In this document: piece after piece, positions 1 through 64,000 of the stretch
Numbering within the stretch: position 1 is the stretch's first letter
Layout: each line of letters starts with the position of its first letter
From: Candidatus Bruticola sp.
GTDB lineage: Bacteria > Vulcanimicrobiota > Xenobia > Xenobiales > Xenobiaceae
Length of the DNA: 64,000 bases
NCBI GenBank assembly: GCA_051874735.1
Contig: JBJEGD010000026.1
Coordinates: forward strand, 1-64,000
Reading direction: 5' to 3'
The notes under the pieces: generated by a model
The model's input: only the letters and a program-made list of their open reading frames with translations
What the model was told of the DNA's origin: nothing
The model's database searches: none
Position numbers and translations under genes: made by a program

Positions 1-118
1 AGGGATTAGATATTTGTTGGTAAAAATTGGCGGAAGTTTTATAGTATGTTGATTTTAAGCGAGGTTTTTGGTGAACGCACTGTTCCTCAAATGGAGCAGA
101 TGTTCAGCTAAAATTGGT

Positions 119-1063
119 ATGTCAGAAAATACAGTTACAGATTATGCAGTTTTAGACAATTGGTTAAGCTATCCGCAAGAGCATATTCATGAGGCTGATA
201 CTATTTATTTTTGTCCTACTTGTTATGCTCCTGAAGACAAAGATGCCCCTCTAGTTTGCGATGTAAGCAATAGATCCATGCGGTCTAATGCAGAAAAGTA
301 TCGCCGGTTACAAGCTTCAGTTTTTACTGAATCTACCGATGTATTTATTCCGTTTTATCGTCAGTGCAACGCTTTCAGCGCCGGTAAACTGAGTCAGGAA
401 GAGGAATCAAAGTTATACGAAGGGGCTCCTCGTCAAGATATATTTGCCTCTTTAGATCATTATTTTAGCAAAGTTAATAAAGGGCGTCCTTTTTTTCTGG
501 CTGGTCATTCGCAGGGATCGCTAATGGCTCTTTATGCTCTTACTATGTATTTTTATCAGCATCCTGATTATTACCAACGTATGGTTGCTGCTTATGTTAT
601 AGGCTTTGGTGTTTTTAATGATATTTTGAAAAAGTGTCCATTTCTCAAAATGGCTCAGGGAGCTGATGATACGGGGGTAATTATTTCCTACAATACTGAG
701 GGGCCGGAAAACATTCATCATAAGAGCGTAGTTCTTCCGCCCGGATCTATAGCTATAAATCCACTTAACTGGCGTACTGATGAAACTTATGCTCCTATAA
801 GTCTAAACAAGGGATCTTTATATATGGACAAAGGCGGAAACTGCAGCATTGGCAAACCCATGGCTGATGCCCAAATTTGTTTGAGTAGAGGGTCTGTTAT
901 TTGCCGCAGTTTGGATAATCCGAATATTTATCACTCACGCCATGTATCCAGCTTTGGTCCAGCTAGTTACCACTCTATGGATTATAGTTTTTACTATGTT
1001 AATCTTAGGGAGAACGTAGCTTTGCGTTTAAACAAATATTTGGAAAAGATGAAAGATTTGTAA
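119..1063 (+). CDS. DUF3089-family alpha/beta hydrolase
   Basis: GHSQG nucleophile motif plus PFYRQ, INPLNW and C-terminal YHxxDY motifs typical of DUF3089. ATG at 119 is preferred over the ORF-track start at 68. Confidence 0.8.
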   Translation: MSENTVTDYAVLDNWLSYPQEHIHEADTIYFCPTCYAPEDKDAPLVCDVSNRSMRSNAEKYRRLQASVFTESTDVFIPFYRQCNAFSAGKLSQEEESKLYEGAPRQDIFASLDHYFSKVNKGRPFFLAGHSQGSLMALYALTMYFYQHPDYYQRMVAAYVIGFGVFNDILKKCPFLKMAQGADDTGVIISYNTEGPENIHHKSVVLPPGSIAINPLNWRTDETYAPISLNKGSLYMDKGGNCSIGKPMADAQICLSRGSVICRSLDNPNIYHSRHVSSFGPASYHSMDYSFYYVNLRENVALRLNKYLEKMKDL

Positions 1064-1088
1064 GATATATTAATACTGAGGACAGTAG

Positions 1089-2195
1089 CTATTCTATAGA
1101 ATTATCTTCTTCTTCGATGGCACTTTGATCAGCAGTTTTAGTGAATTCTCCTATAAGTACGCTGGCGTAACTTCCTGAAGGCAGAGTGAACCTAAAGACA
1201 GGATCTCCATCTAAGGAAGAAATTTCCAAATCTTCTATTTTTAGGCGGGTGCGTCGGCGGCTTCCTTCTGCTTTGAGCGGCCTAAACTCTTCGAGTTTAA
1301 GATCATATTTGTCTAATATTTTTTGCTCTCTAGCTAAAGCTTCTCTTTGGGATTTGAACATTTTATAGCCGAAGATTGGACCTAATGGAGATATTTCAAA
1401 ATTGTCCAATCTAGGCTGTTCTTTTTCCGGTTCATTTGAATAAAAGATGCCGCCTTGCGGAAGTTTTCCAAAAACGTCGCCGCATATAGCCCGATCAAAA
1501 AGGCCATCTTTAATGCGTTCGTTTAGCCATTCATTAAACATTTCTGACTGTAAAGCAGAAATGAGTAGCCACTTGCGCCATTTAGGACCAAAAATTCGCC
1601 CGCTTTTCAGCCCTTTTAAACCTACTTCAGCATTGTTTCCTTCTCTCCCGAAACGTTGAGGTCCGTAAAAATTAGCAAAACCATTTTTTATGAGAGCTTG
1701 GCGGATCAATTCAGCTGATTCTTGCCAATTAGGTAAACAATGGCGCAGACGTATGGTAAAGCGGTTGCCTTTTAAATGGCCTGTGCGAAGTTTATTATTA
1801 TGCAAGCCCAAAATTTTCAATTTAAACGTTAAATTTTCAGGAATAATCAAGCTTTTTTCTAGCTTCTCAGGCATCGTTAGCTGGTTGGTGCTAAGGGATG
1901 AAACTCCAGATTTTAAAGGCCAAAGAGCAGTAGGAACAGAAAATCTTTGGCTGGTTACAGCCTGTCTGTCCTTCATGCCGGCATATCCTATATCAGAAGA
2001 TTTTATATTTAATGAAGCCGCTAACTCACTGACAGCGGCTTGGGTAGTTATTTGGCGTTTAACTATTTCTATAAATATATGCTCTCCCTGATGGCTTAAA
2101 TCGTAGGCGGGTATCTCTTCTACTACGAAATCTTCAGGATAAGTGCGCATAACTCCGCCTATGCCTGGCAAATTTTCTGTGATATAGGTTGTCAT
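1089..2195 (-). CDS. truD: tRNA pseudouridine(13) synthase TruD
   Basis: PEDFVVEE, GYAGMKDRQAVTSQ, GNRFTIRLR, NFYGPQRFG and FTLPSGSYA motifs. Confidence 0.95.
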   Translation of the reverse strand: MTTYITENLPGIGGVMRTYPEDFVVEEIPAYDLSHQGEHIFIEIVKRQITTQAAVSELAASLNIKSSDIGYAGMKDRQAVTSQRFSVPTALWPLKSGVSSLSTNQLTMPEKLEKSLIIPENLTFKLKILGLHNNKLRTGHLKGNRFTIRLRHCLPNWQESAELIRQALIKNGFANFYGPQRFGREGNNAEVGLKGLKSGRIFGPKWRKWLLISALQSEMFNEWLNERIKDGLFDRAICGDVFGKLPQGGIFYSNEPEKEQPRLDNFEISPLGPIFGYKMFKSQREALAREQKILDKYDLKLEEFRPLKAEGSRRRTRLKIEDLEISSLDGDPVFRFTLPSGSYASVLIGEFTKTADQSAIEEEDNSIE

Positions 2196-2407
2196 AAAAA
2201 TATTTATTCTCTCCCTGTGTGCGTGAAACGCCTCCTATTCTTTAGGAATTCTTTAATTCCTAGATTTGAAATTTTTTAGGTTAGCTTGTATACAAAGCAG
2301 TCGCTCAAAACCCCCTAAAAAGGGGAGGATTTTAACTTTTTTTCTCGTAATTCGCACCTGCGTTGTGCGTAAAATGGGGTATCTAATAGCTAGCGTGTTG
2401 GAGGCGT

Positions 2408-5400
2408 TTGATGGCTGCAATCGGCACTCAATCTTTGAGTCAATTAGTCAAGGTAAATATAGCTCAGAAGACAGAATTTGATTTATATCATGCTATCAAC
2501 GGCTCTGACGATGCTTTTTTAGGCAGCTGGTTTAAGCCGCTGTCTCCTCAACTGGAGGCGCTTAAAGCAGCTGCTAGAAGTTCAGTTAAAGGCGGTACAA
2601 TACTCTTAACTGGAGCTTACGGAGTAGGCAAAACTAGTCTTCTGGCCCTTTTAGGCAAGCTTCTTTCGATGAATGCTTCCTCGGAAGAGTTTAATTATGT
2701 TCTTTCTATTTTAGGTGATATTGCAGCTGTAAAAATCTTCAGTGAGTTGCGCTCCAGTTATAGTCCATGGCTGACAGTAGTACCTAAATTGGGTAAAGCT
2801 GGAACAGACTTTGCTACCTTAATGAAATCGGCTTTGCGTTCTTCCTTGTTGGATAAGAAGCTAAGTTTTTCTATAGATCCAAATCTTAGTTTAGAAGAAT
2901 TTTACAAAAAGGCCGTAGGTTTTGTCCGCCAGAACAATTTTGAGGGCATTTTGATTCTTTTCGATGAAGCTGATGCTTTAGTTGAAAAAGTACTTAAAAA
3001 CGATAATTCGGTCAGTGATTTGCGGGAGTTCTGCAGTTTCTGTCGCCAGGATGCCTCTTCAATTCTTTTTATTACTTGTGTGAACACTGAAATCAACCGC
3101 TTTTCCTTGGAAGAAGAAGATCAAGCGGTTGCGGTATTCTCCAAAGTTCAATCTGTTTCCATAATTGGTGGTATTGGAGAATGGGAGAGTTTTGTTAGTT
3201 CTTCCATTATTGATCATACTAAGGGCGAGTTATGGGATGCCCTAATAGACTATAAAGATCTTCGCAGCGTTGCCGAAGGTCTTATTCAGTCAGGCCTTTA
3301 TAAAGGCTGCTCGGAAAAATGGATCACTGAGACTGTTATGCAGGGGAACTATCCTCTTCATCCTGCCGTAGCTTTCTCTTTGCCGAGAGTAGCTTTAGTT
3401 ATGGCTGGTGCAGGCAAGACCGCTTTTAATTTCTTCTGTGATGCTGCTCCTGGTGGTTTCCTCTACTTCTTGCGCAATTTCGCTATTGTACAGCCTAATG
3501 GACGTCTCCATCTTTACACTCTCGATTCTCTTTTCACTTACTTTGAGAAAGTTTTTTCAGCAGATCCTGCTAATGCTGAGTACATAAAAGGGCTCAATAA
3601 GTCTATTATGATCGCGGGTGATATTCCTCAAGCTCGCCGTATTTTACGTTTGACCCTTTTAATTCAGTTAATTGCTCACGATCGATTTAAGAGCACTGAG
3701 GAAAATATTCTCTGGTCTATGCATTTAGGCGAAAAAGAGACAAAAGTCGCCAGTCATAGTCTGCAGCTGCTCAGAGAAAAGAAAGCTCTTGAGTTTAATG
3801 AAAAGACAGGCGAATACTCCTTGCCCATCGAGCGGCGCAAAGTTACTTTGAGTGAGGCGGTCTCGCGCATGCGCAATCGCGTGCGTTCTCAGCTCGATGT
3901 CTGTTCAATTATTAAAAATGGTTTGTCATTCAATAAAATAGAGGCTGAAGACTTTAACAGAGATTATTATACAGATCGTTTTGCCAGAGTTAGTGTGGCC
4001 TTAGCTTCAGAACTTGACGATCCTGTTAAATACATGAGCGAATTCGCCAGTAGTTTTGAACAGATACGTCCTTATCGAGGTGATCTCTGTTTCTTTATAG
4101 TGGTGCCAGAAACTGAAGAAGAGCTGCATCGTTTAAAACAACTGGTTGAAGATGGTATTTTCAAGCATGAGCGGCTTGTTTTTGCAATTCTAAAAGATAC
4201 AGTGCCCATTTCTAAAGAAGCTCTTGACTTCTTAGCTATAGAGAAGGTCTGCTCTGTAGAAGTTCCTTTCTGCGATCCTGCTTCAGCCGAACATGAAAAG
4301 GCAGTGGCTCTTATGGAAGAGAGCAAACAAATTTTAGAGGCTTCAGTTGCTCATATTGCTAACACTGAAAATCTCATTATTTATCATAATGGTGAAGTTT
4401 ACACCGACTTTGATATAGACAGCATCTTCAGGTTGATAGATAAGGCTATTGCCTCTTTAATTGGGCAGCCTCCTATGCTTAGTAATGGAGATCTTCTCAG
4501 TCTCCATGATGGAGGTATGGCCAGGCGTTTTAGACAAAATTTAATCTCTTATATCTTAGGATGCCGCGGTCCTATAGCCTTGCGTTATAATAACCGCAGT
4601 TTACTGAATATTATTCAGTCTGCCTTTGTGGAGACAGGTCTTTTGGCAGCTGAGGGAACTGGTGGAAGCTGGCACTACTTCCACTTAGTTAAAGGTGAGT
4701 CTAACTCCCAAATAGCTAAGGGTTACGCTTTCTTGTGTTCAGAAATTTTAGGCTCGCCCGGTTCTGTGTGCAGCACTGAGGTCAGTAAGGTAGTCAAAAC
4801 TTTAACTAGCGCCCCCTACGGATTTACTCCCGCTTTAATTGAACTTCTCCTTGCTCTGGCTTTCTGGCAGTTTCGTGATTATTTAGTTTTGCATAAAAAC
4901 TTGATTAGATCTCGTTTAGAACACTCCAATGAGGAACTGCAGGAAGTGCCTTTAAGCGCCAAGGTACTGTTCGATTTAGTGAGTGATCCCTCTGATTGGG
5001 AGATAACTTTTACCGATTGCACTCCTGAGCAGCTTGTCTATTTACATGGTTTGGCCGCTCTCTCTTCAGTGAATGCTGAGGGAGAGAGATCTATGTGGAG
5101 AATAGCTGGTAAGTCTCTGCTGGCTTTTTATAAAGGTTTGTCAGTCTCTTCTCGTTCAGCAGGCGCTTCTGGTGATGAAGAAGTTGAAAAACTGCGTACT
5201 CTTTTGGAGCAAAACAGCGGTGAAATTTATACCAGATATAGGGTGCTTCTGGAAGTGTCTATTCCTGAAGTTTTAGGTTTCGGCGCCAATTTTGACTGGG
5301 CGACCGATGCTAGTAAACTTTTGAATAGACTGAAAAATATGCTGCATGTTTTGGAAGATATACCTCATCAGCGGGCTGCCTCTCTCTGTTCCGCTTTGCA

Positions 5401-6502
5401 CAGCGTATTCGCTTCTCACGAAGGCGGCGATGACAGCTCTTCTTGGTATTCGTGTGCTTCTGCTTGGTACAGCAGTAATGCTTCCCTTTTTGAAGGAAAT
5501 CAAAAGTGGGCTGAAGAGCTCAAATCGTTGGCAGCGGTTGCTGAGTGCACCAATGATAATGAAGCTTTAAAGGTTCTCCTGCATTCGTTGGATTATCTTC
5601 CAGTTGAGGAATGGAAAACTGACAGCAATAACGAGATTATCGAGCGCTTCCGAGCAATGCGTCAAGATATTGAGTGGGGCAGTTATCGTAGTTCTTGTGT
5701 GCTTCCTTCAGAGACTGCTGCCGCTTATGGGATAATTAAGTCTGTTTTATGTAGCGCTTCTCCCCAAGATTTAGAAGCTTTCTTGGGCACTGAATTGGAG
5801 TGGGCTGTTTGGCCTGAAAAAGTTATTAGTGAACTTAGAAAAACTGATGATGTAGCTGATTATGGCGATTTAGATGAATGGACATACGCCGGTCCAGCTT
5901 CTCCGGTTATTCAGGCTGCTCGTTTGCAAGATTTGCAGCAGAACAGTGCTATTGAGGAAAAGATAGAGGCTCTTGACTTTGAGGACGAAATAGACTTAGA
6001 AGATAGCTCTGAGGTTGAGTTTGGTGAAGATAAGGATTATATTGATCGGATAGCTGAGCAAAGTAATGTTTCCGATCAAGTTGAGCCATCTGCACCTACT
6101 ATTGAACAGCCTGTCATTGAGCAGCCTGCCGTCGAACGGCCTATCATTGAACAGCCTGCCGTCGAACGGCCTGTCATTGAGCAGCCTGCCGTCGAACGGC
6201 CTATCATTGAACAGCCTGTCATTGAACAAACTGCTGAGTTAGCGGCTTCCGAAGATGCTAAAATTGTTGAAGTATCTCCTGATAAAGAAGAAGCTGCTGC
6301 GGAAGCGGGTGTGGAAGTTGAAGCTCAAGCAGAAGCAAAAAACGTATCTGAAATAGATAGTGTTGTAGAAGTTGAAAGTCAAGATAATATAACTGATAAT
6401 AAATCTGAAGCGAGTGATAAAGTTCAGACCGAAAGCTCATCTGATAATGATTCTTGGGCCAATGAATTCGATTTAGATGAGTCCACCCTTCAGTGGTTGT
6501 AA
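2408..6502 (+). CDS. large P-loop ATPase-like protein (DUF6079/BrxC-like N-terminal region) with acidic, repeat-containing C-terminal tail
   Basis: Walker A GAYGVGKT, Walker B ILFDEAD and YPLHP motif. 1364 aa; roughly the last 200 aa are acidic low-complexity. Family assignment is by motif resemblance only. Confidence 0.55.
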   Translation: MMAAIGTQSLSQLVKVNIAQKTEFDLYHAINGSDDAFLGSWFKPLSPQLEALKAAARSSVKGGTILLTGAYGVGKTSLLALLGKLLSMNASSEEFNYVLSILGDIAAVKIFSELRSSYSPWLTVVPKLGKAGTDFATLMKSALRSSLLDKKLSFSIDPNLSLEEFYKKAVGFVRQNNFEGILILFDEADALVEKVLKNDNSVSDLREFCSFCRQDASSILFITCVNTEINRFSLEEEDQAVAVFSKVQSVSIIGGIGEWESFVSSSIIDHTKGELWDALIDYKDLRSVAEGLIQSGLYKGCSEKWITETVMQGNYPLHPAVAFSLPRVALVMAGAGKTAFNFFCDAAPGGFLYFLRNFAIVQPNGRLHLYTLDSLFTYFEKVFSADPANAEYIKGLNKSIMIAGDIPQARRILRLTLLIQLIAHDRFKSTEENILWSMHLGEKETKVASHSLQLLREKKALEFNEKTGEYSLPIERRKVTLSEAVSRMRNRVRSQLDVCSIIKNGLSFNKIEAEDFNRDYYTDRFARVSVALASELDDPVKYMSEFASSFEQIRPYRGDLCFFIVVPETEEELHRLKQLVEDGIFKHERLVFAILKDTVPISKEALDFLAIEKVCSVEVPFCDPASAEHEKAVALMEESKQILEASVAHIANTENLIIYHNGEVYTDFDIDSIFRLIDKAIASLIGQPPMLSNGDLLSLHDGGMARRFRQNLISYILGCRGPIALRYNNRSLLNIIQSAFVETGLLAAEGTGGSWHYFHLVKGESNSQIAKGYAFLCSEILGSPGSVCSTEVSKVVKTLTSAPYGFTPALIELLLALAFWQFRDYLVLHKNLIRSRLEHSNEELQEVPLSAKVLFDLVSDPSDWEITFTDCTPEQLVYLHGLAALSSVNAEGERSMWRIAGKSLLAFYKGLSVSSRSAGASGDEEVEKLRTLLEQNSGEIYTRYRVLLEVSIPEVLGFGANFDWATDASKLLNRLKNMLHVLEDIPHQRAASLCSALHSVFASHEGGDDSSSWYSCASAWYSSNASLFEGNQKWAEELKSLAAVAECTNDNEALKVLLHSLDYLPVEEWKTDSNNEIIERFRAMRQDIEWGSYRSSCVLPSETAAAYGIIKSVLCSASPQDLEAFLGTELEWAVWPEKVISELRKTDDVADYGDLDEWTYAGPASPVIQAARLQDLQQNSAIEEKIEALDFEDEIDLEDSSEVEFGEDKDYIDRIAEQSNVSDQVEPSAPTIEQPVIEQPAVERPIIEQPAVERPVIEQPAVERPIIEQPVIEQTAELAASEDAKIVEVSPDKEEAAAEAGVEVEAQAEAKNVSEIDSVVEVESQDNITDNKSEASDKVQTESSSDNDSWANEFDLDESTLQWL
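6101..6228 (+). repeat. coding tandem repeat, 15-bp unit, about 8.5 copies, with 30/60-bp higher-order period (IEQPA/VERPI)
   Basis: Units attgaacagcctgtc, attgagcagcctgcc and gtcgaacggcctatc alternate, read directly from the sequence. Confidence 0.95.
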
Positions 6503-6549
6503 TTTGTTAGGGGGAATTGCATTATTGTAATAGTAAGAGGTTTTATGTA

Positions 6550-7797
6550 ATGGCCAAACTAGAAACTATTGCAGCTTTGGATATAGGTACTGGCAAGGTC
6601 GCTTGTGCCATAGCAGAGTTTTCTCGCGACGATGCAGGCTTTGATATATTAGGTAGTGGGTGTTGTGAATGTCACGGACTGGTTAACGGTTCTTTCATCA
6701 ATGTAGATGAAACAGCAGAAGCTATCGAGAAAGCAGTTGGGGAGGCTGAAAAGTCAGGTTACTCTGTTAGTAAGGTGCTTGTAAGTATTTCTAGCGAGGC
6801 TGTTTATTCTACTTATGGAAGTGGAATGGCTGCTTTAACTGGTGCTAGGCCTGGTGTAACCAAAAGAGATATGTCCACAGCTTTTGCTAATGCAAAGCAG
6901 GTTGGAGTTCCGGCTGGATATGAGATCGCTACTGTTGTTCCTCTTAATTTTTTAGTAGATAATGTTAAAGTATTTCACCCTGAGGGGATAGTTGGGCATT
7001 CTTTAGATTCCAAAGCTTACATTTGTTTAGCCTCATCTGTTTATCTACAGAATGTGCGCAATATTTTGGATAAAGTTGGGCTTGAGGTTTATAAAGGAGG
7101 ACTGATTCCTTCTTCTTTAGCCTCATCCTTGGCCGTTTTGTCTGAAGAAGAGCGTCGTCTTGGTGTTATGATGATCGACATGGGATTAGGAACTCTCGAT
7201 TTGGCTATTTGTTCAGATGGTGAGATCGTTTATTCCAGCGTGTTAGGCCGTGGTGGCGATCGTTTAATATTAGACGTTGCTCGCTATTTTAACATAAAGG
7301 AATCTGAAGCTAGCAATTTGATCAGATCTTACGGATGCGCTTGTGCCGATTTGCTCGATGAAGAAGCCAAAGAAAGCGTGTTCGTAGCTGAGTCTGTATC
7401 ACCAGGTATCAATGTAACTATAAGTAAACTCGAGCTTGCTCAAGTTTTGGAAGCTCAGATTAATGAACAGATTGATTGGGTAGAAGAGCAGATGAAACTA
7501 GTCTCGGATAATTTGGGAATTCAAGTTCGTAGTATTGTCCTGACAGGTGGAGCCTCTTTGCTTTCGCTTATTGATAAAAAGTTTCAGAATCGGTTAGGGG
7601 GGACCACGCGTGTGGCTCGTCCCTGTTACCCTTCCCATTTGTCTGAAAAGTTGGCTGATCCTATATACTCTACATTAGTAGGGCTGCTGATTTATGGAGC
7701 AAGCCGCTTGCCTGCTCAGGAACGTCAGAATAATTCTAGCAATCATCCTAGAAATTTAATTCAGAGGATTATTGACTTTTTCTATAGGATGTTTTAG
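6550..7797 (+). CDS. ftsA: cell division protein FtsA
   Basis: ALDIGTGKVAC, AVLSEEERRLGVMMIDMG, IVLTGGASLL, YSTLVGLL and an amphipathic C-terminal helix. ATG at 6550 is preferred. Confidence 0.9.
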   Translation: MAKLETIAALDIGTGKVACAIAEFSRDDAGFDILGSGCCECHGLVNGSFINVDETAEAIEKAVGEAEKSGYSVSKVLVSISSEAVYSTYGSGMAALTGARPGVTKRDMSTAFANAKQVGVPAGYEIATVVPLNFLVDNVKVFHPEGIVGHSLDSKAYICLASSVYLQNVRNILDKVGLEVYKGGLIPSSLASSLAVLSEEERRLGVMMIDMGLGTLDLAICSDGEIVYSSVLGRGGDRLILDVARYFNIKESEASNLIRSYGCACADLLDEEAKESVFVAESVSPGINVTISKLELAQVLEAQINEQIDWVEEQMKLVSDNLGIQVRSIVLTGGASLLSLIDKKFQNRLGGTTRVARPCYPSHLSEKLADPIYSTLVGLLIYGASRLPAQERQNNSSNHPRNLIQRIIDFFYRMF

Positions 7798-7799
7798 AA

Positions 7800-8267
7800 G
7801 TGCACTGTCCATTTTGTGATTATCAAGATACTAAGGTTGTTGATTCTAGGCTATCCGATGACGGAGCTGCTGTACGGCGCCGCCGGGAGTGCGTGTCTTG
7901 TCAAAAGCGTTTTACCACTTATGAACGATGTGAGGGGGTGCCTTTAGTTGTTATTAAGCAAGATGGACGCAAGGTTAATTTCGACAGACAGAAATTGCTG
8001 CGTGGTGTCTTAATGGCTTGCAAGAAAAGGCCTATCCCCTATGAGCGTTTGGAATCTCTATCCAGCCGTGTTGAACAGGAATTGAGAAACAAAGGATTTA
8101 AAGAAGTTCCATCCAGAGTTATTGGTGAGTGTGTAATGAATGCTCTGCGCGATCTGGATGACGTCGCTTATATGCGCTACGCTTCTATATGTAAGAATTT
8201 TAAAGATATTAACAGCTTTTCGGCCGAAATTATGGCATTGAAAAAGCGAGAAAATAGTTCTCTATAA
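7800..8267 (+). CDS. nrdR: transcriptional repressor NrdR
   Basis: MHCPFC...KVVDSR...RRRRECVSCQKRFTTYE zinc ribbon followed by an ATP-cone domain. Confidence 0.97.
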   Translation: MHCPFCDYQDTKVVDSRLSDDGAAVRRRRECVSCQKRFTTYERCEGVPLVVIKQDGRKVNFDRQKLLRGVLMACKKRPIPYERLESLSSRVEQELRNKGFKEVPSRVIGECVMNALRDLDDVAYMRYASICKNFKDINSFSAEIMALKKRENSSL

Positions 8268-8281
8268 GGAGATAAGGTTAC

Positions 8282-9115
8282 ATGAGCAAATCCTCTCTGA
8301 GTGAGATGATTGCGGATGCCGTAAAAGCTATTCGCAAGTACACCGATATCGTTCCTGAAGTCGCTATGATTTTAGGTTCCGGTTTGGGCAGTCTGGCCGA
8401 TCAAGTGGAAAATCCTGTTGAAGTACCTTATAAAGATATTCCAGGTTTCTCAGTTTCTACAGTGCACGGTCATGTAGGGTCTATGGTTCTTGGCACTTTA
8501 GAAGGCCGCTTTGTGGCTATATTAAAAGGTCGTGTTCATTACTATGAGGGTCACAAAATGGAGAACATTATTTTCCCTGTTCGCGTTCTCCACGCTTTGG
8601 GTGCCGATACTTTAGTAGTAACCAATGCTGCTGGGGGTATCCGTGACGATCTTAAGGTCGGCGACCTTATGCTTATTACCGATCATATTAACTTTATGGG
8701 AGCAAATCCTTTAGTTGGTCCTAACGATGAAAAGATCGGCCCCCGTTTTCCGCCTATGTCCAGAGCCTATACTCCCGCTCTTCAGGAATTAGCTCGTAAA
8801 GTAGCTGAGGAAGTAGGCTTTAAGCTTACTGAGGGTGTTTATGTAGCTATGTCAGGGCCTTCATACGAGACTCCTGCTGAAATTCGTATGCTCAAAGGTT
8901 TCGGCGCTGATGTAGTCGGCATGTCAACCGTTCCTGAAACTATTGCTGCAGCTCATTGCGGAATGAAGGTTGTGGGTATTTCCTGCGTTACCAATGTGCT
9001 CCATCATGGCCCTTCCAGTGACACTCATGAAGATGTATTGAGGGCTGCTGCTGAAGCTAAACCTCGCTTTATAAATTTGGTTCGTGGTATCGTAAGGGGG
9101 TTAAATAAACAATGA
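8282..9115 (+). CDS. punA: purine-nucleoside phosphorylase (trimeric, PunA/XapA type)
   Basis: ILGSGLG, GRVHYYEG, TNAAGG, GPSYETPAE, VGMSTVPE and SCVTN motifs. Confidence 0.95.
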   Translation: MSKSSLSEMIADAVKAIRKYTDIVPEVAMILGSGLGSLADQVENPVEVPYKDIPGFSVSTVHGHVGSMVLGTLEGRFVAILKGRVHYYEGHKMENIIFPVRVLHALGADTLVVTNAAGGIRDDLKVGDLMLITDHINFMGANPLVGPNDEKIGPRFPPMSRAYTPALQELARKVAEEVGFKLTEGVYVAMSGPSYETPAEIRMLKGFGADVVGMSTVPETIAAAHCGMKVVGISCVTNVLHHGPSSDTHEDVLRAAAEAKPRFINLVRGIVRGLNKQ

Positions 9116-10422
9116 ATCCTTATCAGTTCATTCTTAAAAAACGCAATGGCGGTGAGCATACTGCTGAAGAAATTCGTGAGTTCATTTTAAATTATGCTGC
9201 CGGCCACGACGTTGAACCTTATCAAATGTCTGCTTGGCTTATGTCAGTTTGGTTCAACGGTATGACCGTTCCGGAATTGTCTGCTCTTACTCAAGCCATG
9301 ATTGATTCCGGCGATGTAGTTGATCTTTCTAGTTTGCCTGGTGTGAAAGTTGATAAGCATTCCACCGGTGGTGTGGGCGATACAACTACTCTTATCTTAG
9401 CTCCTTTGGCTGCTGCTGCAGGAGCTACTGTAGCTAAAATGTCAGGACGCGGTTTAGGCCATACCGGCGGCACTCTCGACAAGCTTGAATCTGTTCCCGG
9501 TCTTCGTACTAATTTGACTTCTCAGGAATTTTTAGACCAGGTTAAGCGCATAGGTGTTGCGGTAATCAGCCAAACTGGCAATTTAGTTCCAGCTGATGGA
9601 AAAATGTACGCTTTGCGCGATGTAACGGCTACAGTCGATTCCATTCCGTTAATTGCCTCTTCAGTAATGAGCAAAAAGATAGCCTGCGGTGCTGAGTGTA
9701 TTCTTCTCGATGTCAAGTATGGTCGCGGCGCTTTTATGACTAATCTTAAAGACGCTCGTGAGTTAGCCCGTCGCATGGTCGATTTGGGAACTCATATCGG
9801 CCGTAGAGTTAGAGCGGTTATTTCCGATATGGATCAGCCTTTAGGTACTCTTATCGGCAATGCTCTCGAAGTTCGCGAAGCAATTGAGATTTTGCGCAAC
9901 GAGCGTCCTGGATCAGCTTTAGAAACCGTTTCTGTAGAGTTGGCCTCCCATCTGTTGGAAATGGCTGGTATATGCCCCGATTTGGATAGCTCTCGTAGCA
10001 AAATTCGTGAATTATTGGTCAATGGCGCCGGTTTACGCAAATTGGGTGAAATGTTCTCCGCTCAGGGAGGCAACGGTGAGGTTGTAAACGATTTATCTTT
10101 GCTGCCTCAGGCTTCTATTATTGAACCTGTTGTCGCTCCTAGATCCGGCTATGTCTCTTCTATACACGCTCAAAAGATAGGCTTTGCCGCTACTGCTTTA
10201 GGCGCTGGCCGGTTGAGAAAAGAAGATTCTATCGATCCTGCTGTGGGTATAGAAATGACTCACAGAGTTGGTTCAAAAATTGAAGCTGGCGAGCCTTTAG
10301 CTATTCTTCACGCTAATAAGCCTGAGACTATTGAGGAAGCTAAACGCTTTATACTTGAGTCTATAGTTATAGGTGATGAGGAAGTTGCTCCTCGCGCCCT
10401 TATTGAAGAAGTCGTCGAGTAA
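9112..10422 (+). CDS. pdp: pyrimidine-nucleoside/thymidine phosphorylase
   Basis: DKHSTGGVGD, KMSGRGLGHTGGTLDKLES and SVMSKK motifs; 4-nt overlap with punA. Confidence 0.95.
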   Translation: MNPYQFILKKRNGGEHTAEEIREFILNYAAGHDVEPYQMSAWLMSVWFNGMTVPELSALTQAMIDSGDVVDLSSLPGVKVDKHSTGGVGDTTTLILAPLAAAAGATVAKMSGRGLGHTGGTLDKLESVPGLRTNLTSQEFLDQVKRIGVAVISQTGNLVPADGKMYALRDVTATVDSIPLIASSVMSKKIACGAECILLDVKYGRGAFMTNLKDARELARRMVDLGTHIGRRVRAVISDMDQPLGTLIGNALEVREAIEILRNERPGSALETVSVELASHLLEMAGICPDLDSSRSKIRELLVNGAGLRKLGEMFSAQGGNGEVVNDLSLLPQASIIEPVVAPRSGYVSSIHAQKIGFAATALGAGRLRKEDSIDPAVGIEMTHRVGSKIEAGEPLAILHANKPETIEEAKRFILESIVIGDEEVAPRALIEEVVE

Positions 10423-10531
10423 TCGACATTCTGTTTAAGCAGTGTTTGGGATGGGGGCAGTGTTTGAGCTTTGTGCCACTAGAATATCTGCTCCCATTAA
10501 CTGTTTCAGAGCGGCCGTTTTGCAAAGGCTG

Positions 10532-10568
10532 ATAGTTCGCCTGATACTTGCAGTTGGGCTGTTTTTTT
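10532..10568 (+). terminator. possible intrinsic terminator after pdp
   Basis: atagttcgcctg/cagttgggctgt stem with several G-U pairs, followed by a T run. Confidence 0.4.
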
Positions 10569-11223
10569 CTTGATAACAATCGAAAGTTAATTTCAACTTT
10601 ATTTTTTAGAGTTGGCTGATTCGGTTGTGTGTCGATTAGTTCAGTTTTCCTCAATAATATCAAGGTGATTTGCTGCGCTTTTTAGTATTGAGCTGTCGTG
10701 TAATTATTTTTAATAAAAATTATTTATAGGTTGATAGTAAGCAATATGCTGCAAATTTAGGCAGTATTTTTAAGCAATTCATTCAAAAGGCACAGAGCTA
10801 GTGATGTGTTTTGCTCTTAATTTAACCGAACAAACGTATTAAAGTATTATTTGCGGCTATGTGTTTTAAGGCGGAGTGGATATACCTTACTGAGGTAAAA
10901 ATATAAAGCTTTTTTGTAAGGACGGCCTGTAGTTTTTTATAAATTATTTATTATTTTGTAGCAGCGATTCGCTGTGGTTTGGTTGGGTCTGCTTTTTTTA
11001 GGATTACTAGCTTTGTCTGTTCTTATTTCCAGAGCTCAACAGACATAGCCGATTTTTTCTATATTTAAGCGTCTTTTTCACCGTAGAGCTTGCCTTGTTT
11101 AAGGGTTGCGTGCTCCGGTTTGAATTCTATAGACGTCATTTTTTACAGCATCGGGCCAACTTAGCGATCTGAAAGGCTGCGATTTATGGAAGAGTATTCT
11201 TTGGAGGTTTTTTAAATAATTAT

Positions 11224-14136
11224 ATGATGCTTCGCAATATGCAGGGAGCTAAAGATATCTTAGCTTCAGAAGCTGCACCGTGGCACTTTGTAGAGAATGT
11301 AGCTATAGAATTAGCTGAAATTTATGGCTACAGGGAAGTCCGCACCCCTATTTTTGAGAACATAGAATTATTTGTCAAAGGAATGGGCAGCACGTCCAGC
11401 TTTATTGAGAATGATCTTTGGATAGTGTCTGATAAGCAAAACCATCGTTGGGCTATGCGTGCTGATATGCTTATGCCCATGATTAGAGCTATTAACGATG
11501 CAGATTTGCCAATTTCCAGAAATGGTGAACCCGCTAAGTTTTATTATTTGGCCCCTGTGTTTTCTGCTTCTAAAGGACGCGAGCAGTCCGCTTTACAAAG
11601 CCATCGCTTTGGAGTTGGTGCGATAGGCTCGACTTTACCTAGTCTCGATGTTGAAGCCATGATGATCGCGTATGACTTTTTTAACGCTTTAGGTTTAACC
11701 GATCTCAAAGTTCAACTGAATTCTCTTGGCTGCAAAAAGTGCCGTGCTGAATATCAGCAGGGACTTTATGATTATTTCTCCCGTCGCAGTGATGAACTTT
11801 GTCCCAAGTGTCATCATCGTTACCGCACCCATCCCCTTTGGACTATGGGATGTGAAGAAAAGTGTTGTCGAGAGCTCTCTCAAGTAGCTCCTTCTATTTT
11901 CGGTTATCTCTGCCCCGAATGTCGTGAACATTTTGAGGCAGTACGCACTTATTTGAACGAGCTTAAAGTTTCTTATCGTCTTTCACCTCTTCTAGTTCCA
12001 GATGTTGAGTGCTATAACCGTACTATTTTCCAAATTAGTTGCGGTGATAAGCTGCTCAGTTTCGGAGGCAGATGTGATGAACTCTCTCGCTTGCTAGGTG
12101 GACGTGATATTCCTGCTGTCGATTGCTCTGTCGATTTGGACATGACTTTGAAAGCTGTGCGCGAGGCTAATTTAGTGCCTAATATCGAAAGGCACTCCGA
12201 TGTTTGTTTGGCTGGCAGCAGTCAAGAGGCAGTCGCTCTGCTTTTGCCTGTTTTGTACGCTTTGCGCCGAGCAGGCATTTATGCAGAGTTGGCTTATCCT
12301 AATTCCGGAGAGGGATGTGCTTTAGAAGCTGCTGAAAACTCTAATGCCGGTTTTGTTATTTACCTAGATGATTCTTCGCTGCGCCAGCGTGTAGTTCGGT
12401 TTAGAGAGCTCAATAATTCTTTCCGTGATTCTCATTTAGATGAAGCGTTGCGTCGAATCGGTCGTTATTTTGGCATTGAAGGTTTAGCTGATGAACTTCG
12501 TCCTGTAGAAGTTAGGAAATTCTCTATTTCTCGTCGTCAGCCGGCCAGTATGCGCCAAACTTATGAAATTTTTGAGCCCACTCATCAAAATGAATCGCTT
12601 ACAGCTAAAGATAATAGATCTACTGCTGAAGACAATGGAGTACGAAAAGTAGAACGCGATTCAAATCGAGGCAACGGAAGCCGAGAAAAGTCTGCTGCTC
12701 AATCGGATTTCAATGATGAGGAACAGTATTTAATTGATGACAGCAATGTCGCTGATATTCAGGCCCATTGTCAGTCAATGACACCCCAGGAACGAGCTGA
12801 ATTTGAGATGACCCCTCTGCATAGTGGTGGCGCTCATCACAGTGTGCGTTCTCGACGCAGCCGCAATAAATCTGCCGCTGGAGAGAAATTAGCTATACCG
12901 GCCCAGGAAAAAGTTCGCGCACGAATTATGGCTATAACTTCTGCTGTAGAAGATGTACTCGGTGAACCTGAGGGGGTGGAGGAAAGTAAAACGGCCGACA
13001 ATTCCGGAGAGTTTGAAGCTGATTCTGCAGCTGAGGCTGAAGTTACTGTTCCTGTTACGCGCCGCCGTCGTCGCAGACGTACTGAAGCTTTATCTAATGT
13101 TGAAGAATCTGCTCTAAAAGTAAAGGCAGGCGACAAAAAGTCTCGTTTGAGCAGTTGCAAGCGCCTTGTCGATTCAGAGTATTGTGAAACTGCTAAAGCA
13201 GAAAATAATGAGGCCTTTACTGAGGTGTGTGCTATTCCTGAGGTAGATGCTATTGCTGAGATTTCTGCTTCAGATAAAGCGATGAGTGATGAACAGATTG
13301 AGCAGGCTTTGGCTCTTCCCAAAATTGAGGGAGAGAAAAGTTTTGTTGAGGTAGATGAACCTGTAGTCAGTTCTGTTTATGTGCGTCGCTTCTGCAATGG
13401 CAGCCACGCTTCTGAACTGGAAGAAGACGATATAGAAGCAGCTCGTCTTAGCTATGATCGAGCTTTAACCGTTTCTTCTCGCGGTCGACGTGAAGATTAT
13501 GGACAGCGCAGATCTAGCAGTCGAGATACCGACATAGATGTAGCTTCTTCAAAAGAAAATGTTTCTGCCACCGATCCAGAAGAGGTAATGGTGAATAAGT
13601 CAGATGAGGTAGAAGAGAAGCCTAAGTCTACTATAAGGCGCCGCATGCGTACTCCTGTAAGTTCTTCTCAAGCTACTGCTGCTGCCAACTACGATTATCG
13701 TATGAATAGTGCTTACAGTCAGAGCTCTTACAGTGAAAATGCTAGAAGCGACTATATGAGCCATTATGATGGTACTGATACCTATCAAGACTACATGAAA
13801 TACTATGGTAGAGACGCCGATAATTTAGAGCATTTTGACTATTCTTCTTATAGTTCTTATGCCGGAAATAGTTTAGAGGCCGGGTGCAGCGAGTTAGATG
13901 AAGCTAACAGGTACAGGGTAGATGAGCTTTATTTGGGTGACAACTACTCAGATGTACGGGCTATGGGAACTTCGGACTCATATGGCCGCCGATCTTCGAG
14001 CGGTCGCAGCAGACACGGCTCTTCCTCTTCAGTAGATCCTTATAAAGCAGCTAACTCTGGGTCTGTTTCTGGATATCGCCGTCGTTCTAGCCGCCGATCG
14101 TCTACTAGCCGTTCTAGAAGACGCAACAGTCGTTAA
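11224..14136 (+). CDS. degenerate histidyl-tRNA synthetase paralog fused to a long disordered C-terminal extension
   Basis: The first ~420 aa follow the HisS layout (GAKDIL, YGYREVRTPIFE, LNSLGCKKCR, anticodon-binding domain) but catalytic motifs are altered. The remaining ~550 aa are low-complexity. Confidence 0.8.
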   Translation: MMLRNMQGAKDILASEAAPWHFVENVAIELAEIYGYREVRTPIFENIELFVKGMGSTSSFIENDLWIVSDKQNHRWAMRADMLMPMIRAINDADLPISRNGEPAKFYYLAPVFSASKGREQSALQSHRFGVGAIGSTLPSLDVEAMMIAYDFFNALGLTDLKVQLNSLGCKKCRAEYQQGLYDYFSRRSDELCPKCHHRYRTHPLWTMGCEEKCCRELSQVAPSIFGYLCPECREHFEAVRTYLNELKVSYRLSPLLVPDVECYNRTIFQISCGDKLLSFGGRCDELSRLLGGRDIPAVDCSVDLDMTLKAVREANLVPNIERHSDVCLAGSSQEAVALLLPVLYALRRAGIYAELAYPNSGEGCALEAAENSNAGFVIYLDDSSLRQRVVRFRELNNSFRDSHLDEALRRIGRYFGIEGLADELRPVEVRKFSISRRQPASMRQTYEIFEPTHQNESLTAKDNRSTAEDNGVRKVERDSNRGNGSREKSAAQSDFNDEEQYLIDDSNVADIQAHCQSMTPQERAEFEMTPLHSGGAHHSVRSRRSRNKSAAGEKLAIPAQEKVRARIMAITSAVEDVLGEPEGVEESKTADNSGEFEADSAAEAEVTVPVTRRRRRRRTEALSNVEESALKVKAGDKKSRLSSCKRLVDSEYCETAKAENNEAFTEVCAIPEVDAIAEISASDKAMSDEQIEQALALPKIEGEKSFVEVDEPVVSSVYVRRFCNGSHASELEEDDIEAARLSYDRALTVSSRGRREDYGQRRSSSRDTDIDVASSKENVSATDPEEVMVNKSDEVEEKPKSTIRRRMRTPVSSSQATAAANYDYRMNSAYSQSSYSENARSDYMSHYDGTDTYQDYMKYYGRDADNLEHFDYSSYSSYAGNSLEAGCSELDEANRYRVDELYLGDNYSDVRAMGTSDSYGRRSSSGRSRHGSSSSVDPYKAANSGSVSGYRRRSSRRSSTSRSRRRNSR

Positions 14137-14170
14137 GTAAAATCTGAAAGAATCTCTTGCGTTTTACTTT

Positions 14171-14225
14171 CGCCCCTTACGTGTGCAGGATAATTTGAAA
14201 AGTTATTTTGTACTTACAAGGGGCG
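14171..14225. terminator. long hairpin between convergent genes
   Basis: Outer stem cgcccctt...aaggggcg with inner stem gtgcaggataatt/agttattttgtac. Confidence 0.55.
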
Positions 14226-14263
14226 CAGGATATCCTCGATAAGTAGCGCGAGGGATTCATTTT

Positions 14264-14884
14264 TTATTTTGTGTTTTTTTTGTCGCTCATATCAGCTAGC
14301 CAACGGCAGGCGGCCATCCGACCGTACTTATTTTCGTAAAGTAAAATTTTGTTTAGCATATTTCCCAGAAGAACCATACCGATATTGTTGAGCTTAGCGG
14401 CTTCAGCTTCAAGGTGATTGTCTATTAGAAAATGGTATTCGACCCAACGGGCCATGCCTTCTTTGTATCCTTTAAAATTGCGCAGCATTTCATGTTCAGC
14501 CTGAAAGGCGTGAGTTAACTCATGACAGAGTACTGACTTAAATTTAGTGCGTTCCAGACCGGGGATAATAGTAATCATATGAGTGGAAACTAATCCCATA
14601 TGCTGGCAGCAGTAGTTGCCTATATGGTTAAAATTGGCTGTCATACGCCATTTCCAAGTCCAGGTTTTAGGTTGGCCTAGTTTAATAACTATAGGGTAGG
14701 CTAAACTGATGGAAAATTCTTTTTTTAAGTAATCTTTAACTTCTTGCATAGCCATTTTGGCCTGCACTTCATTATTGATAATTTCTGCTTTTTCAAATTC
14801 AGAGGTTCTAATTTTAAAATCGCTCTGACCTGTGAGCAAAAATTCAATATATCTACCTATGTAATTAAGAATTTTGACAATCAT
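14264..14884 (-). CDS. putative zinc metallopeptidase (DA1-like HExxH)
   Basis: VLCHELTHAFQ followed by EGMARWVEY, a gluzincin-type pattern. Confidence 0.6.
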   Translation of the reverse strand: MIVKILNYIGRYIEFLLTGQSDFKIRTSEFEKAEIINNEVQAKMAMQEVKDYLKKEFSISLAYPIVIKLGQPKTWTWKWRMTANFNHIGNYCCQHMGLVSTHMITIIPGLERTKFKSVLCHELTHAFQAEHEMLRNFKGYKEGMARWVEYHFLIDNHLEAEAAKLNNIGMVLLGNMLNKILLYENKYGRMAACRWLADMSDKKNTK

Positions 14885-15012
14885 TTTTCTCTTATCAGAT
14901 TTTAAGCTAGCTTTTTGAAGGTCTCAACCCCTTCATATAGACAAAAAAGGAAGGAACGTCTAAAAGATTAATAATTTGGTAGACAGTACATTTGTAAAGA
15001 TAAGGGCTGGGA

Positions 15013-16008
15013 ATGGTGGTCATGAACTTAAAAAAAATAGCTGTATCTTTAGTTATAGGACTAAGCAGTGCGCTGAGCACTCTTCCTAGTGAGGCGGAAC
15101 CTATTAATTTGAGTCCGTTTTGTCACAATTGCGCCTGTACTTCTCAAGCTAATTCAGTTTATGATACTGAGCAAAAAGTTAAAAAAGCCGCTGATTTCCT
15201 CAGAAAAAAAATTAATTTCAAACCGGAAATTCTCATTATTTTAGGATCTGGCTTGGGACCTTTGGCTGATATAGCAGAAAACAAAATAGAAATTTCCTAT
15301 AATGATATCCCTGGGTTCGCCGTTTCTACAGTTGAAGGTCATGTTGGATCATTAGTTTTTGGCCAAATTGAAGGCAAAAATGTTGTTATAATGCGCGGCC
15401 GCGTTCACTGTTATGAAGGATATAAAGCCAATCAGGTAGTTCTTCCCGTTTTAACAGCCAAAGCTTTGGGAGTAAAAACTTTAATTGTTAGCAATTCTTC
15501 AGGAGCAATCAGTCAGGGCCATTATTTAGGTGAACTCATACTTATAAAAGATCATATAAACTTTTTAGGTTCCAACCCTATGGTTGGCCCTAACAGCGAG
15601 AAGTTGGGGCCGCGTTTTTTCGATATGAATTCAGCTTATACTGAAAAACTGCGCCGTTTAGCTTTTCAAGAAGCAGAAAAGATGGGAATAAAACTTAAAG
15701 AAGGCGTATACGCCGCCATGCTTGGACCATCTTATGAAACTCCGGCTGAAAGAAAAATGCTTCGTATAATGGGAGCAGATGTTGTTGGTATGTCTACTGT
15801 TCCCGAAGTTATTGCGGCCGTTTACAGTGGCATGCAGGTTCTGGGCTTCTCTTGTGTTACTGATGTTCCGGCTGACATCCCCAAATTAGTAAACAAAGAT
15901 GAATCTGATAGCACCTTTACTAATCATGAAGATGTTTTAAAAACTGCTGAAAAAGCTCAATCTGACTTGGGCAAACTGATTAAGGCTATACTTAAAAATA
16001 TAGATTAA
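15013..16008 (+). CDS. purine-nucleoside phosphorylase paralog with N-terminal signal peptide
   Basis: ILGSGLG, GRVHCYEG, GPSYETPAE, VGMSTVPE and SCVTD motifs. The N-terminus MNLKKIAVSLVIGLSSALSTLPSEA resembles a Sec signal; the start may be 15022. Confidence 0.9.
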   Translation: MVVMNLKKIAVSLVIGLSSALSTLPSEAEPINLSPFCHNCACTSQANSVYDTEQKVKKAADFLRKKINFKPEILIILGSGLGPLADIAENKIEISYNDIPGFAVSTVEGHVGSLVFGQIEGKNVVIMRGRVHCYEGYKANQVVLPVLTAKALGVKTLIVSNSSGAISQGHYLGELILIKDHINFLGSNPMVGPNSEKLGPRFFDMNSAYTEKLRRLAFQEAEKMGIKLKEGVYAAMLGPSYETPAERKMLRIMGADVVGMSTVPEVIAAVYSGMQVLGFSCVTDVPADIPKLVNKDESDSTFTNHEDVLKTAEKAQSDLGKLIKAILKNID

Positions 16009-16035
16009 TAATGAAGATTAAGGTTTGTTTTTGAG

Positions 16036-17778
16036 ATGCTTAAAAATATATGTAAGAGGCATACAGCTGTAGGTCTGATTTTTTTACTTTGTCCCATTTG
16101 GGTTGCCTTATCAATTGGAGTTCCAGTTTCTGCTCAAGATGAAATGAATAATGAGCCTCATCCTGCTCCAACTGCAGCTGTTGACTTGAATAAAAGTAAA
16201 ATTAATTACGTTTCTAAAGCTTGCATTTCTGATGGTTTGCCTAGAGAAGAGGCTGAAAAGCAAGCTTTAGAAATAGCTGAATTAGAAGGTCTTTACTATA
16301 TAGCTAAAAATGCTTTAAGTTCCAAAGATAATGGAAGCAGTATTAATTGGGATTTGCAGGCCGGCGGTTGCCAGCATTTAAATTGGCTAGCCAGAACTAA
16401 ATTTAATCGTCAATCAGCTAAAGAAGGCAGTGTTTCTGTTAAGCTTGTTGATGAATCGTGGTTAAGCTACAAATCGCAAGCTTATAAGACTCAGCGTTTG
16501 CTTTACAAAAAAGATATAGACAAAGATGGAATTGAAGAGCGCATTTATTTAGATGCCAACTCCGGATTAGAAATTAAACGAGGTAAGCGGGTTATAGGGG
16601 CTCTGTATCCTTTGAGCTCCTTTCATGCTTCCAGTATAGATCAGCAAACTTGTTCATCCTTAGAATTGCCTTCGCCGAATTTAATATCTTATATTTCTAT
16701 AAACTCTGTTAAAGATGCAGTTTTACAAGGAGATATGCTGTCTCTTGAAGTTATACTAGACGTAAGAGAGTCCACTTACGGTATCGCTTCTTCTCGACGT
16801 TTAGTTAATAAAACTTTCCAAATACAAATAGCTAAAGATGAACGTTCTCCTTTTGTCAACATTATTGAGCCTATCGGTAATAGAATAAATTCTTTGAAGC
16901 AGGCGCCCTTTCGAGGAATTATCGATGCTCCAGCTGGCATCTTGAATGCTGCACTTACACTGAATGGTGAAAAGCTTTGGAGTACTCCCTTGGGCTTAAA
17001 AGTTTCCAATTTAGAAATTGACCTCTGCTTGGACTTGAAAGCTGGAGCGAATAAAATTGAAATAGACATTGCCGATTTGGAAGGACGCAAACTGCATAAA
17101 GCTGTTGAACTTTATGCGATGGCAGCTGGTCAGGGGACTAAAACTAGGACTTTAATTGTCGGCCCTAATTACGGACTTAACACGGTTAATAGTCAGAAAG
17201 CTATGCAGGTGCGCCAAGCTTTTGTCGATCGCGGTTTTAGTGTTAAAACTTTACCAGGAGCTGAGGCCAAGGCTGTAAATATCAAAAAATATTTAGATAA
17301 TATGAAAGAAGCTAGTACTTCTTCCGATTTGTTAGTGCTTTATCTCATAGGCGATATCTCTTTTGATAAAGGAGAAGCTGCTTTCACTTCGGCAGATGAA
17401 GGCAGCGAAGCTTTTTCAATTACTTATAGCTACCTTAGTCAGTACTATAAATCGTTGTTTGGTTCTCGCTTTTTGCTTATCTGGGATGCCGAATCTGCTA
17501 ATAAAGAGCAAATACCGAACAGCAGCAAAAATAATGCTATATTTTATCGCCAGTTAGAAAACAGTTTGTGCGCTGCTCTAATCTGCTATCCATCGGGCGG
17601 CACAGGAGAGGCAGCTAACGGCTTTACTAGCTTGTTTTTAGATAACTTGAATAAAAATAAGGATAATGATATCTTCCAGGCCGTTGAACTGACTTACCCT
17701 ATTCTTTGTGCCAAGGAATTCAAACAGGCTAAAGAAGAGAAGCGCGCTTTGCGTTTGCCTCTCTTCCTGTCTTTTTAA
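16036..17778 (+). CDS. exported protein with C-terminal degenerate caspase-like (peptidase C14) domain
   Basis: Hydrophobic signal ending VSA-Q and an Ig-like middle segment. TLIVGPNY, VLYLIGDI, LLIWDAES and NGFTSLFL align with the metacaspase fold pattern. Confidence 0.55.
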   Translation: MLKNICKRHTAVGLIFLLCPIWVALSIGVPVSAQDEMNNEPHPAPTAAVDLNKSKINYVSKACISDGLPREEAEKQALEIAELEGLYYIAKNALSSKDNGSSINWDLQAGGCQHLNWLARTKFNRQSAKEGSVSVKLVDESWLSYKSQAYKTQRLLYKKDIDKDGIEERIYLDANSGLEIKRGKRVIGALYPLSSFHASSIDQQTCSSLELPSPNLISYISINSVKDAVLQGDMLSLEVILDVRESTYGIASSRRLVNKTFQIQIAKDERSPFVNIIEPIGNRINSLKQAPFRGIIDAPAGILNAALTLNGEKLWSTPLGLKVSNLEIDLCLDLKAGANKIEIDIADLEGRKLHKAVELYAMAAGQGTKTRTLIVGPNYGLNTVNSQKAMQVRQAFVDRGFSVKTLPGAEAKAVNIKKYLDNMKEASTSSDLLVLYLIGDISFDKGEAAFTSADEGSEAFSITYSYLSQYYKSLFGSRFLLIWDAESANKEQIPNSSKNNAIFYRQLENSLCAALICYPSGGTGEAANGFTSLFLDNLNKNKDNDIFQAVELTYPILCAKEFKQAKEEKRALRLPLFLSF

Positions 17779-17879
17779 TTAACCCAACTAACTTCCAGCT
17801 TTGTAACTAATTAGTTGTCCAAAATAAGCTTGTTTCTCTAAGATAGACAATTTTATGCGTACATAGCAAAATTGGGCTC

Positions 17880-18767
17880 TTAAGGAACAAAAGAAGACGC
17901 TCCTAAGGGGGCAGCTAAAATTAATTTAACTATCTGCTGGGCAGCCGCCAGTCCGAAGGCACCGGTAACAAAGCTGGAAGTACCGCAGGGGGGAGCATGT
18001 CTGCCTTTGCCTGAAATATAATTTTCTATATCCTCATAAATGTCGTCATCTTCATAGTTAACTACATTATTTTCTTCGATAGTGTTTGCTTGCAAATAAA
18101 CTGGCCCCAGAATTTGCTCTAGATTTTCTTCCTGAGGTTTTATAGGAAGTTCTTCTGAGTAAACAGCTGGTATATGGAAAGATTTATTGGCAGGAAAGGC
18201 ATAGTCACGGCGCAGTTTTTTGCGTATGCGCAGAGCCATAGGATCTACTTTAGTATTACTCAAATCGCACACTTTGATAAGCGTAGGATCGAGTTTGCTT
18301 CCAGCTCCAGTAGAAGTAACAACTGCAATTTTGTGTGCTCTAGCGTAGTTCAGCAAATGACACTTATAAGTGATATTGTCTATGCAATCTAAAACCAGAT
18401 CTGGCCTTAGATTCCAAAATTTTTCGGCTGTTGAAGGAGAATAAACTATATTCAACGTTTCGATATGGGACCACGGATTTATTTGTCTGAGACGATCGGC
18501 CATAACTTCAGTTTTGCGCTGACCTATAGTAGATTGTAGACACGGAAGCTGACGATTTATATTAGTAGGATTAATTAGATCGAAATCTACTAAGGTTATT
18601 CTGCCTACAGCGCTGCGGGCTAAAGCTTCAGAAGCCCAAGAGCCGACTCCGCCTATTCCTACTACAGCAACATGGACACTTTCTAGCTTGCGAAATCCTT
18701 CTAAACCAATCAAACGGATTAGCCGTTCAAAAAAATGTATCTTCGAGATATTGAGATTATTGCTCAT
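17880..18767 (-). CDS. tcdA: tRNA threonylcarbamoyladenosine dehydratase (ThiF family)
   Basis: VGIGGVGSW, DFDLINPTNINRQ, DCID, GAGSKLDPT, DPMA and VYSEE motifs. Confidence 0.9.
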   Translation of the reverse strand: MSNNLNISKIHFFERLIRLIGLEGFRKLESVHVAVVGIGGVGSWASEALARSAVGRITLVDFDLINPTNINRQLPCLQSTIGQRKTEVMADRLRQINPWSHIETLNIVYSPSTAEKFWNLRPDLVLDCIDNITYKCHLLNYARAHKIAVVTSTGAGSKLDPTLIKVCDLSNTKVDPMALRIRKKLRRDYAFPANKSFHIPAVYSEELPIKPQEENLEQILGPVYLQANTIEENNVVNYEDDDIYEDIENYISGKGRHAPPCGTSSFVTGAFGLAAAQQIVKLILAAPLGASSFVP

Positions 18768-20064
18768 TGCAAATGCTGTTTTCTATTTTATTTTCTAAAG
18801 TCAGCGGACGACGCCCTAAGTAGAAGCGAGGTATATGCATAGGCAGATTAGTTAGAACTTCATAGCATATAGTGCCGCGTTTTTGAGCAATTTCTTCAGC
18901 TGATATACTGTTGCAACCCTGACTGCCTATAATAACCGCTTCGTCATCGGGGCGGACCCCAGGAATATCAGTAACATCGACCATACATAAATTCATGCAG
19001 ATTCTTCCTATTATAGGAGCACGATATCCTCTAATAAGCACTTCTCCACAATTACTCAAGGAGCGGCTAAGGCCGTCAGCATAGCCTATAGGCAGAATAG
19101 CTATATTTGTAGTACGGTGGCAAGTGAAAGTACAGCCGTATCCTATACAGTTTCCAGCTTCAGCTGTCTTCACTTGAGAGACGACGGCTTTATAAGTTAG
19201 AGCTGGTTTGAGGAGATCTGCAGCGCAGTTGTTTTTAAACTGATCTGTGCCAAATTTATCTAAGGTTTTGTCGCCGTTTACCTGCTGTGATGATAAATTA
19301 TAGAGCTCTTTGCCTTTACCAGCCATTATTAAAGACGTCTCTTTAGAAGGCCATAAACCGTAAAGTGCTATACCTGGGCGGACTAATTCTAAGCAAGTTT
19401 TAGGAAGCAGTAGTGTGCCAGCTGAAGCGGCAATATGGTGATAGGGTATTTTTATACCGATTTCTTCTATCTTTTTTATACAGTCAGTAAATTTGGCAAA
19501 TTGAGTTTGAGTATAGGTTTGATCTAGTTGATCTGCTGCGGCAAAATGGGAATAGATGCCTTCTATTTCCGTGTTAGGTAGTTTTGCTACTTGGGCGCAG
19601 AAAGAGAGCAGCTCCTTAGGCTGAACAGAAAGACGTCCCATGCCTGTGTCAACTTTGAGGTGCATCTTAGCATTTTTGCCTAACTTTACCGCCGTGTCTG
19701 AGAAGGCTTTCGCGAATTCGAGATCCATAATAGGCGGACGTAAGTCTAATTTTATAGCTTCTTCAATTTGAGTAGGCAAAATAGGGGCAACTAAAACTAT
19801 GGGTTTGGTTATACCAAGCCGCCGTAGACGTCTTCCTTCGTCTATATTGGCTATGCCGAAGCCCCAAACTCCCTCTTCGTTTAAAGTTAAAGCCACGGTT
19901 TCTAGACCGTGTCCGTAGGCTTCGCTTTTAACGATAGCTAAAATCTCCGAGTTAGGAGCACTTTGGCGCAAATTGCGATAGTTATGGCGTATGGCGTCTA
20001 AATTTACTTCAATCCAGAAGCTGTAGCGATGAGAACTGAACACTGCATTAAATGACCTTATCAT
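18757..20064 (-). CDS. alr: alanine racemase
   Basis: AIVKSEAYGHG (PLP lysine), HLKVDTGMGRL, IGYG, PIGYADG and GRICMN motifs. Confidence 0.95.
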   Translation of the reverse strand: MIRSFNAVFSSHRYSFWIEVNLDAIRHNYRNLRQSAPNSEILAIVKSEAYGHGLETVALTLNEEGVWGFGIANIDEGRRLRRLGITKPIVLVAPILPTQIEEAIKLDLRPPIMDLEFAKAFSDTAVKLGKNAKMHLKVDTGMGRLSVQPKELLSFCAQVAKLPNTEIEGIYSHFAAADQLDQTYTQTQFAKFTDCIKKIEEIGIKIPYHHIAASAGTLLLPKTCLELVRPGIALYGLWPSKETSLIMAGKGKELYNLSSQQVNGDKTLDKFGTDQFKNNCAADLLKPALTYKAVVSQVKTAEAGNCIGYGCTFTCHRTTNIAILPIGYADGLSRSLSNCGEVLIRGYRAPIIGRICMNLCMVDVTDIPGVRPDDEAVIIGSQGCNSISAEEIAQKRGTICYEVLTNLPMHIPRFYLGRRPLTLENKIENSICNEQ

Positions 20065-20359
20065 TTAAGTTTTATCGCCCATTATAGTCACTTTTTATTG
20101 TTGGTGGCAAATTTATTAACTTTTTCATTTAATAATCTGGGTGATAAAAAAACTTCCATTAAGGACTAAGGAAATTAAGTTATAACCATAGCAAAAAGTT
20201 TTAAACAGCAGTTTGATTCGAGCGCAGTAGGTACTAGGCTTTAAGCAGGATAAAAAGAACGAGAGGGGAAAAATCGGGTTCCAAAGTTTGAAAATGCGGA
20301 CGCCGCGCGGGGAAGCGTAAACGTTTTTTATTTAGTCCGCATTTTGCATAGGAGTCTCA

Positions 20360-21607
20360 ATGTCAGATACCGCTGTAAATATCAGTGCCGCTCTCGATAA
20401 TGTTGAAGAGCTTTTGAAGGCCCAAAAAAATACCCAAGCTTACGAAGAGCTGTCCCGCCTTACTAAAGAGACCTCTCAGCCTGAAGAACTGATCCGTCTT
20501 TACCATCTTAGTGGTGTAGTTTCTTCCCGTTTTGGTAAAATGGACGATGCTATAATACACTTCCGCCGCAGTCGCACTGAGGCTGAAAAGGTGAATGATC
20601 AGAGAGCTATGGCCCAGGCCGACGAATATTTAGGCTCTGCTTATCATCAGCGCAATCGTCTCGATGAAGCTCGCTTCCATTATTCAAGAGCTTTATCTAT
20701 TTGGACTGAGTTGAAAGATGCTGCCGGACAAGGACGAGGCCACCGCAATATGGGCAACCTCTACGTTGACGCCAATAATCCTAGGGCGGCTATGGCTGAA
20801 TATGATGACAGCTGCAAGTTCTTCCGCGATTTAGGTTTAAGCGAAGAAATGGCTCCAGCTATTTTACACCGGGCCACAATGGCTTATCAGAGCAAAGGTT
20901 TAGTTAAAGCTCTGGAAGTTTATAAAGCTGGAATAGAGGAAGATAAATGTCATCACTATTTAGTGCTTAACAATTACGGATTCATGCTTATGCTCAATAA
21001 TCAAATTGAGGACGGCATGAAGTATTTGAAACAGTCTATGGAAGAGATTGAAGCTAAGAATATTAATGATGACGATTTAGCTTTGGTTTGTTTGAATATC
21101 GGTGTAGCTTACGCCTTGAACGATAATTTAGGCGAGGCAGAAAATTATCTGCGCCGTGCTGCCGATTTACTGGAGTCTTACCCTCAAGCTAGAGCTGTGG
21201 AATTCTTGCTCCAGGCTAACGATAAATATCGCGACAAGGGATTCAGCAAATACCTTATTGTTGACAATGGCCAGAAAAAGTCATTAGCTCATCTGAACTT
21301 GGCTGCGGTTTTAGTTTGGGGCGGTAAGCTTGATGAAGCTAAAGAAGAAATTGCTAAAGGTGTTGAGTCTGACCGCAGCTTCGGCTACCCTTACCTCTCG
21401 GCCGGTTGGGTTTATTTGGCCGCTGGAATGGATAAAGAAGCTTCTGCTTCTTTCTATCGCGCTTGCGGTTTTGAGCCTAAGAACGAGGAGTTCCGCAAGG
21501 CTTTAAACTTAGTTAACCCTTACGTTCAGTCTAAGGTAGGGCGTAATGAGCCTTGCCCTTGCGGTAGCGGCAAAAAGTTTAAGAAATGTCACGGTATGGG
21601 ACTGTAA
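20360..21607 (+). CDS. TPR-repeat protein with C-terminal SEC-C zinc-binding motif
   Basis: Multiple TPR-like helical repeats and the C-terminal [21 protein letters not shown]; AGGAG RBS upstream. Confidence 0.9.
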
Positions 21608-21628
21608 CTTTATTTATATAGCCTCATG

Positions 21629-21669
21629 AAAGGGCTGCCCTCCGCATTTTAGCGGAGGGCAGCCCTTTT
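21629..21669 (+). terminator. intrinsic terminator
   Basis: Perfect stem aaagggctgccctccgc/gcggagggcagcccttt. Confidence 0.9.
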
Positions 21670-21763
21670 GTATAATGTAAAAGCAGAAGGAGGGCATATA
21701 TTTTTATTCAACTATAAGCAAGCGGAGTTTATTAAAAAAACGTAATAAGGACTGGTTTATAAC

Positions 21764-24436
21764 TTGGAGTTTGTATTTATAGCTATTTTATCGCTAATAA
21801 TACTGCTATTGCCGTTAATTTTATCGATAATCGCAGTTGCTTCATGTAATTCTGTAAAAAATCGTCTGCAAAAATTGGAATCGGCATTTAGCAGACTGCA
21901 GGTTGGTTATGTAGAGAAGCAGTTACCCCCTTCTCCTCCATCTGCTCCTCTAAATAATAGAACTGAGTTGTTTTCAGGTTCAGCTCCATTATCATCTTTG
22001 AAAGCAGATAAAATTGAAACGGTTGACTTACCTGCTGCAGAAAAAAAATGTGTGCCGGAAGCTGAAATATCTAATTCGTTGGTGCACCAAACTCCTTTTG
22101 AATCCGCTCTCAGTTCAGAAGATAAAGCTCAAAAACCCTGGCGTCCTTCAAAATCTGGTCCTGCTGAGTCGCCTAAGAAAGTGGAGCAGAATGTAGCTCC
22201 TAGTGGACATAATGCGGCAAATAGTCTGGAACAGTTCTTTTTGGGCAATCTTTTTAGTAAACTTGGGGCTTTAGCTTTTCTTGTTTTTATAATCCTTTTC
22301 ATAAAGTGGATTTCACCTTACTTGGCTCTGACAACCGCTATGAAAGTTGGAGCTGTTTATGCCTTAAGTTCAGTCTTTATGGCTGTAGGCGCTTTTTCTT
22401 TGTCAAAGCCCAACCTGCGAGGTCTAGCTGAAACTCTCCTGGGGGTCGGTTTGGCTGCAGCTATTATGATAACTTACGCTGGCAGTGTCTATTTTGAATT
22501 GTGGGACAATTATATTAGTCTGCTGCTAGCCTCGCTTATCTTGTTGGGTACTTATGTTTTAGCTTATTTCGTGCAGCGTCGCTCTGTTGTATGTTTAGGT
22601 TTATTAGCTGGTTATGCGAATCTAGTCTTTATCCAAGCTTCAATTGATAGTACTGTAGTTTTCGATGTTTACGTAGTAATTTTAACTATATTCTGCCTCA
22701 TAGGCGTTATGCGCAGCCGCAACTGGGGAGCTCTTTTCAGCACTCATATAGTTGTAAGCTGGATTTTTATTTTAGTACGCTACCTGTTCCGCAGCGAATT
22801 AGATTTTTCAACTGTTGCTTTAGCAGCTATGTGGCTGGTTGTTCTGGTTTATGACTTATTTCGCACAGAGGAAGGATATACTCCCAGACAACTTAAGTTC
22901 AGTGTCTCCCTAAATCATTTTATAATGATTTTAGGATCTATAATTATTTACAAAAATGGCGAATTTTTGGCCACTTCCGTTTTGGCTGCCGTTATTCTTT
23001 GGGCTTTGGCCAAACTACATTGGGATAACAAGAAAATTTTGGCCGTAACTTTTGTTAATAGCAGCCTGTTAATATTGGCTTTATCTACCTATGGTTTTGA
23101 GGAGCCTATTTCCAGAGTTGTATTTTTATCAGCTCTCAGTTTGGTTTCTATTGCCGTTGCCATGTACAAAACAGAAAATTCTTTTCTTAGAGATAATCTC
23201 TGCTTTTGGAACAGCTGTTGCAATACAATGGCTTTTGTAGTGCTACTCTTTGCCGATTTAGGGGGAAGAATAGACTTTTTCTTTACTCCTGATCGAAATT
23301 TATGGTGGCGCTTAGGGACCTTGTCTTCTCTTATTTCTGTCTCATCTTGGTTGCTTAGCTATCTGCTAATTAAATACAGCTCTTGGGCTTCTGAAAAAGA
23401 AAAACTTGAGAAGTTTAGCCTTTGGGCAGCCATAACTTTAATTTACATTTACTGCGGGCGAGAGATATCCGAGCTGTTAGAGCATTTATTTGCTAAAGGC
23501 TTAAAAGGATTTACTTTTAGTTGGTTTAGTACGGTAACTGTATGTTCAATCTATGCTCTGCATATTGCAGTGCAAGCTAAAGCTTTAAAAAGCAAGTCAT
23601 TTGTTGTTGGTTATAACATCGCTCTGAGCATGTCAGTTTTTGCATTGCTTATTTATGCTCTAGTTGGAGCTCCATTAAACAGATTACACGATTTTATGCC
23701 TATAGTTAATTTGGGTTTTTTAGCCCATGCAATGACTATTTTGGCTTTAGCTGCTGTTTTTATAATTTCTAAAGTCTCCATTTACGCTGTAGGGGCTATC
23801 CTAGTAGGATGGGCTTTAGTCCATTTTGAGGGGGGCAATATTGTCAGTATTTGCGGTATAGACTCAATAACTTCAGTATTATGGATGCTTTACGCTGCTG
23901 CTGTTCTCTTTGTTGGTATAGGTTTTAAGAAAAGTTATGTTACTAAATGCGGTATATTTATAGTTTGTGTTACTCTGATACGCGTTGTCACTTACGATAT
24001 TATCAGTCTGTCTATGGGCTATAAATTGCTGCTCTTCTTTGTTTTAGGCTGTGCTTTCTTAATTGTGTCTTATTATTATTCTAAGAGAACATTTGTTTCT
24101 AAGGAAGAAAAAAATGTTATTTCTCCCCTTATAGAGACCGATTCAGCTTCTGATTTTGCTATGTCGCAGCCTATTGAAAGCGGCGTTAAAGAAAGTTGGG
24201 CTGCTGCAGATACGCAGCTCTTGGAAGATAAAGAAGTTGACAGCTCAATAACAACTTCTCCTTTCAGCGACAGGTGGCTGCAAGAAGATAATTCAGTTGG
24301 CCTCTGTGCCGATGAAAAAAATGAGTCGAAATCTGCGGCTGAAATTATCCATGTGGCTGAAGCGAAAAATGAGCTTCCCAAAGAAGGCGAGGCTTGTATG
24401 CCTGCTGCTTGTAAAGCTAGCTGGCATACAGATTAA
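21764..24436 (+). CDS. DUF2339-family polytopic membrane protein
   Basis: N-terminal TM helix, coiled coil and Pro-rich linker, then LEQFFLGNLFSKLG followed by many TM helices. Confidence 0.75.
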   Translation: MEFVFIAILSLIILLLPLILSIIAVASCNSVKNRLQKLESAFSRLQVGYVEKQLPPSPPSAPLNNRTELFSGSAPLSSLKADKIETVDLPAAEKKCVPEAEISNSLVHQTPFESALSSEDKAQKPWRPSKSGPAESPKKVEQNVAPSGHNAANSLEQFFLGNLFSKLGALAFLVFIILFIKWISPYLALTTAMKVGAVYALSSVFMAVGAFSLSKPNLRGLAETLLGVGLAAAIMITYAGSVYFELWDNYISLLLASLILLGTYVLAYFVQRRSVVCLGLLAGYANLVFIQASIDSTVVFDVYVVILTIFCLIGVMRSRNWGALFSTHIVVSWIFILVRYLFRSELDFSTVALAAMWLVVLVYDLFRTEEGYTPRQLKFSVSLNHFIMILGSIIIYKNGEFLATSVLAAVILWALAKLHWDNKKILAVTFVNSSLLILALSTYGFEEPISRVVFLSALSLVSIAVAMYKTENSFLRDNLCFWNSCCNTMAFVVLLFADLGGRIDFFFTPDRNLWWRLGTLSSLISVSSWLLSYLLIKYSSWASEKEKLEKFSLWAAITLIYIYCGREISELLEHLFAKGLKGFTFSWFSTVTVCSIYALHIAVQAKALKSKSFVVGYNIALSMSVFALLIYALVGAPLNRLHDFMPIVNLGFLAHAMTILALAAVFIISKVSIYAVGAILVGWALVHFEGGNIVSICGIDSITSVLWMLYAAAVLFVGIGFKKSYVTKCGIFIVCVTLIRVVTYDIISLSMGYKLLLFFVLGCAFLIVSYYYSKRTFVSKEEKNVISPLIETDSASDFAMSQPIESGVKESWAAADTQLLEDKEVDSSITTSPFSDRWLQEDNSVGLCADEKNESKSAAEIIHVAEAKNELPKEGEACMPAACKASWHTD

Positions 24437-24496
24437 TATTAAAATATTAAGGTACTAAAATAGGTTGATTTATTTTAATATTCTATTCATATAGAC

Positions 24497-24538
24497 AAAA
24501 AACGGTTGGATTTATAAAAAATTCCAACCGTTTTTTTT
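24497..24538 (+). terminator. intrinsic terminator
   Basis: aaaaaacggttgga/tccaaccgtttttttt. Confidence 0.85.
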
Positions 24539-24600
24539 GTTTACACCCCCTTCTATTCCCATTTTTTTGACTATATTTTTATTAATTATTAATTTTTTTT

Positions 24601-24652
24601 GGCAAAGTTGTAACAAATTTGTCCATAAATAACAGCTCAAATTATGTACTAT
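24601..24652 (+). promoter_or_regulatory. conserved upstream block, copy 1 (before nuclease 1)
   Basis: Aligns without gaps to 27591-27642 (about 36/52 identical by my count) and ends in a -10-like TACTAT. Confidence 0.55.
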
Positions 24653-24927
24653 TGTGACAGTTACTAACTAGAGTTGATTATATTTGCAGCCTAAACTGGA
24701 GAGGCTATTTTTCTAATATTGGCCGTTTCTCTACATGTTGCAGTGTACAACCGCTAAAAAGTAACACATAGCTGAGGTTTCTTGTAGCAAAATATTATAA
24801 AATTTTTAGTTTGCTTCCGGAAATTTTTGCGTTTTTTATGCAGTTATCTTTTTGCGTTATATTGTTATGAATTGGACAAAAAAAGTTATCTGCAGCAACC
24901 TAGGCAAAGGGATAGGAATTGCTAAAT

Positions 24928-26052
24928 ATGAGTATCGGAAGTATTTCTGGTAGTTCTTTATATACTAACACACAAGTTTCAGAGAGTTCTATTAAGCGCC
25001 CTGAAGGTTTTCAAGGAACAGGCAAAGACGTCTACGTGCACGATGACGACGCTCAGCTTACTAAAGAGCAACAGTTCGCTAAAGCTGGTCGTCTATTTCA
25101 GAGCGTGAACGATGAAACTTTCCAGGCTGCAGGTCGTAAAAAGCGCGGCAAGCATGGAGGTCCCAAAGGTCCTAACGGTCCTAATACTTCTAAAGGTCCT
25201 TCTGAAGTTACAACTGATGGAGTCAGCATGTTTGAAGGCCGCAACGGATACGATACTAAGTTCTTAGGGGTAGAGCTTCCTCTTCCCGGTATTGGTAGCT
25301 CCATTCAAGATAAAGTGGCTATGCGCACTGATAAACCCGGCGAGTGCGAGCTTACCTATACAAACTACTCTGTAGTTATGAATAAAGATCGCAAACAGTG
25401 CTTCTATGCTATCTGCAATATCGACGGTAATACTCATAAAAATGTGAAGCGTTCCGGTAGCTGGACTCTTGACGGCCGTATTCCTCGTGAATATCAGTTA
25501 GGCAACGAAGCTTATGCTGATAACAATATCGACAGAGGTCATATGGTTCGGCGTTTAGATCCTTGCTGGGGTAAGAATGCTGAATTAGCTAGTCGCGATA
25601 CTTTTAGCTACTGCAACTCTTCATTGCAACATAGCGGTCTCAATCAGAAAGAGTGGCTTCAGCTCGAAGATCATGTGCTAAATTCTGCTAAGGGCCAAAA
25701 AATGACTGTAATTACTGGTCCTATCTTCTCTGAGAGCGATCCTTATTTTGATAACCATGGCAAAATGGAAGAGCCGGCTCAGATTCCTATGAAGTTCTTT
25801 AAAACTGTCGTTTGGAATGAGGGTGGAGAACTCAAGAGCGCTTCCTTTATTCTCTCTCAGGAGGATATTATCGGCGGCGATGGTTCTTTAGGTGCTAAGG
25901 GCGGTTTCGATCCTGATCGCTTCGAAGTTTATCAGGTTCCTCAAAAGGAAGTGGAGCGCCTTACCGATCTGCATTTCGGCAATATCGGCGATATCACCGA
26001 GCAGCCTATGCGTTTGACTGCTGACAACGATTACTCTCCCAAGTTGGCATAA
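24928..26052 (+). CDS. DNA/RNA non-specific endonuclease (NucA/EndG beta-beta-alpha-metal family), copy 1
   Basis: DRGHMVRRLDP catalytic motif, LNQKEWLQLE metal-binding helix and ITGPIF. ATG at 24928 is preferred over TTG at 24919. Confidence 0.93.
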   Translation: MSIGSISGSSLYTNTQVSESSIKRPEGFQGTGKDVYVHDDDAQLTKEQQFAKAGRLFQSVNDETFQAAGRKKRGKHGGPKGPNGPNTSKGPSEVTTDGVSMFEGRNGYDTKFLGVELPLPGIGSSIQDKVAMRTDKPGECELTYTNYSVVMNKDRKQCFYAICNIDGNTHKNVKRSGSWTLDGRIPREYQLGNEAYADNNIDRGHMVRRLDPCWGKNAELASRDTFSYCNSSLQHSGLNQKEWLQLEDHVLNSAKGQKMTVITGPIFSESDPYFDNHGKMEEPAQIPMKFFKTVVWNEGGELKSASFILSQEDIIGGDGSLGAKGGFDPDRFEVYQVPQKEVERLTDLHFGNIGDITEQPMRLTADNDYSPKLA

Positions 26053-26091
26053 ACTAATCAACAAAGTTAAGTCCTGCCGATGAGGCGTCTC

Positions 26092-26152
26092 AATAGTGTT
26101 AGGGTGTTCTGAGAAAATGTATACTGTCTCAGAGCACCCTTACAGTATTTTT
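26092..26152 (+). terminator. long hairpin terminator after nuclease 1
   Basis: 23-bp imperfect inverted repeat aatagtgttagggtgttctgaga/tctcagagcacccttacagtatt followed by T residues. Confidence 0.7.
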
Positions 26153-26239
26153 AGAAAAATATTTTTTATTTGGTTCTATCTGGGACTGCGCAGTTATAAA
26201 AGTTTTGGGCGAGGGGGAGAAATCAGAGGTTAATTAGTT

Positions 26240-27316
26240 GTGTGTATAGGATCTATTTCTGGAAGTTCTTTGTATGCTAGTAAGCAAGTAGCCGATAATT
26301 TTGCCTGCTGTTCTGAAAAATCTGAGGTAGCTAGTCAAGATACCTTTGTTAAAGGTAACAACGCACAGTTTGTTAAAGAGCAAAATTTTGCTAAAGCTGG
26401 TCGTTTTTTCCAGAGTTGCATTTCCCATCATACTGATTCTGCTTCTGAAGCTATTGCTATTCAAGGTGATAAAGTTTCTATGTTCGAAGGCCGGAACGGT
26501 TACGATAAGAACTTTTTAGGCACAGAGCTGCCTTTGCCTGAATTGGGTAGTTCTATAAAAGATCAAGTTGCTATGCGAACTGATAAACCTGGCGAATGCG
26601 AACTTACCTATACTAATTACTCTGTAGTAATGAATAAAGATCGCAAACAATGCTTCTATGCTATTTGCAATATAGATGGTAATAATCTGCATAATATTAA
26701 GCGTGCCGGTAATTGGACTTTAGATGGGCGTATTCCCCGCGAATATCAGTTAGGTGACGAAGCTTATAAGCGCAATAATATTGATAAAGGCCACATGGTT
26801 CGCCGTCTCGATCCCTGTTGGGGTAAAAATGCTGAATTAGCTAGCCGCGACACTTTCAGCTACTGCAATGCTTCTTTGCAACATGCAGGATTAAACCAAG
26901 ATGAATGGTTAGCTTTAGAAGATCATGTGCTCGCTTCTGCCAAGGGTCAAAAGATGAGCGTAATCACCGGTCCTATTTTTTCTGAGAGTGATCCTTGGTT
27001 CGACAATAACGGCAAAATGGAAGAACCAGCTCAGATACCTATGAAGTTTTTTAAAACTGTAGTTTGGGCTGATGAAAAAAGTGGAGCCCTTAAGAGTGCC
27101 TCTTTTATCCTTTCCCAGGAAGATATTATCAAGGAAGATGATACTATAACTACAAAAGGCGGTTTTGATCCCGATCGTTTTGGGGTCTATCAAGTCCCCC
27201 AAAAGGAAGTAGAACGCCTTACCGATCTGCATTTCGGCAATATTGGTGATATTACTGAGCAGCCTATGCGTTTGACTGCTGCCAACAATTACGCGCCTTT
27301 AGGTTTAGAACGGTAA
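26240..27316 (+). CDS. DNA/RNA non-specific endonuclease, copy 2
   Basis: DKGHMVRRLDP and LNQDEWLALE; GTG start with GAGG RBS. Confidence 0.93.
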   Translation: MCIGSISGSSLYASKQVADNFACCSEKSEVASQDTFVKGNNAQFVKEQNFAKAGRFFQSCISHHTDSASEAIAIQGDKVSMFEGRNGYDKNFLGTELPLPELGSSIKDQVAMRTDKPGECELTYTNYSVVMNKDRKQCFYAICNIDGNNLHNIKRAGNWTLDGRIPREYQLGDEAYKRNNIDKGHMVRRLDPCWGKNAELASRDTFSYCNASLQHAGLNQDEWLALEDHVLASAKGQKMSVITGPIFSESDPWFDNNGKMEEPAQIPMKFFKTVVWADEKSGALKSASFILSQEDIIKEDDTITTKGGFDPDRFGVYQVPQKEVERLTDLHFGNIGDITEQPMRLTAANNYAPLGLER

Positions 27317-27336
27317 ATATTTTTTTGATTATTCTG

Positions 27337-27386
27337 AAGCCCTAGATTTATGCTAGTTATTATTAGCAAAATCTAGGGCTTTTTTT
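27337..27386 (+). terminator. intrinsic terminator after nuclease 2
   Basis: aagccctagattt...aaatctagggctt followed by a T run. Confidence 0.85.
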
Positions 27387-27590
27387 ATTAGTTTCAACGA
27401 TTTAAGTACGATATAGAAGGCGTTTAATTGTGTACATTAAATGTTTAGTTTAAAATTATTTCAGCTTTACAGGTTTTGTTCCAGCAGCGGTAAATTCTCG
27501 TTATAGTTGTAATTGGTTACCAATTTAAGAACTTCAGTGTTGAAAGATGTTTAATTGATTCACTAAAAAAATAGTTTTTAAACATTTTTT

Positions 27591-27642
27591 GGTGAAGTTG
27601 TTACATTTTTGTGCACAAACAATCTTTAAAGTTCTGTAGTAT
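27591..27642 (+). promoter_or_regulatory. conserved upstream block, copy 2 (before nuclease 3)
   Basis: Homologous to 24601-24652 and ends in TAGTAT. Confidence 0.55.
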
Positions 27643-27684
27643 CTAATTGGTAAACAAGGTCTGGGGTGGGGAGAAATCTAGGGG

Positions 27685-28791
27685 ATGTCAATAATGAGTA
27701 TCGGAAGTATTTCTGGTAATTCTTTATATATTAATAATCAAGTTCCTGAAAGTTCTATTCGCCGTCCTGAGGGCTTCCAGGGTACAGGTAAAGATGTTTT
27801 TGTACACGACGACAATATACAATTTGCCAAAGAGCAAGACTTCGCTAAGGCTGGTCGTCTTTTCCAGAGCTGTCAGCGTGGCAATCAAAACCAGAAGCTT
27901 GAAGAAAACCAGCAAGTTAATGTCATGTCCGCTTCCGGAAATGATATCGAAAGTATAAGCATGTTTGAAGGCCGCAATGGCTACGATAAAAGCTTTTTAG
28001 GTGTAGAGCTGCCCTTGCCTGAATTGGGAAGCTCTATAAAAGATAAAGTTGCCATGCGTACCGATAAGCCTGGAGAGTGTGAGCTTACTTACACTAATTA
28101 CTCTGTGGTAATGAATAAAGAGCGCAAGCAGTGCTTCTATGCCGTTTGCAATATCGACGGTCAGAGTCACCAAGATGTAAAGCGCGATGGCAGCTGGACT
28201 ATCGATGGAAGAATTCCCCGTGAATATCAGTTGGGCAACGAAGCTTACGGTGGTAACAATATTGATAAGGGCCATATGGTTCGCCGCTTAGATCCCTGTT
28301 GGGGTGATGATCCCCTGTTGGCCAGCCGCGATACTTTCAGTTACTGCAATGCAACTTTGCAGCATAGTGCTTTGAATCAGAAAGAATGGTTAGAGCTGGA
28401 AAACCATGTGCTTGACAGCGCTACTGGAGCTAATCAGAAGCTGACTGTAATTACTGGTCCTATTTTCTCTGATGATGATCCTAAATTCGATAACAAGGGT
28501 CGAATGAAGGAAGCTACTCAGATCCCTATGAAATTCTTCAAAACTGTTGTTTGGAACGATGGCGGCGAGCTTAAGAGTGCTTCTTTCGTTCTCTCTCAGG
28601 AAGATATAATTAATGGTGATCGTTCTCTCTTCAAGAGCAAGGGGGTAGATCCCGGCCGTTTCAGCGTTTATCAGGTGCCTCAGAAGCAGTTAGAAGAAAT
28701 GACCGATCTGCATTTTGGTAATATTGGTGACATCACTGAGAAGCCTATGCGCCTTACTGCTGCCAACAATTATGCTCCTAAGCTGAGCTAG
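27685..28791 (+). CDS. DNA/RNA non-specific endonuclease, copy 3
   Basis: DKGHMVRRLDP and LNQKEWLELE. Confidence 0.93.
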   Translation: MSIMSIGSISGNSLYINNQVPESSIRRPEGFQGTGKDVFVHDDNIQFAKEQDFAKAGRLFQSCQRGNQNQKLEENQQVNVMSASGNDIESISMFEGRNGYDKSFLGVELPLPELGSSIKDKVAMRTDKPGECELTYTNYSVVMNKERKQCFYAVCNIDGQSHQDVKRDGSWTIDGRIPREYQLGNEAYGGNNIDKGHMVRRLDPCWGDDPLLASRDTFSYCNATLQHSALNQKEWLELENHVLDSATGANQKLTVITGPIFSDDDPKFDNKGRMKEATQIPMKFFKTVVWNDGGELKSASFVLSQEDIINGDRSLFKSKGVDPGRFSVYQVPQKQLEEMTDLHFGNIGDITEKPMRLTAANNYAPKLS

Positions 28792-28814
28792 TTTATTAAC
28801 ATTTTCGCTTATTG

Positions 28815-28853
28815 AAAGGGCTGCTCAATTCTATCCAGTTGGGCAGCTTTTTT
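28815..28853 (+). terminator. intrinsic terminator after nuclease 3
   Basis: aaagggctgctcaatt/agttgggcagcttttt. Confidence 0.8.
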
Positions 28854-28916
28854 GCTTAAGAGATTATTTTTCTTAATCATAATTGAGCAAACTAAGAGCA
28901 TACGGAGTACTTTGTT

Positions 28917-30011
28917 ATGGAAATAGGTGGCCTTTCTGGCAGTTTTTTTAATATACATACTCAAGTTTCAGATAATAATTTACAACGCTTGGGCAAGACT
29001 CAAGATAGTTGTCCCGATACTTTTAAACATGATGAAAACTCTCAGTTTGCGAAAGATAATCAGTTTTACAAAACTGGCCGTCTTTTTCAGAACTGCAGTT
29101 ACAAACCTTCGTCAGCTCTATCTACTTCAGCTTCAGTGGCTATTCAAGGCGAACCTGTGAGTATGTTTGAAGGTCGCAACGGTTACGATAAAAACTTTTT
29201 GGGTGTAGAATTGCCTTTGCCTGGATTGGGAAGCTCTATAAAAGACAAAGTCGCTATGCGTACCGATAAGCCTGGAGAGTGTGAGCTTACTTATACTAAC
29301 TATTCGGTAGTTATGAATAAAGAACGCAAACAGTGCTTTTATGCTATTTGCAATATAGACGGCCGAGCCTCTAGAGCCGTAAAGCGTGAGGGCACTTGGA
29401 CTCTTGATGGACGTATTCCCAGAAAATATCAATTAGGCGATGAAGCTTACGGAGGTAACAATATTGATCGCGGTCATATGGTGCGCCGTTTGGATCCTTG
29501 CTGGGGAAGTAATGCTAAATTAGCAGGAGAAGATACTTTTAGTTATTGCAATTCTGCACTGCAACACGGCGGCCTAAATAAAAAAGAGTGGCTGCGTCTA
29601 GAAGATCATGTATTGAACTCGGCCCGTGGCAGCGGTCAAAAAATAACCGTAATTACTGGACCTATTTTTGCAGCTGACGATCCCAAATTTAATAATAAGG
29701 GAGCTATGAAGGAAGAAGTACAAATTCCGCTGCAGTTTTTTAAAACCGTTATCTGGAACGAGAAAGGTTCTTTGAAGAGCGCTTCTTTTATTCTCTCCCA
29801 AAAAGACATTATAGAAGGAGACAGCTCCTTATTTAAAGCCAAAAAGAATAAAGGGAAAGGTTTCGATCCCGGTGAATTTAAGGTCTACCAAGTGCCTCAA
29901 AAAGAAGTAGAGCGCCTTACCGATCTGCATTTCGGCAATATTGGCGATATTACTGAGAAGACTATGCTCCTTATGGCTGATAACAATTTTGCTCCTCACG
30001 GACTTAGTTAA
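28917..30011 (+). CDS. DNA/RNA non-specific endonuclease, copy 4
   Basis: DRGHMVRRLDP and LNKKEWLRLE; GGAG RBS. Confidence 0.93.
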   Translation: MEIGGLSGSFFNIHTQVSDNNLQRLGKTQDSCPDTFKHDENSQFAKDNQFYKTGRLFQNCSYKPSSALSTSASVAIQGEPVSMFEGRNGYDKNFLGVELPLPGLGSSIKDKVAMRTDKPGECELTYTNYSVVMNKERKQCFYAICNIDGRASRAVKREGTWTLDGRIPRKYQLGDEAYGGNNIDRGHMVRRLDPCWGSNAKLAGEDTFSYCNSALQHGGLNKKEWLRLEDHVLNSARGSGQKITVITGPIFAADDPKFNNKGAMKEEVQIPLQFFKTVIWNEKGSLKSASFILSQKDIIEGDSSLFKAKKNKGKGFDPGEFKVYQVPQKEVERLTDLHFGNIGDITEKTMLLMADNNFAPHGLS

Positions 30012-30039
30012 GGGCATAAATTTTTTATTATGAGTTAAA

Positions 30040-30085
30040 CCAAAGCTGCGACTTAACAGCCTGGAGTCGCAGCTTTGGGGTTTTT
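30040..30085 (+). terminator. intrinsic terminator after nuclease 4
   Basis: ccaaagctgcgact/agtcgcagctttgg followed by ggttttt. Confidence 0.85.
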
Positions 30086-30194
30086 AAATAGGTAAGAAGG
30101 GAAGAACTGTCCACAATAGAAGCTAGGGCGGCGTAATTTTTTTTAGGCCGGGTTTTGTTTTGTTGGAAGCCCGCCCATACCTAGGAGTGTTTTC

Positions 30195-30665
30195 ATGACC
30201 GATCCTGAAGCTGTAAATCCTGAAGAAGAGTCTTTAGAGGCGCCGGAATATCTTAACAACTTGATGGATGAGCTCATTGTCTATGCTAAGTACCACGATG
30301 AGCATATGGAAGCTGAGTGGATTCCCGAAGAGAACGTTTTCCGTGTCTATCAAGACGATCAGCCTGAGGTTGATGTTTTTATGGTAGACATAGACGATTC
30401 TATGTACCATGAAGCTGAAGCTGTAGTAGTAGAAGCTGAGATAGGCGAGTACAGCGAAGACTTAGATCCGGCAGAGTTGTTGCGCTTCTGCGATCAAAAT
30501 TTAATTTACAGTCGCCTGATGATCAGCAAAGGTGATGGCTGCGAGTATGTTATTCTGCAGGCAGCTTGTCCGGTCAGTCAGTTAAGCGCCGCTCAGTTAG
30601 ATTGTATGATTCGAGAAGTTTCAGTATATTCTGGAGAACTCAGCGAAGAAGACGACGGCGAGTAA
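30195..30665 (+). CDS. small acidic protein, possible YbjN/CesT (type III chaperone-like) fold
   Basis: 156 aa and very D/E rich. Helix-strands-helix-strands pattern ending in an amphipathic helix (LSAAQLDCMIREV). AGGAG RBS. The fold is inferred. Confidence 0.5.
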   Translation: MTDPEAVNPEEESLEAPEYLNNLMDELIVYAKYHDEHMEAEWIPEENVFRVYQDDQPEVDVFMVDIDDSMYHEAEAVVVEAEIGEYSEDLDPAELLRFCDQNLIYSRLMISKGDGCEYVILQAACPVSQLSAAQLDCMIREVSVYSGELSEEDDGE

Positions 30666-30668
30666 ATT

Positions 30669-31964
30669 TTGAAAGTATTTAGAGATCCTGTACACGAAGA
30701 TATTTTTATCCCTCTAGAGTTAGTCGATCTTATAGACACAGCTCAAATGCAGCGGCTAAGGGGAATAAAGCAGTTAGGTACAGCTTCTCTCGTTTATCCA
30801 GGAGCAGTTCACACCCGATTTGAGCACAGTTTGGGCACTTGTCATCTGGCTATCCGTCTTTTAAGTATATTGGAAGAGTTCGGTACCAAGGTGAGTAAGG
30901 CTGAAAAACTGGCGGTGAGTGCGGCTGCTCTTTTGCATGATATAGGTCATATACCCTTTGGTCACACGGTGGAAGACGAGAGGAGAGTTTTCAGTCGTCA
31001 CGATTCTATAGAGCGTTTTGAAGCATTTTTTAATAAACGTACTGAATTAGGTAAGGCACTCCGCAAACTTAATATAGGTGAGCAAGTACAGAACATTCTT
31101 TACGGAACGGCTGAAAAAGCTTGGCTTAGTGAACTGATTAGCGGCGTATTTTGTGCTGATCTTTTAGATTATTTGGCTCGTGACGCCTTTTTTTGCGGGC
31201 TTTCTCAAAAATATGACAAGCGAATTTTGCGCAGTTTGCGTTCAGGCTGTGGTCATCTCTACTTAGACTGTCAGAAGAATGGAGTAGTCAGGGAAGATCT
31301 CGTCTCTGAAGTTATCAATCTTTTACGTTTACGTTATTTTTTAACTGAGCGCGTTTTCTTTCATCATACTAAGACAGCCTCAGGGGCGATGATTTCTAGA
31401 ATTATAGAGCGAGCTCTGGAATTGGGGTTGGAGCTGAAAGATATTCTACCTTTAGGAGATGAGCGTCTTTTAGCTTTTATTGAATGGCGTTTTGGCAGTG
31501 ACCAGCTTATTGCTTCCATAATTAAGGCTCTCCAGGCGCGCAAAATTTATAAGCGTGCTTATGTGTTAACCAGACGCATTGGAACTGAGAAGGAGGCCGC
31601 TTTAATAGAGCAGTTTCACCATAACGCCACTTGGCGGCGTCAAGCCGAAGATGAACTGATTGGCGATTTGGGCTTGCAAGCAGGGGAGCTGATTATTTAC
31701 TGCCCTTCAGCGAAAATGCAGCTAAAAGAGGCAGAAGTCTTGGTTAAAATAGATGAGGAAGAGCCCCGCTCCTTAGCTTCCCTTAATTTGCCAGAGGTTA
31801 GCGTGCTGCGCGACAAACACCGCAATTTATGGCGTTTTTATGTGTTTGTTTCTCAAAAACGTCAATACAAGCTCAGGCAGATATCTTCAGCCTGTGAGCG
31901 TTATTTTGGTTTAACAAATCATCTGCCGACTTTGCAGAGTGCTCAGCTTTATATGAGCTTCTGA
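30669..31964 (+). CDS. HD-domain phosphohydrolase, SAMHD1/dNTP triphosphohydrolase-like
   Basis: RDPVH, QRLRGIKQLG, YPGAVHTRFEHSLG, LLHDIGHIPFGH and ADLLDYLARD motifs. Confidence 0.9.
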   Translation: MKVFRDPVHEDIFIPLELVDLIDTAQMQRLRGIKQLGTASLVYPGAVHTRFEHSLGTCHLAIRLLSILEEFGTKVSKAEKLAVSAAALLHDIGHIPFGHTVEDERRVFSRHDSIERFEAFFNKRTELGKALRKLNIGEQVQNILYGTAEKAWLSELISGVFCADLLDYLARDAFFCGLSQKYDKRILRSLRSGCGHLYLDCQKNGVVREDLVSEVINLLRLRYFLTERVFFHHTKTASGAMISRIIERALELGLELKDILPLGDERLLAFIEWRFGSDQLIASIIKALQARKIYKRAYVLTRRIGTEKEAALIEQFHHNATWRRQAEDELIGDLGLQAGELIIYCPSAKMQLKEAEVLVKIDEEEPRSLASLNLPEVSVLRDKHRNLWRFYVFVSQKRQYKLRQISSACERYFGLTNHLPTLQSAQLYMSF

Positions 31965-32050
31965 TATAACTTATACATTTAGTTTTTTAGCACAGTGGCA
32001 TTTCAGACTTGTTTTTAGAAAAAAAAACTATATTTTTTTTCTAAAAGACC

Positions 32051-32079
32051 TTGCGTAAACTTAGCTAAGATGTTATACT
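32051..32079 (+). promoter_or_regulatory. sigma70-type promoter of tRNA cluster
   Basis: TTGCGT-17 bp-TATACT with extended -10 TG, followed by a GC-rich discriminator about 20 nt before the first tRNA. Confidence 0.8.
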
Positions 32080-32098
32080 GGCGGAGCCAGAAGGGCCT

Positions 32099-32174
32099 GG
32101 GCCCATAGCTCAGCGGTTAGAGCAGTTGGCTCATAACTAATTGGTCCCTGGTTCGAATCCAGGTGGGCCCACCA
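32099..32174 (+). tRNA. tRNA with CAT anticodon, probably Ile2 (lysidine-modified) rather than Met
   Basis: GGGCCCA/TGGGCCC acceptor stem, ctCATaa loop, GTTCGAATC T-arm and CCA end. Confidence 0.92.
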
Positions 32175-32210
32175 AGAGTCTCTGGTTTTTTGTGAGTGAA
32201 AAGTGTACAT

Positions 32211-32287
32211 GGCCCGGTGGTCTAGCGGTTTAGGACGCTGGCCTTTCAAGCCGGAGATCACGGGTTCGATTCCCGTCCGGGCTACCA
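32211..32287 (+). tRNA. tRNA-Glu(TTC)
   Basis: GGCCCGG acceptor, ctggc-ctTTCaa-gccgg anticodon arm, GTTCGATTC and CCA. Confidence 0.95.
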
Positions 32288-32380
32288 CTAAAAATGCTGT
32301 CCTCCATAGGGGAGGCGGTTATATATAATGAGAGGCTTATTTTGCCGAACAGCGTTTTGCAATGGGCTTCTCTTTTTTTT

Positions 32381-32457
32381 GGACGAGTAGCTCAGTTGGT
32401 TAGAGCACCTGCCTTACAAGCAGGGGGTCGGCGGTTCGAGTCCGTTCTCGTCCACCA
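32381..32457 (+). tRNA. tRNA-Val(TAC)
   Basis: GGACGAG/CTCGTCC acceptor, cctgc-ctTACaa-gcagg anticodon arm, GTTCGAGTC and CCA. Confidence 0.95.
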
Positions 32458-32466
32458 CAAAACATC

Positions 32467-32501
32467 AAGATCTTAATCCTTTAGGGTTGGGTCTTTTTTT
32501 T
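32467..32501 (+). terminator. terminator of tRNA operon
   Basis: aagatcttaatcct/agggttgggtctt followed by a T run. Confidence 0.7.
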
Positions 32502-32655
32502 ATGTTTATGTGACATAACTTTTTTTTCTTTAGTTATTGTCTATGAATATATAGGTTTATGGCAGTAATCTAGGTAAAAAGAGGAGCTGGAAGGGGCCAG
32601 GATAAAGAATTTTTCTTTTACTAAGCCCCTCAAGCAAGGAAGGTTATATTTAAAA

Positions 32656-33459
32656 GTGTTTACTTGTGAAAGCCAAGCGGATATAGGCATTTTCGGTGGT
32701 TCGGGTTTTTATAGTTTAGATTCTAATGCTGAAACTATAGTTATCAATACTCCTTATGGTCCAACTAGCGATAAAATTTCCTTAATTAACATTCATGGCA
32801 AACGGGTAGCTTTTTTGCCTCGTCATGGTTCCGATCATCATTTATCTCCCGCTAAAATACCTTATAGGGCCAATATTTGGGCTATGAAGCAATTGGGAGT
32901 TAAGGCTATTATAGGTCCGTGTGCTGTGGGCAGCCTGCGTTTGGAAATAAAGCCAGGCAGTTTTGTTGTTTGTGATCAGTTTGTTGATAGGACTTGGGGA
33001 CGTCAGGATACTTTTTTCGAAGGTCCAGAAGTAAAACACATTGCTGGCGCTGAGCCTTATTGCCCTTGTTTGCGTCCTTTTGTGGTTAATTGTGCTAAAG
33101 ATTTGGGTATAGAGGTCCATCCTAAGGGCACTATGGTGGTTATTCAAGGTCCCCGTTTTTCCACGAAAGCTGAAAGCGAGTGGTTTAAAAAGATGGGCTG
33201 GGATGTTGTCAATATGACGGGCTATCCCGAGTGTTATTTAGCTCGAGAGATGGAAATATGCTATGTAAACGTCTCTTTAGTCACCGATTACGATGCCGGT
33301 ATCGAAGGAGTGGCGGAAGCTGTTACTGGTGATGAGGTCTGCCGAGTTTTTGCTGAAAATAATCAAAAGTTAAAGAAGCTCATTTACAAGATTGTTGAAA
33401 GAATCGATTTGAATCGGGATTGTATTTGTCGCCACGCTTTAGCTGGAGACACTATGTAA
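32656..33459 (+). CDS. mtnP: S-methyl-5'-thioadenosine phosphorylase
   Basis: IGIFGGSG, FLPRHG, YRANIWA, GPRFSTKAES, VNMT and VTDYD motifs. Confidence 0.93.
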   Translation: MFTCESQADIGIFGGSGFYSLDSNAETIVINTPYGPTSDKISLINIHGKRVAFLPRHGSDHHLSPAKIPYRANIWAMKQLGVKAIIGPCAVGSLRLEIKPGSFVVCDQFVDRTWGRQDTFFEGPEVKHIAGAEPYCPCLRPFVVNCAKDLGIEVHPKGTMVVIQGPRFSTKAESEWFKKMGWDVVNMTGYPECYLAREMEICYVNVSLVTDYDAGIEGVAEAVTGDEVCRVFAENNQKLKKLIYKIVERIDLNRDCICRHALAGDTM

Positions 33460-33515
33460 CTTGTGCTTAAGGCCATTTTAAAAAGTTCTTTATTTTGAGA
33501 GATTTGAAGTAAAAC

Positions 33516-33554
33516 AAAAGCCGCTCCTTTAATAAAGTAAAGGAGCGGCTTTTT
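33516..33554. terminator. bidirectional terminator between mtnP and glnS
   Basis: aaaagccgctccttt/aaaggagcggctttt. Confidence 0.9.
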
Positions 33555-33574
33555 AAACTAAAGATGCTGGCAGT

Positions 33575-35287
33575 TTATTTTTTGCCTTGCATAATTTTAG
33601 CCCAAGTATCTTTTAAAGTGACTACTCGGTTAAACACCATATGATCGTCAGTTGTGTCTTTATCAGTGTAGAAATAGCCGGTGCGTTCAAATTGGAACCA
33701 TTTTCCAGCTGGAGTATGCAACATGTTGCTCTCTACTCTGGCATTGGTGATAACTTCTAATGAATTAGGATTGAGTTCATCGATAAAGTTAACACCTTCA
33801 GTAGTAGCAGGATGATCAACAGCAAAGAGGCGATCGTAAAGTCTTACTTCGCAGGGGATAGACTCAGAAGCGGATACCCAGTGCAGCGTTCCTTTGATCT
33901 TGCGTCCGTCAGCAGGATTACCTCCCTTGGATTGTGGATCGTAAGTGCAGTGGACTTCTGTAATATTGCCATTTTCATCTTTAACAACTGATTCGCACTT
34001 AATAATGTAAGCACGGCGCAGGCGCACTTCGCGTCCGGGAGCTAAACGGAAGAATTTGGGCACAGGTTCTTCCATGAAGTCATCGCGCTCGATGAAAATT
34101 TCTTTGGTAAACTTGAGATTGCGATGGCCCATTTTAGGCGGATCGTCGGGGAAGTAAGGAGCTTCAAACTCTTCGACTTGGTTTTCAGGATAGTTATCAA
34201 TGACAAGCTTCAAAGGACGCAGTACTCCCATAATGCGTGGCACTTTAGGATTAAGATCGTCGCGTACAGCCTGTTCAAAAATGGAGTAGCTAGTCCAAGT
34301 TTCGGCTTTGCTTATACCGATGCGATCACAGAATAGGCGGATAGCTTCGGGGGTATAACCGCGGCGGCGCATGCCAGTAATAGTCGGCATGCGGGGGTCG
34401 TCCCAACCGTTTACTCTATGCTCTTTAACTAACTGCAGAAGTTTGCGCTTACTGACAATAACTGATTCCAAATTGAGGCGGGAGAATTCGATCTGACGAG
34501 GTCGGCATTCTACTCCCACGTTCTCTAAAACCCAGTCGTAAAGAGGACGGTTATTTTCGAACTCCAACGTGCACAGAGAGTGGGTTATACCCTCAATAGA
34601 GTCAGAGAGACAGTGAGTAAAATCGTACATAGGGTAAATGCACCACTTGTCTCCAGTGTGAGGATGGGCTTGATGGCGGATGCGATACAGGGTAGGATCG
34701 CGCATAACGATATTGGGATGAGCCATATCGATTTTAGCACGCAGTACTTTTGCTCCGTCAGGGAATTCTCCAGCCTTCATACGGCGGAATAGATCTAAGT
34801 TCTCTTCTATGGAACGGTCACGGCAAGGGCTGTTTTTGCCTGGTTCAGTTAGGGTGCCTCGACTTAAGCGTATCTCTTCAGCGCTAGAATCGTCAACGTA
34901 AGCCTTTCCCTTTATAATGAGACGCTCGGCATATTCGTAAAGGCGATCGAAATAGTCGGAAGCGTTGTAAACTTTGTCACCCCAATCGAAACCGAGCCAC
35001 TTGACATCTTCTTTGATGGCATTTATGTATTCTGGCTCTTCTTTACCTGGGTTGGTATCGTCCATACGCAAGTGGCAAGTGCCTTGATAGTCTTTAGCTA
35101 AGCCAAAGTCTAGGCATATTGCCTTGGCGTGGCCTACATGTAAGTAACCGTTAGGTTCGGGAGGAAAGCGGGTTACTACGGTAGTGTGTTTGCCACTGGC
35201 TAAATCTTCATCGATAATATTGCGGATAAAGTTAGTAGAATGAGGAGAAGCGGATTCCGCACGATTCGTATTAGTATCGTTGTTCAT
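33575..35287 (-). CDS. glnS: glutamine--tRNA ligase
   Basis: [40 protein letters not shown] and FQFERTGYF motifs. Confidence 0.97.
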
Positions 35288-35572
35288 ATGTTTCGGTAAT
35301 TCCTTATAGGGCGGATCTCAGAAATCGCGTCCATTAGAATATGGTCGGTGCAGACCGGCCAGCCTTGATTTTATCATTTTTTATATACTTAGGCTACGCC
35401 CAGTCCCTCTATCTTTTGAGAAGGTAAAGAGCAGCTACTTTCTAAATAGATATTCCGGGCTCCTTAGAGAGTCGTGAAGTGGAGTGGTGTTTTTCTGAAC
35501 AATACACGATCAGACATTTTAAGCTACGAAACTAATTTTTGTTAGAGGCTCTAAATTTTAGCAGTTAAAACC

Positions 35573-37450
35573 ATGGCCAGTTTTTCGCTTTTTCAAAAGT
35601 ATCGCTCGCAGAATTTCGATGATTTAATAGGCCAAGAAGTTGTTGTCAAAACTTTAAAAAACGCCTTAGCTTCTAAACGTACAGCTAACGTTTATCTTTT
35701 CTGCGGTCCTCGAGGCACAGGTAAAACGAGCACTGCCAGAATTTTAGCCAAAGCCCTTAACTGTGCTGATGGTCCAACTGCTTCTCCCTGCGGTATCTGT
35801 TCTGCCTGCCGTTCTATATCCGAAGGCTCTTGTCTAGATGTTCTAGAAATTGACGCAGCTTCTAATACTCAGGTAGATAAAATTCGCGATCTTATAGTTG
35901 ATAAGGTTCAATTCGCTCCTGCTCAAGTTCGCTACAAAGTTTATATAATAGACGAAGTACACAAACTTTCCGATTCATCATTTAACGCTCTTTTAAAAAC
36001 TTTAGAGGAGCCTCCTGCTCACGTTATTTTTATTTTAGCTACTACCGATCCAGAAAAAATTCCAGCTACAATTATATCTCGCTGTCAGCGTTATAATTTT
36101 CAGCGCTTTACTCTAATTCAGACTGTAAATCATATAAAAAATATAGCCTTGCGCGAGCAATTTTTTATTGACGATTTAGGAGCTGAACTCATTGCTCGAG
36201 CTTCTGAGGGCTCTATGCGCGACGCCCTAGTTCTGCTGGAACAGGCTATGTTTTTCTGTGGCCATCAGGGAACTTCCGCCCAAATCAGCAGTGAAGATAT
36301 TCGGCGTCTTTTAGGATTAGCCGGCGCAGAAGCTATACAAGATTTTATTTCCGGTTTTATTGAACAAAATATTGGTCATGTACTGACTATATTAGATGAT
36401 TTGATTAATAAAGGACGTGATCTCAATAAACTGGCTACTGAATTATTGGAATATATGCGTCAAATGATGCTGGTTAGTGTAAATGCTGCCGATCGAGAGT
36501 CTTTAGGAGTTACAGATAGTTACTTCCAGGAGTTAGTCAGCAGAACTCAATTAGTTAAGTTGGGTACCATTATGAATTGGATAGGCGCTGTCAGTGAATT
36601 GCAACGCCGTCTTTCTGATGGTGAAAGTGCTCGTTTAATTTGGGAAACTACGCTAATTAAACTTACAGTACCGGCGGCTAAGAGCAGCGATGATGGTTTG
36701 CTGGCTAGAATTGAGGCTTTGGAAGCGGATATAGCTAGTCTAAAGATTTTAAGTTCTACTGCACACGGTTTTTCTAAAGTTATTCCAAGTGATTTTCAAA
36801 CTAGTTCGGTCAGGGAAAAAACTAAGTTAGGCAGTAGTGGAGCTAATTCTTCCGCTTCCGTAAAAACTCATGCTCCTTTAAAAGATGAGGTCTCAACTTC
36901 TGTAGCTTCGGAAAAGGTTAGCGATAAAGTTATTTCAGCTGCTGCAGAGGGTAAAGAAACTTGCGGATCTTCAGAAATCGATTTAGGATGGGACAGTGAG
37001 CCTAATGTTGCCCCATCATCGGCGTTAAATGAAAAAAAAGGAGTCATTTCTGGTAAATCTGCTTCGGATATTAAGCTTAGGGAACAGAACCAAGTTAAAG
37101 TAAAAACAAACTCTGCCGAAGCTGTTTGGGGAAAACTGTTGGGGTATATAGAAAATAAAAGGCCAGATCTTTTTGCCTTTTTGCACGATACGCGTTGCCT
37201 TTCGGCTGTAAAAGGCGTAATAGTAGTACGCTATGAGAATAGCCGCAAAAACGATTATGAATCGGTTTTAAATCAAAGGGAAGATATAGAAACGGTTCTG
37301 AGTGAGGCCATGCGCCGTCCTATAAAATTAGAGGCTCGTTTAAGGGCAATCGCTTCTCCAGAAGACGAATATATGCATACAGTGAACTTAATTTTAAATA
37401 GTTTTGATGGACGTGTGGTCAGCACTTATAAAAACAACAATCAAATTTAA
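35573..37450 (+). CDS. dnaX: DNA polymerase III subunit gamma/tau
   Basis: GPRGTGKT, EIDAASN, IIDEVHKL, LLKTLEEPP and SRCQ motifs. Confidence 0.96.
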   Translation: MASFSLFQKYRSQNFDDLIGQEVVVKTLKNALASKRTANVYLFCGPRGTGKTSTARILAKALNCADGPTASPCGICSACRSISEGSCLDVLEIDAASNTQVDKIRDLIVDKVQFAPAQVRYKVYIIDEVHKLSDSSFNALLKTLEEPPAHVIFILATTDPEKIPATIISRCQRYNFQRFTLIQTVNHIKNIALREQFFIDDLGAELIARASEGSMRDALVLLEQAMFFCGHQGTSAQISSEDIRRLLGLAGAEAIQDFISGFIEQNIGHVLTILDDLINKGRDLNKLATELLEYMRQMMLVSVNAADRESLGVTDSYFQELVSRTQLVKLGTIMNWIGAVSELQRRLSDGESARLIWETTLIKLTVPAAKSSDDGLLARIEALEADIASLKILSSTAHGFSKVIPSDFQTSSVREKTKLGSSGANSSASVKTHAPLKDEVSTSVASEKVSDKVISAAAEGKETCGSSEIDLGWDSEPNVAPSSALNEKKGVISGKSASDIKLREQNQVKVKTNSAEAVWGKLLGYIENKRPDLFAFLHDTRCLSAVKGVIVVRYENSRKNDYESVLNQREDIETVLSEAMRRPIKLEARLRAIASPEDEYMHTVNLILNSFDGRVVSTYKNNNQI

Positions 37451-37480
37451 CTAACCTGGAGAAATAGAGGTTAATCTTCT

Positions 37481-37720
37481 GTGGATGGAAATATTGATGA
37501 GCGTTTAATTGAAGTCCCTTATCAGCGTTTGAGTGAAAGAGCTTTACAGGGAGTTTTGGAAGAATATGCCACTAGAGGTGGATATGAGTGTAATATGTCT
37601 TTGCAAAAGCGTACAGATATTCTAAAACGCAGATTAGCTAAAGGCGAGTTAGCTATAGTATTCGATCCCGCAGAAGAAAGCGTCAATATTATTGAAAAAG
37701 GTTGGCATGCCCATGATTAA
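37481..37720 (+). CDS. YheU-family protein
   Basis: VPYQRLSERALQGVLEEYATRGG...L.KGELAIVFDP..ESVNI pattern. Confidence 0.75.
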   Translation: MDGNIDERLIEVPYQRLSERALQGVLEEYATRGGYECNMSLQKRTDILKRRLAKGELAIVFDPAEESVNIIEKGWHAHD

Positions 37721-38168
37721 AATCGCTTTGATTTCCGATATACACGGCCGCATTTCACCTAAGGTGCTAGATCGTCTTCAAGGCTGTAATTATATTATCT
37801 GCGCTGGCGATACTGAAAGTCCGGCTATTTTAGCCGAGTTGGAAGCTATAGCTCCACTTACTGTTGTTAGGGGAAACTGCGATTGGCGTCCTTGGGCTGA
37901 TGATTTACCCAAAGATGCCGTTCTCAAAGCTGGTGAACTGAGTATTTATGTAATACATAATTTAGACAATCTTTCATTTAATCCCAATCCGGATAAGATT
38001 GACGTTATAGTTTATGGACATACGCATCGTTATAAGCAATATTATGAAAATGATGTCCTTTACATAAATCCTGGCAGTGTGTCTGAACCGCGCGGTGGAC
38101 AGTACCCTCATATGTACATTTTAGAAGCTGAGGGCAAGAATATTTACGTTAAAAGCCTAGACGTTTAA
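37713..38168 (+). CDS. YfcE-type metallophosphoesterase
   Basis: ISDIHG, AGD, VRGNCD, GHTH and NPGS motifs; ATG at 37713 overlaps the upstream gene. Confidence 0.9.
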   Translation: MIKIALISDIHGRISPKVLDRLQGCNYIICAGDTESPAILAELEAIAPLTVVRGNCDWRPWADDLPKDAVLKAGELSIYVIHNLDNLSFNPNPDKIDVIVYGHTHRYKQYYENDVLYINPGSVSEPRGGQYPHMYILEAEGKNIYVKSLDV

Positions 38169-38335
38169 TTTTTCAGGCCTATTTTACATTATAAATTAAA
38201 GACCTTATTAGGCTCGCAGAAGCTTTAGCTTCGCTTATCTTTAGGGAAGGCCTAACGGATCGCTAGAGCGAACAGAAAGGCACTTCTTGAGCCTTTGATG
38301 GCAGTTTTATCCTTACTTTACGGAGATATGAGTTT

Positions 38336-38644
38336 ATGCAAAGACAAATTATGAGGCAAATGCAAAAGATGCAGAACGATTTAGCCTCCGCTCAAAAAGA
38401 ACTTGAAAATGCTACTGTAGAAGGATCGTCAGGTGGCGGGGCGGTGAAAGTTGTGGTAACTGGCAGCCAAGTCGTTCGTTCCATAAGTATTTCCAAAGAT
38501 GCCATCGATCCTGAAGACGTCGGTGTTTTAGAAGATCTAGTTTTAGTGGCCATCAACGACGGGTTAGAAAAATCTCGTGAGCTCTCCTCTAACCGTATGG
38601 GAAGGGTTGCTGCTGGTTTGAATTTACCTCCGGGTCTTTTTTAG
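38336..38644 (+). CDS. ebfC: nucleoid-associated protein YbaB/EbfC
   Basis: QMQKMQ...EGSSGGGAVKV...DPEDVGVLEDLVLVAIND; lies immediately upstream of recR. Confidence 0.93.
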   Translation: MQRQIMRQMQKMQNDLASAQKELENATVEGSSGGGAVKVVVTGSQVVRSISISKDAIDPEDVGVLEDLVLVAINDGLEKSRELSSNRMGRVAAGLNLPPGLF

Positions 38645-38653
38645 CAGTGGTAA

Positions 38654-39253
38654 ATGTCTAAATTCCCTAAATCTTTAGAGCTCCTTTTAGAGCAGCTTCA
38701 GCAGCTGCCAACAGTAGGTCCCAAAACTGCTTCTCGTTTGGCTTTCTATCTATTAGGTGCTTCTCGAGAGCGAGTTGAGGCTTTAGCTAGGGCTATGGTC
38801 GAAGTTAAGGTGCGTTTGCGTGCCTGCTCTAGGTGCGGGAACCTGGCCGAAGGAGATTTGTGCGAGATCTGTCGCAGCTCCGGCCGCAGTACTGATACCT
38901 TGTGTGTAGTTGCCAATGCGCGCGATCTTATGGCTATAGAAAGTTCTGGAGAATACGCTGGCCTTTACCATGTTTTGGGCGGTCTTATTTCTCCTCTTGA
39001 CGGTATTGGACCTGAACAGCTGAATATCGATTCCCTGCAGGAGCGTTTGAAGCAAGAACCTATAAAAGAAGTGATTCTAGCTACTAATCCCACCGTTCCA
39101 GGTGAAGCCACAGCTTTATATCTAAAAAATATTCTCTCTAACTGCAATATTAAACTCACCAGGCTGGCCTCAGGGCTGCCTATGGGAGCCGATCTTGAAT
39201 ACGCCGATCCGCTTACTCTTTCTAGAGCCTTAGGTAACAGACGTCCTTTGTAA
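38654..39253 (+). CDS. recR: recombination mediator RecR
   Basis: LPTVGPKTA HhH motif, C4 zinc finger, YHVLGG and EVILATNP..GEATA Toprim motifs. Confidence 0.97.
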   Translation: MSKFPKSLELLLEQLQQLPTVGPKTASRLAFYLLGASRERVEALARAMVEVKVRLRACSRCGNLAEGDLCEICRSSGRSTDTLCVVANARDLMAIESSGEYAGLYHVLGGLISPLDGIGPEQLNIDSLQERLKQEPIKEVILATNPTVPGEATALYLKNILSNCNIKLTRLASGLPMGADLEYADPLTLSRALGNRRPL

Positions 39254-39272
39254 GAAGAGCTTGGCAAAAATG

Positions 39273-39328
39273 AAAAATCCCCCCTCTTACGCCTTAAGTT
39301 TTGCGGCTAAAGAGTAGGGGATTTTTTT
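39273..39328. terminator. bidirectional terminator
   Basis: aaaaatcccc...ggggattttt between convergent genes. Confidence 0.7.
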
Positions 39329-39345
39329 ATAAAGAGATGGTCAAA

Positions 39346-40122
39346 TTAGAACTCAGCAGTGGCGCCAATTTGAATTCCGTCATATTTGAGATTCAAATTG
39401 CTGGCACTATGCTGTTCGTAATGGTAGCCTATTTTAGCTTGAATAGGGCTATCTTTAAAGTTTGTTCTCAGACCGATATCCCATTCCCAAACATTGAGCT
39501 TGCCATCAGGATTGCCATCCAAACCAACGCTTTTTGTGATCATGCAGGGGTAGTATACCGCTTGGCCATAGAGTCCTACGGGGTCCCAGCTAAACTCTGC
39601 GCCTAAACCGAAACCAAAACCGGACGAGTTTTCTATGTTTGCTTTTCCGGTATGGCCGGAACTGTCGGGCCATCTAGAAGTTAAACTGGTGTTTTTGTAG
39701 CCTACATAACCGTAAAGGGGGGACAGTGCCGGAGGCTTGTCCATAGTACGGCTGCTGTTTGCAATTGAAGCTAAGTTAAAGGGAATTTTGGCATAGACCT
39801 TGAGGTCATTGAACTCTGGGTCGGAGCAATTCATGGTAATAGGATCGTCAAATTCATTAACGCCGACTATGTCCAACTTGCTTCCGCCGCCTCTAGTAAA
39901 GCTTCCGCCAAACATAATTCCATCGAAGATTCTGCCTTCGCCGCTAAAAGTTATAGCGGTAAGATTAGAATGGACCACACCTGAGGGCTTAGACGTAGAA
40001 ATACGCAAAGGGCTGTAAGTCAGTTCAAAGCGCATATCGTGGTCTGGACCGGTTTGGGCCGCCGCAGGAAGCGCTGAAAATAGTGCAGCACCTAGGGCAA
40101 AAGCTGTTATAAATTTTTTCAC
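39346..40122 (-). CDS. putative outer-membrane beta-barrel protein
   Basis: Signal peptide ending AAA-Q, alternating amphipathic strands, C-terminal IGATAEF with terminal Phe. GTG start at 40122 follows AAGGAG. Confidence 0.65.
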   Translation of the reverse strand: MKKFITAFALGAALFSALPAAAQTGPDHDMRFELTYSPLRISTSKPSGVVHSNLTAITFSGEGRIFDGIMFGGSFTRGGGSKLDIVGVNEFDDPITMNCSDPEFNDLKVYAKIPFNLASIANSSRTMDKPPALSPLYGYVGYKNTSLTSRWPDSSGHTGKANIENSSGFGFGLGAEFSWDPVGLYGQAVYYPCMITKSVGLDGNPDGKLNVWEWDIGLRTNFKDSPIQAKIGYHYEQHSASNLNLKYDGIQIGATAEF

Positions 40123-40263
40123 AGAGCCAGACTCCTTCACGAGGTAATAAAAAAACTGCGAAGAGCCATTAACTTCAACGAGGCCCTCCTATTTCCTTGC
40201 CGGTAGAAGTTCTCCCCTAAGTGCTTAGGCCCTTTGCAGTTTTCGAAAACAAATACAAAATAA

Positions 40264-41175
40264 TTAGTGATCGTTTACTTTAGTAGCTGGAGCAGTTTTT
40301 TTCTCTCTAGCCAGCTGCATCTTGTAATCGACATAAGTACTGTCAGGACGAACTTTTTTAGCTTCTTCATAAATAGAGAGAGCTTCTTCGAAGCGTCCTT
40401 CTTTTAAGTAAATGTCACCGCAGAGGGTCAGAGCATCGAAGCCCTGAGTATATCCTTTAGGATCGAGCTCTGCACTGCGCTTAAGGTAGGGAATTGCCTC
40501 TTCGTACTGGCCCATATCGTAAAGAGCTGAGCCCATAAAATACTGTCCGTCGGGATAAGCAGGCAGCTCTTCTATGATGCGCTGATAAATATCTTTAGCT
40601 TCTGATGGTTTTTTTTCATCAACCAAAAGGATATTACCCAAACGATCCATGGCCATAATGTCATGAGGGTTTAAACGCAAAGCTCTTACAAAGAATCCTT
40701 TAGCACGTGGCATCATGCGCTTTTGGAAATAAACTAAGCCCATGCCAGAGTAAGCCATAGCATTTTCAGGATCATTTTCTACTGCCGATTTGAACTCAGT
40801 AAGAGCTTCATCTAAAGAGTTGGGCAGAAGCTTTCCTTTTAAGAAGTAGGCCATGCCGAGTTTGCTCAAAGATTCTCCGTTTTCTCCTGTCGAAGCTGCT
40901 TCGGTTTCAATTTGGCTAACTATGCCGTCTACGTCTTTTTTGCGGTAGTAGGCATCTAAAATGTAGGCTAAAGCTAAAGTGTTATGAGGATCTTTAGTTA
41001 GGATTTCTTCAAACTGTTTTATAGATTCATCCCACTGACCAGTGTAAAAAGTTTGCAGAGCTTGAGTCATTTCTTCTTGATCGGTACCGTTCTCTTCCGC
41101 TCCAGCAGCAGCTTGCATAGAGCCGAAGATTCCGCAGGCCAGGATCAAAGTAAAAACAAATTTATACAGATTCAC
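40264..41175 (-). CDS. exported TPR-repeat protein
   Basis: Signal peptide and several TPR units (DPENAMAYSGMG, YFMGSALYDMGQYEEA). Confidence 0.85.
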   Translation of the reverse strand: MNLYKFVFTLILACGIFGSMQAAAGAEENGTDQEEMTQALQTFYTGQWDESIKQFEEILTKDPHNTLALAYILDAYYRKKDVDGIVSQIETEAASTGENGESLSKLGMAYFLKGKLLPNSLDEALTEFKSAVENDPENAMAYSGMGLVYFQKRMMPRAKGFFVRALRLNPHDIMAMDRLGNILLVDEKKPSEAKDIYQRIIEELPAYPDGQYFMGSALYDMGQYEEAIPYLKRSAELDPKGYTQGFDALTLCGDIYLKEGRFEEALSIYEEAKKVRPDSTYVDYKMQLAREKKTAPATKVNDH

Positions 41176-41398
41176 GTGGTAACTCCCCTTGCAATTTTGT
41201 ATATGTGTGGCTAAATAATCTTTTCAAAAAGGGCATCTTTCGGCCTTTAATTGCCTAGTTTCAGTCTTTGTCCTTCCTTTAAGGCAAAAAGTACTTTTAT
41301 TTGCTTAAATCGATATCGCATATTTTAAAAATATATTACGCTTAGATATTAATCATGTGCACTAGTTGCTAAAGGTTAAGCTTATCTTACTAAGTTCT

Positions 41399-42013
41399 TT
41401 ATTCATATCCGCAGAGTCGTCGGTATTCCCTTAAAACGTTGCGTACATAATTTTGAGTTTCTCGGTAAGGAGGTATGCCTTGATATTTTGATACTGCCCC
41501 TGGGCCGGCGTTGTAAGCTGCCAAAGTTAAAGATAATGCTTTAGGAAGGTAGGTTAAATCTTCTGTGCTACTGCATCCATATCGCAGCAAGTGACCTTTC
41601 AGAATGTAGCAGGAGCCGCGTATATTTAGATTTATATTGTAAGGATCATCTGTTTTGACCGATTTAGCTGTCTCCGGCATAAGTTGTCCTAAACCGATAG
41701 CTCCTGCGGGAGATACAGCTTTAGGGTTGAAATTAGATTCACAGGCCAGCACAGCCGTAACTAGGCGCGGATCTAAAGAATATTCATAAGCATAATGGAG
41801 TATAGCCAGTACTATTTTTTTTGTATCTTTGTCGCTTAAAGTAGAATTGTAGTAGCGGATCGTGTGATAGTAAGAATTTAAGTAAGCCTGAGATTTATAG
41901 GGCTCTTGTAGAATTATATCCTGAGCTGAAGACGGGATAGGCTGCCAAATAAAAAGCAGCATTAGTATAAAAGTGTGTAAGCTTTTGCTGCATTTTACAA
42001 TATTAGGAGCCAT
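41399..42013 (-). CDS. lytic transglycosylase (SLT domain)
   Basis: ESNFNPKAVSPAGAIGLGQLMP, AAYNAGPG and PPYRETQNYV motifs; signal peptide. Confidence 0.93.
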   Translation of the reverse strand: MAPNIVKCSKSLHTFILMLLFIWQPIPSSAQDIILQEPYKSQAYLNSYYHTIRYYNSTLSDKDTKKIVLAILHYAYEYSLDPRLVTAVLACESNFNPKAVSPAGAIGLGQLMPETAKSVKTDDPYNINLNIRGSCYILKGHLLRYGCSSTEDLTYLPKALSLTLAAYNAGPGAVSKYQGIPPYRETQNYVRNVLREYRRLCGYE

Positions 42014-42047
42014 AATTATAAATTTACTCTCCTTTCCAATCAGCTAA

Positions 42048-42086
42048 TAAAAATATCCAAGGCTCGCTGAACCTTGGATATTTTTA
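42048..42086 (-). terminator. terminator of ABC operon
   Basis: taaaaatatccaagg/ccttggatattttta. Confidence 0.8.
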
Positions 42087-42104
42087 TCTCTTGCAGCAGA
42101 TTGT

Positions 42105-42965
42105 TTAGCCTTTTACCGCTCCCTTAGTGAGACCTTCAACTAAGAAGCCCTGCAGCAGGAAGAAAAGTACCATAATGGGTATGGCGCCCAAAATAGAACC
42201 AGCTGTAAAGAGAGACCAGTTTGTGGAGAAGTTGCCGGAAATAAAGCTCTGCATGCCTACAGCCAAAGTATATTTACTTTCATCAAATATCACTACCGAG
42301 GGGAAAATAAAGTCGCTGTAGGGACTTATGAAATTAAATATAGCTACTACCGCTAAGATGGGGCCCATCAAAGGTAGAATAATGCTGACAAAAGTTTTAG
42401 TTGTACTAGCTCCGTCGATTAAAGCAGATTCCTCCAATTCATTAGGGAGGGAGTCGACATAACCCTTGATCATCCAAGTGTTAAAAGGAATACCTGCGCC
42501 AATGTACACTAAGGAGAGTCCCAGTAGTGAATCTAAACCGATCAAACCGCCGGTAAGATCTCCTAAATGCTGGAGCATGCTGAAGATAGCTACCATTGCC
42601 ATGGCAGCTGGAAACATTTGCAGCAAAATCATGGTCATCAGGCCGTTTTTGCGTCCGAAGAACTTGAAACGGGAGAAAGCGTATCCAGCTAGAGCTGTCA
42701 CCATAATGGCTATGATACTGGAGAGAGCCGAAACGACTACAGTATTCCAAACCCAGCGCAAAAACGGCGTTTCAGTAAGCAGACGCTTGTAATTTACGAG
42801 AGATAGCTCACTAAAACGAGGGATCAGGTTAGTGGAGATCAGTGTTGAGCTCTCTTTTAAAGAAGAAAAGAGCACCAGAATAACCGGCATGACCGTTAGA
42901 CTTACACAGATGATCAGCAGCAGATGAAGCAGTATCTTTTGGAGGGTGGTCATTTTTCTAGACAT
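42105..42965 (-). CDS. malG: maltose/maltodextrin ABC transporter permease (MalG-like)
   Basis: YAFSRFKF.GRK, LQMFP, EAA loop ELEESALIDGA and GLTKGAVKG. Confidence 0.85.
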   Translation of the reverse strand: MSRKMTTLQKILLHLLLIICVSLTVMPVILVLFSSLKESSTLISTNLIPRFSELSLVNYKRLLTETPFLRWVWNTVVVSALSSIIAIMVTALAGYAFSRFKFFGRKNGLMTMILLQMFPAAMAMVAIFSMLQHLGDLTGGLIGLDSLLGLSLVYIGAGIPFNTWMIKGYVDSLPNELEESALIDGASTTKTFVSIILPLMGPILAVVAIFNFISPYSDFIFPSVVIFDESKYTLAVGMQSFISGNFSTNWSLFTAGSILGAIPIMVLFFLLQGFLVEGLTKGAVKG

Positions 42966-43012
42966 AACAATTCCTCTTTGCTAGTGCGAATCAGTAACAG
43001 AGTCGGCTCTGG

Positions 43013-43966
43013 TTACTTAATATCATCGAAAGCGCCAGTCATCTTGAAGTTGACGCCGGAAAGTGTGGCTACCAAGATAAAGATGAAGATAGCGTAAGCG
43101 CAGGCTAAACCGTATTGGAATGAATTAAAAGCCAGCTTGTACGAATAAGTAATCAGGATATCGGTAGCCCCCGCGTCACTGCCCGGAACTGGAGGACCGC
43201 CGGCGGTCAGTAAGTAAATGGCAGTAAATTGGTTAAAGTTAAAGGCGAAGCTGGAAATCAATACGGGCAGTAAAGAGGAGCGCAGCAGGGGAAGAGTAAT
43301 CGACTTGAACTGCAGCCAGGGGCTAGCTCCATCCACATCGGCAGCTTCATATACGTCGGTAGGCACAGACTGTAAGGCACCCAAACATACGGTGAGTTGG
43401 AAGGGGAAGGCTAACCAAATATTCACCATAAGCACGGAAATATGAGCCCATCCCACTCTATCGAGCCAAGCGATAGGCAGTTGCAAGTCGTAGCCCATAA
43501 AGCTGAGCAGATATTTTAGCAAGTTATCCAAGCCTAAGTTTTTCAAAATAACATTGAAAGCACCAAACTCCGTATTGAGCAACCCTTGCCACATTAGAAC
43601 GGAAATAAAGGCCGGAATAGCCCAGGGCACAATAAAGAGAGTTCTATAGATGGAACTCCCCTTTAAATCGGGTTTGTTTAGCAGAACAGCTAAGAAAATG
43701 CCTACAGCCTGACTGAGCAGAACTGATCCTGCGGCCCAGATAAGAGTCCAGACGAAGACGCGCACAAAAGTAGCCGTCTCAGGGCCGCTGATGATTTTCA
43801 TGAAGTTGCGCAAACCAACAAAACTGAACTCATTGTAATGGTATAGCGAGTAGTTAGTAAAAGCTAAATATACGGAGTAAAGATTAGGCAGCAGACTCAA
43901 CACTCCAAGCAAGATCAAGGCTGGAGTGAGGTAAGCATATGGGAGTAGTCCGTTTTTATTTTTCAT
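43013..43966 (-). CDS. malF: maltose/maltodextrin ABC transporter permease (MalF-like)
   Basis: VPWAIPAFIS, YEAADVDGA, FAFNFNQF and TDILITYSY motifs. Confidence 0.85.
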   Translation of the reverse strand: MKNKNGLLPYAYLTPALILLGVLSLLPNLYSVYLAFTNYSLYHYNEFSFVGLRNFMKIISGPETATFVRVFVWTLIWAAGSVLLSQAVGIFLAVLLNKPDLKGSSIYRTLFIVPWAIPAFISVLMWQGLLNTEFGAFNVILKNLGLDNLLKYLLSFMGYDLQLPIAWLDRVGWAHISVLMVNIWLAFPFQLTVCLGALQSVPTDVYEAADVDGASPWLQFKSITLPLLRSSLLPVLISSFAFNFNQFTAIYLLTAGGPPVPGSDAGATDILITYSYKLAFNSFQYGLACAYAIFIFILVATLSGVNFKMTGAFDDIK

Positions 43967-43996
43967 TTATATTCCCCTACAGCTTCTGGTTGGTGC

Positions 43997-45220
43997 TTAT
44001 TCAAGCATGAGATTGATCTTTTGAACTATGCGATCGTTGGCTGTTTTAAGCTCAGTAGGAATGTCTACTTGTCCTTTGCTTATAAGCTCAATGCTTTGCC
44101 TCATAGGTTCCCAAATCTGCATGGCCGCAGGGTGTGTAGGCATGGGTACGCTATTGGCACAAATATCAGCAAAGGCTATGATGTCTTTATTATCCTTACA
44201 AAGTTCAAGAGCGGATATCTTTGTCGGTGGCCGACCGGAGGTTTTGCTCATATCAGCCATATTCTCGGGAGAACTTAGGAAAGCCATCAATTTGCCGGCG
44301 TCTTGAGGCCTTTGAGAATATTTGTTAAGCATAAATCCTTGAACTCCAAGAAACGGCTTTATCAGATTACCAGAGTCAGTAACGGGGAAAGGATCTATTA
44401 CATAGTGCACACCGGAATTTCTTATCTGATCTAGGAACCAAGGACCGTTGGGTATTACAGCAGCCTTACCTTCTAAAAATAGAGTTCTGGAAATATTTTC
44501 AGTGCTACCTTGTTTGATAAGATCGTATTTTTGACTAAGATCGCGCAGAAATTCAGCTCCTTTAGCTGCTCCTGGGGTGTTGATTCCTACGTCGGTGGGA
44601 ACGTAGTTTCCTTGACTATCCTTACCTATCATGTAGGCTCCTTCAGCAAGAAGGAAAGGCATAGAGAAATAAGGCTCTTTTATTTCAAAATAGAATCCGT
44701 TGATTTTTCCAGCCGATTCTTTCTGAATCCGCTGAGCTTGAGCAACTAATTCGGCAGTAGTTTTAGGACGCTCAGGCATAAGATCTGGATTGCGGAACAT
44801 GGCCAAGCACTCCATGCACAGAGGAGCCATGTAAATTTGCTGGTTAAATCTTACAGAATCTAGAGCCACAGGGACATAATCTGATTGATTTATTACCTCA
44901 TCGGGAATGGGGGAGAGCAAACCGGCAACGGTCAACATACCAATCCAGTCTTGGGCTCCTACGACAATATCCGGACCTAAACCAGCCGGAGCGGCTACCA
45001 AAAATTTATTCTTCAGATCCCGATAGGGCACTTTGAGAAATTCAACTTTAAGGCCAGTTTGTTTTTCAAACTCTTGGCACTGACGCTTAAGGGTAGGGAA
45101 CTCAGCATCCATGCCCGACCAAATTAAGAGAGGCTTGGGGCCTGTTCCTTTTTGCATACAACCGGCCAAAAGCAGACTGGCCAGCAGAACGAAAATTGAA
45201 AAGAAGCAGAAACGACGCAT
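43997..45220 (-). CDS. malE: maltose/maltodextrin-binding lipoprotein (MalE-like)
   Basis: Lipobox LLAGC plus GPDIVVGAQDWIG, NGPW and KPFLGVQG motifs. Confidence 0.85.
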   Translation of the reverse strand: MRRFCFFSIFVLLASLLLAGCMQKGTGPKPLLIWSGMDAEFPTLKRQCQEFEKQTGLKVEFLKVPYRDLKNKFLVAAPAGLGPDIVVGAQDWIGMLTVAGLLSPIPDEVINQSDYVPVALDSVRFNQQIYMAPLCMECLAMFRNPDLMPERPKTTAELVAQAQRIQKESAGKINGFYFEIKEPYFSMPFLLAEGAYMIGKDSQGNYVPTDVGINTPGAAKGAEFLRDLSQKYDLIKQGSTENISRTLFLEGKAAVIPNGPWFLDQIRNSGVHYVIDPFPVTDSGNLIKPFLGVQGFMLNKYSQRPQDAGKLMAFLSSPENMADMSKTSGRPPTKISALELCKDNKDIIAFADICANSVPMPTHPAAMQIWEPMRQSIELISKGQVDIPTELKTANDRIVQKINLMLE

Positions 45221-45620
45221 GGCCCTGACTTCGTTTTTTTAGTTAGAGTTCCCCCTTTAGGGGAAACTTTGGGCATTAAAGTTAAGTACAATGCCGTTTC
45301 GGTCTGGAAAGAGTGGCAGATAAGAGATATTGAAATTGAATCAGGCCGCTCCAAAGTCGTTCTTAAAACTATTTATTTAAAAATTTCTAGCTCTTTGTTT
45401 GGTCATCTTATATTATCCTATATCAGGTAGTATGTTAGGTAAGCAGAATTTTAATTGTGAATAAAATTCTAACACAGTCCTGAAGGGAAAAAAGCCAGGC
45501 CCTAGCGAAGGAGCAGAAACGTTAAAAGGTTTCTTAGAAGGAAAAGCTTGCGGTTTCTGCAGCGGTACTGCAGATGCTGGAGGCTTTAGGCAAGTTTTTT
45601 TAACCGGCGTCCTCTCCTAA

Positions 45621-46682
<1,062 letters not shown>

Positions 46683-46854
46683 TTAATTTAGGCTAGTTTA
46701 GCCCGGAGCTTTTTCCGGGCTTTTCTTTTGTACTCGGCTGTCATGGCTTAGAAAGGGCAGAAAGGCGATTTTTTTACATCGCGTTTCTGTTGCTGCCCCC
46801 ATTTTATACTAGGCAGGGGCTCCATATATTTCAATGTAAGAAGGACATTCACCC

Positions 46855-48033
46855 ATGAGTAAATTCAATACCATTCGCGATCTCGATGTTAAAGGCAAAA
46901 AAGTTTTAGTACGCGTGGACTTCAATGTTCCTTTAGATGGTGAGACTGTAACTAACGACAATCGCATTCGCGCTGCTTTGCCTACCATTAAAGCCCTTTT
47001 GGATGGTGGAGCTGCTGTTATATTAGCTTCTCACTTGGGCCGTCCTAAGGGGAAGAAAGATCCTAAATATTCCTTGAAGCCTGTCGCTGTTCGTTTAGCT
47101 GAGCTTTTAGGACAAGAAGTTATTATGGCTCCTGACTGCATCGGTGAGGAAACTGCGGCTATGGCCAGTAAGCTCAAAGCTGGTCAGGTTATGTTGCTGG
47201 AAAATGTGCGCTTCTACGCTCAGGAAACTGATAATGATGAAGCTTTCGCTAAAGAATTAGCTTCTTTGGCTGATATTTACGTAAATGATGCTTTCGGTTC
47301 CGCCCATCGCGCTCACGCTTCCACTACTGGTGTGGCTTCCTTCTTACCTTCTGCTGCCGGCTTGCTTATGGAAAAAGAACTTAATGAGTTGGGTAAGCTT
47401 CTTACCGACGCCGAGTCTCCTTTTGTGGTAATTCTGGGCGGTGCAAAGGTCTCTGATAAGATTGGTGTCATGGAGAACTTGATAGGCAAAGCTGACGCTA
47501 TTTTAGTTGGTGGTGGTATGGCTTATCCTTTCCTCAAAGTTCGCGGTTTGGAAATTGGTCGTTCTCTCTGTGACGGCGACTTATCTGTGCCTCAGTCTAT
47601 CTTAGACAAAGTCAAGGGAACTAAGACTGAGCTCGTTCTTCCTGAAGATGTCGTAGTTGCCGATGAAATTGCTGAGAATGCTCCTCACATTCAAGTTGAT
47701 GTTACTGCTATACCTGCCGATAAGATGGGTTTAGATGTCGGCGACAAAACTATCGCCAAGTTTAAGGATATTATAAGTAAAGCTAAGACTATCTTCTGGA
47801 ATGGTCCTGTAGGCGTCTTTGAAAAGAAACCCTTCGATCGCGGTACCCGTCAGATAGCTGAAGCCGTTGCTGCTTCTGAAGCCCGCAGCGTCGTCGGTGG
47901 TGGCGATTCCGTAGCTGCTCTTACTCAAGCTGGTTTAGCTTCAAAAATTACCCATGTATCTACCGGTGGCGGTGCTTCTTTAGAATTTGTTGAGGGGCGT
48001 CAGCTTCCCGGAGTAGTCGCTCTCTGTAAGTAA
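46855..48033 (+). CDS. pgk: phosphoglycerate kinase
   Basis: RVDFNVPL, SHLGRP, NDAFGSAHRAHAS and STGGGASLE motifs. Confidence 0.98.
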   Translation: MSKFNTIRDLDVKGKKVLVRVDFNVPLDGETVTNDNRIRAALPTIKALLDGGAAVILASHLGRPKGKKDPKYSLKPVAVRLAELLGQEVIMAPDCIGEETAAMASKLKAGQVMLLENVRFYAQETDNDEAFAKELASLADIYVNDAFGSAHRAHASTTGVASFLPSAAGLLMEKELNELGKLLTDAESPFVVILGGAKVSDKIGVMENLIGKADAILVGGGMAYPFLKVRGLEIGRSLCDGDLSVPQSILDKVKGTKTELVLPEDVVVADEIAENAPHIQVDVTAIPADKMGLDVGDKTIAKFKDIISKAKTIFWNGPVGVFEKKPFDRGTRQIAEAVAASEARSVVGGGDSVAALTQAGLASKITHVSTGGGASLEFVEGRQLPGVVALCK

Positions 48034-48112
48034 CTTTATTAACTTTTATTAACTCTGATAGCTTGACCGTTAGCTGCGGTCTTGCTATCATTTTTTAGAT
48101 TTTGGAGGTTTT

Positions 48113-48865
48113 ATGCGCATTCCGCTCTTAGCAGCTAACTGGAAAATGAATATGGCTCGTACCGAGGCCCACAAACTTGTGACCGAATTATTGGCCCAAG
48201 TAGGCGATGTTAAGGATCGCGATATCGCAATTTGTCCTCCTTTTCACCTTTTAGCCGATGTCGAAAAATTAGTTGAAGGACATGACAATGTCTATTTAGG
48301 TGCTCAGGATCTTTATTGGAAAGATTCCGGCGCTTATACCGGAGAGGTTTCTGCTCCTATGCTTCTAGATGTCGGCTGCCGTATGGTTATTATCGGTCAT
48401 TCTGAGCGCAGAGCTATGTTCGGTGAAACCGATGAAACTTGTTCCAAAAAAGTAGCAGCTGCTGTGGCTCACAAGTTGATTCCTATTCTTTGTGTGGGTG
48501 AGAGTTTAGTTCAGCGTGAAGATAACAAAACTGCTGAAGTTGTTACTAGCCAGCTGCGCGGTGCCCTACAAGGATTAGAAATCGAAGATGGCAATCAATT
48601 AGTAATTGCCTACGAACCTATTTGGGCTATTGGTACCGGTAAGACCGATACTCCTGAAAGCGCTAACGAGACTATGGTGTTGCTGCGCAGTACCTTAGAA
48701 GAAATTTTTAATAAAGATATTGCTGATAAGGTGCGCTTGCTTTACGGCGGCAGTGTTAAGCCTGCTAATATAGCTGGTTTCATGGCTTGCAGTGACATTG
48801 ATGGCGCTTTAGTAGGCGGAGCTAGCCTCAAAGCTGACAGTTTCGCCCAGATTGTGCGTTATTAA
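48113..48865 (+). CDS. tpiA: triosephosphate isomerase
   Basis: ANWKMN, GHSERR, AYEPIWAIGTG and YGGSV motifs. Confidence 0.98.
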   Translation: MRIPLLAANWKMNMARTEAHKLVTELLAQVGDVKDRDIAICPPFHLLADVEKLVEGHDNVYLGAQDLYWKDSGAYTGEVSAPMLLDVGCRMVIIGHSERRAMFGETDETCSKKVAAAVAHKLIPILCVGESLVQREDNKTAEVVTSQLRGALQGLEIEDGNQLVIAYEPIWAIGTGKTDTPESANETMVLLRSTLEEIFNKDIADKVRLLYGGSVKPANIAGFMACSDIDGALVGGASLKADSFAQIVRY

Positions 48866-48896
48866 TTTTTTATTTGTGGATTAGGAATTTAGGGTA

Positions 48897-49262
48897 ATGT
48901 ATTTAGACGTCTGTTTGAGCATTTGGTCTTTCTTAGGTCAAGCTGCGGCCGGAGGAGCTGCTGCCTCTGCTCCTAATGCTGCTGCCGTTACTGCGCCTGC
49001 AGTTATGAAATTGAGTGCAATTCAGTATATTTTGATGTTCCTTTATTTGTTGGTTTGTATCTGTCTTACCGGTGTAGTTATGCAGAGGGAGCAGAAACAG
49101 GGCGGTTTGCAGGGAATGCTTGGAGGCGGCACGGCCGTAGAGCACAACAAGTATCAGGGCAAAAAGAGCTTTGAAGAGCAGTTGAAGACTGTAAGCAATT
49201 ACTTAGCTGTTGCTTTCATCGTTCTCTCAATTCTCGTCTCTTACGCTTTGCAGCACAAATAG
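48897..49262 (+). CDS. secG: preprotein translocase subunit SecG
   Basis: Two TM helices with a Gly-rich loop (KQGGLQGMLGGG), in the canonical position after tpiA. Confidence 0.8.
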   Translation: MYLDVCLSIWSFLGQAAAGGAAASAPNAAAVTAPAVMKLSAIQYILMFLYLLVCICLTGVVMQREQKQGGLQGMLGGGTAVEHNKYQGKKSFEEQLKTVSNYLAVAFIVLSILVSYALQHK

Positions 49263-49455
49263 ACGTTTCTTACTGCGAATTATTCTGAATAAGAATTTTT
49301 TAGACGCAGTTTTAGTAAGCTCCGGTTGATTACTTCACCCGGGGCTATTTGTGTTTTATTAGGTTTATGTAATTTTGAGGCGCTTCGTTAGAGTGAATTT
49401 AGTTAGCGTCTCTTTTTATATATAAAATGTGGCTTCTGTCTGTATAGGTATAAAA

Positions 49456-49483
49456 AAAACACTCCTCAAGCTGAGGAGTGTTT
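49456..49483 (-). terminator. terminator after subtilase
   Basis: aaacactcctca/tgaggagtgttt with an A run on the + strand. Confidence 0.8.
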
Positions 49484-49536
49484 ACTTTACTATTTAGGGA
49501 AACAAACTGTAGCTTATCTCCCTATCGAGCTTGTAT

Positions 49537-50838
49537 TTACTTGCCCATTAAGAATTCGATATTCTCTTGAGGATCAATAACGCCCTTGCCCTGCTCGAAT
49601 TTGCTTACGCCTTCGAGAGCATCAGCGTTCTTCATCATGATCTCTTTAACCTGATCGGGGCTGATGTTGGGTTTTACTTGATGCATGAGCACGTCGACGC
49701 CAGCGGCAAAAGGAGTAGCCATGGAAGTACCAGACATACTTACATAGCCGGTGCCCCTATGAGAAGCAGCGGTAATGTTTACACCGGGGGCCAAAATGTC
49801 GGGCTTCTCGAGCTTATCGATACGGCTGGGACCACGGCTGGAGAAGTAAGCCAACTGGTCGTCGGAGCGATCAACAGTACCTCTGTCGTCGAGAGCGCCT
49901 ACGGTAATGGCATGAGGGGCGTTGCCGGGGGAGCCGATGGTACCGGAACTGGGACCTTCGTTACCAGCAGCTACTACACAGCTAATACCAGCAGCGTGAG
50001 CAGCTTCAACAGCTTGTACTACGGGGTCATCTTTGTAGCTCTGGGAAACATAACCGCCCAAAGACATACTGATAACATCGATGTTTAACTTCTCTTTGTT
50101 TTCAACGGCCCATTGTACGCCTTTGATAACGTTGGAAAGAGAACCTGAACCATTGCGATCCAAAACTTTCACGCCGACAATGCTGGCTTCAGGAGCAACA
50201 CCAGTGTATTTTCCTTCGGAGCTCTTGCCGCTACCCGCGCAGATACCGGTGCAGTGAGTGCCGTGACCCTGATCATCGTAGGGCTCAGTGCGACCGTTGA
50301 CCATATCTTTGAAACCAACAATACGACCTTCAAAGTCGGGGTGTTGAGCTATACCGGTGTCGATAACGCATACAGTTACGCCTTTACCGGTGATGCCTTG
50401 GTCGTGAAGTTTATCTACGCCTAAAGTTACGTTGGCTGTATCCATTAAGGGACGGAAAGTATTTTCGAGATCTTCCAGCTCGTTGCGGGGAATGCCAATC
50501 TGGGCATCCATGAATACTCGGTTACCTTCTTCGTTGGCCTTAGCTAAGTTAGGGAGAAGAGTACCATCAGCGGAAGGATTGACGGTCACGGCGAAGCCAT
50601 TGACCAAAGGAAGATCTGCAGTCACTTTATTCTCGGGATTCTGGGCGAGAATAGAAGCGCGCATTTCTTCGAGCTTAGCTTTATCACTGTTGGTGATAAT
50701 TAAGTTTACAGGGCCGTTGTTGGAAGAAGCAATAAAGGTCTCTTCGGGCTGCTTCTCAGCGGGAGCCTGGGCGGGAGCGGACTTCGCACCAGTGTAAATC
50801 TGCGAAGTAGGAGCGCTCATAGTTGGACGAATTTCCAT
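49537..50838 (-). CDS. S8 subtilisin-family serine peptidase (AprX-like) with propeptide
   Basis: Catalytic triad motifs IDTG, HGTHCTG and GTSMATP, plus AAGN. ATG at 50838 follows AAAGGAG. Confidence 0.93.
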   Translation of the reverse strand: MEIRPTMSAPTSQIYTGAKSAPAQAPAEKQPEETFIASSNNGPVNLIITNSDKAKLEEMRASILAQNPENKVTADLPLVNGFAVTVNPSADGTLLPNLAKANEEGNRVFMDAQIGIPRNELEDLENTFRPLMDTANVTLGVDKLHDQGITGKGVTVCVIDTGIAQHPDFEGRIVGFKDMVNGRTEPYDDQGHGTHCTGICAGSGKSSEGKYTGVAPEASIVGVKVLDRNGSGSLSNVIKGVQWAVENKEKLNIDVISMSLGGYVSQSYKDDPVVQAVEAAHAAGISCVVAAGNEGPSSGTIGSPGNAPHAITVGALDDRGTVDRSDDQLAYFSSRGPSRIDKLEKPDILAPGVNITAASHRGTGYVSMSGTSMATPFAAGVDVLMHQVKPNISPDQVKEIMMKNADALEGVSKFEQGKGVIDPQENIEFLMGK

Positions 50839-51301
50839 TAGTAAAACTCCTTTCAATGGAGGGAGAACTAATGAGATTATTTCTCAATAGCATTTCATAC
50901 AAAACAACTTCGTTATTATATTACCATTATATCACTAAGCAATGTTATTTAAAATGTGAACATTAAGACAATAAAGTTCTAATTGTGTATGCAATTTATA
51001 TTGTTCTGCATTATTTTATTTGATAAGTGTGCTGATGAGCTATCTTAATGAAGTGTATAGTTGATAATAAAATACAATTCGCTTTAATACTGTTTTTAAG
51101 TTTTTGATTGAGCAGATGAAGCTATTGCGCATTTGTATAAATTATTAACTTGCGAGGGCTAATTAAATGCTTGTCAGCTGCTTATTATCTAGTTCGTAAA
51201 AAACTGCGGCGTAAGTTGTTTTTTTAGTCTTTTTTCATTGTGATAAGCTAAGCTGAATGGGGAAGGAAAGCAAGCTGCGGTTGTACAATGCTCAGCGAAT
51301 T

Positions 51302-52132
51302 ATGGACAACGTTTCTACTACAGGATCTAACAATGAGCGGCTTCTTTCTGTTACGGAGTTTGCCGCCGCAATAGGTAAGACTGAGCGTCAAGTTTACCGT
51401 TACGTCAGTCAGGGTAGGATTGTTCCTCAGGAAGGAGGGGGCCGAGGCGGCATACGCATTCCTGAGAGTGAAGTAGCTACTTTTTTGGCTAATAATAATA
51501 ACAATAGTGCTTCTGGTTCCTGGGGACGTATTCGCAACAGACGCAGCCGTGAAGATAACTTTGAGAGCAGTTTGGAAAATGTCTCTTTGTCTGCTAGTGA
51601 CGCTGAACAGGCTATCGGTCGCAATGCAGATGAAGAAGGTAAGGTAAAAAGCTTTACTCAAAAAGATGGTACTGTTGGTACAGGCAGAACTGATGCTTCT
51701 GGCGAGGGAGCCTCTCCCGTATCCTTTGAATATGTTGATTCTTCAGATGATTTGGAGGAACAACTGGCCGATGATAGTGATGATACAGATGAAGTTGTGT
51801 CGGATTCGGGGGCTACTTTCCCTACTAGTGTACCTCTAGAACGTCATGAAGCGGCTGTAATGCGTTTGGGCTACATGCAGAGTCAGTTGGAGCAAGTGCA
51901 GCGTTTACTTACTGATGGTACACAGAAAGACAAAGAAAAAGATGAAAAGCTTCAGACGATGATGAAAGATCTCGATGAAGCTCAAAGAGAAATTTTGCGC
52001 TTAGGGGCCAAAATAGAAGCGGCTAACGAGAATCGTAAGGAAGCTGAAATGAGAGCTAATCATTTGGCTGTAAAGTTAGAAGCTGCTGAGCGTTTGGCTA
52101 ATCTTCCTTGGTGGAAGCGTATATTCTTGTAA
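51302..52132 (+). CDS. MerR/excisionase-like HTH protein with coiled coil and C-terminal PWWKRIFL helix
   Basis: LLSVTEFAAAIGKTERQVYRYVSQGRI HTH, an acidic linker and a heptad coiled coil. Start is 51257 or 51302. Confidence 0.7.
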   Translation: MDNVSTTGSNNERLLSVTEFAAAIGKTERQVYRYVSQGRIVPQEGGGRGGIRIPESEVATFLANNNNNSASGSWGRIRNRRSREDNFESSLENVSLSASDAEQAIGRNADEEGKVKSFTQKDGTVGTGRTDASGEGASPVSFEYVDSSDDLEEQLADDSDDTDEVVSDSGATFPTSVPLERHEAAVMRLGYMQSQLEQVQRLLTDGTQKDKEKDEKLQTMMKDLDEAQREILRLGAKIEAANENRKEAEMRANHLAVKLEAAERLANLPWWKRIFL

Positions 52133-52250
52133 TATTTTTGGTGTTTTTTAACTAATAAAAGGGCATACCTGCTTTTAGTCTAATAACGGCAAGGGGGAGG
52201 AATTTTATTAGCAGTTTAGGTCATATTTTAAAGGAGATAATGTTATCATT

Positions 52251-52628
52251 ATGAGTAGAGAGTTTTATATTTGTCGTCAGTGCGGAGTTATTGTAGGGTC
52301 TATGGAGCCTTTGGGCGCAGAGTTAATCTGTAATGGTCATCCTATGGAGCTGCTTAAAGCTGGCGCTCAGGATGCTTCTAAAGAGAAACATGTGCCTGAG
52401 GTTAAAGTTCAAGGCAATAGAGTTGAAGTTCAGGTGGGCAGTGTGCTTCATCCGTCTTCTGCTGAGCACTATATTCCTTGGGTATACTTAGAGACTGAAA
52501 AAGGCGGTCAGCGTAAATCTATTAAGCCTGGTGAGGAACCTAAGGCTGTGTTTGAGCTGGTCGATGATAAGCCATTGCGTGTTTATGCTTACTGTAATTT
52601 GCACGGTTTGTGGGTCGCAGAGCTGTAG
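52251..52628 (+). CDS. desulfoferrodoxin / superoxide reductase
   Basis: CxxCG, EKHVP, HP...EHYI.W and YCNLHGLW motifs. Confidence 0.93.
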   Translation: MSREFYICRQCGVIVGSMEPLGAELICNGHPMELLKAGAQDASKEKHVPEVKVQGNRVEVQVGSVLHPSSAEHYIPWVYLETEKGGQRKSIKPGEEPKAVFELVDDKPLRVYAYCNLHGLWVAEL

Positions 52629-52645
52629 GCAGAGCATTTATCAAT

Positions 52646-52688
52646 AAAAAAATCGGCCCTCTGCAAAAAGCAGAGGGCCGATTTTTTT
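52646..52688. terminator. bidirectional terminator
   Basis: aaaaaaatcggccctctgc/gcagagggccgattttttt. Confidence 0.92.
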
Positions 52689-52694
52689 AGTTTA

Positions 52695-53381
52695 TTAAAT
52701 AGAAGCGACCTTCTTAGAAGAAGCTCTCTCTTTGTATAAAGGCAGGTATTCAGCCAACACTTCGCTGTCGGGATATCTGGAAGCTAATTTATCGTAAATT
52801 TTGATAGCTTGATCCGCTTTGTTCTGAGCTTCGCAGAGACTGTACTCTATATGAGCTAAAGCTGTAGTAACAACATAAGAGTTAGGATATTTAGAAATGA
52901 ACTCTTGCATTACAGCTGGAACCCTCTTGACATCGAGTGCCTTCTCGCTCATATAACCATCTATGTCGTTAGGATTTTTCTTTTCGTAGGCTGCTTTAAG
53001 ATCTATTTCTAAAATAACTAAATGCTGCCAGGCCTGACGGTCGGAAGGATCTACTTGAGCTACCACAGCGCTATTTCCGAAAGTTTTTTCGTTTTCAATG
53101 TAGAGGGGCTGCTCTAAAACTTCACTCTTGTAGCGGGCAAAAGTCATGGCCTTGACTAAGTCGTAAGTAGCTAAATCTTCTTGAATGTACTTATCGCTTT
53201 CATTTTTATCAACAATTACCAAATGACCCTGCTGTACTTTTTTAGTTAAGTCTTTAGAAAAGAGGGAAGCTACATCCCTTTTGGCAACTATGGACTTTGA
53301 GGTGGTGTTAAAACCAAAAAACATATTTACTACCCACAGCAGCACTGCAAAAACAACGATTATTTTTATAAATTTTACCAT
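52695..53381 (-). CDS. membrane-anchored hypothetical protein with C-terminal TPR/BamD-like repeats
   Basis: N-terminal TM helix; FISKYPNS and LASRYPDS repeats. Confidence 0.55.
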   Translation of the reverse strand: MVKFIKIIVVFAVLLWVVNMFFGFNTTSKSIVAKRDVASLFSKDLTKKVQQGHLVIVDKNESDKYIQEDLATYDLVKAMTFARYKSEVLEQPLYIENEKTFGNSAVVAQVDPSDRQAWQHLVILEIDLKAAYEKKNPNDIDGYMSEKALDVKRVPAVMQEFISKYPNSYVVTTALAHIEYSLCEAQNKADQAIKIYDKLASRYPDSEVLAEYLPLYKERASSKKVASI

Positions 53382-53620
53382 AGCTCTCTCTTAGACAGCA
53401 TCACGCTGCATTTTTTTCTTAAAAAATTATACCAAAAAAATCGCACTCAAATAACGAGTCCTTTCTTAAATAGAAGCTCGACTCAAAAGGCGATCTCTAA
53501 TAGAAATTATACTTTTAGTTGAAATATCCCACCTGTTCATTAATTATCTAGAGATAATATCTAGCTTTACTAAGGCTTGAAAAATTTTTTTTACCTAATT
53601 TACAGAAAAAAAGGCATAAA

Positions 53621-53657
53621 AAATGCCGAATCACGATTTTTATCTGATTCGGCATTT
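53621..53657 (-). terminator. terminator after lipoprotein gene
   Basis: aaatgccgaatca/tgattcggcattt. Confidence 0.75.
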
Positions 53658-53705
53658 CTTATTTTTTTACTATCTAACGGCCTCTACACAAACAACGGTC
53701 GGCCA

Positions 53706-55289
53706 TTATAAAGTTTGAATGCTAGTCTGATAGCAGTAAACATGACTTCTATCGGTATTGACGTCGCTGCCCCAATTCCAGTGAGTAGTGAACATGAACT
53801 GAACGGGATACTGACCATCAACCTCATCAGACGGATAAGATATCAAACCAAAAGGATCGACCAGTTTGTCAAGTATATCAATATTTGACTTGTTGACGAT
53901 CTTTTTAGATTTGGCATCGTAGCGAACAAAGCTGAGCGTACCTTTAAGCTGAGGATTGTTGTAAAGGGTTGTGGTTCCAGTTGTAAGGTAAGCCAAATCG
54001 AGATAGCGCTTCTGATCGTCGTTCAAAGGATTCGTGAGGTTCAAGCTTACAGGGTACTGCAAGTTGTCGAGAATCATTTCGTACTCGGGATCGTTGACAC
54101 GCAAGTTGTCTAATGTCTCATCATATCTGGTCTTGTATTTGTAGATCCAGAGAGCACCGTCGGTAGCTGATTTGGTAGCACGGCCGTAGCAATCTAGGGC
54201 GAAACCGCTGGAAATAGCTAAATACTGGTTGCCTGCGCCATCGTTATCTTCTACGTTCTTTATCCAAACCAGATCGTAAGGGTTGAGGCGATCGCTGTAG
54301 CGATTTTCAGGAGTAATGTAGTTTATGAACTTAGGATTGGTCAAGCCTGTTCCGTATTTATGATCGGAGCTTCTGAGGTCATCTTCCGTTCTATTATTAA
54401 CAAACAAATAAATCCTACCGTCTCCCTGGCAGCTAACAGTAGCGTAAGGGCCTGATGAAGCGTTGATCATAGACGGATAATTTAAGCCACTCACGGCAAT
54501 GCCCAAGTGGTTTTCGTCTTTTAGACTAGTTTTCTCCAGGAAGTCTTCCTCGAAAGCAATGAACTTAACGGTGCCGTTCTCTACGTAATCTGTCCAAAAT
54601 AGAGTATTTACAGCGTTTTCTTCGTGACTGAAGCTCTGCCTACCAAAAGAGCAGACTAGAGGGCAAGTGGTTGAAAGAGCAGTACCGTAGTCGAATACGT
54701 TTACAGCTTTAGCTTCGTTCCAACCGTCAGCGCGGCTTCCTAAGCTCATAAGATAAACAGCCTTCTTTGTTCCCAAATCGGTAACTGCTAAATAGAGTAT
54801 GTCGTCATCGGGATTATTAGGGGTATTGGAATCGTTGATCATACCCGTAATGTAGAAAGGATTCTCAAAAGTGTTATTTTTGTCAAAAGTATTGTTGCCT
54901 ACGCGGAAGCGAACCGGAACTTCTTTAGGCTCTTCTTCTTTAGAACCTATACTATATTTTATCAGTCGGTACTTGCACTGCTGACTACTTAAACCGCTGC
55001 CGCCAGCATAAAAACCCTGAAGGGTGTAAATATTATCTTCGTCGTCGAGATACTGATAAGTAGGATTATGAATATCTCTGTTAGCTAGGGCATCGTAAAG
55101 CTCATCTTGGACTGGCTCCGGAGGGGCCGGAGGTTCAGGTGTAGTTGTGGAGGTCGGAGCTATGCTCGTGTTGGTGGGGAATGGATCCAACACGCCCATA
55201 CCGCTACCTGAGCCCCCGCAACCAATTACTGAGAGAGATACTGCTGATAGAACTGAAAAAATGGCAATGCCTAATCCGTGCCTCACCAT
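53706..55289 (-). CDS. hypothetical lipoprotein, possibly beta-propeller
   Basis: Lipobox VIG-C followed by a G/S and P/T linker. Repeated L..P blade-like motifs (SGLNYP, TGLTNP, DNLQYP, DKLVDP). Confidence 0.6.
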   Translation of the reverse strand: MVRHGLGIAIFSVLSAVSLSVIGCGGSGSGMGVLDPFPTNTSIAPTSTTTPEPPAPPEPVQDELYDALANRDIHNPTYQYLDDEDNIYTLQGFYAGGSGLSSQQCKYRLIKYSIGSKEEEPKEVPVRFRVGNNTFDKNNTFENPFYITGMINDSNTPNNPDDDILYLAVTDLGTKKAVYLMSLGSRADGWNEAKAVNVFDYGTALSTTCPLVCSFGRQSFSHEENAVNTLFWTDYVENGTVKFIAFEEDFLEKTSLKDENHLGIAVSGLNYPSMINASSGPYATVSCQGDGRIYLFVNNRTEDDLRSSDHKYGTGLTNPKFINYITPENRYSDRLNPYDLVWIKNVEDNDGAGNQYLAISSGFALDCYGRATKSATDGALWIYKYKTRYDETLDNLRVNDPEYEMILDNLQYPVSLNLTNPLNDDQKRYLDLAYLTTGTTTLYNNPQLKGTLSFVRYDAKSKKIVNKSNIDILDKLVDPFGLISYPSDEVDGQYPVQFMFTTHWNWGSDVNTDRSHVYCYQTSIQTL

Positions 55290-55489
55290 TTACCTCCTGG
55301 TAATAGATACTTTTAATTTTTTTTTAGCTTAATTTGCTATGCTGAACAGCGACAGAAAACTCTTCCGCCGCTGGAGGGGCTCCGTTTCGGAAGCCGGGTT
55401 ATAAGCGACAAATATGTTTGTTAGCCATAAATGAAGTTTCCCCCGGCTTCTTTTACAAAGCGGAGGAAACAACATATTTTTTTTACTAG

Positions 55490-57568
55490 TTAGGCTTGTT
55501 TTTCAGCTGCCGCCTTAGCTTCGGCAATTACCTGCTCCGCTACCATAGGCGGAGTCTCTTCGTAATGGTCAAATTCCATAACGAAGGAGCCGCGTCCTTG
55601 AGTAATACTGCGCAGGTCGATGGCGTAGCGCTGCATCTCTGCCAAAGGAACTTGAGCGTTAATGCACTGCAGACCGTGGCCGATAGGATCCATGCCACTG
55701 ATTCTGCCGCGCTTAGAGTTGAGATCGCCGATTACATCGCCCATATAAGAGTCGGGAACGGTAACTTCAACATTAACAATAGGCTCTAAGATGACAGGCT
55801 TGGCTTTGGGAGCGCCGTTCTTGAATGCTTGCATACCGGCAATCTGGAAGGCCATATCAGAGGAGTCCACTTCGTGCATCTTGCCATCGAAGAGACGAAC
55901 TTTGACATCTACTACGGGGTTGCCGGCTAATATACCGCTCTCCATAGCTTTGCGTACGCCTTTTTCTACTGCAGGTATATAGTTCTTGGAAACTACACCG
56001 CCGACGATATTGTCTTCAAATACGAAACCGCTGCCTGAAGGAAGGCCGCTGATTTCAATGCTGACTTGGGCAAATTGACCGCGTCCGCCCGCTTGTTTCT
56101 TGTGACGATAGTCTTCAGAAACCTTACCTTTAATAGTTTCGCGATAAGGAATTTTGCGAGCATAGAGCTCTACGTCTACGCCCATTCTCTTGAGACGCTC
56201 AACGCAAAGGTCGAGCTGTACATCGCCGATACCTGTAAGAATACTCTGGTGGGTCTCTTCTACGCGATCCAGCTTAAGAGTGGGATCCTCTTGGAGCAGA
56301 CGCTGTAAGTTAGCAGAAAGTTTGTCCTCATCAGCTTTAGATTTCGCTCTGATAGCTCTAGAGAAGAAGGGACGAGGCAAGTCTAACCCGGGCAACACTA
56401 CCTTGCGGGAAGCGTCAGAAAGAGTTTCACCGGTAGCAGAAGCGCCTAAGCGACCCACAGCTACAATGTCGCCGGCAGGAGCTTCCGCGACTTTTTCCTG
56501 GCTCTTACCGCGAATGGAAAGTAAACTGCCGATCTTCTCATCAGTGCCGCGCGACAAATTGTGCAACACGCTGTCAGGACGCAAAGTGCCGGAGAAGACG
56601 CGCATATAAGAAATTTTTCCTACGTAGGGATCAGAACTGGTTTTGAAGATGAGAGCTACAGCGGGAGCCTTAGAATCGGCAGCAATATCTACATCGTTGC
56701 CATCACCGTCTTTAGCTACTGTGTCAGCAGTAGGAGCAGGAGCGTAATTTATGACGGCGTCAGCTAATAAGCTGATACCTTTAAGCGTTATAGAGGAACC
56801 GCACAGAGCCGGTACAATCGTACCATTCGCCACTAAAATTTTGAGGCCGGCCTTGATCTCATCAACAGAGAGTTCCATGGCTTCAAAATATTTTTCAGTG
56901 AGCTCATCAGTTGCCTCAGCGGCGACTTCAACGAGCTGCTCGCGATAGGACTCAACCTCATCGGCCATATCAGCGGGAATAGCAATCTCTGTAGGCACGC
57001 CCTTGGCGCCAAAAGAATATGCTTTCTGATCGATGAGATCTATTACACCACTGAAGCTATCAGCAGCACCTATGGGAAGCTGAATGGGAACAACACGAGC
57101 TCCTTTGAGCTTCTCTTTAGATTCATCAATTAAGTGATGGAAATTTGCATTCTCTTTATCCATCTTGTTGATGAACATAAGGCGGGCTTTGGAACGGGCT
57201 TCGCATAAATCCCAAATTTTCTCCATGCCGACTTCTGTACCGGAGTTAGCAGCAGCCACTAAAATGGCGCATTCGACAACTCTGAGAGCCCCAAGGCTCT
57301 CAGATACGAAATCGAAGAATCCTGGAGTGTCGATAACATTTATTTTGTTCTCTTTCCACTCTATAGGAACCAAAGCGGAGAACACGCTCATAGCGCGCTT
57401 AATCTCGTCAGGATCAAAGTCGGCTGTGGTATTGCCGCTTTCAATTTTGCCAAGTCTGTCGATGGCGCCTGAGGTGTAAAGCAAGGCTTCAGCTAAAGAA
57501 GTTTTGCCGGCTCCTTGGTGGCCGAATAATCCAATATTGCGAATCTTTTCTGTGTGATAAATGTTCAC
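55490..57568 (-). CDS. fusA: elongation factor G paralog (EF-G2 type)
   Basis: GHQGAGKT, DTPGFFDF, NKMD, KKQAGGRGQF and HEVDSS motifs; not flanked by rpsL/rpsG/tuf. Confidence 0.92.
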   Translation of the reverse strand: MNIYHTEKIRNIGLFGHQGAGKTSLAEALLYTSGAIDRLGKIESGNTTADFDPDEIKRAMSVFSALVPIEWKENKINVIDTPGFFDFVSESLGALRVVECAILVAAANSGTEVGMEKIWDLCEARSKARLMFINKMDKENANFHHLIDESKEKLKGARVVPIQLPIGAADSFSGVIDLIDQKAYSFGAKGVPTEIAIPADMADEVESYREQLVEVAAEATDELTEKYFEAMELSVDEIKAGLKILVANGTIVPALCGSSITLKGISLLADAVINYAPAPTADTVAKDGDGNDVDIAADSKAPAVALIFKTSSDPYVGKISYMRVFSGTLRPDSVLHNLSRGTDEKIGSLLSIRGKSQEKVAEAPAGDIVAVGRLGASATGETLSDASRKVVLPGLDLPRPFFSRAIRAKSKADEDKLSANLQRLLQEDPTLKLDRVEETHQSILTGIGDVQLDLCVERLKRMGVDVELYARKIPYRETIKGKVSEDYRHKKQAGGRGQFAQVSIEISGLPSGSGFVFEDNIVGGVVSKNYIPAVEKGVRKAMESGILAGNPVVDVKVRLFDGKMHEVDSSDMAFQIAGMQAFKNGAPKAKPVILEPIVNVEVTVPDSYMGDVIGDLNSKRGRISGMDPIGHGLQCINAQVPLAEMQRYAIDLRSITQGRGSFVMEFDHYEETPPMVAEQVIAEAKAAAEKQA

Positions 57569-57598
57569 TAGCGGTCCCTCCGTACCGGGCGGGTCAAA

Positions 57599-57832
57599 TT
57601 ATTCTGCTGTAGCAGGGGTTTCTTCGGCAGCAGTCTCTACAGCGGCTTCTGCGGGTTTATTTTTGGGCTGATAACCTTCACGGTACTCGATGGGAATATA
57701 CTTGCCTTCTTTTACGGCAACTTCTCTGAGCCATCTGGCGCCGCCAATGCGTACCCAATCCTGACCTTCGATAGGAGCGCAGGACTTGCGGCATTTAGCT
57801 GGGGCGTTCTTTTTCGGCTTAGCAACAGACAT
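57599..57832 (-). CDS. small hypothetical protein
   Basis: 77 aa with a strong GGAGGT RBS; ends 30 nt upstream of fusA on the same strand. Confidence 0.65.
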   Translation of the reverse strand: MSVAKPKKNAPAKCRKSCAPIEGQDWVRIGGARWLREVAVKEGKYIPIEYREGYQPKNKPAEAAVETAAEETPATAE

Positions 57833-58006
57833 TTTAAATTAATACCTCCGTATTACAGCGCCAATACCGCAACTTTATGCCTAGAAAGTCGGCTGGCGCA
57901 GAAACTTATAATGAAACGATATTATTACACAAATTTAGTAATTTTACAAAATTCTGTAAGCTTTTCTTTTACCTTAATGTTTATCCTTCTTGTGGAGGTA
58001 CTAATT

Positions 58007-58402
58007 TTAGTCCTCATTCCTGTAAGCGATAGCTTCTACTTCTATTTTGACGCCTTTGGGGAGTGCGGCTGCCTGAATGGCAGAGCGGGCCGGCGCATTG
58101 TCAGTAAAAAATTGAGCATATACTTCGTTAAATTCTGCAAAATCGGCTATATTGTCTAAAAAACAGGTAGTTTTTAACACTTTAGAAAGATCGCTGCCAG
58201 CAGCTTCCAGTACGTTTTGCAGGTTTTTTAGCGCCTGCTTTGTTTGTTCTGCTGTTGTTGCACCTACTATCGTTCCATTTTGAGGATCTAGAGGGATTTG
58301 ACCTGAACAGAAGACCAAATTCCCCCAGCATACGGCTTGAGAGTAGGGCCCTATAGCTTGAGGAGCTTGGTTAGAGATAACTATTTCTTGTTTGAGTTCC
58401 AT
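58007..58402 (-). CDS. ridA: RidA-family reactive intermediate deaminase
   Basis: APQAIGPYSQAV, SGQIP, PARS and LPKGVKIEVEAIA motifs. Confidence 0.95.
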   Translation of the reverse strand: MELKQEIVISNQAPQAIGPYSQAVCWGNLVFCSGQIPLDPQNGTIVGATTAEQTKQALKNLQNVLEAAGSDLSKVLKTTCFLDNIADFAEFNEVYAQFFTDNAPARSAIQAAALPKGVKIEVEAIAYRNED

Positions 58403-58637
58403 GGTACAGACTAATTTCTCCTTAAATAGTTATTAGTTTGCAAGTTAGGTATTTTTTTGGAAAAAAACTTTATATACCCAATTGTTAATTATTAGGATTG
58501 AGCGTCATTATATCAATTAGGAATCCCAATTGAATACAGATCAGAAGTTAAAGTAGTGGAAGGGAAGATAAGTCCAAATTGTAGAAAATCGGGAGGCTTT
58601 GTTTTTTTTATCCGATAAATTATAGAGAGCTTATGCT

Positions 58638-60494
58638 GTGAAAGAGAAAGTTGCTATTTCTTGTACCGCAGAGTTTAATACGGCTTTAAAGAGCGGGGCT
58701 GTCGCCTTTATATTGAGCTTGTTACTGTACTTTTGGGCCATGGCCCCGGCCCTTCCGCCAGGTTTTGACAGCGCTGAGCTGATTAGTGCTTGTGCATCAG
58801 GAGGGATCGCTCATCCTCCTGGTTATCCTCTGTACACTATGCTTGGATGGGGGCTTTGTTCGTTAAATATAGCTGAACCAGCTTTAACTATGAATGCCTT
58901 TTCTGCCTGCTGCAGTGCCTTAACCTGCGGAGGCATCGCTTTTACTGCAACTTTGCTATTAGATTCAGCTGCAGCCGCTTTAGTTGCTGCTTTGCTTTTC
59001 GGCTTCGCTTTGAGTCCTTGGCGGATGGCTGTGGGAGCTGAGGTCTTTTCACTTCATTTGCTTTTTCTAAGTTTTTTAATAGCTGCGGCTGCAGTTTATA
59101 AGCTGTTTCCTGAGCATCGTTTCGCACTGATATGTTTGATAAGTTTTGTATTGGGACTTTCTTTAAGCCACCATCATACTTCTATTTTGCTTGTGCCGGG
59201 ATTAGTTCTTTATATTTATCTTTGTCAAAAAAATGGGGCTAATTTCAGTCGCGCAAGTTCGAAAACGGGCTTAAATTCCTATATTGACTCTTTAATTAAG
59301 CCAGGGGTAATAGCGATCATCTGTTTCTTGGTCGGTTTATTGCCTTATTTTTGGCTTATTCTGCGTGCTCAGTATTTAACTGCCAATGCTGATTCTTCGA
59401 CAGCCTTTAATTGGGGAAATCCTTCAAATTGGAAAAATTTTTGGTGGGTAATTTCCAGAAGTGGATACGGCAGTTTACAGCTTAGTACTAAAGGGGATGG
59501 TGCGTCCTCTTCTGCTTCTCTGTTTTATTGGGGCTATTCTTTGGCTGCTTTGCAGTTTAAATTGCCAGGAATAATTTTAGGACTATTCGGTTTAGTAATG
59601 GTTTGGCGTAAGTATCGGGCTGAGTTCTGGCTTTGGGGACTTCTTTTGCTTTTGTCTGGTCCTTGCTGGGCTCTATACGCTGCTCAGCCAGATTCTTTGG
59701 GATATAAAGAAATGATGGAGCGTTTTTACTGCGCTTCTTATTTGGCCTTTAGTTTTTTTATTGCTGCTGGAGTTGTTACATTTTGGCAAAAGTTTAGCTC
59801 TGCTTTTGGGAAAGTTTTTTGGGGGCAGGCCGTTATTTTATTGGCTTTAATATGGTCTTTGGCCAGTAACTGGATTGGCGCTTCTGAACGCGGTCAATAT
59901 TTAGTAAATGATACTATAAAATGTATGGCAGATTCTATCCCTGATAACGGTATAGCAGTGATGCAGAATGATGCCGTCTGCGGGGGTATGTTGTATGCTA
60001 AAACTGTATGGAAGCGCAAATTTATGGTAATACCTGTGGGAGTGTGTCGCTCCCAGTGGTTTATAGAATCTCTACCTGAGAAATACCGGCTAATTTTGCA
60101 ATATCAGGGACTGAGTGCTTTTTTAGAAAGGGCTTGGCGCGATGGTCATCCCGTTTATTTTGACGACGAGCAGACGGCGGGGCAATGCGGTTTGGAATAC
60201 GCTTCTCGTCATAATGTAGTGCGGTGTGGGCTGCTCTTTCGTTATGAAATGAATGGAGAACACATATACAGTTCTGAGAGGCAGTTAGACCTTTTCCGTG
60301 AGCAAGAATTTAAAAAATTACAACAAGCCCAAAAAATGTGCCGTTCGTTGGAATTAAAAAATATAGAGGTGCGTCCCTTCTGGCATCAGTTTATGTTTTA
60401 CCGATGGGAGCGCACCTATAAAGTTCTGCATAGTTCAAAACTTAGCCGTATAGAAGAATTTTGTCTGCAGGCTGAAAAATCAAAGCTCAGATAG
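58638..60494 (+). CDS. DUF2723-family membrane protein (GT-C / TMEM260-like putative glycosyltransferase)
   Basis: DSAEL...GIAHPPGYPLY, AEVFSLH, LSHHHT and NWGNP motifs with many TM helices. Confidence 0.85.
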   Translation: MKEKVAISCTAEFNTALKSGAVAFILSLLLYFWAMAPALPPGFDSAELISACASGGIAHPPGYPLYTMLGWGLCSLNIAEPALTMNAFSACCSALTCGGIAFTATLLLDSAAAALVAALLFGFALSPWRMAVGAEVFSLHLLFLSFLIAAAAVYKLFPEHRFALICLISFVLGLSLSHHHTSILLVPGLVLYIYLCQKNGANFSRASSKTGLNSYIDSLIKPGVIAIICFLVGLLPYFWLILRAQYLTANADSSTAFNWGNPSNWKNFWWVISRSGYGSLQLSTKGDGASSSASLFYWGYSLAALQFKLPGIILGLFGLVMVWRKYRAEFWLWGLLLLLSGPCWALYAAQPDSLGYKEMMERFYCASYLAFSFFIAAGVVTFWQKFSSAFGKVFWGQAVILLALIWSLASNWIGASERGQYLVNDTIKCMADSIPDNGIAVMQNDAVCGGMLYAKTVWKRKFMVIPVGVCRSQWFIESLPEKYRLILQYQGLSAFLERAWRDGHPVYFDDEQTAGQCGLEYASRHNVVRCGLLFRYEMNGEHIYSSERQLDLFREQEFKKLQQAQKMCRSLELKNIEVRPFWHQFMFYRWERTYKVLHSSKLSRIEEFCLQAEKSKLR

Positions 60495-61290
60495 AGCTCT
60501 CCATACGTTTTCTGGCTTGTAATAAAGAAACCGCATCATCAATATTGTAAGCTGTTTCTGCATAGGAGCTAATAATGCCGCAACAAGGCTGCTTAAGCAG
60601 CCTTGTTGCGGCTTCTTCAATCATGGGTATGGTCAGGCGTCCTATCAAAAAATAAAAGAAAAGCTTAAAACCTAATATTTTGGCAATTTTCCAAGGATTT
60701 TTACGAGCATTAGTTACTTCTGATATGGCTGTTTGTATAGCCTCAGCAGCATTGGCTCTAATACAGGTTAAGCCTCCGCCACAAAAAGTGCCTTCGGCTA
60801 ACTTCACCCAAGTATGTTTTAACTCAGGATATTTAGCTATGGAAACTTTTTTATCTAAAAAGGCATACCAAAGTACATTATTGGATTTTTGAGCACATTT
60901 ATCCAAAAACTCGTCAACTGATTCACTAGTAAGGAAAGGAAGATCTCCTGCCACCAAAAGTACCGGATCATCATTAGAAGGAACCGCTTTTAAGCCGGAA
61001 AAAAGTGAGCTAATCAAGTTAGAACCGGCTGGGGCAACCTCATCGACCCCTTCCCATTCAGCTCCCAGCTCATCTTTTTTTAATGGGCTGACCAATACAA
61101 TTCGACCCACTTTGGAAGAAGTGCGTAAGGCTCGCAAAGTGTGAGCACTCATAGGAAGACTGCCCACCATTATGTGGCCTTTACCTTTCGTTTTAGGCTC
61201 ACTAGCTGGTAAATCTTTTATAGAACCTCCCGCCAAAAGTATAACGTTTAGCGGAGTTTTGAAATCGGAGGGGATATAAGATTTATTCAT
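60487..61290 (-). CDS. MobA-like NTP transferase family protein
   Basis: ILLAGG and GDLPFL motifs; lies downstream of ispE. Confidence 0.75.
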   Translation of the reverse strand: MNKSYIPSDFKTPLNVILLAGGSIKDLPASEPKTKGKGHIMVGSLPMSAHTLRALRTSSKVGRIVLVSPLKKDELGAEWEGVDEVAPAGSNLISSLFSGLKAVPSNDDPVLLVAGDLPFLTSESVDEFLDKCAQKSNNVLWYAFLDKKVSIAKYPELKHTWVKLAEGTFCGGGLTCIRANAAEAIQTAISEVTNARKNPWKIAKILGFKLFFYFLIGRLTIPMIEEAATRLLKQPCCGIISSYAETAYNIDDAVSLLQARKRMESSI

Positions 61291-62236
61291 AGCAATCCTT
61301 TTGAGAAAAACTGGTTAAGTGTATATGACCTAAATCATGTAAACTATGGAGTAATTCAGGATTCTCAGTCACCTGTTGATAAATTTTTGGGTTAAGCATG
61401 GCAAAAATAGTTGAACCACTGCCGCAAAGCTGAGCTGCTTGGCAGCCCCAGCTTAGCAGAGTGTTTTTTATCGATTCAAGTTCTGGGCGCAGATGTTTGG
61501 CTGCTGGGTATAAGTCATTCTTCAATTCATTGAGAAAACGAACTTGCCAGAGGTTAGCTTCAGATGAATACGGTTCGGGCTGATTGTTGAGCAGTTCGGC
61601 TAAATTGAATGAACTGTTATGTGCGGGATTGCGTTTGTCAATAGGCAGTTGATCCCAAGCTTTATAAACTTCTGGAGTGCTCAGACCAAAGGGAGGGATG
61701 AGCAAAAGTACTCCCCAGTCTTTGAATAAAGCTGGAGCGGGCTGGGGGGTAAGTTTTTCTCCTTTATTTAGTCCTCTAGCTGTATTTCCTATTAAACCGA
61801 AGGCAACATCTGCTCCCAGCCCTTCTGCAGCCGATAAAAGTTGTTTATGGCTTAAATTTAAATTATATAATTCATTTAAGCCTTTGAGAGCGGCCGCACA
61901 ATCGGCACTTCCTCCTCCCAGTCCTCCGCCAGCAGGTATATGCTTATGCAAAACAAAGCGGCAGGGAAGTTCCTGGCCTATCAGCGTCTGTAGAGCCCGA
62001 TGGGCCTTTATAACTAAATTATCTTGGTCGGCGTTTACTGAAAAGCCGCATCCAATTTTATCAACAATTTCTAAGCTTGTTTCTTTAGCTTTTGTTAAAA
62101 ATAGCAGATCTGCCAACTCTAAACTCTGAAAAATAGTGTCTAGCTGGTGGTATCCATTGGGCAGGGCATCTAAAAGCTCTAAAGTTAGATTTATTTTAGC
62201 TGCGGCCCGATAAGTAAGTGTTTTTTCTTCTTCCAT
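61283..62236 (-). CDS. ispE: 4-diphosphocytidyl-2-C-methyl-D-erythritol kinase
   Basis: AAKINLTL, KHIPAGGGLGGGSAD, LGADV and CGSGST motifs; ATG at 62236 is preferred. Confidence 0.93.
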   Translation of the reverse strand: MEEEKTLTYRAAAKINLTLELLDALPNGYHQLDTIFQSLELADLLFLTKAKETSLEIVDKIGCGFSVNADQDNLVIKAHRALQTLIGQELPCRFVLHKHIPAGGGLGGGSADCAAALKGLNELYNLNLSHKQLLSAAEGLGADVAFGLIGNTARGLNKGEKLTPQPAPALFKDWGVLLLIPPFGLSTPEVYKAWDQLPIDKRNPAHNSSFNLAELLNNQPEPYSSEANLWQVRFLNELKNDLYPAAKHLRPELESIKNTLLSWGCQAAQLCGSGSTIFAMLNPKIYQQVTENPELLHSLHDLGHIHLTSFSQKDCYE

Positions 62237-62321
62237 ATAAGTATTGCACCTTAAAATTGAAGATATCGAGAATATATCTTGCACCGTCTTTTTGAGAGAT
62301 GTTCCCTTTGCGACATAAAGA

Positions 62322-62366
62322 AAAAAAATCCCCTATTGGTGTTTCTACACGAAAGGGGGATTTTTT
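62322..62366 (-). terminator. terminator-like hairpin
   Basis: aaaaatcccc...ggggattttt stem with an A run on the + strand. Confidence 0.65.
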
Positions 62367-62418
62367 AGTTGAGATTGCTTTACTGATGTAAAGCAGATTC
62401 GTTAAGTGGTACTAAATT

Positions 62419-64000
62419 CTACTTGCTGCTCTCTGTAGAATTGGAGTCTTTAGAACTACTGAGCTTGTAAGCTAGGGGCGATTTAAAGGTTTCTAACTGA
62501 GCTTTGGCTAGTTCTTCCAGCTGAGCAAACTTGTCTCTATAAATCCAGGCTTCTTTTACTTCAGTGCGGCTGTAGAACCAAACTTCTGAACCTTTGACAA
62601 CCGTTTTACAGCTGTAAGAGCCTGTTTCATTACTGAGTGCAATATCTTGCGGCTGACTAATTACCTGGCTTCCTTCAGGCAGGATTAAGCGATAGCTAAT
62701 TTCGTCTACAAAGGGCGCATCGAAGCGTATCGGATAGCTGCGGGAAGAAGTATTGAGACCTGCTTGCAAAGATTGACTGTTGACAATAGGTAGGGGAGTT
62801 TCAAAGCATTTCTTATCTCGGTTGTATCGCGCATAGTTAGCAAACTGAACGGAAGTACCTATAGTGAAGGGCTGGTCGTCTTCTGATTTAGTTGGGAAAA
62901 AATGTGAGTAAGGAATAGTCTGGAAGCAGAAATTTGTATCAAATTTGCTGATAATCCAGTTTGTAACTTCCTTACGTTGAGAATCGGAGAGAGTCTGTGC
63001 CTGAGCAGAAGCGGTGCGAAGAATATTGGCTCTGGGGCCGTTGTAGGTTATATCGGCAGTCAACTGACCTATTCCGGTAGCTTCAATGCGACCTTCCATA
63101 TTATGAAGGCCTATATTATTTTCAGGTATATCGACTGGGGCAGAAATCAGTTTGCCCGATTTTGAGCTGTGATTGACGGGAAGCTCTAGTGTAGCTGATC
63201 CTTGCCAGCCTAAGTTAGGGGCAGATAAAGCCGTTCCAGGCAGAGTAGGATCGATCCACCAAGTTTTTCCTCCCGGATCAGATACTTTAAGCAAGAATTG
63301 ATTTACGTAAAGCGGGATGGGAGGTAGTTCGGCGATTGTTTTTAAATCTGAACTGGTTGACATGTAAGGCTCTACTCTCAAACCGGCTCTTTTTAAAAGT
63401 GCTCCGGTAAGATAAGCCGCGTCTGGATAGGTTAAAAAACGGGAAGAAGAAGCTTCTTTGAGATTAACACCGCGCCAAAATTCATTGTCTTTGTCTAAGA
63501 TAGAGAACTTAGACATATAGCCAAGCACATCTTTAATGCGTTTTTCTGCAGGCTTTCCGACCGAAGTAATGCGGCTGGATATCATGCTAAGTGAGGCATT
63601 GCGATCTGCCGTTTCGTTCTCCCAGCACTGGCCGAGCCAGGTTGCCAGGTTGTTCCAATCTGCGAAGCTTGAGACTGCCACATATTTATAATAACTTATG
63701 GAAGCAGGCATGCTTACGTTGGAAGGAATGACATCATAAGCTTCTTTGGTAGACCATGAGTAAGTGCGGACTCCATTATCTTCATTTACCTCAGGAGAGC
63801 GCATATAAGGAACATTAGTAAAAGTGTAAGCTTTTACTTTTGAAGGCACACTCACTTTGTAAGTTGAGTGAAGAATTGGTAAATCGTTCTGCAGATATGA
63901 ACAAGCCCACCACTGCTTATCTGCTCTGGGAGCGTAGGTAGTTTTTATAGAATACTCTATAATAGAGCCAACTTTTACGCTAGGAAATTCTGCCGCACGA
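62419..64000 (-). CDS. DUF3857/transglutaminase-like domain protein, 5' end outside window
   Basis: The frame stays open to the window edge and reads FPSVKVGSIIEYS. WIDPT and ILPEG..V...P motifs are typical of DUF3857/DUF3858 proteins. Confidence 0.7.
   Translation of the reverse strand, partial: RAAEFPSVKVGSIIEYSIKTTYAPRADKQWWACSYLQNDLPILHSTYKVSVPSKVKAYTFTNVPYMRSPEVNEDNGVRTYSWSTKEAYDVIPSNVSMPASISYYKYVAVSSFADWNNLATWLGQCWENETADRNASLSMISSRITSVGKPAEKRIKDVLGYMSKFSILDKDNEFWRGVNLKEASSSRFLTYPDAAYLTGALLKRAGLRVEPYMSTSSDLKTIAELPPIPLYVNQFLLKVSDPGGKTWWIDPTLPGTALSAPNLGWQGSATLELPVNHSSKSGKLISAPVDIPENNIGLHNMEGRIEATGIGQLTADITYNGPRANILRTASAQAQTLSDSQRKEVTNWIISKFDTNFCFQTIPYSHFFPTKSEDDQPFTIGTSVQFANYARYNRDKKCFETPLPIVNSQSLQAGLNTSSRSYPIRFDAPFVDEISYRLILPEGSQVISQPQDIALSNETGSYSCKTVVKGSEVWFYSRTEVKEAWIYRDKFAQLEELAKAQLETFKSPLAYKLSSSKDSNSTESSK

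Follow-up and report, generated by a model that had tools for sequence, protein, structure and literature searches.

The locus described here raises the question of what a bacterium does with a protein that retains the architecture of a histidyl-tRNA synthetase (HisRS) but not its catalytic motifs, and that continues into a long disordered tail. The protein, P0001, is encoded within a 64,000-nucleotide stretch of Candidatus Bruticola sp. DNA, the whole of which is referred to as the window, and its features are listed in Table 1. Residues 9–428 are folded confidently by AF2 as a bacterial HisRS consisting of a catalytic core, an insertion with eight cysteines and an anticodon-binding domain, while Pfam tRNA-synt_His matches residues 8–306 (E 3.6e-22). 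Foldseek aligns P0001 with bacterial HisRS over 415–425 columns, with a TMt of 0.82 to 4e51_A and 4rdx_A (417–423 columns), and by both the model and Foldseek the protein belongs to the HisRS fold, including its insertion and C-terminal anticodon-binding domain. Bacterial HisRS are also the best matches among solved structures, with S. aureus 1qe0 found by phmmer (E 5e-53) in an alignment that extends to residue 397. Against the hisS model TIGR00442, P0001 scores 231.7 bits (234.3 bits in the genome scan), which is below the equivalog cut-off of 286.75. The original prediction held that the Cys-rich insertion had been retained, as had the anticodon-binding domain, and this is borne out. Among 40 family members, no substitution is seen at C193, C196, C210 or C215, and conservation reaches at least 90% at C170, C173, C230 and C233; the insertion is modeled with pLDDT >90 (AF2), its eight-Cys pattern also occurs in most aligned canonical HisRS rows, and the eight cysteines probably form two zinc sites. 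The fold of the anticodon-binding domain persists, as seen from the 1qe0 alignment and Foldseek, the domain's match to Pfam HGTP_anticodon being below the cut-off (15.6 vs 21 bits).

Table 1. Features of the P0001 gene and its surroundings (positions in the window; res, residues of P0001)
Feature	Positions	Strand	Basis
Whole ORF P0001, 970-aa HisRS-derived putative pseudoenzyme with disordered tail	11224..14136	+	ATG start
Shine-Dalgarno-like GGAGG	11203..11207	+	Read from sequence; ATG 16 nt downstream
Conserved upstream neighbors	7800..10422	+	nrdR 7800-8267, purine nucleoside phosphorylase 8282-9115, pyrimidine nucleoside phosphorylase 9112-10422; Pfam
N-terminal part of class II core, res 1-168	11224..11727	+	Pfam, motif tables, invariant columns, T. 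thermophilus HisRS alignment
Cys-rich insertion domain, res 169-250	11728..11973	+	Four Cys pairs: C170/C173, C193/C196, C210/C215, C230/C233
C-terminal part of core, res 251-320	11974..12183	+	PDVECY, HisB GGRCD, DLDMTL
Anticodon-binding-domain fold, res 327-420	12202..12483	+	AF2 pLDDT mostly 80-93; 1qe0 alignment; Foldseek; dN/dS 0.012
Conserved basic linker LADELRPVEVRKFSISRRQPASMRQTYEIFEP, res 421-458	12484..12597	+	Mean identity 0.81-0.93, 16 family-f1 proteins
Disordered tail, res 429-970 (542 aa)	12508..14133	+	Alternating acidic and basic blocks
Run of seven arginines, res 613-619	13060..13080	+	Read from sequence, charge profile
Conserved helical element PEVDAIAEISASDKAMSDEQIEQALALPKIEGE, res 672-704	13237..13335	+	Conservation block
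Tyr/Ser/Asp-rich low-complexity segment, res about 818-905	13675..13938	+	3-5 Tyr per 20 residues
Arg/Ser-rich C-terminal end, res 915-970	13966..14133	+	Last 20 residues: 10 Arg and 7 Ser

When P0001 is aligned with canonical HisRS, every motif change listed in the original prediction is present. HisA is degenerate, with LRPEGT replaced by MRADML (residues 78–83), RGLDYY has become PDVECY, GGGRYD has become FGGRCD, and motif 3 (GLERL, G-x-ER-L) reads DLDMTL, its Arg being gone. Motif 2 is degenerate from FRYERPQKGRYRQF to FSASKGREQSALQS; as found in P0001, FSASKGREQSALQSHR (residues 113–128), it is without its Arg and Glu, FRYER having given way to FSASK, with S114 opposite T. thermophilus R112 and S116 opposite E114. 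The motif 2 Arg of class II synthetases is needed for ATP binding, and the predicted loss of the ATP-binding arginines is confirmed by the motif tables. For T. thermophilus HisRS, Glu114 is reported to be absolutely essential for aminoacylation. As judged from its sequence, P0001 is therefore without three residues that class II synthetases need for ATP binding and adenylate formation, namely the motif 2 Arg, the motif 2 Glu and the motif 3 Arg, and these motif losses indicate that it is presumably catalytically dead. All three residues are likewise missing from 14 of the 14 proteins examined from the three families of the order (f1–f3), and among 172 aligned library and database proteins the motif 2 Arg is absent in 44, each of which also lacks the motif 3 Arg. 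Other parts of the core are preserved, since motif 1 (E38, R40, T41, P42) is invariant in the family, as are R283 and D285 of HisB (GGRCD).

A canonical hisS was sought elsewhere in the genome and is found on another contig (C35), where P0173 scores 350.1 bits against TIGR00442, above the cut-off, and has intact motifs. The genome encodes one tRNA-His(GUG), with G-1 encoded and C73. hisG was not found in this genome (92.4% complete), in any of the 18 other f1 genomes or in any of five f2 genomes, whereas seven of the 44 genomes of the class have it as open frames of 302–387 aa; the organism therefore probably depends on imported histidine. Nor does any protein of the genome exceed the cut-off of the HisZ model TIGR00443, for which P0001 yields 72.7 bits against a required 271.65 over residues 10–169 only. 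With a canonical hisS elsewhere, a single tRNA-His and no hisG found, P0001 is therefore neither the working synthetase nor HisZ, and the retained anticodon-binding domain supports the second point, as originally predicted.

The tail is also as had been described, with its acidic blocks, poly-Arg, Tyr/Asp/Ser-rich segment and RS end all present, and it is predicted to be disordered, with pLDDT <50 (AF2) from residue 429 over most of its length, short helices excepted. Its composition (R 11%, D+E 18%, S 15%, hydrophobic 16%) and blocky charge place it among Arg-rich mixed-charge or RS-type regions, which combine high Arg, matching acidic content, low hydrophobicity and predicted disorder. Certain elements are conserved: the linker motif ELRPVEVR+xSI is found in more distant genera too, conservation is at least 90% at R542, R544 and R547, and the family consensus contains an RRRR run. 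The helical element, with predicted helices at 676–682 and 689–696 (pLDDT 70–79, AF2), is a candidate partner-binding motif. The tails of orthologs are otherwise common in composition, not in sequence. Across 17 of them, Arg ranges from 11 to 29%, charged residues from 33 to 59% and hydrophobic residues from 3 to 17%, with a net charge near zero; Arg-rich C-terminal ends recur, and one tail contains long (RD)n repeats. Not every ortholog has the Tyr-rich segment, since tails from genera g4 and g5 and from family f3 contain 0% Tyr.

Similar disorder is encoded by few other genes of this genome. An Arg-rich mixed-charge segment is present in only 25 of 1731 ORFs of at least 150 aa, and the six ORFs richest in them include Rho, PNPase, IF-2 and P0001, whose tail is among the longest eukaryote-like Arg-rich, Tyr-rich, RS disordered regions in the genome. 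Rho has an N-terminal disordered region with a segment similar in composition to the Tyr/Ser/Asp segment of P0001. The PNPase open frame measures 831–1057 aa in 25 of 26 full-length f1–f3 matches and mostly 710–811 aa in other families, and its extension is thus distributed like the P0001 tail. That PNPase and Rho both carry such tails suggests that disordered regions are put to use in RNA metabolism across the lineage.

When examining the distribution of P0001, it is evident that the protein is an established family. Orthologs of 37–96% identity occur in families f1–f3, with open frames in 36 of the 40 genomes examined, this one included, and tailed orthologs without both arginines are found in all three families and follow the taxonomy of the order. 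The phylogeny places these paralogs in a clade (SH-aLRT 100) that mirrors family and genus codes, joins the tail-bearing f4 proteins and those of family f5 at 98, and branches within bacterial-type HisRS next to the enzymes of its own phylum. In the sister family f4, both class II arginines are kept and the tail is already present, so a tail is compatible with activity. Each of the five families of the class has both HisRS types. Read from living lineages, the order of events would be that two HisRS types coexisted, the tail was gained while the arginines were present, the arginines were lost, and finally the histidine pocket was lost. Relative to the nearest species (G019), dN/dS is 0.019 for the core, 0.012 for the anticodon-binding domain, 0.145 for the tail and 0.043 for the canonical hisS, although the ratios are rough because dS is near saturation (1.1–1.8). 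The folded part of P0001 is, within the roughness of these ratios, constrained more tightly by purifying selection than the working hisS. Together with the intact 970-codon frame, such values bear out the earlier view that the gene is not a pseudogene.

The immediate surroundings of the gene offer few regulatory clues. The GGAGG proposed as a ribosome-binding site is present and kept in three congeners, as is the block CTTTGGAGGTTTT..ATATGATG, though the spacer to the ATG is long. An Rfam scan of positions 10300–14400 (E<=1) found no T-box or other known leader RNA, yielding only a chance mir-282 match (E 0.66). Promoter-like sites (8 vs 7.7 expected) and terminator-like sites (5 vs 4.6 expected) show no excess over shuffles, and the folding z of −1.27 for the conserved upstream block (11066–11135) is not significant. 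An ancestral synteny of the hisS-aspS type was considered and rejected, the downstream genes in f2 and f3 being, by eye, unlike aspS, dtd or relA. Those kept downstream in these two families resemble, also by eye, genes for a biotin-carboxyl-carrier protein, an ABC transporter and an aminotransferase.

Based upon these features, several suggestions can be made regarding the role of P0001. Its catalytic residues have been lost and a long Arg-rich tail gained, and the protein therefore most likely binds RNA rather than charging tRNA. From composition and analogy, we propose, with confidence that is evenly balanced, that P0001 is a non-catalytic, probably dimeric RNA- or tRNA-binding scaffold. 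The gene would be the original bacterial-type hisS of the lineage, which presumably became redundant once a divergent “type 2” HisRS (P0173) took over charging and was kept for a non-catalytic job. Its folded part may serve as a dimeric docking module shaped for RNA or tRNA, like the HisRS-like domain of Gcn2; dimerization is suggested by the invariant motif 1 and the known behavior of class IIa enzymes. The two tails of a dimer would touch RNA through numerous weak contacts made by Arg, Arg/Ser and Tyr, while the short conserved tail helices could serve protein partners. With a docking module and tails contacting RNA and partners, P0001 would thus function as an RNA-binding scaffold or chaperone, possibly gathering with RNA-processing proteins that bear similar tails (PNPase, Rho). 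A tail composition that is kept without its sequence, as well as the like regions in Rho and PNPase, favors an RNA-associated, disorder-driven role. Two features are unexplained by a mere scaffold: the fact that dN/dS is so low in what was once the active-site domain, which hints at a specific ligand or partner, and the conserved place behind nrdR-punA-pdp. A bolder version, which we regard as improbable, is that the dead HisRS dimer nucleates an RNA-protein condensate, in which the tails would join tRNA or other RNA with PNPase and Rho and the RS end would perhaps be phospho-tuned at Ser. The eukaryote-like grammar of the tails (Arg/Asp-Glu mixed charge, Tyr-rich low complexity and an RS end) could be read in this way, as could the apparent acquisition of matching tails by PNPase and Rho in the same lineage. 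If true, such a condensate would have evolved independently in bacteria as a counterpart of RS/mixed-charge-domain condensates, with a synthetase-derived RNA-docking module as its foundation.

The constraint on the old catalytic domain, which is extreme, would also be expected if the dead core bound histidine or a small ligand and regulated a metabolic partner as an allosteric subunit, much as HisZ, a HisRS paralog without catalysis, is reported to serve as a regulator. The partner could conceivably be one of the nucleoside phosphorylases encoded upstream, as the pyrimidine nucleoside phosphorylase gene is located directly upstream on the same strand at 12 of 13 loci from three families. Furthermore, the basal genera largely keep the histidine pocket (HisA Thr, the Gln and Glu ending motif 2, the GGRYD Tyr and GFA/GCS) with the ATP arginines gone. 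We nevertheless consider such a subunit unlikely. The pocket positions have themselves been replaced in the window's genus (T to L, Q to R, E to G, Y to C, G to D), the intergenic gap (130–820 bp) is so variable that co-transcription is not evident, hisG itself was not found in this genome or in the 18 other f1 and five f2 genomes, and neither the anticodon-binding domain nor the 540-aa Arg-rich tail would be given a role.

Another possibility is that P0001 is specific to tRNA-His and senses or sequesters its uncharged form, thus acting as a bacterial Gcn2-like starvation sensor with a tail that recruits an effector. Gcn2 sets a reported precedent, both tRNA-contacting domains of P0001 are kept and highly constrained, and the organism, no hisG having been found in its genome, probably lives on imported histidine. 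However, in T. thermophilus HisRS a Gly-Gly pair is reported to make room for G-1 of tRNA-His and Glu386-Asp387-Glu388 to read G34, whereas in P0001 the glycines (Gly72-Gly73) align to Gln72-Asn73 and the acidic triad to Asp-Ser-Ser. Since both sites are altered, specific recognition of tRNA-His is doubtful, and so, in our view, is this role. In addition, Pfam and NCBIfam detect no kinase or other effector domain in P0001, and no conserved effector gene adjoins its gene.

It is far less probable still that P0001 remains an enzyme, whether as a HisRS whose active site is unorthodox or as an amino-acid ligase using a non-tRNA acceptor. The invariance of HisB R283 and D285 and of several core positions could be taken as a sign of activity, as could the f4 proteins with both class II arginines alongside a tail, but the uniform loss of the three catalytic residues in f1–f3, the score below the hisS equivalog cut-off and the presence of a canonical hisS all argue against it. 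Finally, a decaying relic without function can be practically dismissed, since its degenerate active-site motifs, more so in the window's genus than in basal genera, are accompanied by an intact frame and widespread open-frame orthologs, and the selection data refute decay, barring artefact.

Non-catalytic relatives of aminoacyl-tRNA synthetases are a recognized source of new regulators. For HisRS, a review table of such relatives lists only HisZ, and among the matches listed in a literature search there was no paper describing the P0001 family, which adds a bacterial HisRS case with the whole enzyme architecture kept, the anticodon-binding domain included. Homologs are labeled variously in NCBI as HisZ, histidyl-tRNA synthetase or hypothetical protein, and metabolic reconstructions could therefore wrongly infer regulation of histidine biosynthesis or a second HisRS; the HisZ label on the 82%-identical homolog P0002 is probably wrong.

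In Caulobacter BR-bodies, the C-terminal domain of RNase E is a disordered region driving condensation. The Rho of Bacteroides thetaiotaomicron is likewise reported to condense through its disordered region, and P0001 resembles both in having a long, charged disordered region on a folded RNA-related core. The core in those cases is an active enzyme, whereas that of P0001 is a presumably dead synthetase and its condensation is only proposed. A blocky Arg-rich mixed-charge peptide reportedly phase-separated and had RNA affinity (PMC9324279). Eukaryotic Arg-rich mixed-charge and RS domains of nuclear-speckle and nucleolar proteins share with the P0001 family RD/RE repeats, blocky Arg runs and an RS-rich end, but this likeness is of composition only, without homology, and P0001 is bacterial. 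Like P0001, HisZ is derived from bacterial HisRS, has lost adenylation and plays a non-catalytic role. HisZ has no anticodon-binding domain, however, and partners a short HisG, while P0001 has this domain as well as a 540-aa tail, occurs in genomes in which hisG was not found, and branches within bacterial-type HisRS. The HisRS-like domain of Gcn2 is reported to imitate the catalytic domain and the anticodon-binding domain, to be devoid of adenylate-forming elements and of anticodon-decoding side chains, and to have been repurposed for regulation, which is thought to involve binding of deacylated tRNA. P0001 similarly combines both domains without adenylation elements, a functional likeness with no homology beyond HisRS, although Gcn2 is a eukaryotic multi-domain kinase, whereas P0001 lacks a kinase, is fused to a disordered tail and arose independently from bacterial-type HisRS. 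It is the bacterial HisRS themselves (S. aureus 1qe0, T. thermophilus 1adj/4rdx) that P0001 most plainly recalls, sharing their fold, domain order and eight-Cys insertion at 26–35% identity, yet differing in its degenerate motifs 2 and 3, HisA and RGLDYY and in the addition of a conserved basic linker and tail.

The HisRS-like protein P0001 keeps the architecture of a histidyl-tRNA synthetase, has lost the residues of adenylation, is under strong purifying selection and carries a disordered tail of conserved composition. The intact 970-codon frame and the GGAGG block, both part of the original prediction, can be read directly from the sequence. In Pfam, tRNA-synt_His covers residues 8-306 (E 3.6e-22) and HGTP_anticodon appears only below threshold at 335-399 (15.6 bits, cut-off 21), and the top NCBIfam model is the hisS equivalog, at 231.7 bits under its cut-off of 286.75. 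In an AlphaFold2 model built from a 40-sequence family alignment, residues 9-428 are folded with good confidence (80-96 in most blocks of ten residues), and residues 429-970 have pLDDT <50 except in short helices (508-529, 560-576, 676-696, 734-749 and 854-862). Foldseek aligns the folded part with bacterial HisRS across 415-425 columns, the top matches being 4e51_A and the tRNA complex 4rdx_A (TMt 0.82 each), and the closest solved relative by sequence is S. aureus HisRS 1qe0 (E 5e-53, with the alignment reaching residue 397). Motif 1, the dimer interface of class II enzymes, is invariant in the family (E38, R40, T41, P42). The Cys-rich insertion is retained, as had been proposed, and each of its eight cysteines (C170, C173, C193, C196, C210, C215, C230 and C233) is either invariant in the family or conserved to 90% or more; since this pattern is also present in most canonical HisRS rows aligned, the insertion is an inherited, probably zinc-binding module and no novelty.

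The motif changes described in the original prediction are all real in alignments with canonical enzymes, and they are family-wide: LRPEGT has become MRADML, motif 2 has gone from FRYERPQKGRYRQF to FSASKGREQSALQS, RGLDYY is now PDVECY, and the G-x-E-R-L of motif 3 is DLDMTL. The same alignments place FGGRCD at the canonical GGGRYD. In class II synthetases, the arginines of motifs 2 and 3 are textbook ATP-binding residues, and that the protein is catalytically dead is therefore a strong inference from the sequence. According to the structural paper on T. thermophilus HisRS, Glu114 is indispensable for aminoacylation, room for G-1 is made by Gly72'-Gly73' and G34 is read by Glu386-Glu388; the residues at the equivalent positions are listed in the table. 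Across the 172 database proteins aligned, the motif 2 Arg is absent in 44, every one of which also lacks the motif 3 Arg. A separate set of ordinary-length HisRS (P0065, P0096, P0114, P0115, P0154 and P0160) has the motif 2 Arg without that of motif 3, and these may be independent degenerate copies of other lineages.

Positions of the features in the window, in the HisRS-like protein (residues) and on other contigs of the genome; equivalences to T. thermophilus (Tt) HisRS were counted by hand along the HMMER alignment
Feature	Position	Strand	Remark
HisRS-like ORF	window 11224-14136	+	single 970-codon frame, begins ATG-ATG
GGAGG	window 11203-11207		16 nt 5' of start; long spacer; block kept in three congeneric species
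Gap 5' of HisRS-like gene	window 10423-11223		unusually long, AT-rich, about 800 bp
Block within gap	window 11074-11126		~53 nt, TTTTTCACCGTAGAGCTTGCC...GGTTTGAATT; kept in three species of genus
206-aa protein	window 14264-14884	-	HELTH motif; no Pfam match
Second purine-nucleoside-phosphorylase paralog	window 15013-16008		N-terminal signal-like hydrophobic segment
1364-aa protein	window 2408-6502		no confident Pfam domain; C-terminal P(V/I)IEQPAVER repeats
Tt E64	D64
Tt G72-G73	Q72-N73
Tt R112	S114		motif 2 Arg
Tt E114	S116
Tt E386-D387-E388	D383-S384-S385		anticodon-binding domain
Tt K397	R394		anticodon-binding domain
SRRSR	residues 543-547
R7 run	residues 613-619
Tyr/Ser/Asp-rich stretch	residues about 818-905		3-5 Tyr per 20 residues
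Arg/Ser end	last 20 residues		10 Arg, 7 Ser
Rho (L056)	contig C3:66581-68581		N-terminal ~290 aa disordered; Tyr-, Asp-, Ser- and Arg-rich
PNPase (L057)	contig C4:103104-106019		~250-aa C-terminal (P)ER/VER-repeat tail, Arg run last
FHA-domain protein (L059)	contig C31:31565-34420		951 aa; dozens of GFDRD/GYDRE pentapeptides, acidic EEYHNEDYEVIEEE repeats

A canonical hisS is present elsewhere in the genome, whose assembly (2.47 Mb, 42 contigs) is 92.4% complete. This second HisRS gene, on contig C35, scores 350.1 bits, above the cut-off, and its 437-aa product P0173 has the motifs WRGERPQEGRFREFYQ, RGLDYY, GGRYE and GLSRL. ARAGORN finds 49 tRNA genes, among them one for tRNA-His(GUG) with an encoded G-1, C73 and CCA. 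The possibility, raised in the original prediction, of a HisZ that partners HisG finds no counterpart here: the HisZ model of NCBIfam gives P0001 72.7 bits against a cut-off of 271.65, no match in the genome reaches that cut-off, and hisG was not found in this assembly, in the 18 other genomes of the same family (f1) or in the five of family f2. Within the class, hisG occurs in 7 of 44 genomes, its open frames being 302-387 aa long. P0002, a homolog with 82% identity, is named "ATP phosphoribosyltransferase regulatory subunit" at NCBI, which is probably a misannotation, because the genome yields neither hisG nor a match at the HisZ cut-off. The HisRS-like protein is thus neither the genome's working synthetase nor HisZ.

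Long-tailed homologs are numerous. A near-length search returned 30 proteins at E<=0.001 among 8000 candidates; Candidatus Bruticola sp., bacterium UBP9_UBA11836 and Candidatus Xenobia bacterium are among the named sources. In NCBI taxonomy, Ca. Bruticola belongs to class Ca. Xenobia of the phylum Vulcanimicrobiota. An exhaustive search of representatives gave 6619 proteins at E<=0.001, in which tailed relatives rank highest (581-1135 aa, 31-60% identity), followed by ordinary HisRS of ~420 aa at 26-35%. The survey took in 151 genomes sampled from the phylum (G127, unpublished, enters these tallies only). Of the 40 examined in the window's order (families f1-f3), 36, that of the window included, have tailed orthologs, with 37-96% identity and open frames of 559-1090 aa. 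Among the rest of the order, G084 and G078 gave contig-end fragments only, and G080, G044 and G094 had no match at E<=1e-10; completeness is 72-90% for most assemblies that lack a full ortholog. The divergent, P0173-like "type-2" HisRS occurs in each of the five families of the class and, outside it, in five genomes only, all of them without a bacterial-type match; every other family surveyed has the bacterial-type HisRS alone. In the sister family f4, the bacterial-type HisRS already has a tail rich in Arg (663, 666 and at least 502 aa), together with both class II arginines and a degenerate RGLDYY; on its sequence, it may represent an intermediate stage, perhaps still active. These f4 genes are loci L019, L020 and L021 (genomes G040, G102 and G108), and the same genomes hold a type-2 HisRS. 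The single genome of the fifth family, f5, has a degenerate copy without a tail.

A maximum-likelihood tree of 60 rows ("quick" search, LG+C20, SH-aLRT only, no bootstraps) unites the f1-f3 proteins in one clade (SH-aLRT 100), whose branching matches the family and genus codes. The f4 and f5 proteins join it (98), and the whole group adjoins canonical enzymes from two further families in the phylum (82), within bacterial-type HisRS. We read this history as one in which the ancestor of the class held both HisRS types side by side and the bacterial-type copy first gained its tail, the catalytic arginines being lost later, in the order's ancestor. The histidine pocket of the window's genus differs from that of the basal genera by T to L, Q to R, E to G, Y to C and G to D, and on the same reading this genus then lost most of its histidine-pocket residues too.

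Neutral decay is excluded. In Nei-Gojobori comparisons with the nearest species (G019), dN, dS and dN/dS are 0.022, 1.18 and 0.019 for the core plus insertion, 0.022, 1.84 and 0.012 for the anticodon-binding domain, 0.188, 1.29 and 0.145 for the tail, and 0.046, 1.07 and 0.043 for canonical hisS in the same two genomes; these ratios are rough, because dS is near saturation, and their ranking is clear. Against G012, the three parts give 0.036, 0.066 and 0.331; dS is saturated in more distant pairs. The folded part changes at the protein level half as fast as canonical HisRS and the tail, too, is constrained, all of which bears out the earlier claim that the gene is no pseudogene.

The acidic blocks, poly-Arg, Y/D/S-rich segment and RS end previously ascribed to the tail were all found. 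Residues 441-970 contain 11% Arg, 4% Lys, 18% Asp+Glu, 15% Ser, 5% Tyr and 16% hydrophobic residues (30% in the folded part), and acidic and basic blocks alternate. The tails of 17 orthologs (62-572 aa) are barely alignable, and in all 17 they are near neutral, with 11-29% Arg, 33-59% charged and 3-17% hydrophobic residues; one has a long (RD)n repeat. Not all tails are enriched in Tyr, which is at 0% in genera g4 and g5 and in family f3. Within f1, sequence is conserved in a basic linker at 421-458 (LADELRPVEVRKFSISRRQ..., mean identity 0.81-0.93), still recognisable in more distant genera, and in a helical block at 672-704; these look like short binding motifs inside a composition-selected region.

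Similar regions are found elsewhere in the genome. Among 1731 ORFs of at least 150 aa, 25 have an 80-residue window with Arg >=12%, Asp+Glu >=12% and hydrophobic residues <=18%, and the six with the most such windows are, by Pfam, an FHA-domain protein, a URO-D-like protein with an RS/RG tail, Rho, PNPase, IF-2 and the HisRS-like protein itself. The N-terminal region of Rho resembles the Tyr/Ser/Asp-rich stretch in composition. The PNPase extension is distributed like the HisRS-like tail: measured stop to stop, and hence as upper bounds, PNPase frames span 831-1057 aa in 25 of the 26 full-length matches of f1-f3 (the other, at 770 aa, abuts a contig end) and mostly 710-811 aa in other families, with one at 1107. 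The genome also encodes an RNase E/G homolog (open frame 654 aa) and RNase Y.

In 12 of 13 loci from the three families, the next gene upstream, on the same strand, encodes a pyrimidine nucleoside phosphorylase; before it there are usually genes for a purine nucleoside phosphorylase and NrdR and an ftsA-like gene. This synteny is the main support for a HisZ-like regulator of another enzyme, which we consider improbable. In the table of a review of synthetase duplications, HisZ is the only HisRS paralog. The gap 5' of the HisRS-like gene ranges from 130 to 820 bp across loci and contains no known RNA element (Rfam); the ~53-nt block has no Rfam match, and its predicted hairpin is no stabler than shuffles (z -1.27). 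The purine-nucleoside-phosphorylase paralog is conserved 3' of the gene in g1 and g3 loci. The HELTH protein adjoins the HisRS-like gene in five g1/g3 loci and, to judge by its motif, is possibly metallopeptidase-like (HExxH).

That the protein is a non-catalytic, selected and repurposed HisRS we hold with high confidence; for an RNA scaffold as a whole, the chances appear about even. In such a scaffold, the folded dimer would keep an RNA- or tRNA-shaped docking surface, by analogy with Gcn2, and the two tails would engage RNA multivalently, through Arg, Tyr and RS contacts, and would supply a few partner-binding helices. The tail grammar that PNPase and Rho share with the HisRS-like protein suggests that all three gather on RNA. 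Two precedents are the condensation of Bacteroides Rho, reported to be driven by its disordered region, and the phase separation and RNA affinity reported for a blocky Arg-rich mixed-charge peptide (PMC9324279). Two observations speak for a more specific element that the scaffold account lacks: the tRNA-His-specific elements are lost, and the old active-site domain is constrained more tightly than a plain scaffold calls for. No description of the family was found in the literature searched, supplements aside. The HisRS-like domain of Gcn2 is reported to lack the adenylation elements and the anticodon-decoding side chains; unlike Gcn2, the HisRS-like protein is not part of a kinase, and it fails the defining tests of both HisRS and HisZ. 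We place it among the synthetase-derived pseudoenzymes.

Follow-up and report, generated by a model that had tools for sequence, protein, structure and literature searches.

Organization of the nuclease locus

The window analysed here, a stretch of 64,000 nucleotides, belongs to a 2.47-Mb Xenobia (Eremiobacterota/Vulcanimicrobiota) assembly that is 92% complete. It contains four tandem nuclease genes, followed by genes for a small acidic protein and an HD phosphohydrolase, and then by tRNA genes and a gene of nucleoside salvage (Table 1). The identification of the four genes as NucA/EndG-family nucleases with intact motifs, made in an initial annotation, was confirmed by the open reading frames, by matches of all four proteins to PF01223 (Endonuclease_NS; E values of 4e-37 to 5e-40, 128–138 bits with a cut-off of 23), and by the motifs NID[RK]GHMVRR and LNxxEWLxLE, which are invariant in the four copies. 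Residues G196/H197, N231, and E239 were also invariant among 50 nuclease homologues. We take the catalytic histidine of the D-[RK]-G-H motif, the metal-binding Asn, and the Glu that follows to have the roles of their counterparts in the Serratia enzyme. An AF2 model of nuclease 3 was confident for the catalytic domain (residues 90–368, pLDDT mostly >90), with Serratia nuclease, EndoG, EXOG, and CPS-6 as its best Foldseek matches (E ~2e-12), and the nuclease profile matched NucA and EndoG with E values of 1.4e-4 and 7e-10, respectively.

Table 1 Positions of the features described in the window
Feature	Coordinates	Strand	Remarks
Nuclease 1	24919..26052	+	377 aa from TTG; probable start ATG 24928; from ORF list, Pfam, and alignment
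Nuclease 2	26240..27316	+	358 aa; GTG start; MCIGSISGSS...
Nuclease 3	27685..28791	+	368 aa; probable start ATG 27694
Nuclease 4	28917..30011	+	364 aa; MEIGGLSGS...
Terminator-like hairpin	30040..30085	+	Perfect 14-nt arms (30040–30078), then GTTTTT; between array and acidic gene
Acidic protein, class-I chaperone/YbjN ("TY-Chap") fold as modelled	30195..30665	+	156 aa; own AGGAG ribosome-binding site
HD phosphohydrolase, EF1143/SAMHD1 type (HD + HD_assoc_2)	30669..31964	+	TTG start; from Pfam
tRNA-Met, tRNA-Glu, and tRNA-Val genes	32099..32457	+	Close unit
S-methyl-5'-thioadenosine/purine-nucleoside phosphorylase family gene	32656..33459	+	Downstream neighbour; nucleoside salvage
Subtilase (S8) paralogue	49537..50856	-	Within window; no Sec signal; N-terminus ...MEIRPTMSAPTSQ...

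Nucleases 2 to 4 are 68–75% identical to nuclease 1, and each paralogue shares 81–88% identity with its best match in the six-copy array of genome G001, compared with 68–75% between paralogues. The array lies at the same chromosomal place within the genus. Judged from sequence, it is a tandem family of long standing that has been conserved and encodes active beta-beta-alpha-metal nucleases, predicted to cut DNA and RNA alike, whatever the sugar. Given that the MxIGSIS beginning is conserved, the ATG codons shown in Table 1 are the likely true starts of nucleases 1 and 3. The statement that each nuclease gene has its own terminator held in part: inverted repeats lie 3' of all four genes (26092–26149, 27337–27381, 28850–28882, and 30040–30078), but a strict terminator scan, whose total was not above that for shuffled sequences (6 found, 7.0 expected), placed a site at the array only after nuclease 4 (30060–30079).

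Leader and distribution of the nucleases

Each nuclease begins with a hydrophilic leader of ~100 residues that opens with M-x-I-G-S-I-S and continues as RPEGFQG..KDVFVxDD..F-x-x-AGRLF before a variable linker, which in nuclease 1 is basic and Gly/Pro-rich and precedes the PF01223 domain. The leader sequence is conserved across the nuclease homologues and is predicted to be disordered, with pLDDT values of <50 at residues 1–44 and 62–87 of the nuclease 3 model. A hydrophobic core of the Sec or Tat type is absent from the leaders. Within the first 110 residues, the best 12-residue Kyte-Doolittle mean was only 0.76–1.19 for the four nucleases, none of which has a hydrophobic N-terminal segment, and a 10-residue leader window with a value of ≥2.2 was found in none of 120 homologues; the claim that the nucleases are without a hydrophobic signal was thus borne out for the four copies and for the whole subfamily. 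One of 14 orthologues read from relatives (L039) had a 12-residue window of 2.24, located within a long upstream extension whose start is doubtful. The open reading frames run from the first ATG, GTG, or TTG after a stop and therefore conceal no longer N-terminus with these start codons. A crude rule assigned Sec-like N-termini to 243 of the 1872 genes of the genome, and a search of its other proteins for the leader gave none at significant E-values.

We consider it slightly better than an even chance that the leader marks the nucleases for export independently of Sec and that the enzymes would act outside the cytoplasm. Signals for type III secretion usually are not conserved in sequence, a point that we count against our overall reading.

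Distribution was determined in a phylum sample of 201 genomes and a set of 41 relatives. The nuclease subfamily was found in all 18 genomes of family f1 and all 16 of its sister family f3, with only four weaker matches (35–43% identity) elsewhere in the 201 genomes; by these matches, it is restricted to two families of the host's order (class Xenobia). The nearest relatives of its catalytic domain outside the clade (38–45% identity) are long and signal-less; a trypsin-like peptidase domain is present in 7 of the 10 that were scanned, and TPR-S in one. These fusions look cytoplasmic, which would be in keeping with the nucleases being regulated effectors inside the cell, in phage defence or DNA turnover for example, with either the N-terminal extension or an inhibitory acidic protein keeping them silent while the dNTPase depletes nucleotides. 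The family is toxic in the cytoplasm, the inhibitor pairs NucA/NuiA (2o3b) and EndoG/EndoGI (3ism) are among the matches, and the HD protein weakly matches the PADLOC dGTPase model over residues 45–103 only (E 3e-8). We nevertheless regard such a role as quite improbable: PADLOC models gave no match to either the nucleases or the acidic protein, the fixed position of the array and its identity across genomes are unlike those of a variable defence island, the HD gene is universal among the relatives, and signal-less polar N-termini are found also on subtilases that carry a secretion-type prodomain.

The acidic protein and its genomic partner

The acidic protein has a pI of 4.05, with 42 D+E and 6 K+R residues, and its model had a pLDDT of 86 and a pTM of 0.80. 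The best 20 VIA-align matches (Z 8.8–13.9) were all T3SS class-I chaperones or YbjN-like proteins, with the next match at a Z of 6.4, and Foldseek and Atlas agreed on this fold. No family was matched in a Pfam-A hmmscan of the protein at E ≤ 0.1. Among 24 members of the acidic family, CesT (PF05932) was matched by two (best E 0.0049) and YbjN (PF10722) by one (E 0.016), all below threshold; the protein of the window itself matched neither profile, and NuiA was not among the families matched by any of the 24. By its modelled fold, the acidic protein belongs with the peptide-binding chaperones. It resembles T3SS class-I chaperones (VecA, SycH, SycN-YscB, SpcU, SicP, Spa15, InvB, CesT) in size, acidity, and fold, and shares the alpha-beta-beta-beta...alpha-beta-beta-alpha arrangement of YbjN/"TY-Chap" members (YbjN, AmyR, DR_1245, PA14_16140). 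Like a class-I chaperone gene, its gene in the window follows candidate substrates with N-termini predicted to be disordered, but it is not next to the nucleases in most genera; the subthreshold profile matches, the apparent lack of an injectisome, and the grouping of the gene with an HD hydrolase also set it apart from T3SS chaperones.

The HD protein matches PF01966 and PF19276, the solved dNTPase-type structures 2o6i, 3irh, and 4lrl (E 1e-30, residues 2–253), and SAMHD1 (E ~1e-22, first 100 residues), and it resembles EF1143/SAMHD1-type dNTP triphosphohydrolases in its HD domain and associated helical region. It differs from dGTPase models, falling under all NCBIfam dGTPase cut-offs (best 33 bits vs 152), and its dNTPase role is a prediction from sequence; the antiphage_dGTPase model gave 21 bits (cut-off 400). 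As originally described, the acidic ORF directly precedes this SAMHD1-like gene, with 3 nt between its stop (30665) and the HD start codon (TTG, 30669).

A perfect-stem terminator separates nuclease 4 from the acidic gene, and the acidic and HD genes are neighbours in each of the five genera of the family in which both were found. The acidic gene directly follows a nuclease array only in genera g1 and g4, and it is on a different contig from the nucleases in g2, g3, g5, and family f3. In genomes G010, G011, G013, G016, and G018 the pair is present without nearby nucleases, which lie on other contigs, and in G005, a species of the same genus as the host, the order is nuclease, DUF2339, acidic, HD, nuclease, with the pair unchanged. 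In its organization the acidic gene goes with HD and not with the nucleases. The proposed tie of the pair to the nucleases therefore did not hold in genera g2, g3, and g5, where the pair has the kind of occurrence that the initial annotation had named as grounds for rejecting its proposal. With regard to the suggestion that the acidic protein is a chaperone or inhibitor of the nucleases, the chaperone fold stood, whereas the grouping of the gene with HD and the occurrence of the pair without nucleases nearby spoke against nuclease partners; we consider direct action of the acidic protein on the nucleases unlikely.

The acidic protein might then be a chaperone, regulator, or assembly factor for the HD dNTPase, with unrelated nucleases having been inserted and multiplied beside the pair in two genera. 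The terminator before the acidic gene, its own ribosome-binding site, and its 3-nt distance to the HD start fit this explanation, as do the conserved adjacency, the nucleases located elsewhere in the five genomes listed above, and the G005 arrangement, in which nucleases flank DUF2339 and the pair. YbjN/TY-Chap folds are, moreover, widespread outside secretion systems, with DR_1245, AmyR, and PA14_16140 among the matches. The HD gene, however, was found in all 41 relatives, including six genomes of families f2 and f4 in which the acidic gene was not found, and HD can thus do without the acidic protein. The acidic family was present in 16 of 18 f1 genomes, 16 of 16 f3 genomes, and none elsewhere in the phylum sample, a range that matches that of the nuclease subfamily and not that of HD. 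In f3, furthermore, the acidic homologue is not beside HD; at the two annotated loci (L035 and L036, both of genus g9) an ABC-type transporter gene is located upstream of it. On balance, we find a role confined to the HD enzyme somewhat unlikely.

Secretion machinery and other signal-less hydrolases

The non-Sec route that had been postulated for the nucleases has a candidate in the genome, in which a flagellar-type T3SS was the one Sec-independent machine to be detected. On contigs C42 and C26, Pfam profiles were matched for FlgB, FlgC, FliE, FliF, FliG, FliH, FliI, FliJ, FliK, FliM, FliN, FliO, FliP, FliR, FlhB, FlhA (E 3e-252), FlgF, and FlgG, and the export gate (FliP/FliR/FlhB/FlhA), the ATPase complex (FliH/I/J), the MS and C rings, and the rod were thus all matched. 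FlgI was not found in the genome, and a genome search for T6SS TssC, WXG100, contractile sheath, and VirB4 found none. A single match to the MotA/ExbB/TolQ family was obtained, in a 239-aa frame. Flagellin_N was detected in none of the 19 family genomes, compared with 8 of the 22 other relatives. FlhA was found in 184 of 201 phylum genomes (a count that takes in the unpublished genome G177) and in all 41 relatives, including those without the nuclease; it is nearly universal in the phylum, and its co-occurrence with the nucleases is thus uninformative. Throughout the order the flagellin-less apparatus is conserved, and some members have a true flagellum as well. A 98-aa ORF occupies the fliQ position, and a small helical family is encoded after flhA.

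All five S8 subtilases and all three HExxH metalloproteases recovered by BLAST of the genome lack hydrophobic N-termini, and several open with MISNIGS, MINSIGS, MSIGISS, MIGSIS, or MLNSIS; these signal-less proteases are newly added by the present analysis. Among 120 homologues of one subtilase, none had a hydrophobic N-terminus, and most open with MI(S/x)x(I/V). The proteases were first picked up by weak matches (E 0.06–3) of the nuclease leader profile, and their high ranks with a nuclease-trained matrix are therefore not independent. With a subtilase-trained matrix in strict register, the nucleases ranked only 311–513 of 1872, and they reached 23–170 when an offset of 0–2 residues was allowed. 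The N-termini of two Ser/Gln-rich proteins whose genes directly follow flhA, MVAPIGINTNAY and MVISESRLSNP, resemble the leaders, and with the same matrix these proteins ranked 14 (strict register) and 9 (offset 0–2) of 1872. A simple count of the N-terminal motif gave 14 proteins, with ~5 expected, and at least 4 of these appear to have matched by chance, among them an amylase with a hydrophobic signal upstream. Given the signal-less polar N-terminus that they have in common with the subtilases and metalloproteases, the nucleases seem to belong to a larger group of digestive enzymes that carry such leaders. No small acidic neighbour gene was found beside any other leader-bearing hydrolase gene, and the acidic gene is never within the flagellar-type cluster of this genome.

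Being the only Sec-independent machine detected, in a family without flagellin and with similar N-termini on the proteins encoded after flhA, the flagellar-type apparatus may provide the export route, although we put this at somewhat below an even chance. The nucleases could instead leave by a type I (ABC/TolC) system that reads the C-terminal tail, in vesicles, or by lysis. Their tail, FGNIGDITE..RLTA.N.Y.P.GL, is indeed conserved, the flagellar-type cluster keeps rod proteins but showed neither an outer-membrane ring nor a secretin, and two secretins are located on other contigs (C34 and C27). The tail is, however, partly ordered in the nuclease 3 model (pLDDT of its last two blocks, 85 and 70), and the feature common to the nucleases and proteases is N-terminal; we give these other exits a low probability.

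Discussion

To our knowledge, the bacteria that export non-flagellar proteins through flagella, such as Campylobacter and Pectobacterium, are flagellated, and neither a common sequence motif nor a class-I-type chaperone of their own is known to take part. The exported proteins are reported to include Campylobacter Cia/FlaC-type proteins and Pectobacterium bacteriocins (PMC2764114, PMC5223770, PMC9144310). As candidate substrates, the enzymes described here would resemble them in having an N-terminal Sec-independent signal and in not being flagellar parts. [quoted passage not shown] Flagellin is likewise missing and flagellar export genes are kept in the present case; secretion was measured in that bacterium, whereas export is predicted from the genes here. 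The candidate substrates here also differ in sharing a recognizable N-terminal sequence and in including a nuclease array, and the flagellin-less apparatus is order-wide, with a true flagellum in some members. Anabaena NucA/NuiA and Drosophila EndoG/EndoGI (2o3b, 1zm8, 3ism) share with this locus the nuclease superfamily and the logic of producer protection, but the acidic protein matches no Pfam family above threshold, NuiA among them, and has a T3SS-chaperone/YbjN fold.

Our overall reading, a leader-tagged exported nuclease family with the acidic gene grouped with HD, has a probability of about 0.45. Outside the cytoplasm, the nucleases may break down nucleic acid for the cell's use: the purine-synthesis marker PurM was above its cut-off in none of the 19 family genomes, compared with 12 of the 22 other relatives, a distribution that fits nucleic-acid scavenging. 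Signal-less nucleases that begin like signal-less proteases suggest that the lineage of this uncultured gut bacterium has an unusual way of exporting its digestive enzymes, possibly a flagellum-derived machine without the filament protein.

Nuclease array and its neighborhood

Candidatus Bruticola is a genus of the Xenobia, a class in the phylum Vulcanimicrobiota (Eremiobacterota), and the nearest named proteins are those of 'Candidatus Bruticola sp.' and 'bacterium UBP9'. The source genome (2.47 Mb in 42 contigs) has an estimated completeness of 92%. The ORF listing, in which nuclease ORFs run from the first ATG, GTG, or TTG after the upstream stop, and the profile matches confirmed the array, the acidic ORF, and the HD gene as described in the initial annotation. 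All four nucleases matched PF01223 (E values of 1e-37 to 1e-40), nucleases 2 to 4 being 68–75% identical to nuclease 1 and the motifs NID[RK]GHMVRR and LNxxEWLxLE being unchanged across the four copies. A purine-nucleoside/MTA phosphorylase gene is located downstream of the nuclease/acidic/HD locus. Rfam matches within positions 24000–32600 were limited to three tRNAs, and a promoter scan showed no excess (13 found versus 16.2 expected from shuffles). Neither the nucleases nor the acidic protein matched a PADLOC family. The sequencing-run listing contained no RNA run and two DNA runs with small shares (0.07–0.08).

Features of the locus and related genes. Positions without a prefix refer to the window; C26 is the contig of the window, other C numbers are further contigs of the source genome, and L numbers are loci.
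Feature	Position	Strand	Description
DUF2339 membrane protein	21764–24436	+	890 aa; directly upstream of nuclease array
Nucleases 1–4	24919–30011	+	four same-strand ORFs, 358–377 aa (ORF listing)
Acidic protein	30195–30665	+	156-aa ORF
HD protein	30669–31964	+	431-aa ORF
Fifth S8 subtilase paralogue	49537–50856	-	no Sec signal (…MEIRPTMSAPTSQ…)
Flagellar-type T3SS loci	C42:8600–30400 (L064, L003); C26:82600–87700 (L071)		ring, rod, ATPase, gate genes
Genes after flhA	C42:27548–30378 (L003:15549–18379)		four proteins
Paralogue of 100-aa protein	C26:114705–114992		95 aa
FlhA C-terminal domain protein	C22:122510–123985 (L005:14511–15986)		491 aa, stand-alone
Signal-less subtilases, tandem pair	C26:200335–203498		with prodomains; MI/ML-x-S-I-S type N-termini
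Signal-less HExxH proteins (M4/M36-like)	C31:123170–126357; C13:125972–127441		tandem pair and single copy; MI/ML-x-S-I-S type N-termini
Second HD paralogue	C34:62192–62929		33% identity over 259 aa
Proteins adjoining a nuclease gene	L037:1094–4252; L041:1376–4540		~1050 aa; relatives G013 and G010

The catalytic domain (residues 90–368) was confidently modeled in the AF2 structure of nuclease 3, with pLDDT values below 50 at residues 1–44 and 62–87, and the fold of this model matched those of Serratia nuclease, EndoG, and EXOG. A PDB search with nuclease 3 as a single sequence gave no match at E <= 1e-10, so that a profile search was needed, and this placed the solved members at 7e-10 (EndoG), 7e-5 (Serratia), and 1.4e-4 (NucA). 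Judged by sequence, the nuclease clade is only distantly related to these solved proteins. The label 'endonuclease G' on homologues in some sources raised the question of a eukaryotic EndoG origin; this origin was dropped given the E value of only 7e-10 for solved EndoG and the presence of the same bacterial leader in the homologues so named.

The nearest relatives outside the clade are signal-less trypsin-nuclease fusions, and because of these a cytoplasmic, defence-like role for the nucleases is possible. Among distant nuclease-domain relatives (P0263–P0305), which are signal-less and multi-domain, a trypsin-like peptidase domain was fused in 7 of 10 scanned, and some have an Exo_endo_phos, Peptidase_C25, or TPR-S domain in addition.

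A conserved leader without a Sec signal

Sec export is the textbook route for non-specific nucleases and for subtilases with a prodomain. No hydrophobic N-terminal stretch was found in any of the four nucleases, nor was a hydrophobic 10-residue window detected in the leader of any of 120 database homologues (median leader length, 80 residues). One of 14 orthologues from relatives (at locus L039) has a hydrophobic window, which lies inside a doubtful upstream extension. Given that 243 of the 1872 genes of the genome do have Sec-like N-termini according to a crude rule, signal-less hydrolases are exceptions and not the rule. The leader shows a conserved order of M-x-I-G-S-I-S, RPEGFQG, KDVFVxDD, F-x-x-AGRLF, and a variable linker; in the sister family (f3) its start decays to M-L-x-x-L-S/N-S. 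Searches of the genome with the 100-aa leaders (tblastn) returned nothing but the four nucleases at E < 0.1, and leader profiles gave weak matches only.

These weak profile matches, followed by an unbiased BLAST count, led to signal-less proteases. Hydrophobic N-termini were absent from all five S8 subtilases of the genome in the BLAST count and from all three members of a 486- to 494-aa family with HExxH and a downstream HE(S/A)F, for which the Atlas lead was Peptidase_M36/M4. Pfam confirmed three of the subtilases, and a fervidolysin-type prodomain is present in two of these. Several of the subtilases and HExxH proteins start with MISNIGS, MINSIGS, MSIGISS, MIGSIS, MLNSIS, or MIGSIY. For one subtilase, a hydrophobic N-terminus was found in 0 of 120 database homologues, most of which start with MI(S/x)x(I/V). 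A regular-expression count of the motif gave 14 matches versus ~5 expected; an amylase match was rejected on account of a hydrophobic signal upstream of the motif, and three further matches look like chance. Cross-validation of an N-terminal matrix had a mixed outcome, and the statistics for a shared N-terminal motif are modest and partly circular. In relatives G013 and G010, the unlinked nuclease gene adjoins a gene for a ~1050-aa protein whose N-terminus is polar and signal-less; this protein may be a further member of the leader-bearing set.

Flagellar-type export machinery

The gene set on contig C42 encodes FlgB, FlgC, FliE, FliF, FliG, FliH, FliI, FliJ, a lytic transglycosylase, FliK, a short FlgE-like protein, FliM, two FliN proteins, FliO, FliP, FliR, FlhB, and FlhA, with a 98-aa ORF at the fliQ position. 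A FliK-like protein, FlgF, FlgG, a rod-binding protein, and a sigma factor are encoded at 82–88 kb of the contig of the window. Searches of the source genome for FlgI and for TssC, WXG100, contractile sheath, and VirB4 proteins found none of them; only one MotA/ExbB/TolQ-type gene is present, and two secretins are encoded outside the flagellar-type cluster. Flagellin was not found in the source genome or in 18 other genomes of its family. Among the 22 other relatives, flagellin was detected in 8, and these 8 alone also have a second full-length FlhA. The flagellar-type T3SS may be an old and distinct derivative of the flagellum that lacks a filament. FlhA itself occurs in all 41 relatives, and its co-occurrence with the nucleases is uninformative with regard to their export, since almost the entire phylum has FlhA.

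The genes after flhA encode an acidic protein of 105 aa, a helical protein of 100 aa, and two Ser/Gln-rich proteins of 269 and 247 aa, the last two with the N-termini MVAPIGINTNAY and MVISESRLSNP. The C-terminal pattern IY.QM...W..L.DTQ..IF.I.Q is common to both Ser/Gln-rich proteins, the 100-aa protein, and its 95-aa paralogue. The source genome also encodes a stand-alone FlhA cytoplasmic C-terminal domain, and relatives with large genomes show as many as 19 FHIPEP matches, most of them stand-alone domains of this kind, with one in G035 being ~4 kb from a nuclease and an HD gene.

The leader-dependent non-Sec export put forward in the initial annotation has become more plausible and broader, while we still infer it. 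The flagellin-less Lysobacter case described in PMC7688988 is a known precedent for the use of a flagellar T3SS for non-flagellar hydrolases. Literature searches on Xenobia and Eremiobacterota, on their flagella and type III secretion, and on signal-less subtilisins with a flagellar T3SS turned up no account of the system (supplementary files aside); PMC11484240 mentions Xenobia, and its main text does not deal with flagella, secretion systems, or nucleases.

Acidic protein and HD protein

The acidic protein matched no Pfam, NCBIfam, or PADLOC family. Its model, based on a 24-sequence alignment (pLDDT 86, pTM 0.80), has the predicted order of helix, four strands, helix, two strands, and helix. 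The 20 best of 48,161 chains (Z = 8.8–13.9, the next match being 6.4) were all T3SS class-I chaperones (including VecA, SycN/YscB, SycH, SchA, SpcU, SicP, Spa15, InvB, ExsC, SycT, and SigE) or YbjN-like proteins (including PA14_16140, 2plg, 3cxj, DR_1245, and AmyR). Foldseek and Atlas agreed with this fold, and weak profile matches to CesT and YbjN were obtained for two and one of the 24 family members, respectively, so that the label 'chaperone-like' proved right at the fold level. A sequence search of the PDB with the family gave one chance-level match (E = 0.076).

The HD protein, with HD and HD_assoc_2 domains, resembles EF1143-type and SAMHD1 dNTPases, yet falls below every dGTPase model cut-off. 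The source genome encodes a second HD paralogue, and nearly all relatives show a similar, weaker second HD match.

A terminator-like element with a perfect 14-bp stem and T-run separates nuclease 4 from the acidic gene, which has its own AGGAG ribosome-binding site and a stop codon 3 nt before the HD start codon. In five relatives (G010, G011, G013, G016, and G018), the acidic gene lies beside HD and the nucleases are on other contigs, an outcome that the initial annotation had listed as refuting its proposal; the order in G005 is nuclease, DUF2339, acidic, HD, nuclease. This genomic evidence points more to the HD protein than to the nucleases as the partner of the acidic protein. On the other hand, the acidic homologue of the sister family lies away from HD, with an ABC-type transporter gene upstream in both annotated loci (genus g9). 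HD is present in all 41 relatives, including those without an acidic match. In G035 and G036, the distance between HD and a nuclease is 0.8 and 3.7 kb, and the intervening stretch holds no acidic gene. For the proposal that the acidic protein is the chaperone or inhibitor of the nucleases, the fold and phyletic range fit, whereas gene organization contradicts it. A complex prediction for two acidic copies and residues 1–110 of nuclease 3 (score 0.05, mark 0.32, without controls) spoke neither for nor against it.

Distribution of the nuclease and acidic families

Six nuclease copies lie directly upstream of the acidic gene in 6 of 9 other genomes of the genus; G008 has four copies, G005 two matches, and G002 one match. 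The best match of each window paralogue in G001 is 81–88% identical, and the duplications are therefore older than the species. Across 201 sampled genomes of the phylum, members of the nuclease subfamily were detected in 18 of 18 genomes of the source family and 16 of 16 of the sister family, with only four weaker matches elsewhere. The corresponding counts for the acidic family were 16 of 18 and 16 of 16, with none elsewhere, and both genomes of the source family without a match are 71–72% complete. The two families may form one clade, and the shared nuclease/acidic pattern may therefore represent a single gain.

PurM passed its cut-off in none of the 19 family genomes, whereas it did so in 12 of the 22 other relatives and in 13 of the 14 control genomes. 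In the source genome, the match to PyrB stayed below threshold. These results suggest purine, and perhaps pyrimidine, auxotrophy in small-genome gut Xenobia. Genera lacking PurM hold most of the multi-copy nuclease arrays (G029 is an exception), with the related genomes being non-independent samples.

Discussion

We put at roughly one in four the probability that the main digestive-enzyme secretion of Xenobia-type Eremiobacterota combines a flagellin-less T3SS, an N-terminal tag, and a single acidic chaperone. Under this proposal, a type III apparatus derived from the flagellum would have been turned into the main export pathway for digestive enzymes, with nucleases, prodomain subtilases, and thermolysin-like metalloproteases as putative substrates. 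The Sec signal would be replaced by a short conserved M-hydrophobic-x-x-hydrophobic-S-S tag followed by a polar disordered stretch, and the nuclease leaders would be handled by the acidic protein as the single TY-Chap/CesT-fold chaperone. If true, the apparatus would rank as the first T3SS that has a recognizable sequence tag and serves housekeeping nutrition throughout an uncultured lineage.

Throughout the lineage, nucleases and subtilases lack Sec signals and share an N-terminal sequence instead, and the flagellar export machine is kept with its filament protein undetected, which makes for a concrete and testable case of secretion-pathway repurposing. If the enzymes are cytoplasmic, a new explanation would be called for of how the cell is protected from a conserved array of four to six non-specific nucleases whose leaders are disordered. 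Confirmation of the tag and the export route would provide a sequence rule that predicts the exoproteome of an uncultured phylum of gut and soil, as well as a case from nature in which a flagellar apparatus evolves toward a pure secretion system, and it would explain nucleic-acid feeding by purine-auxotrophic gut Xenobia.
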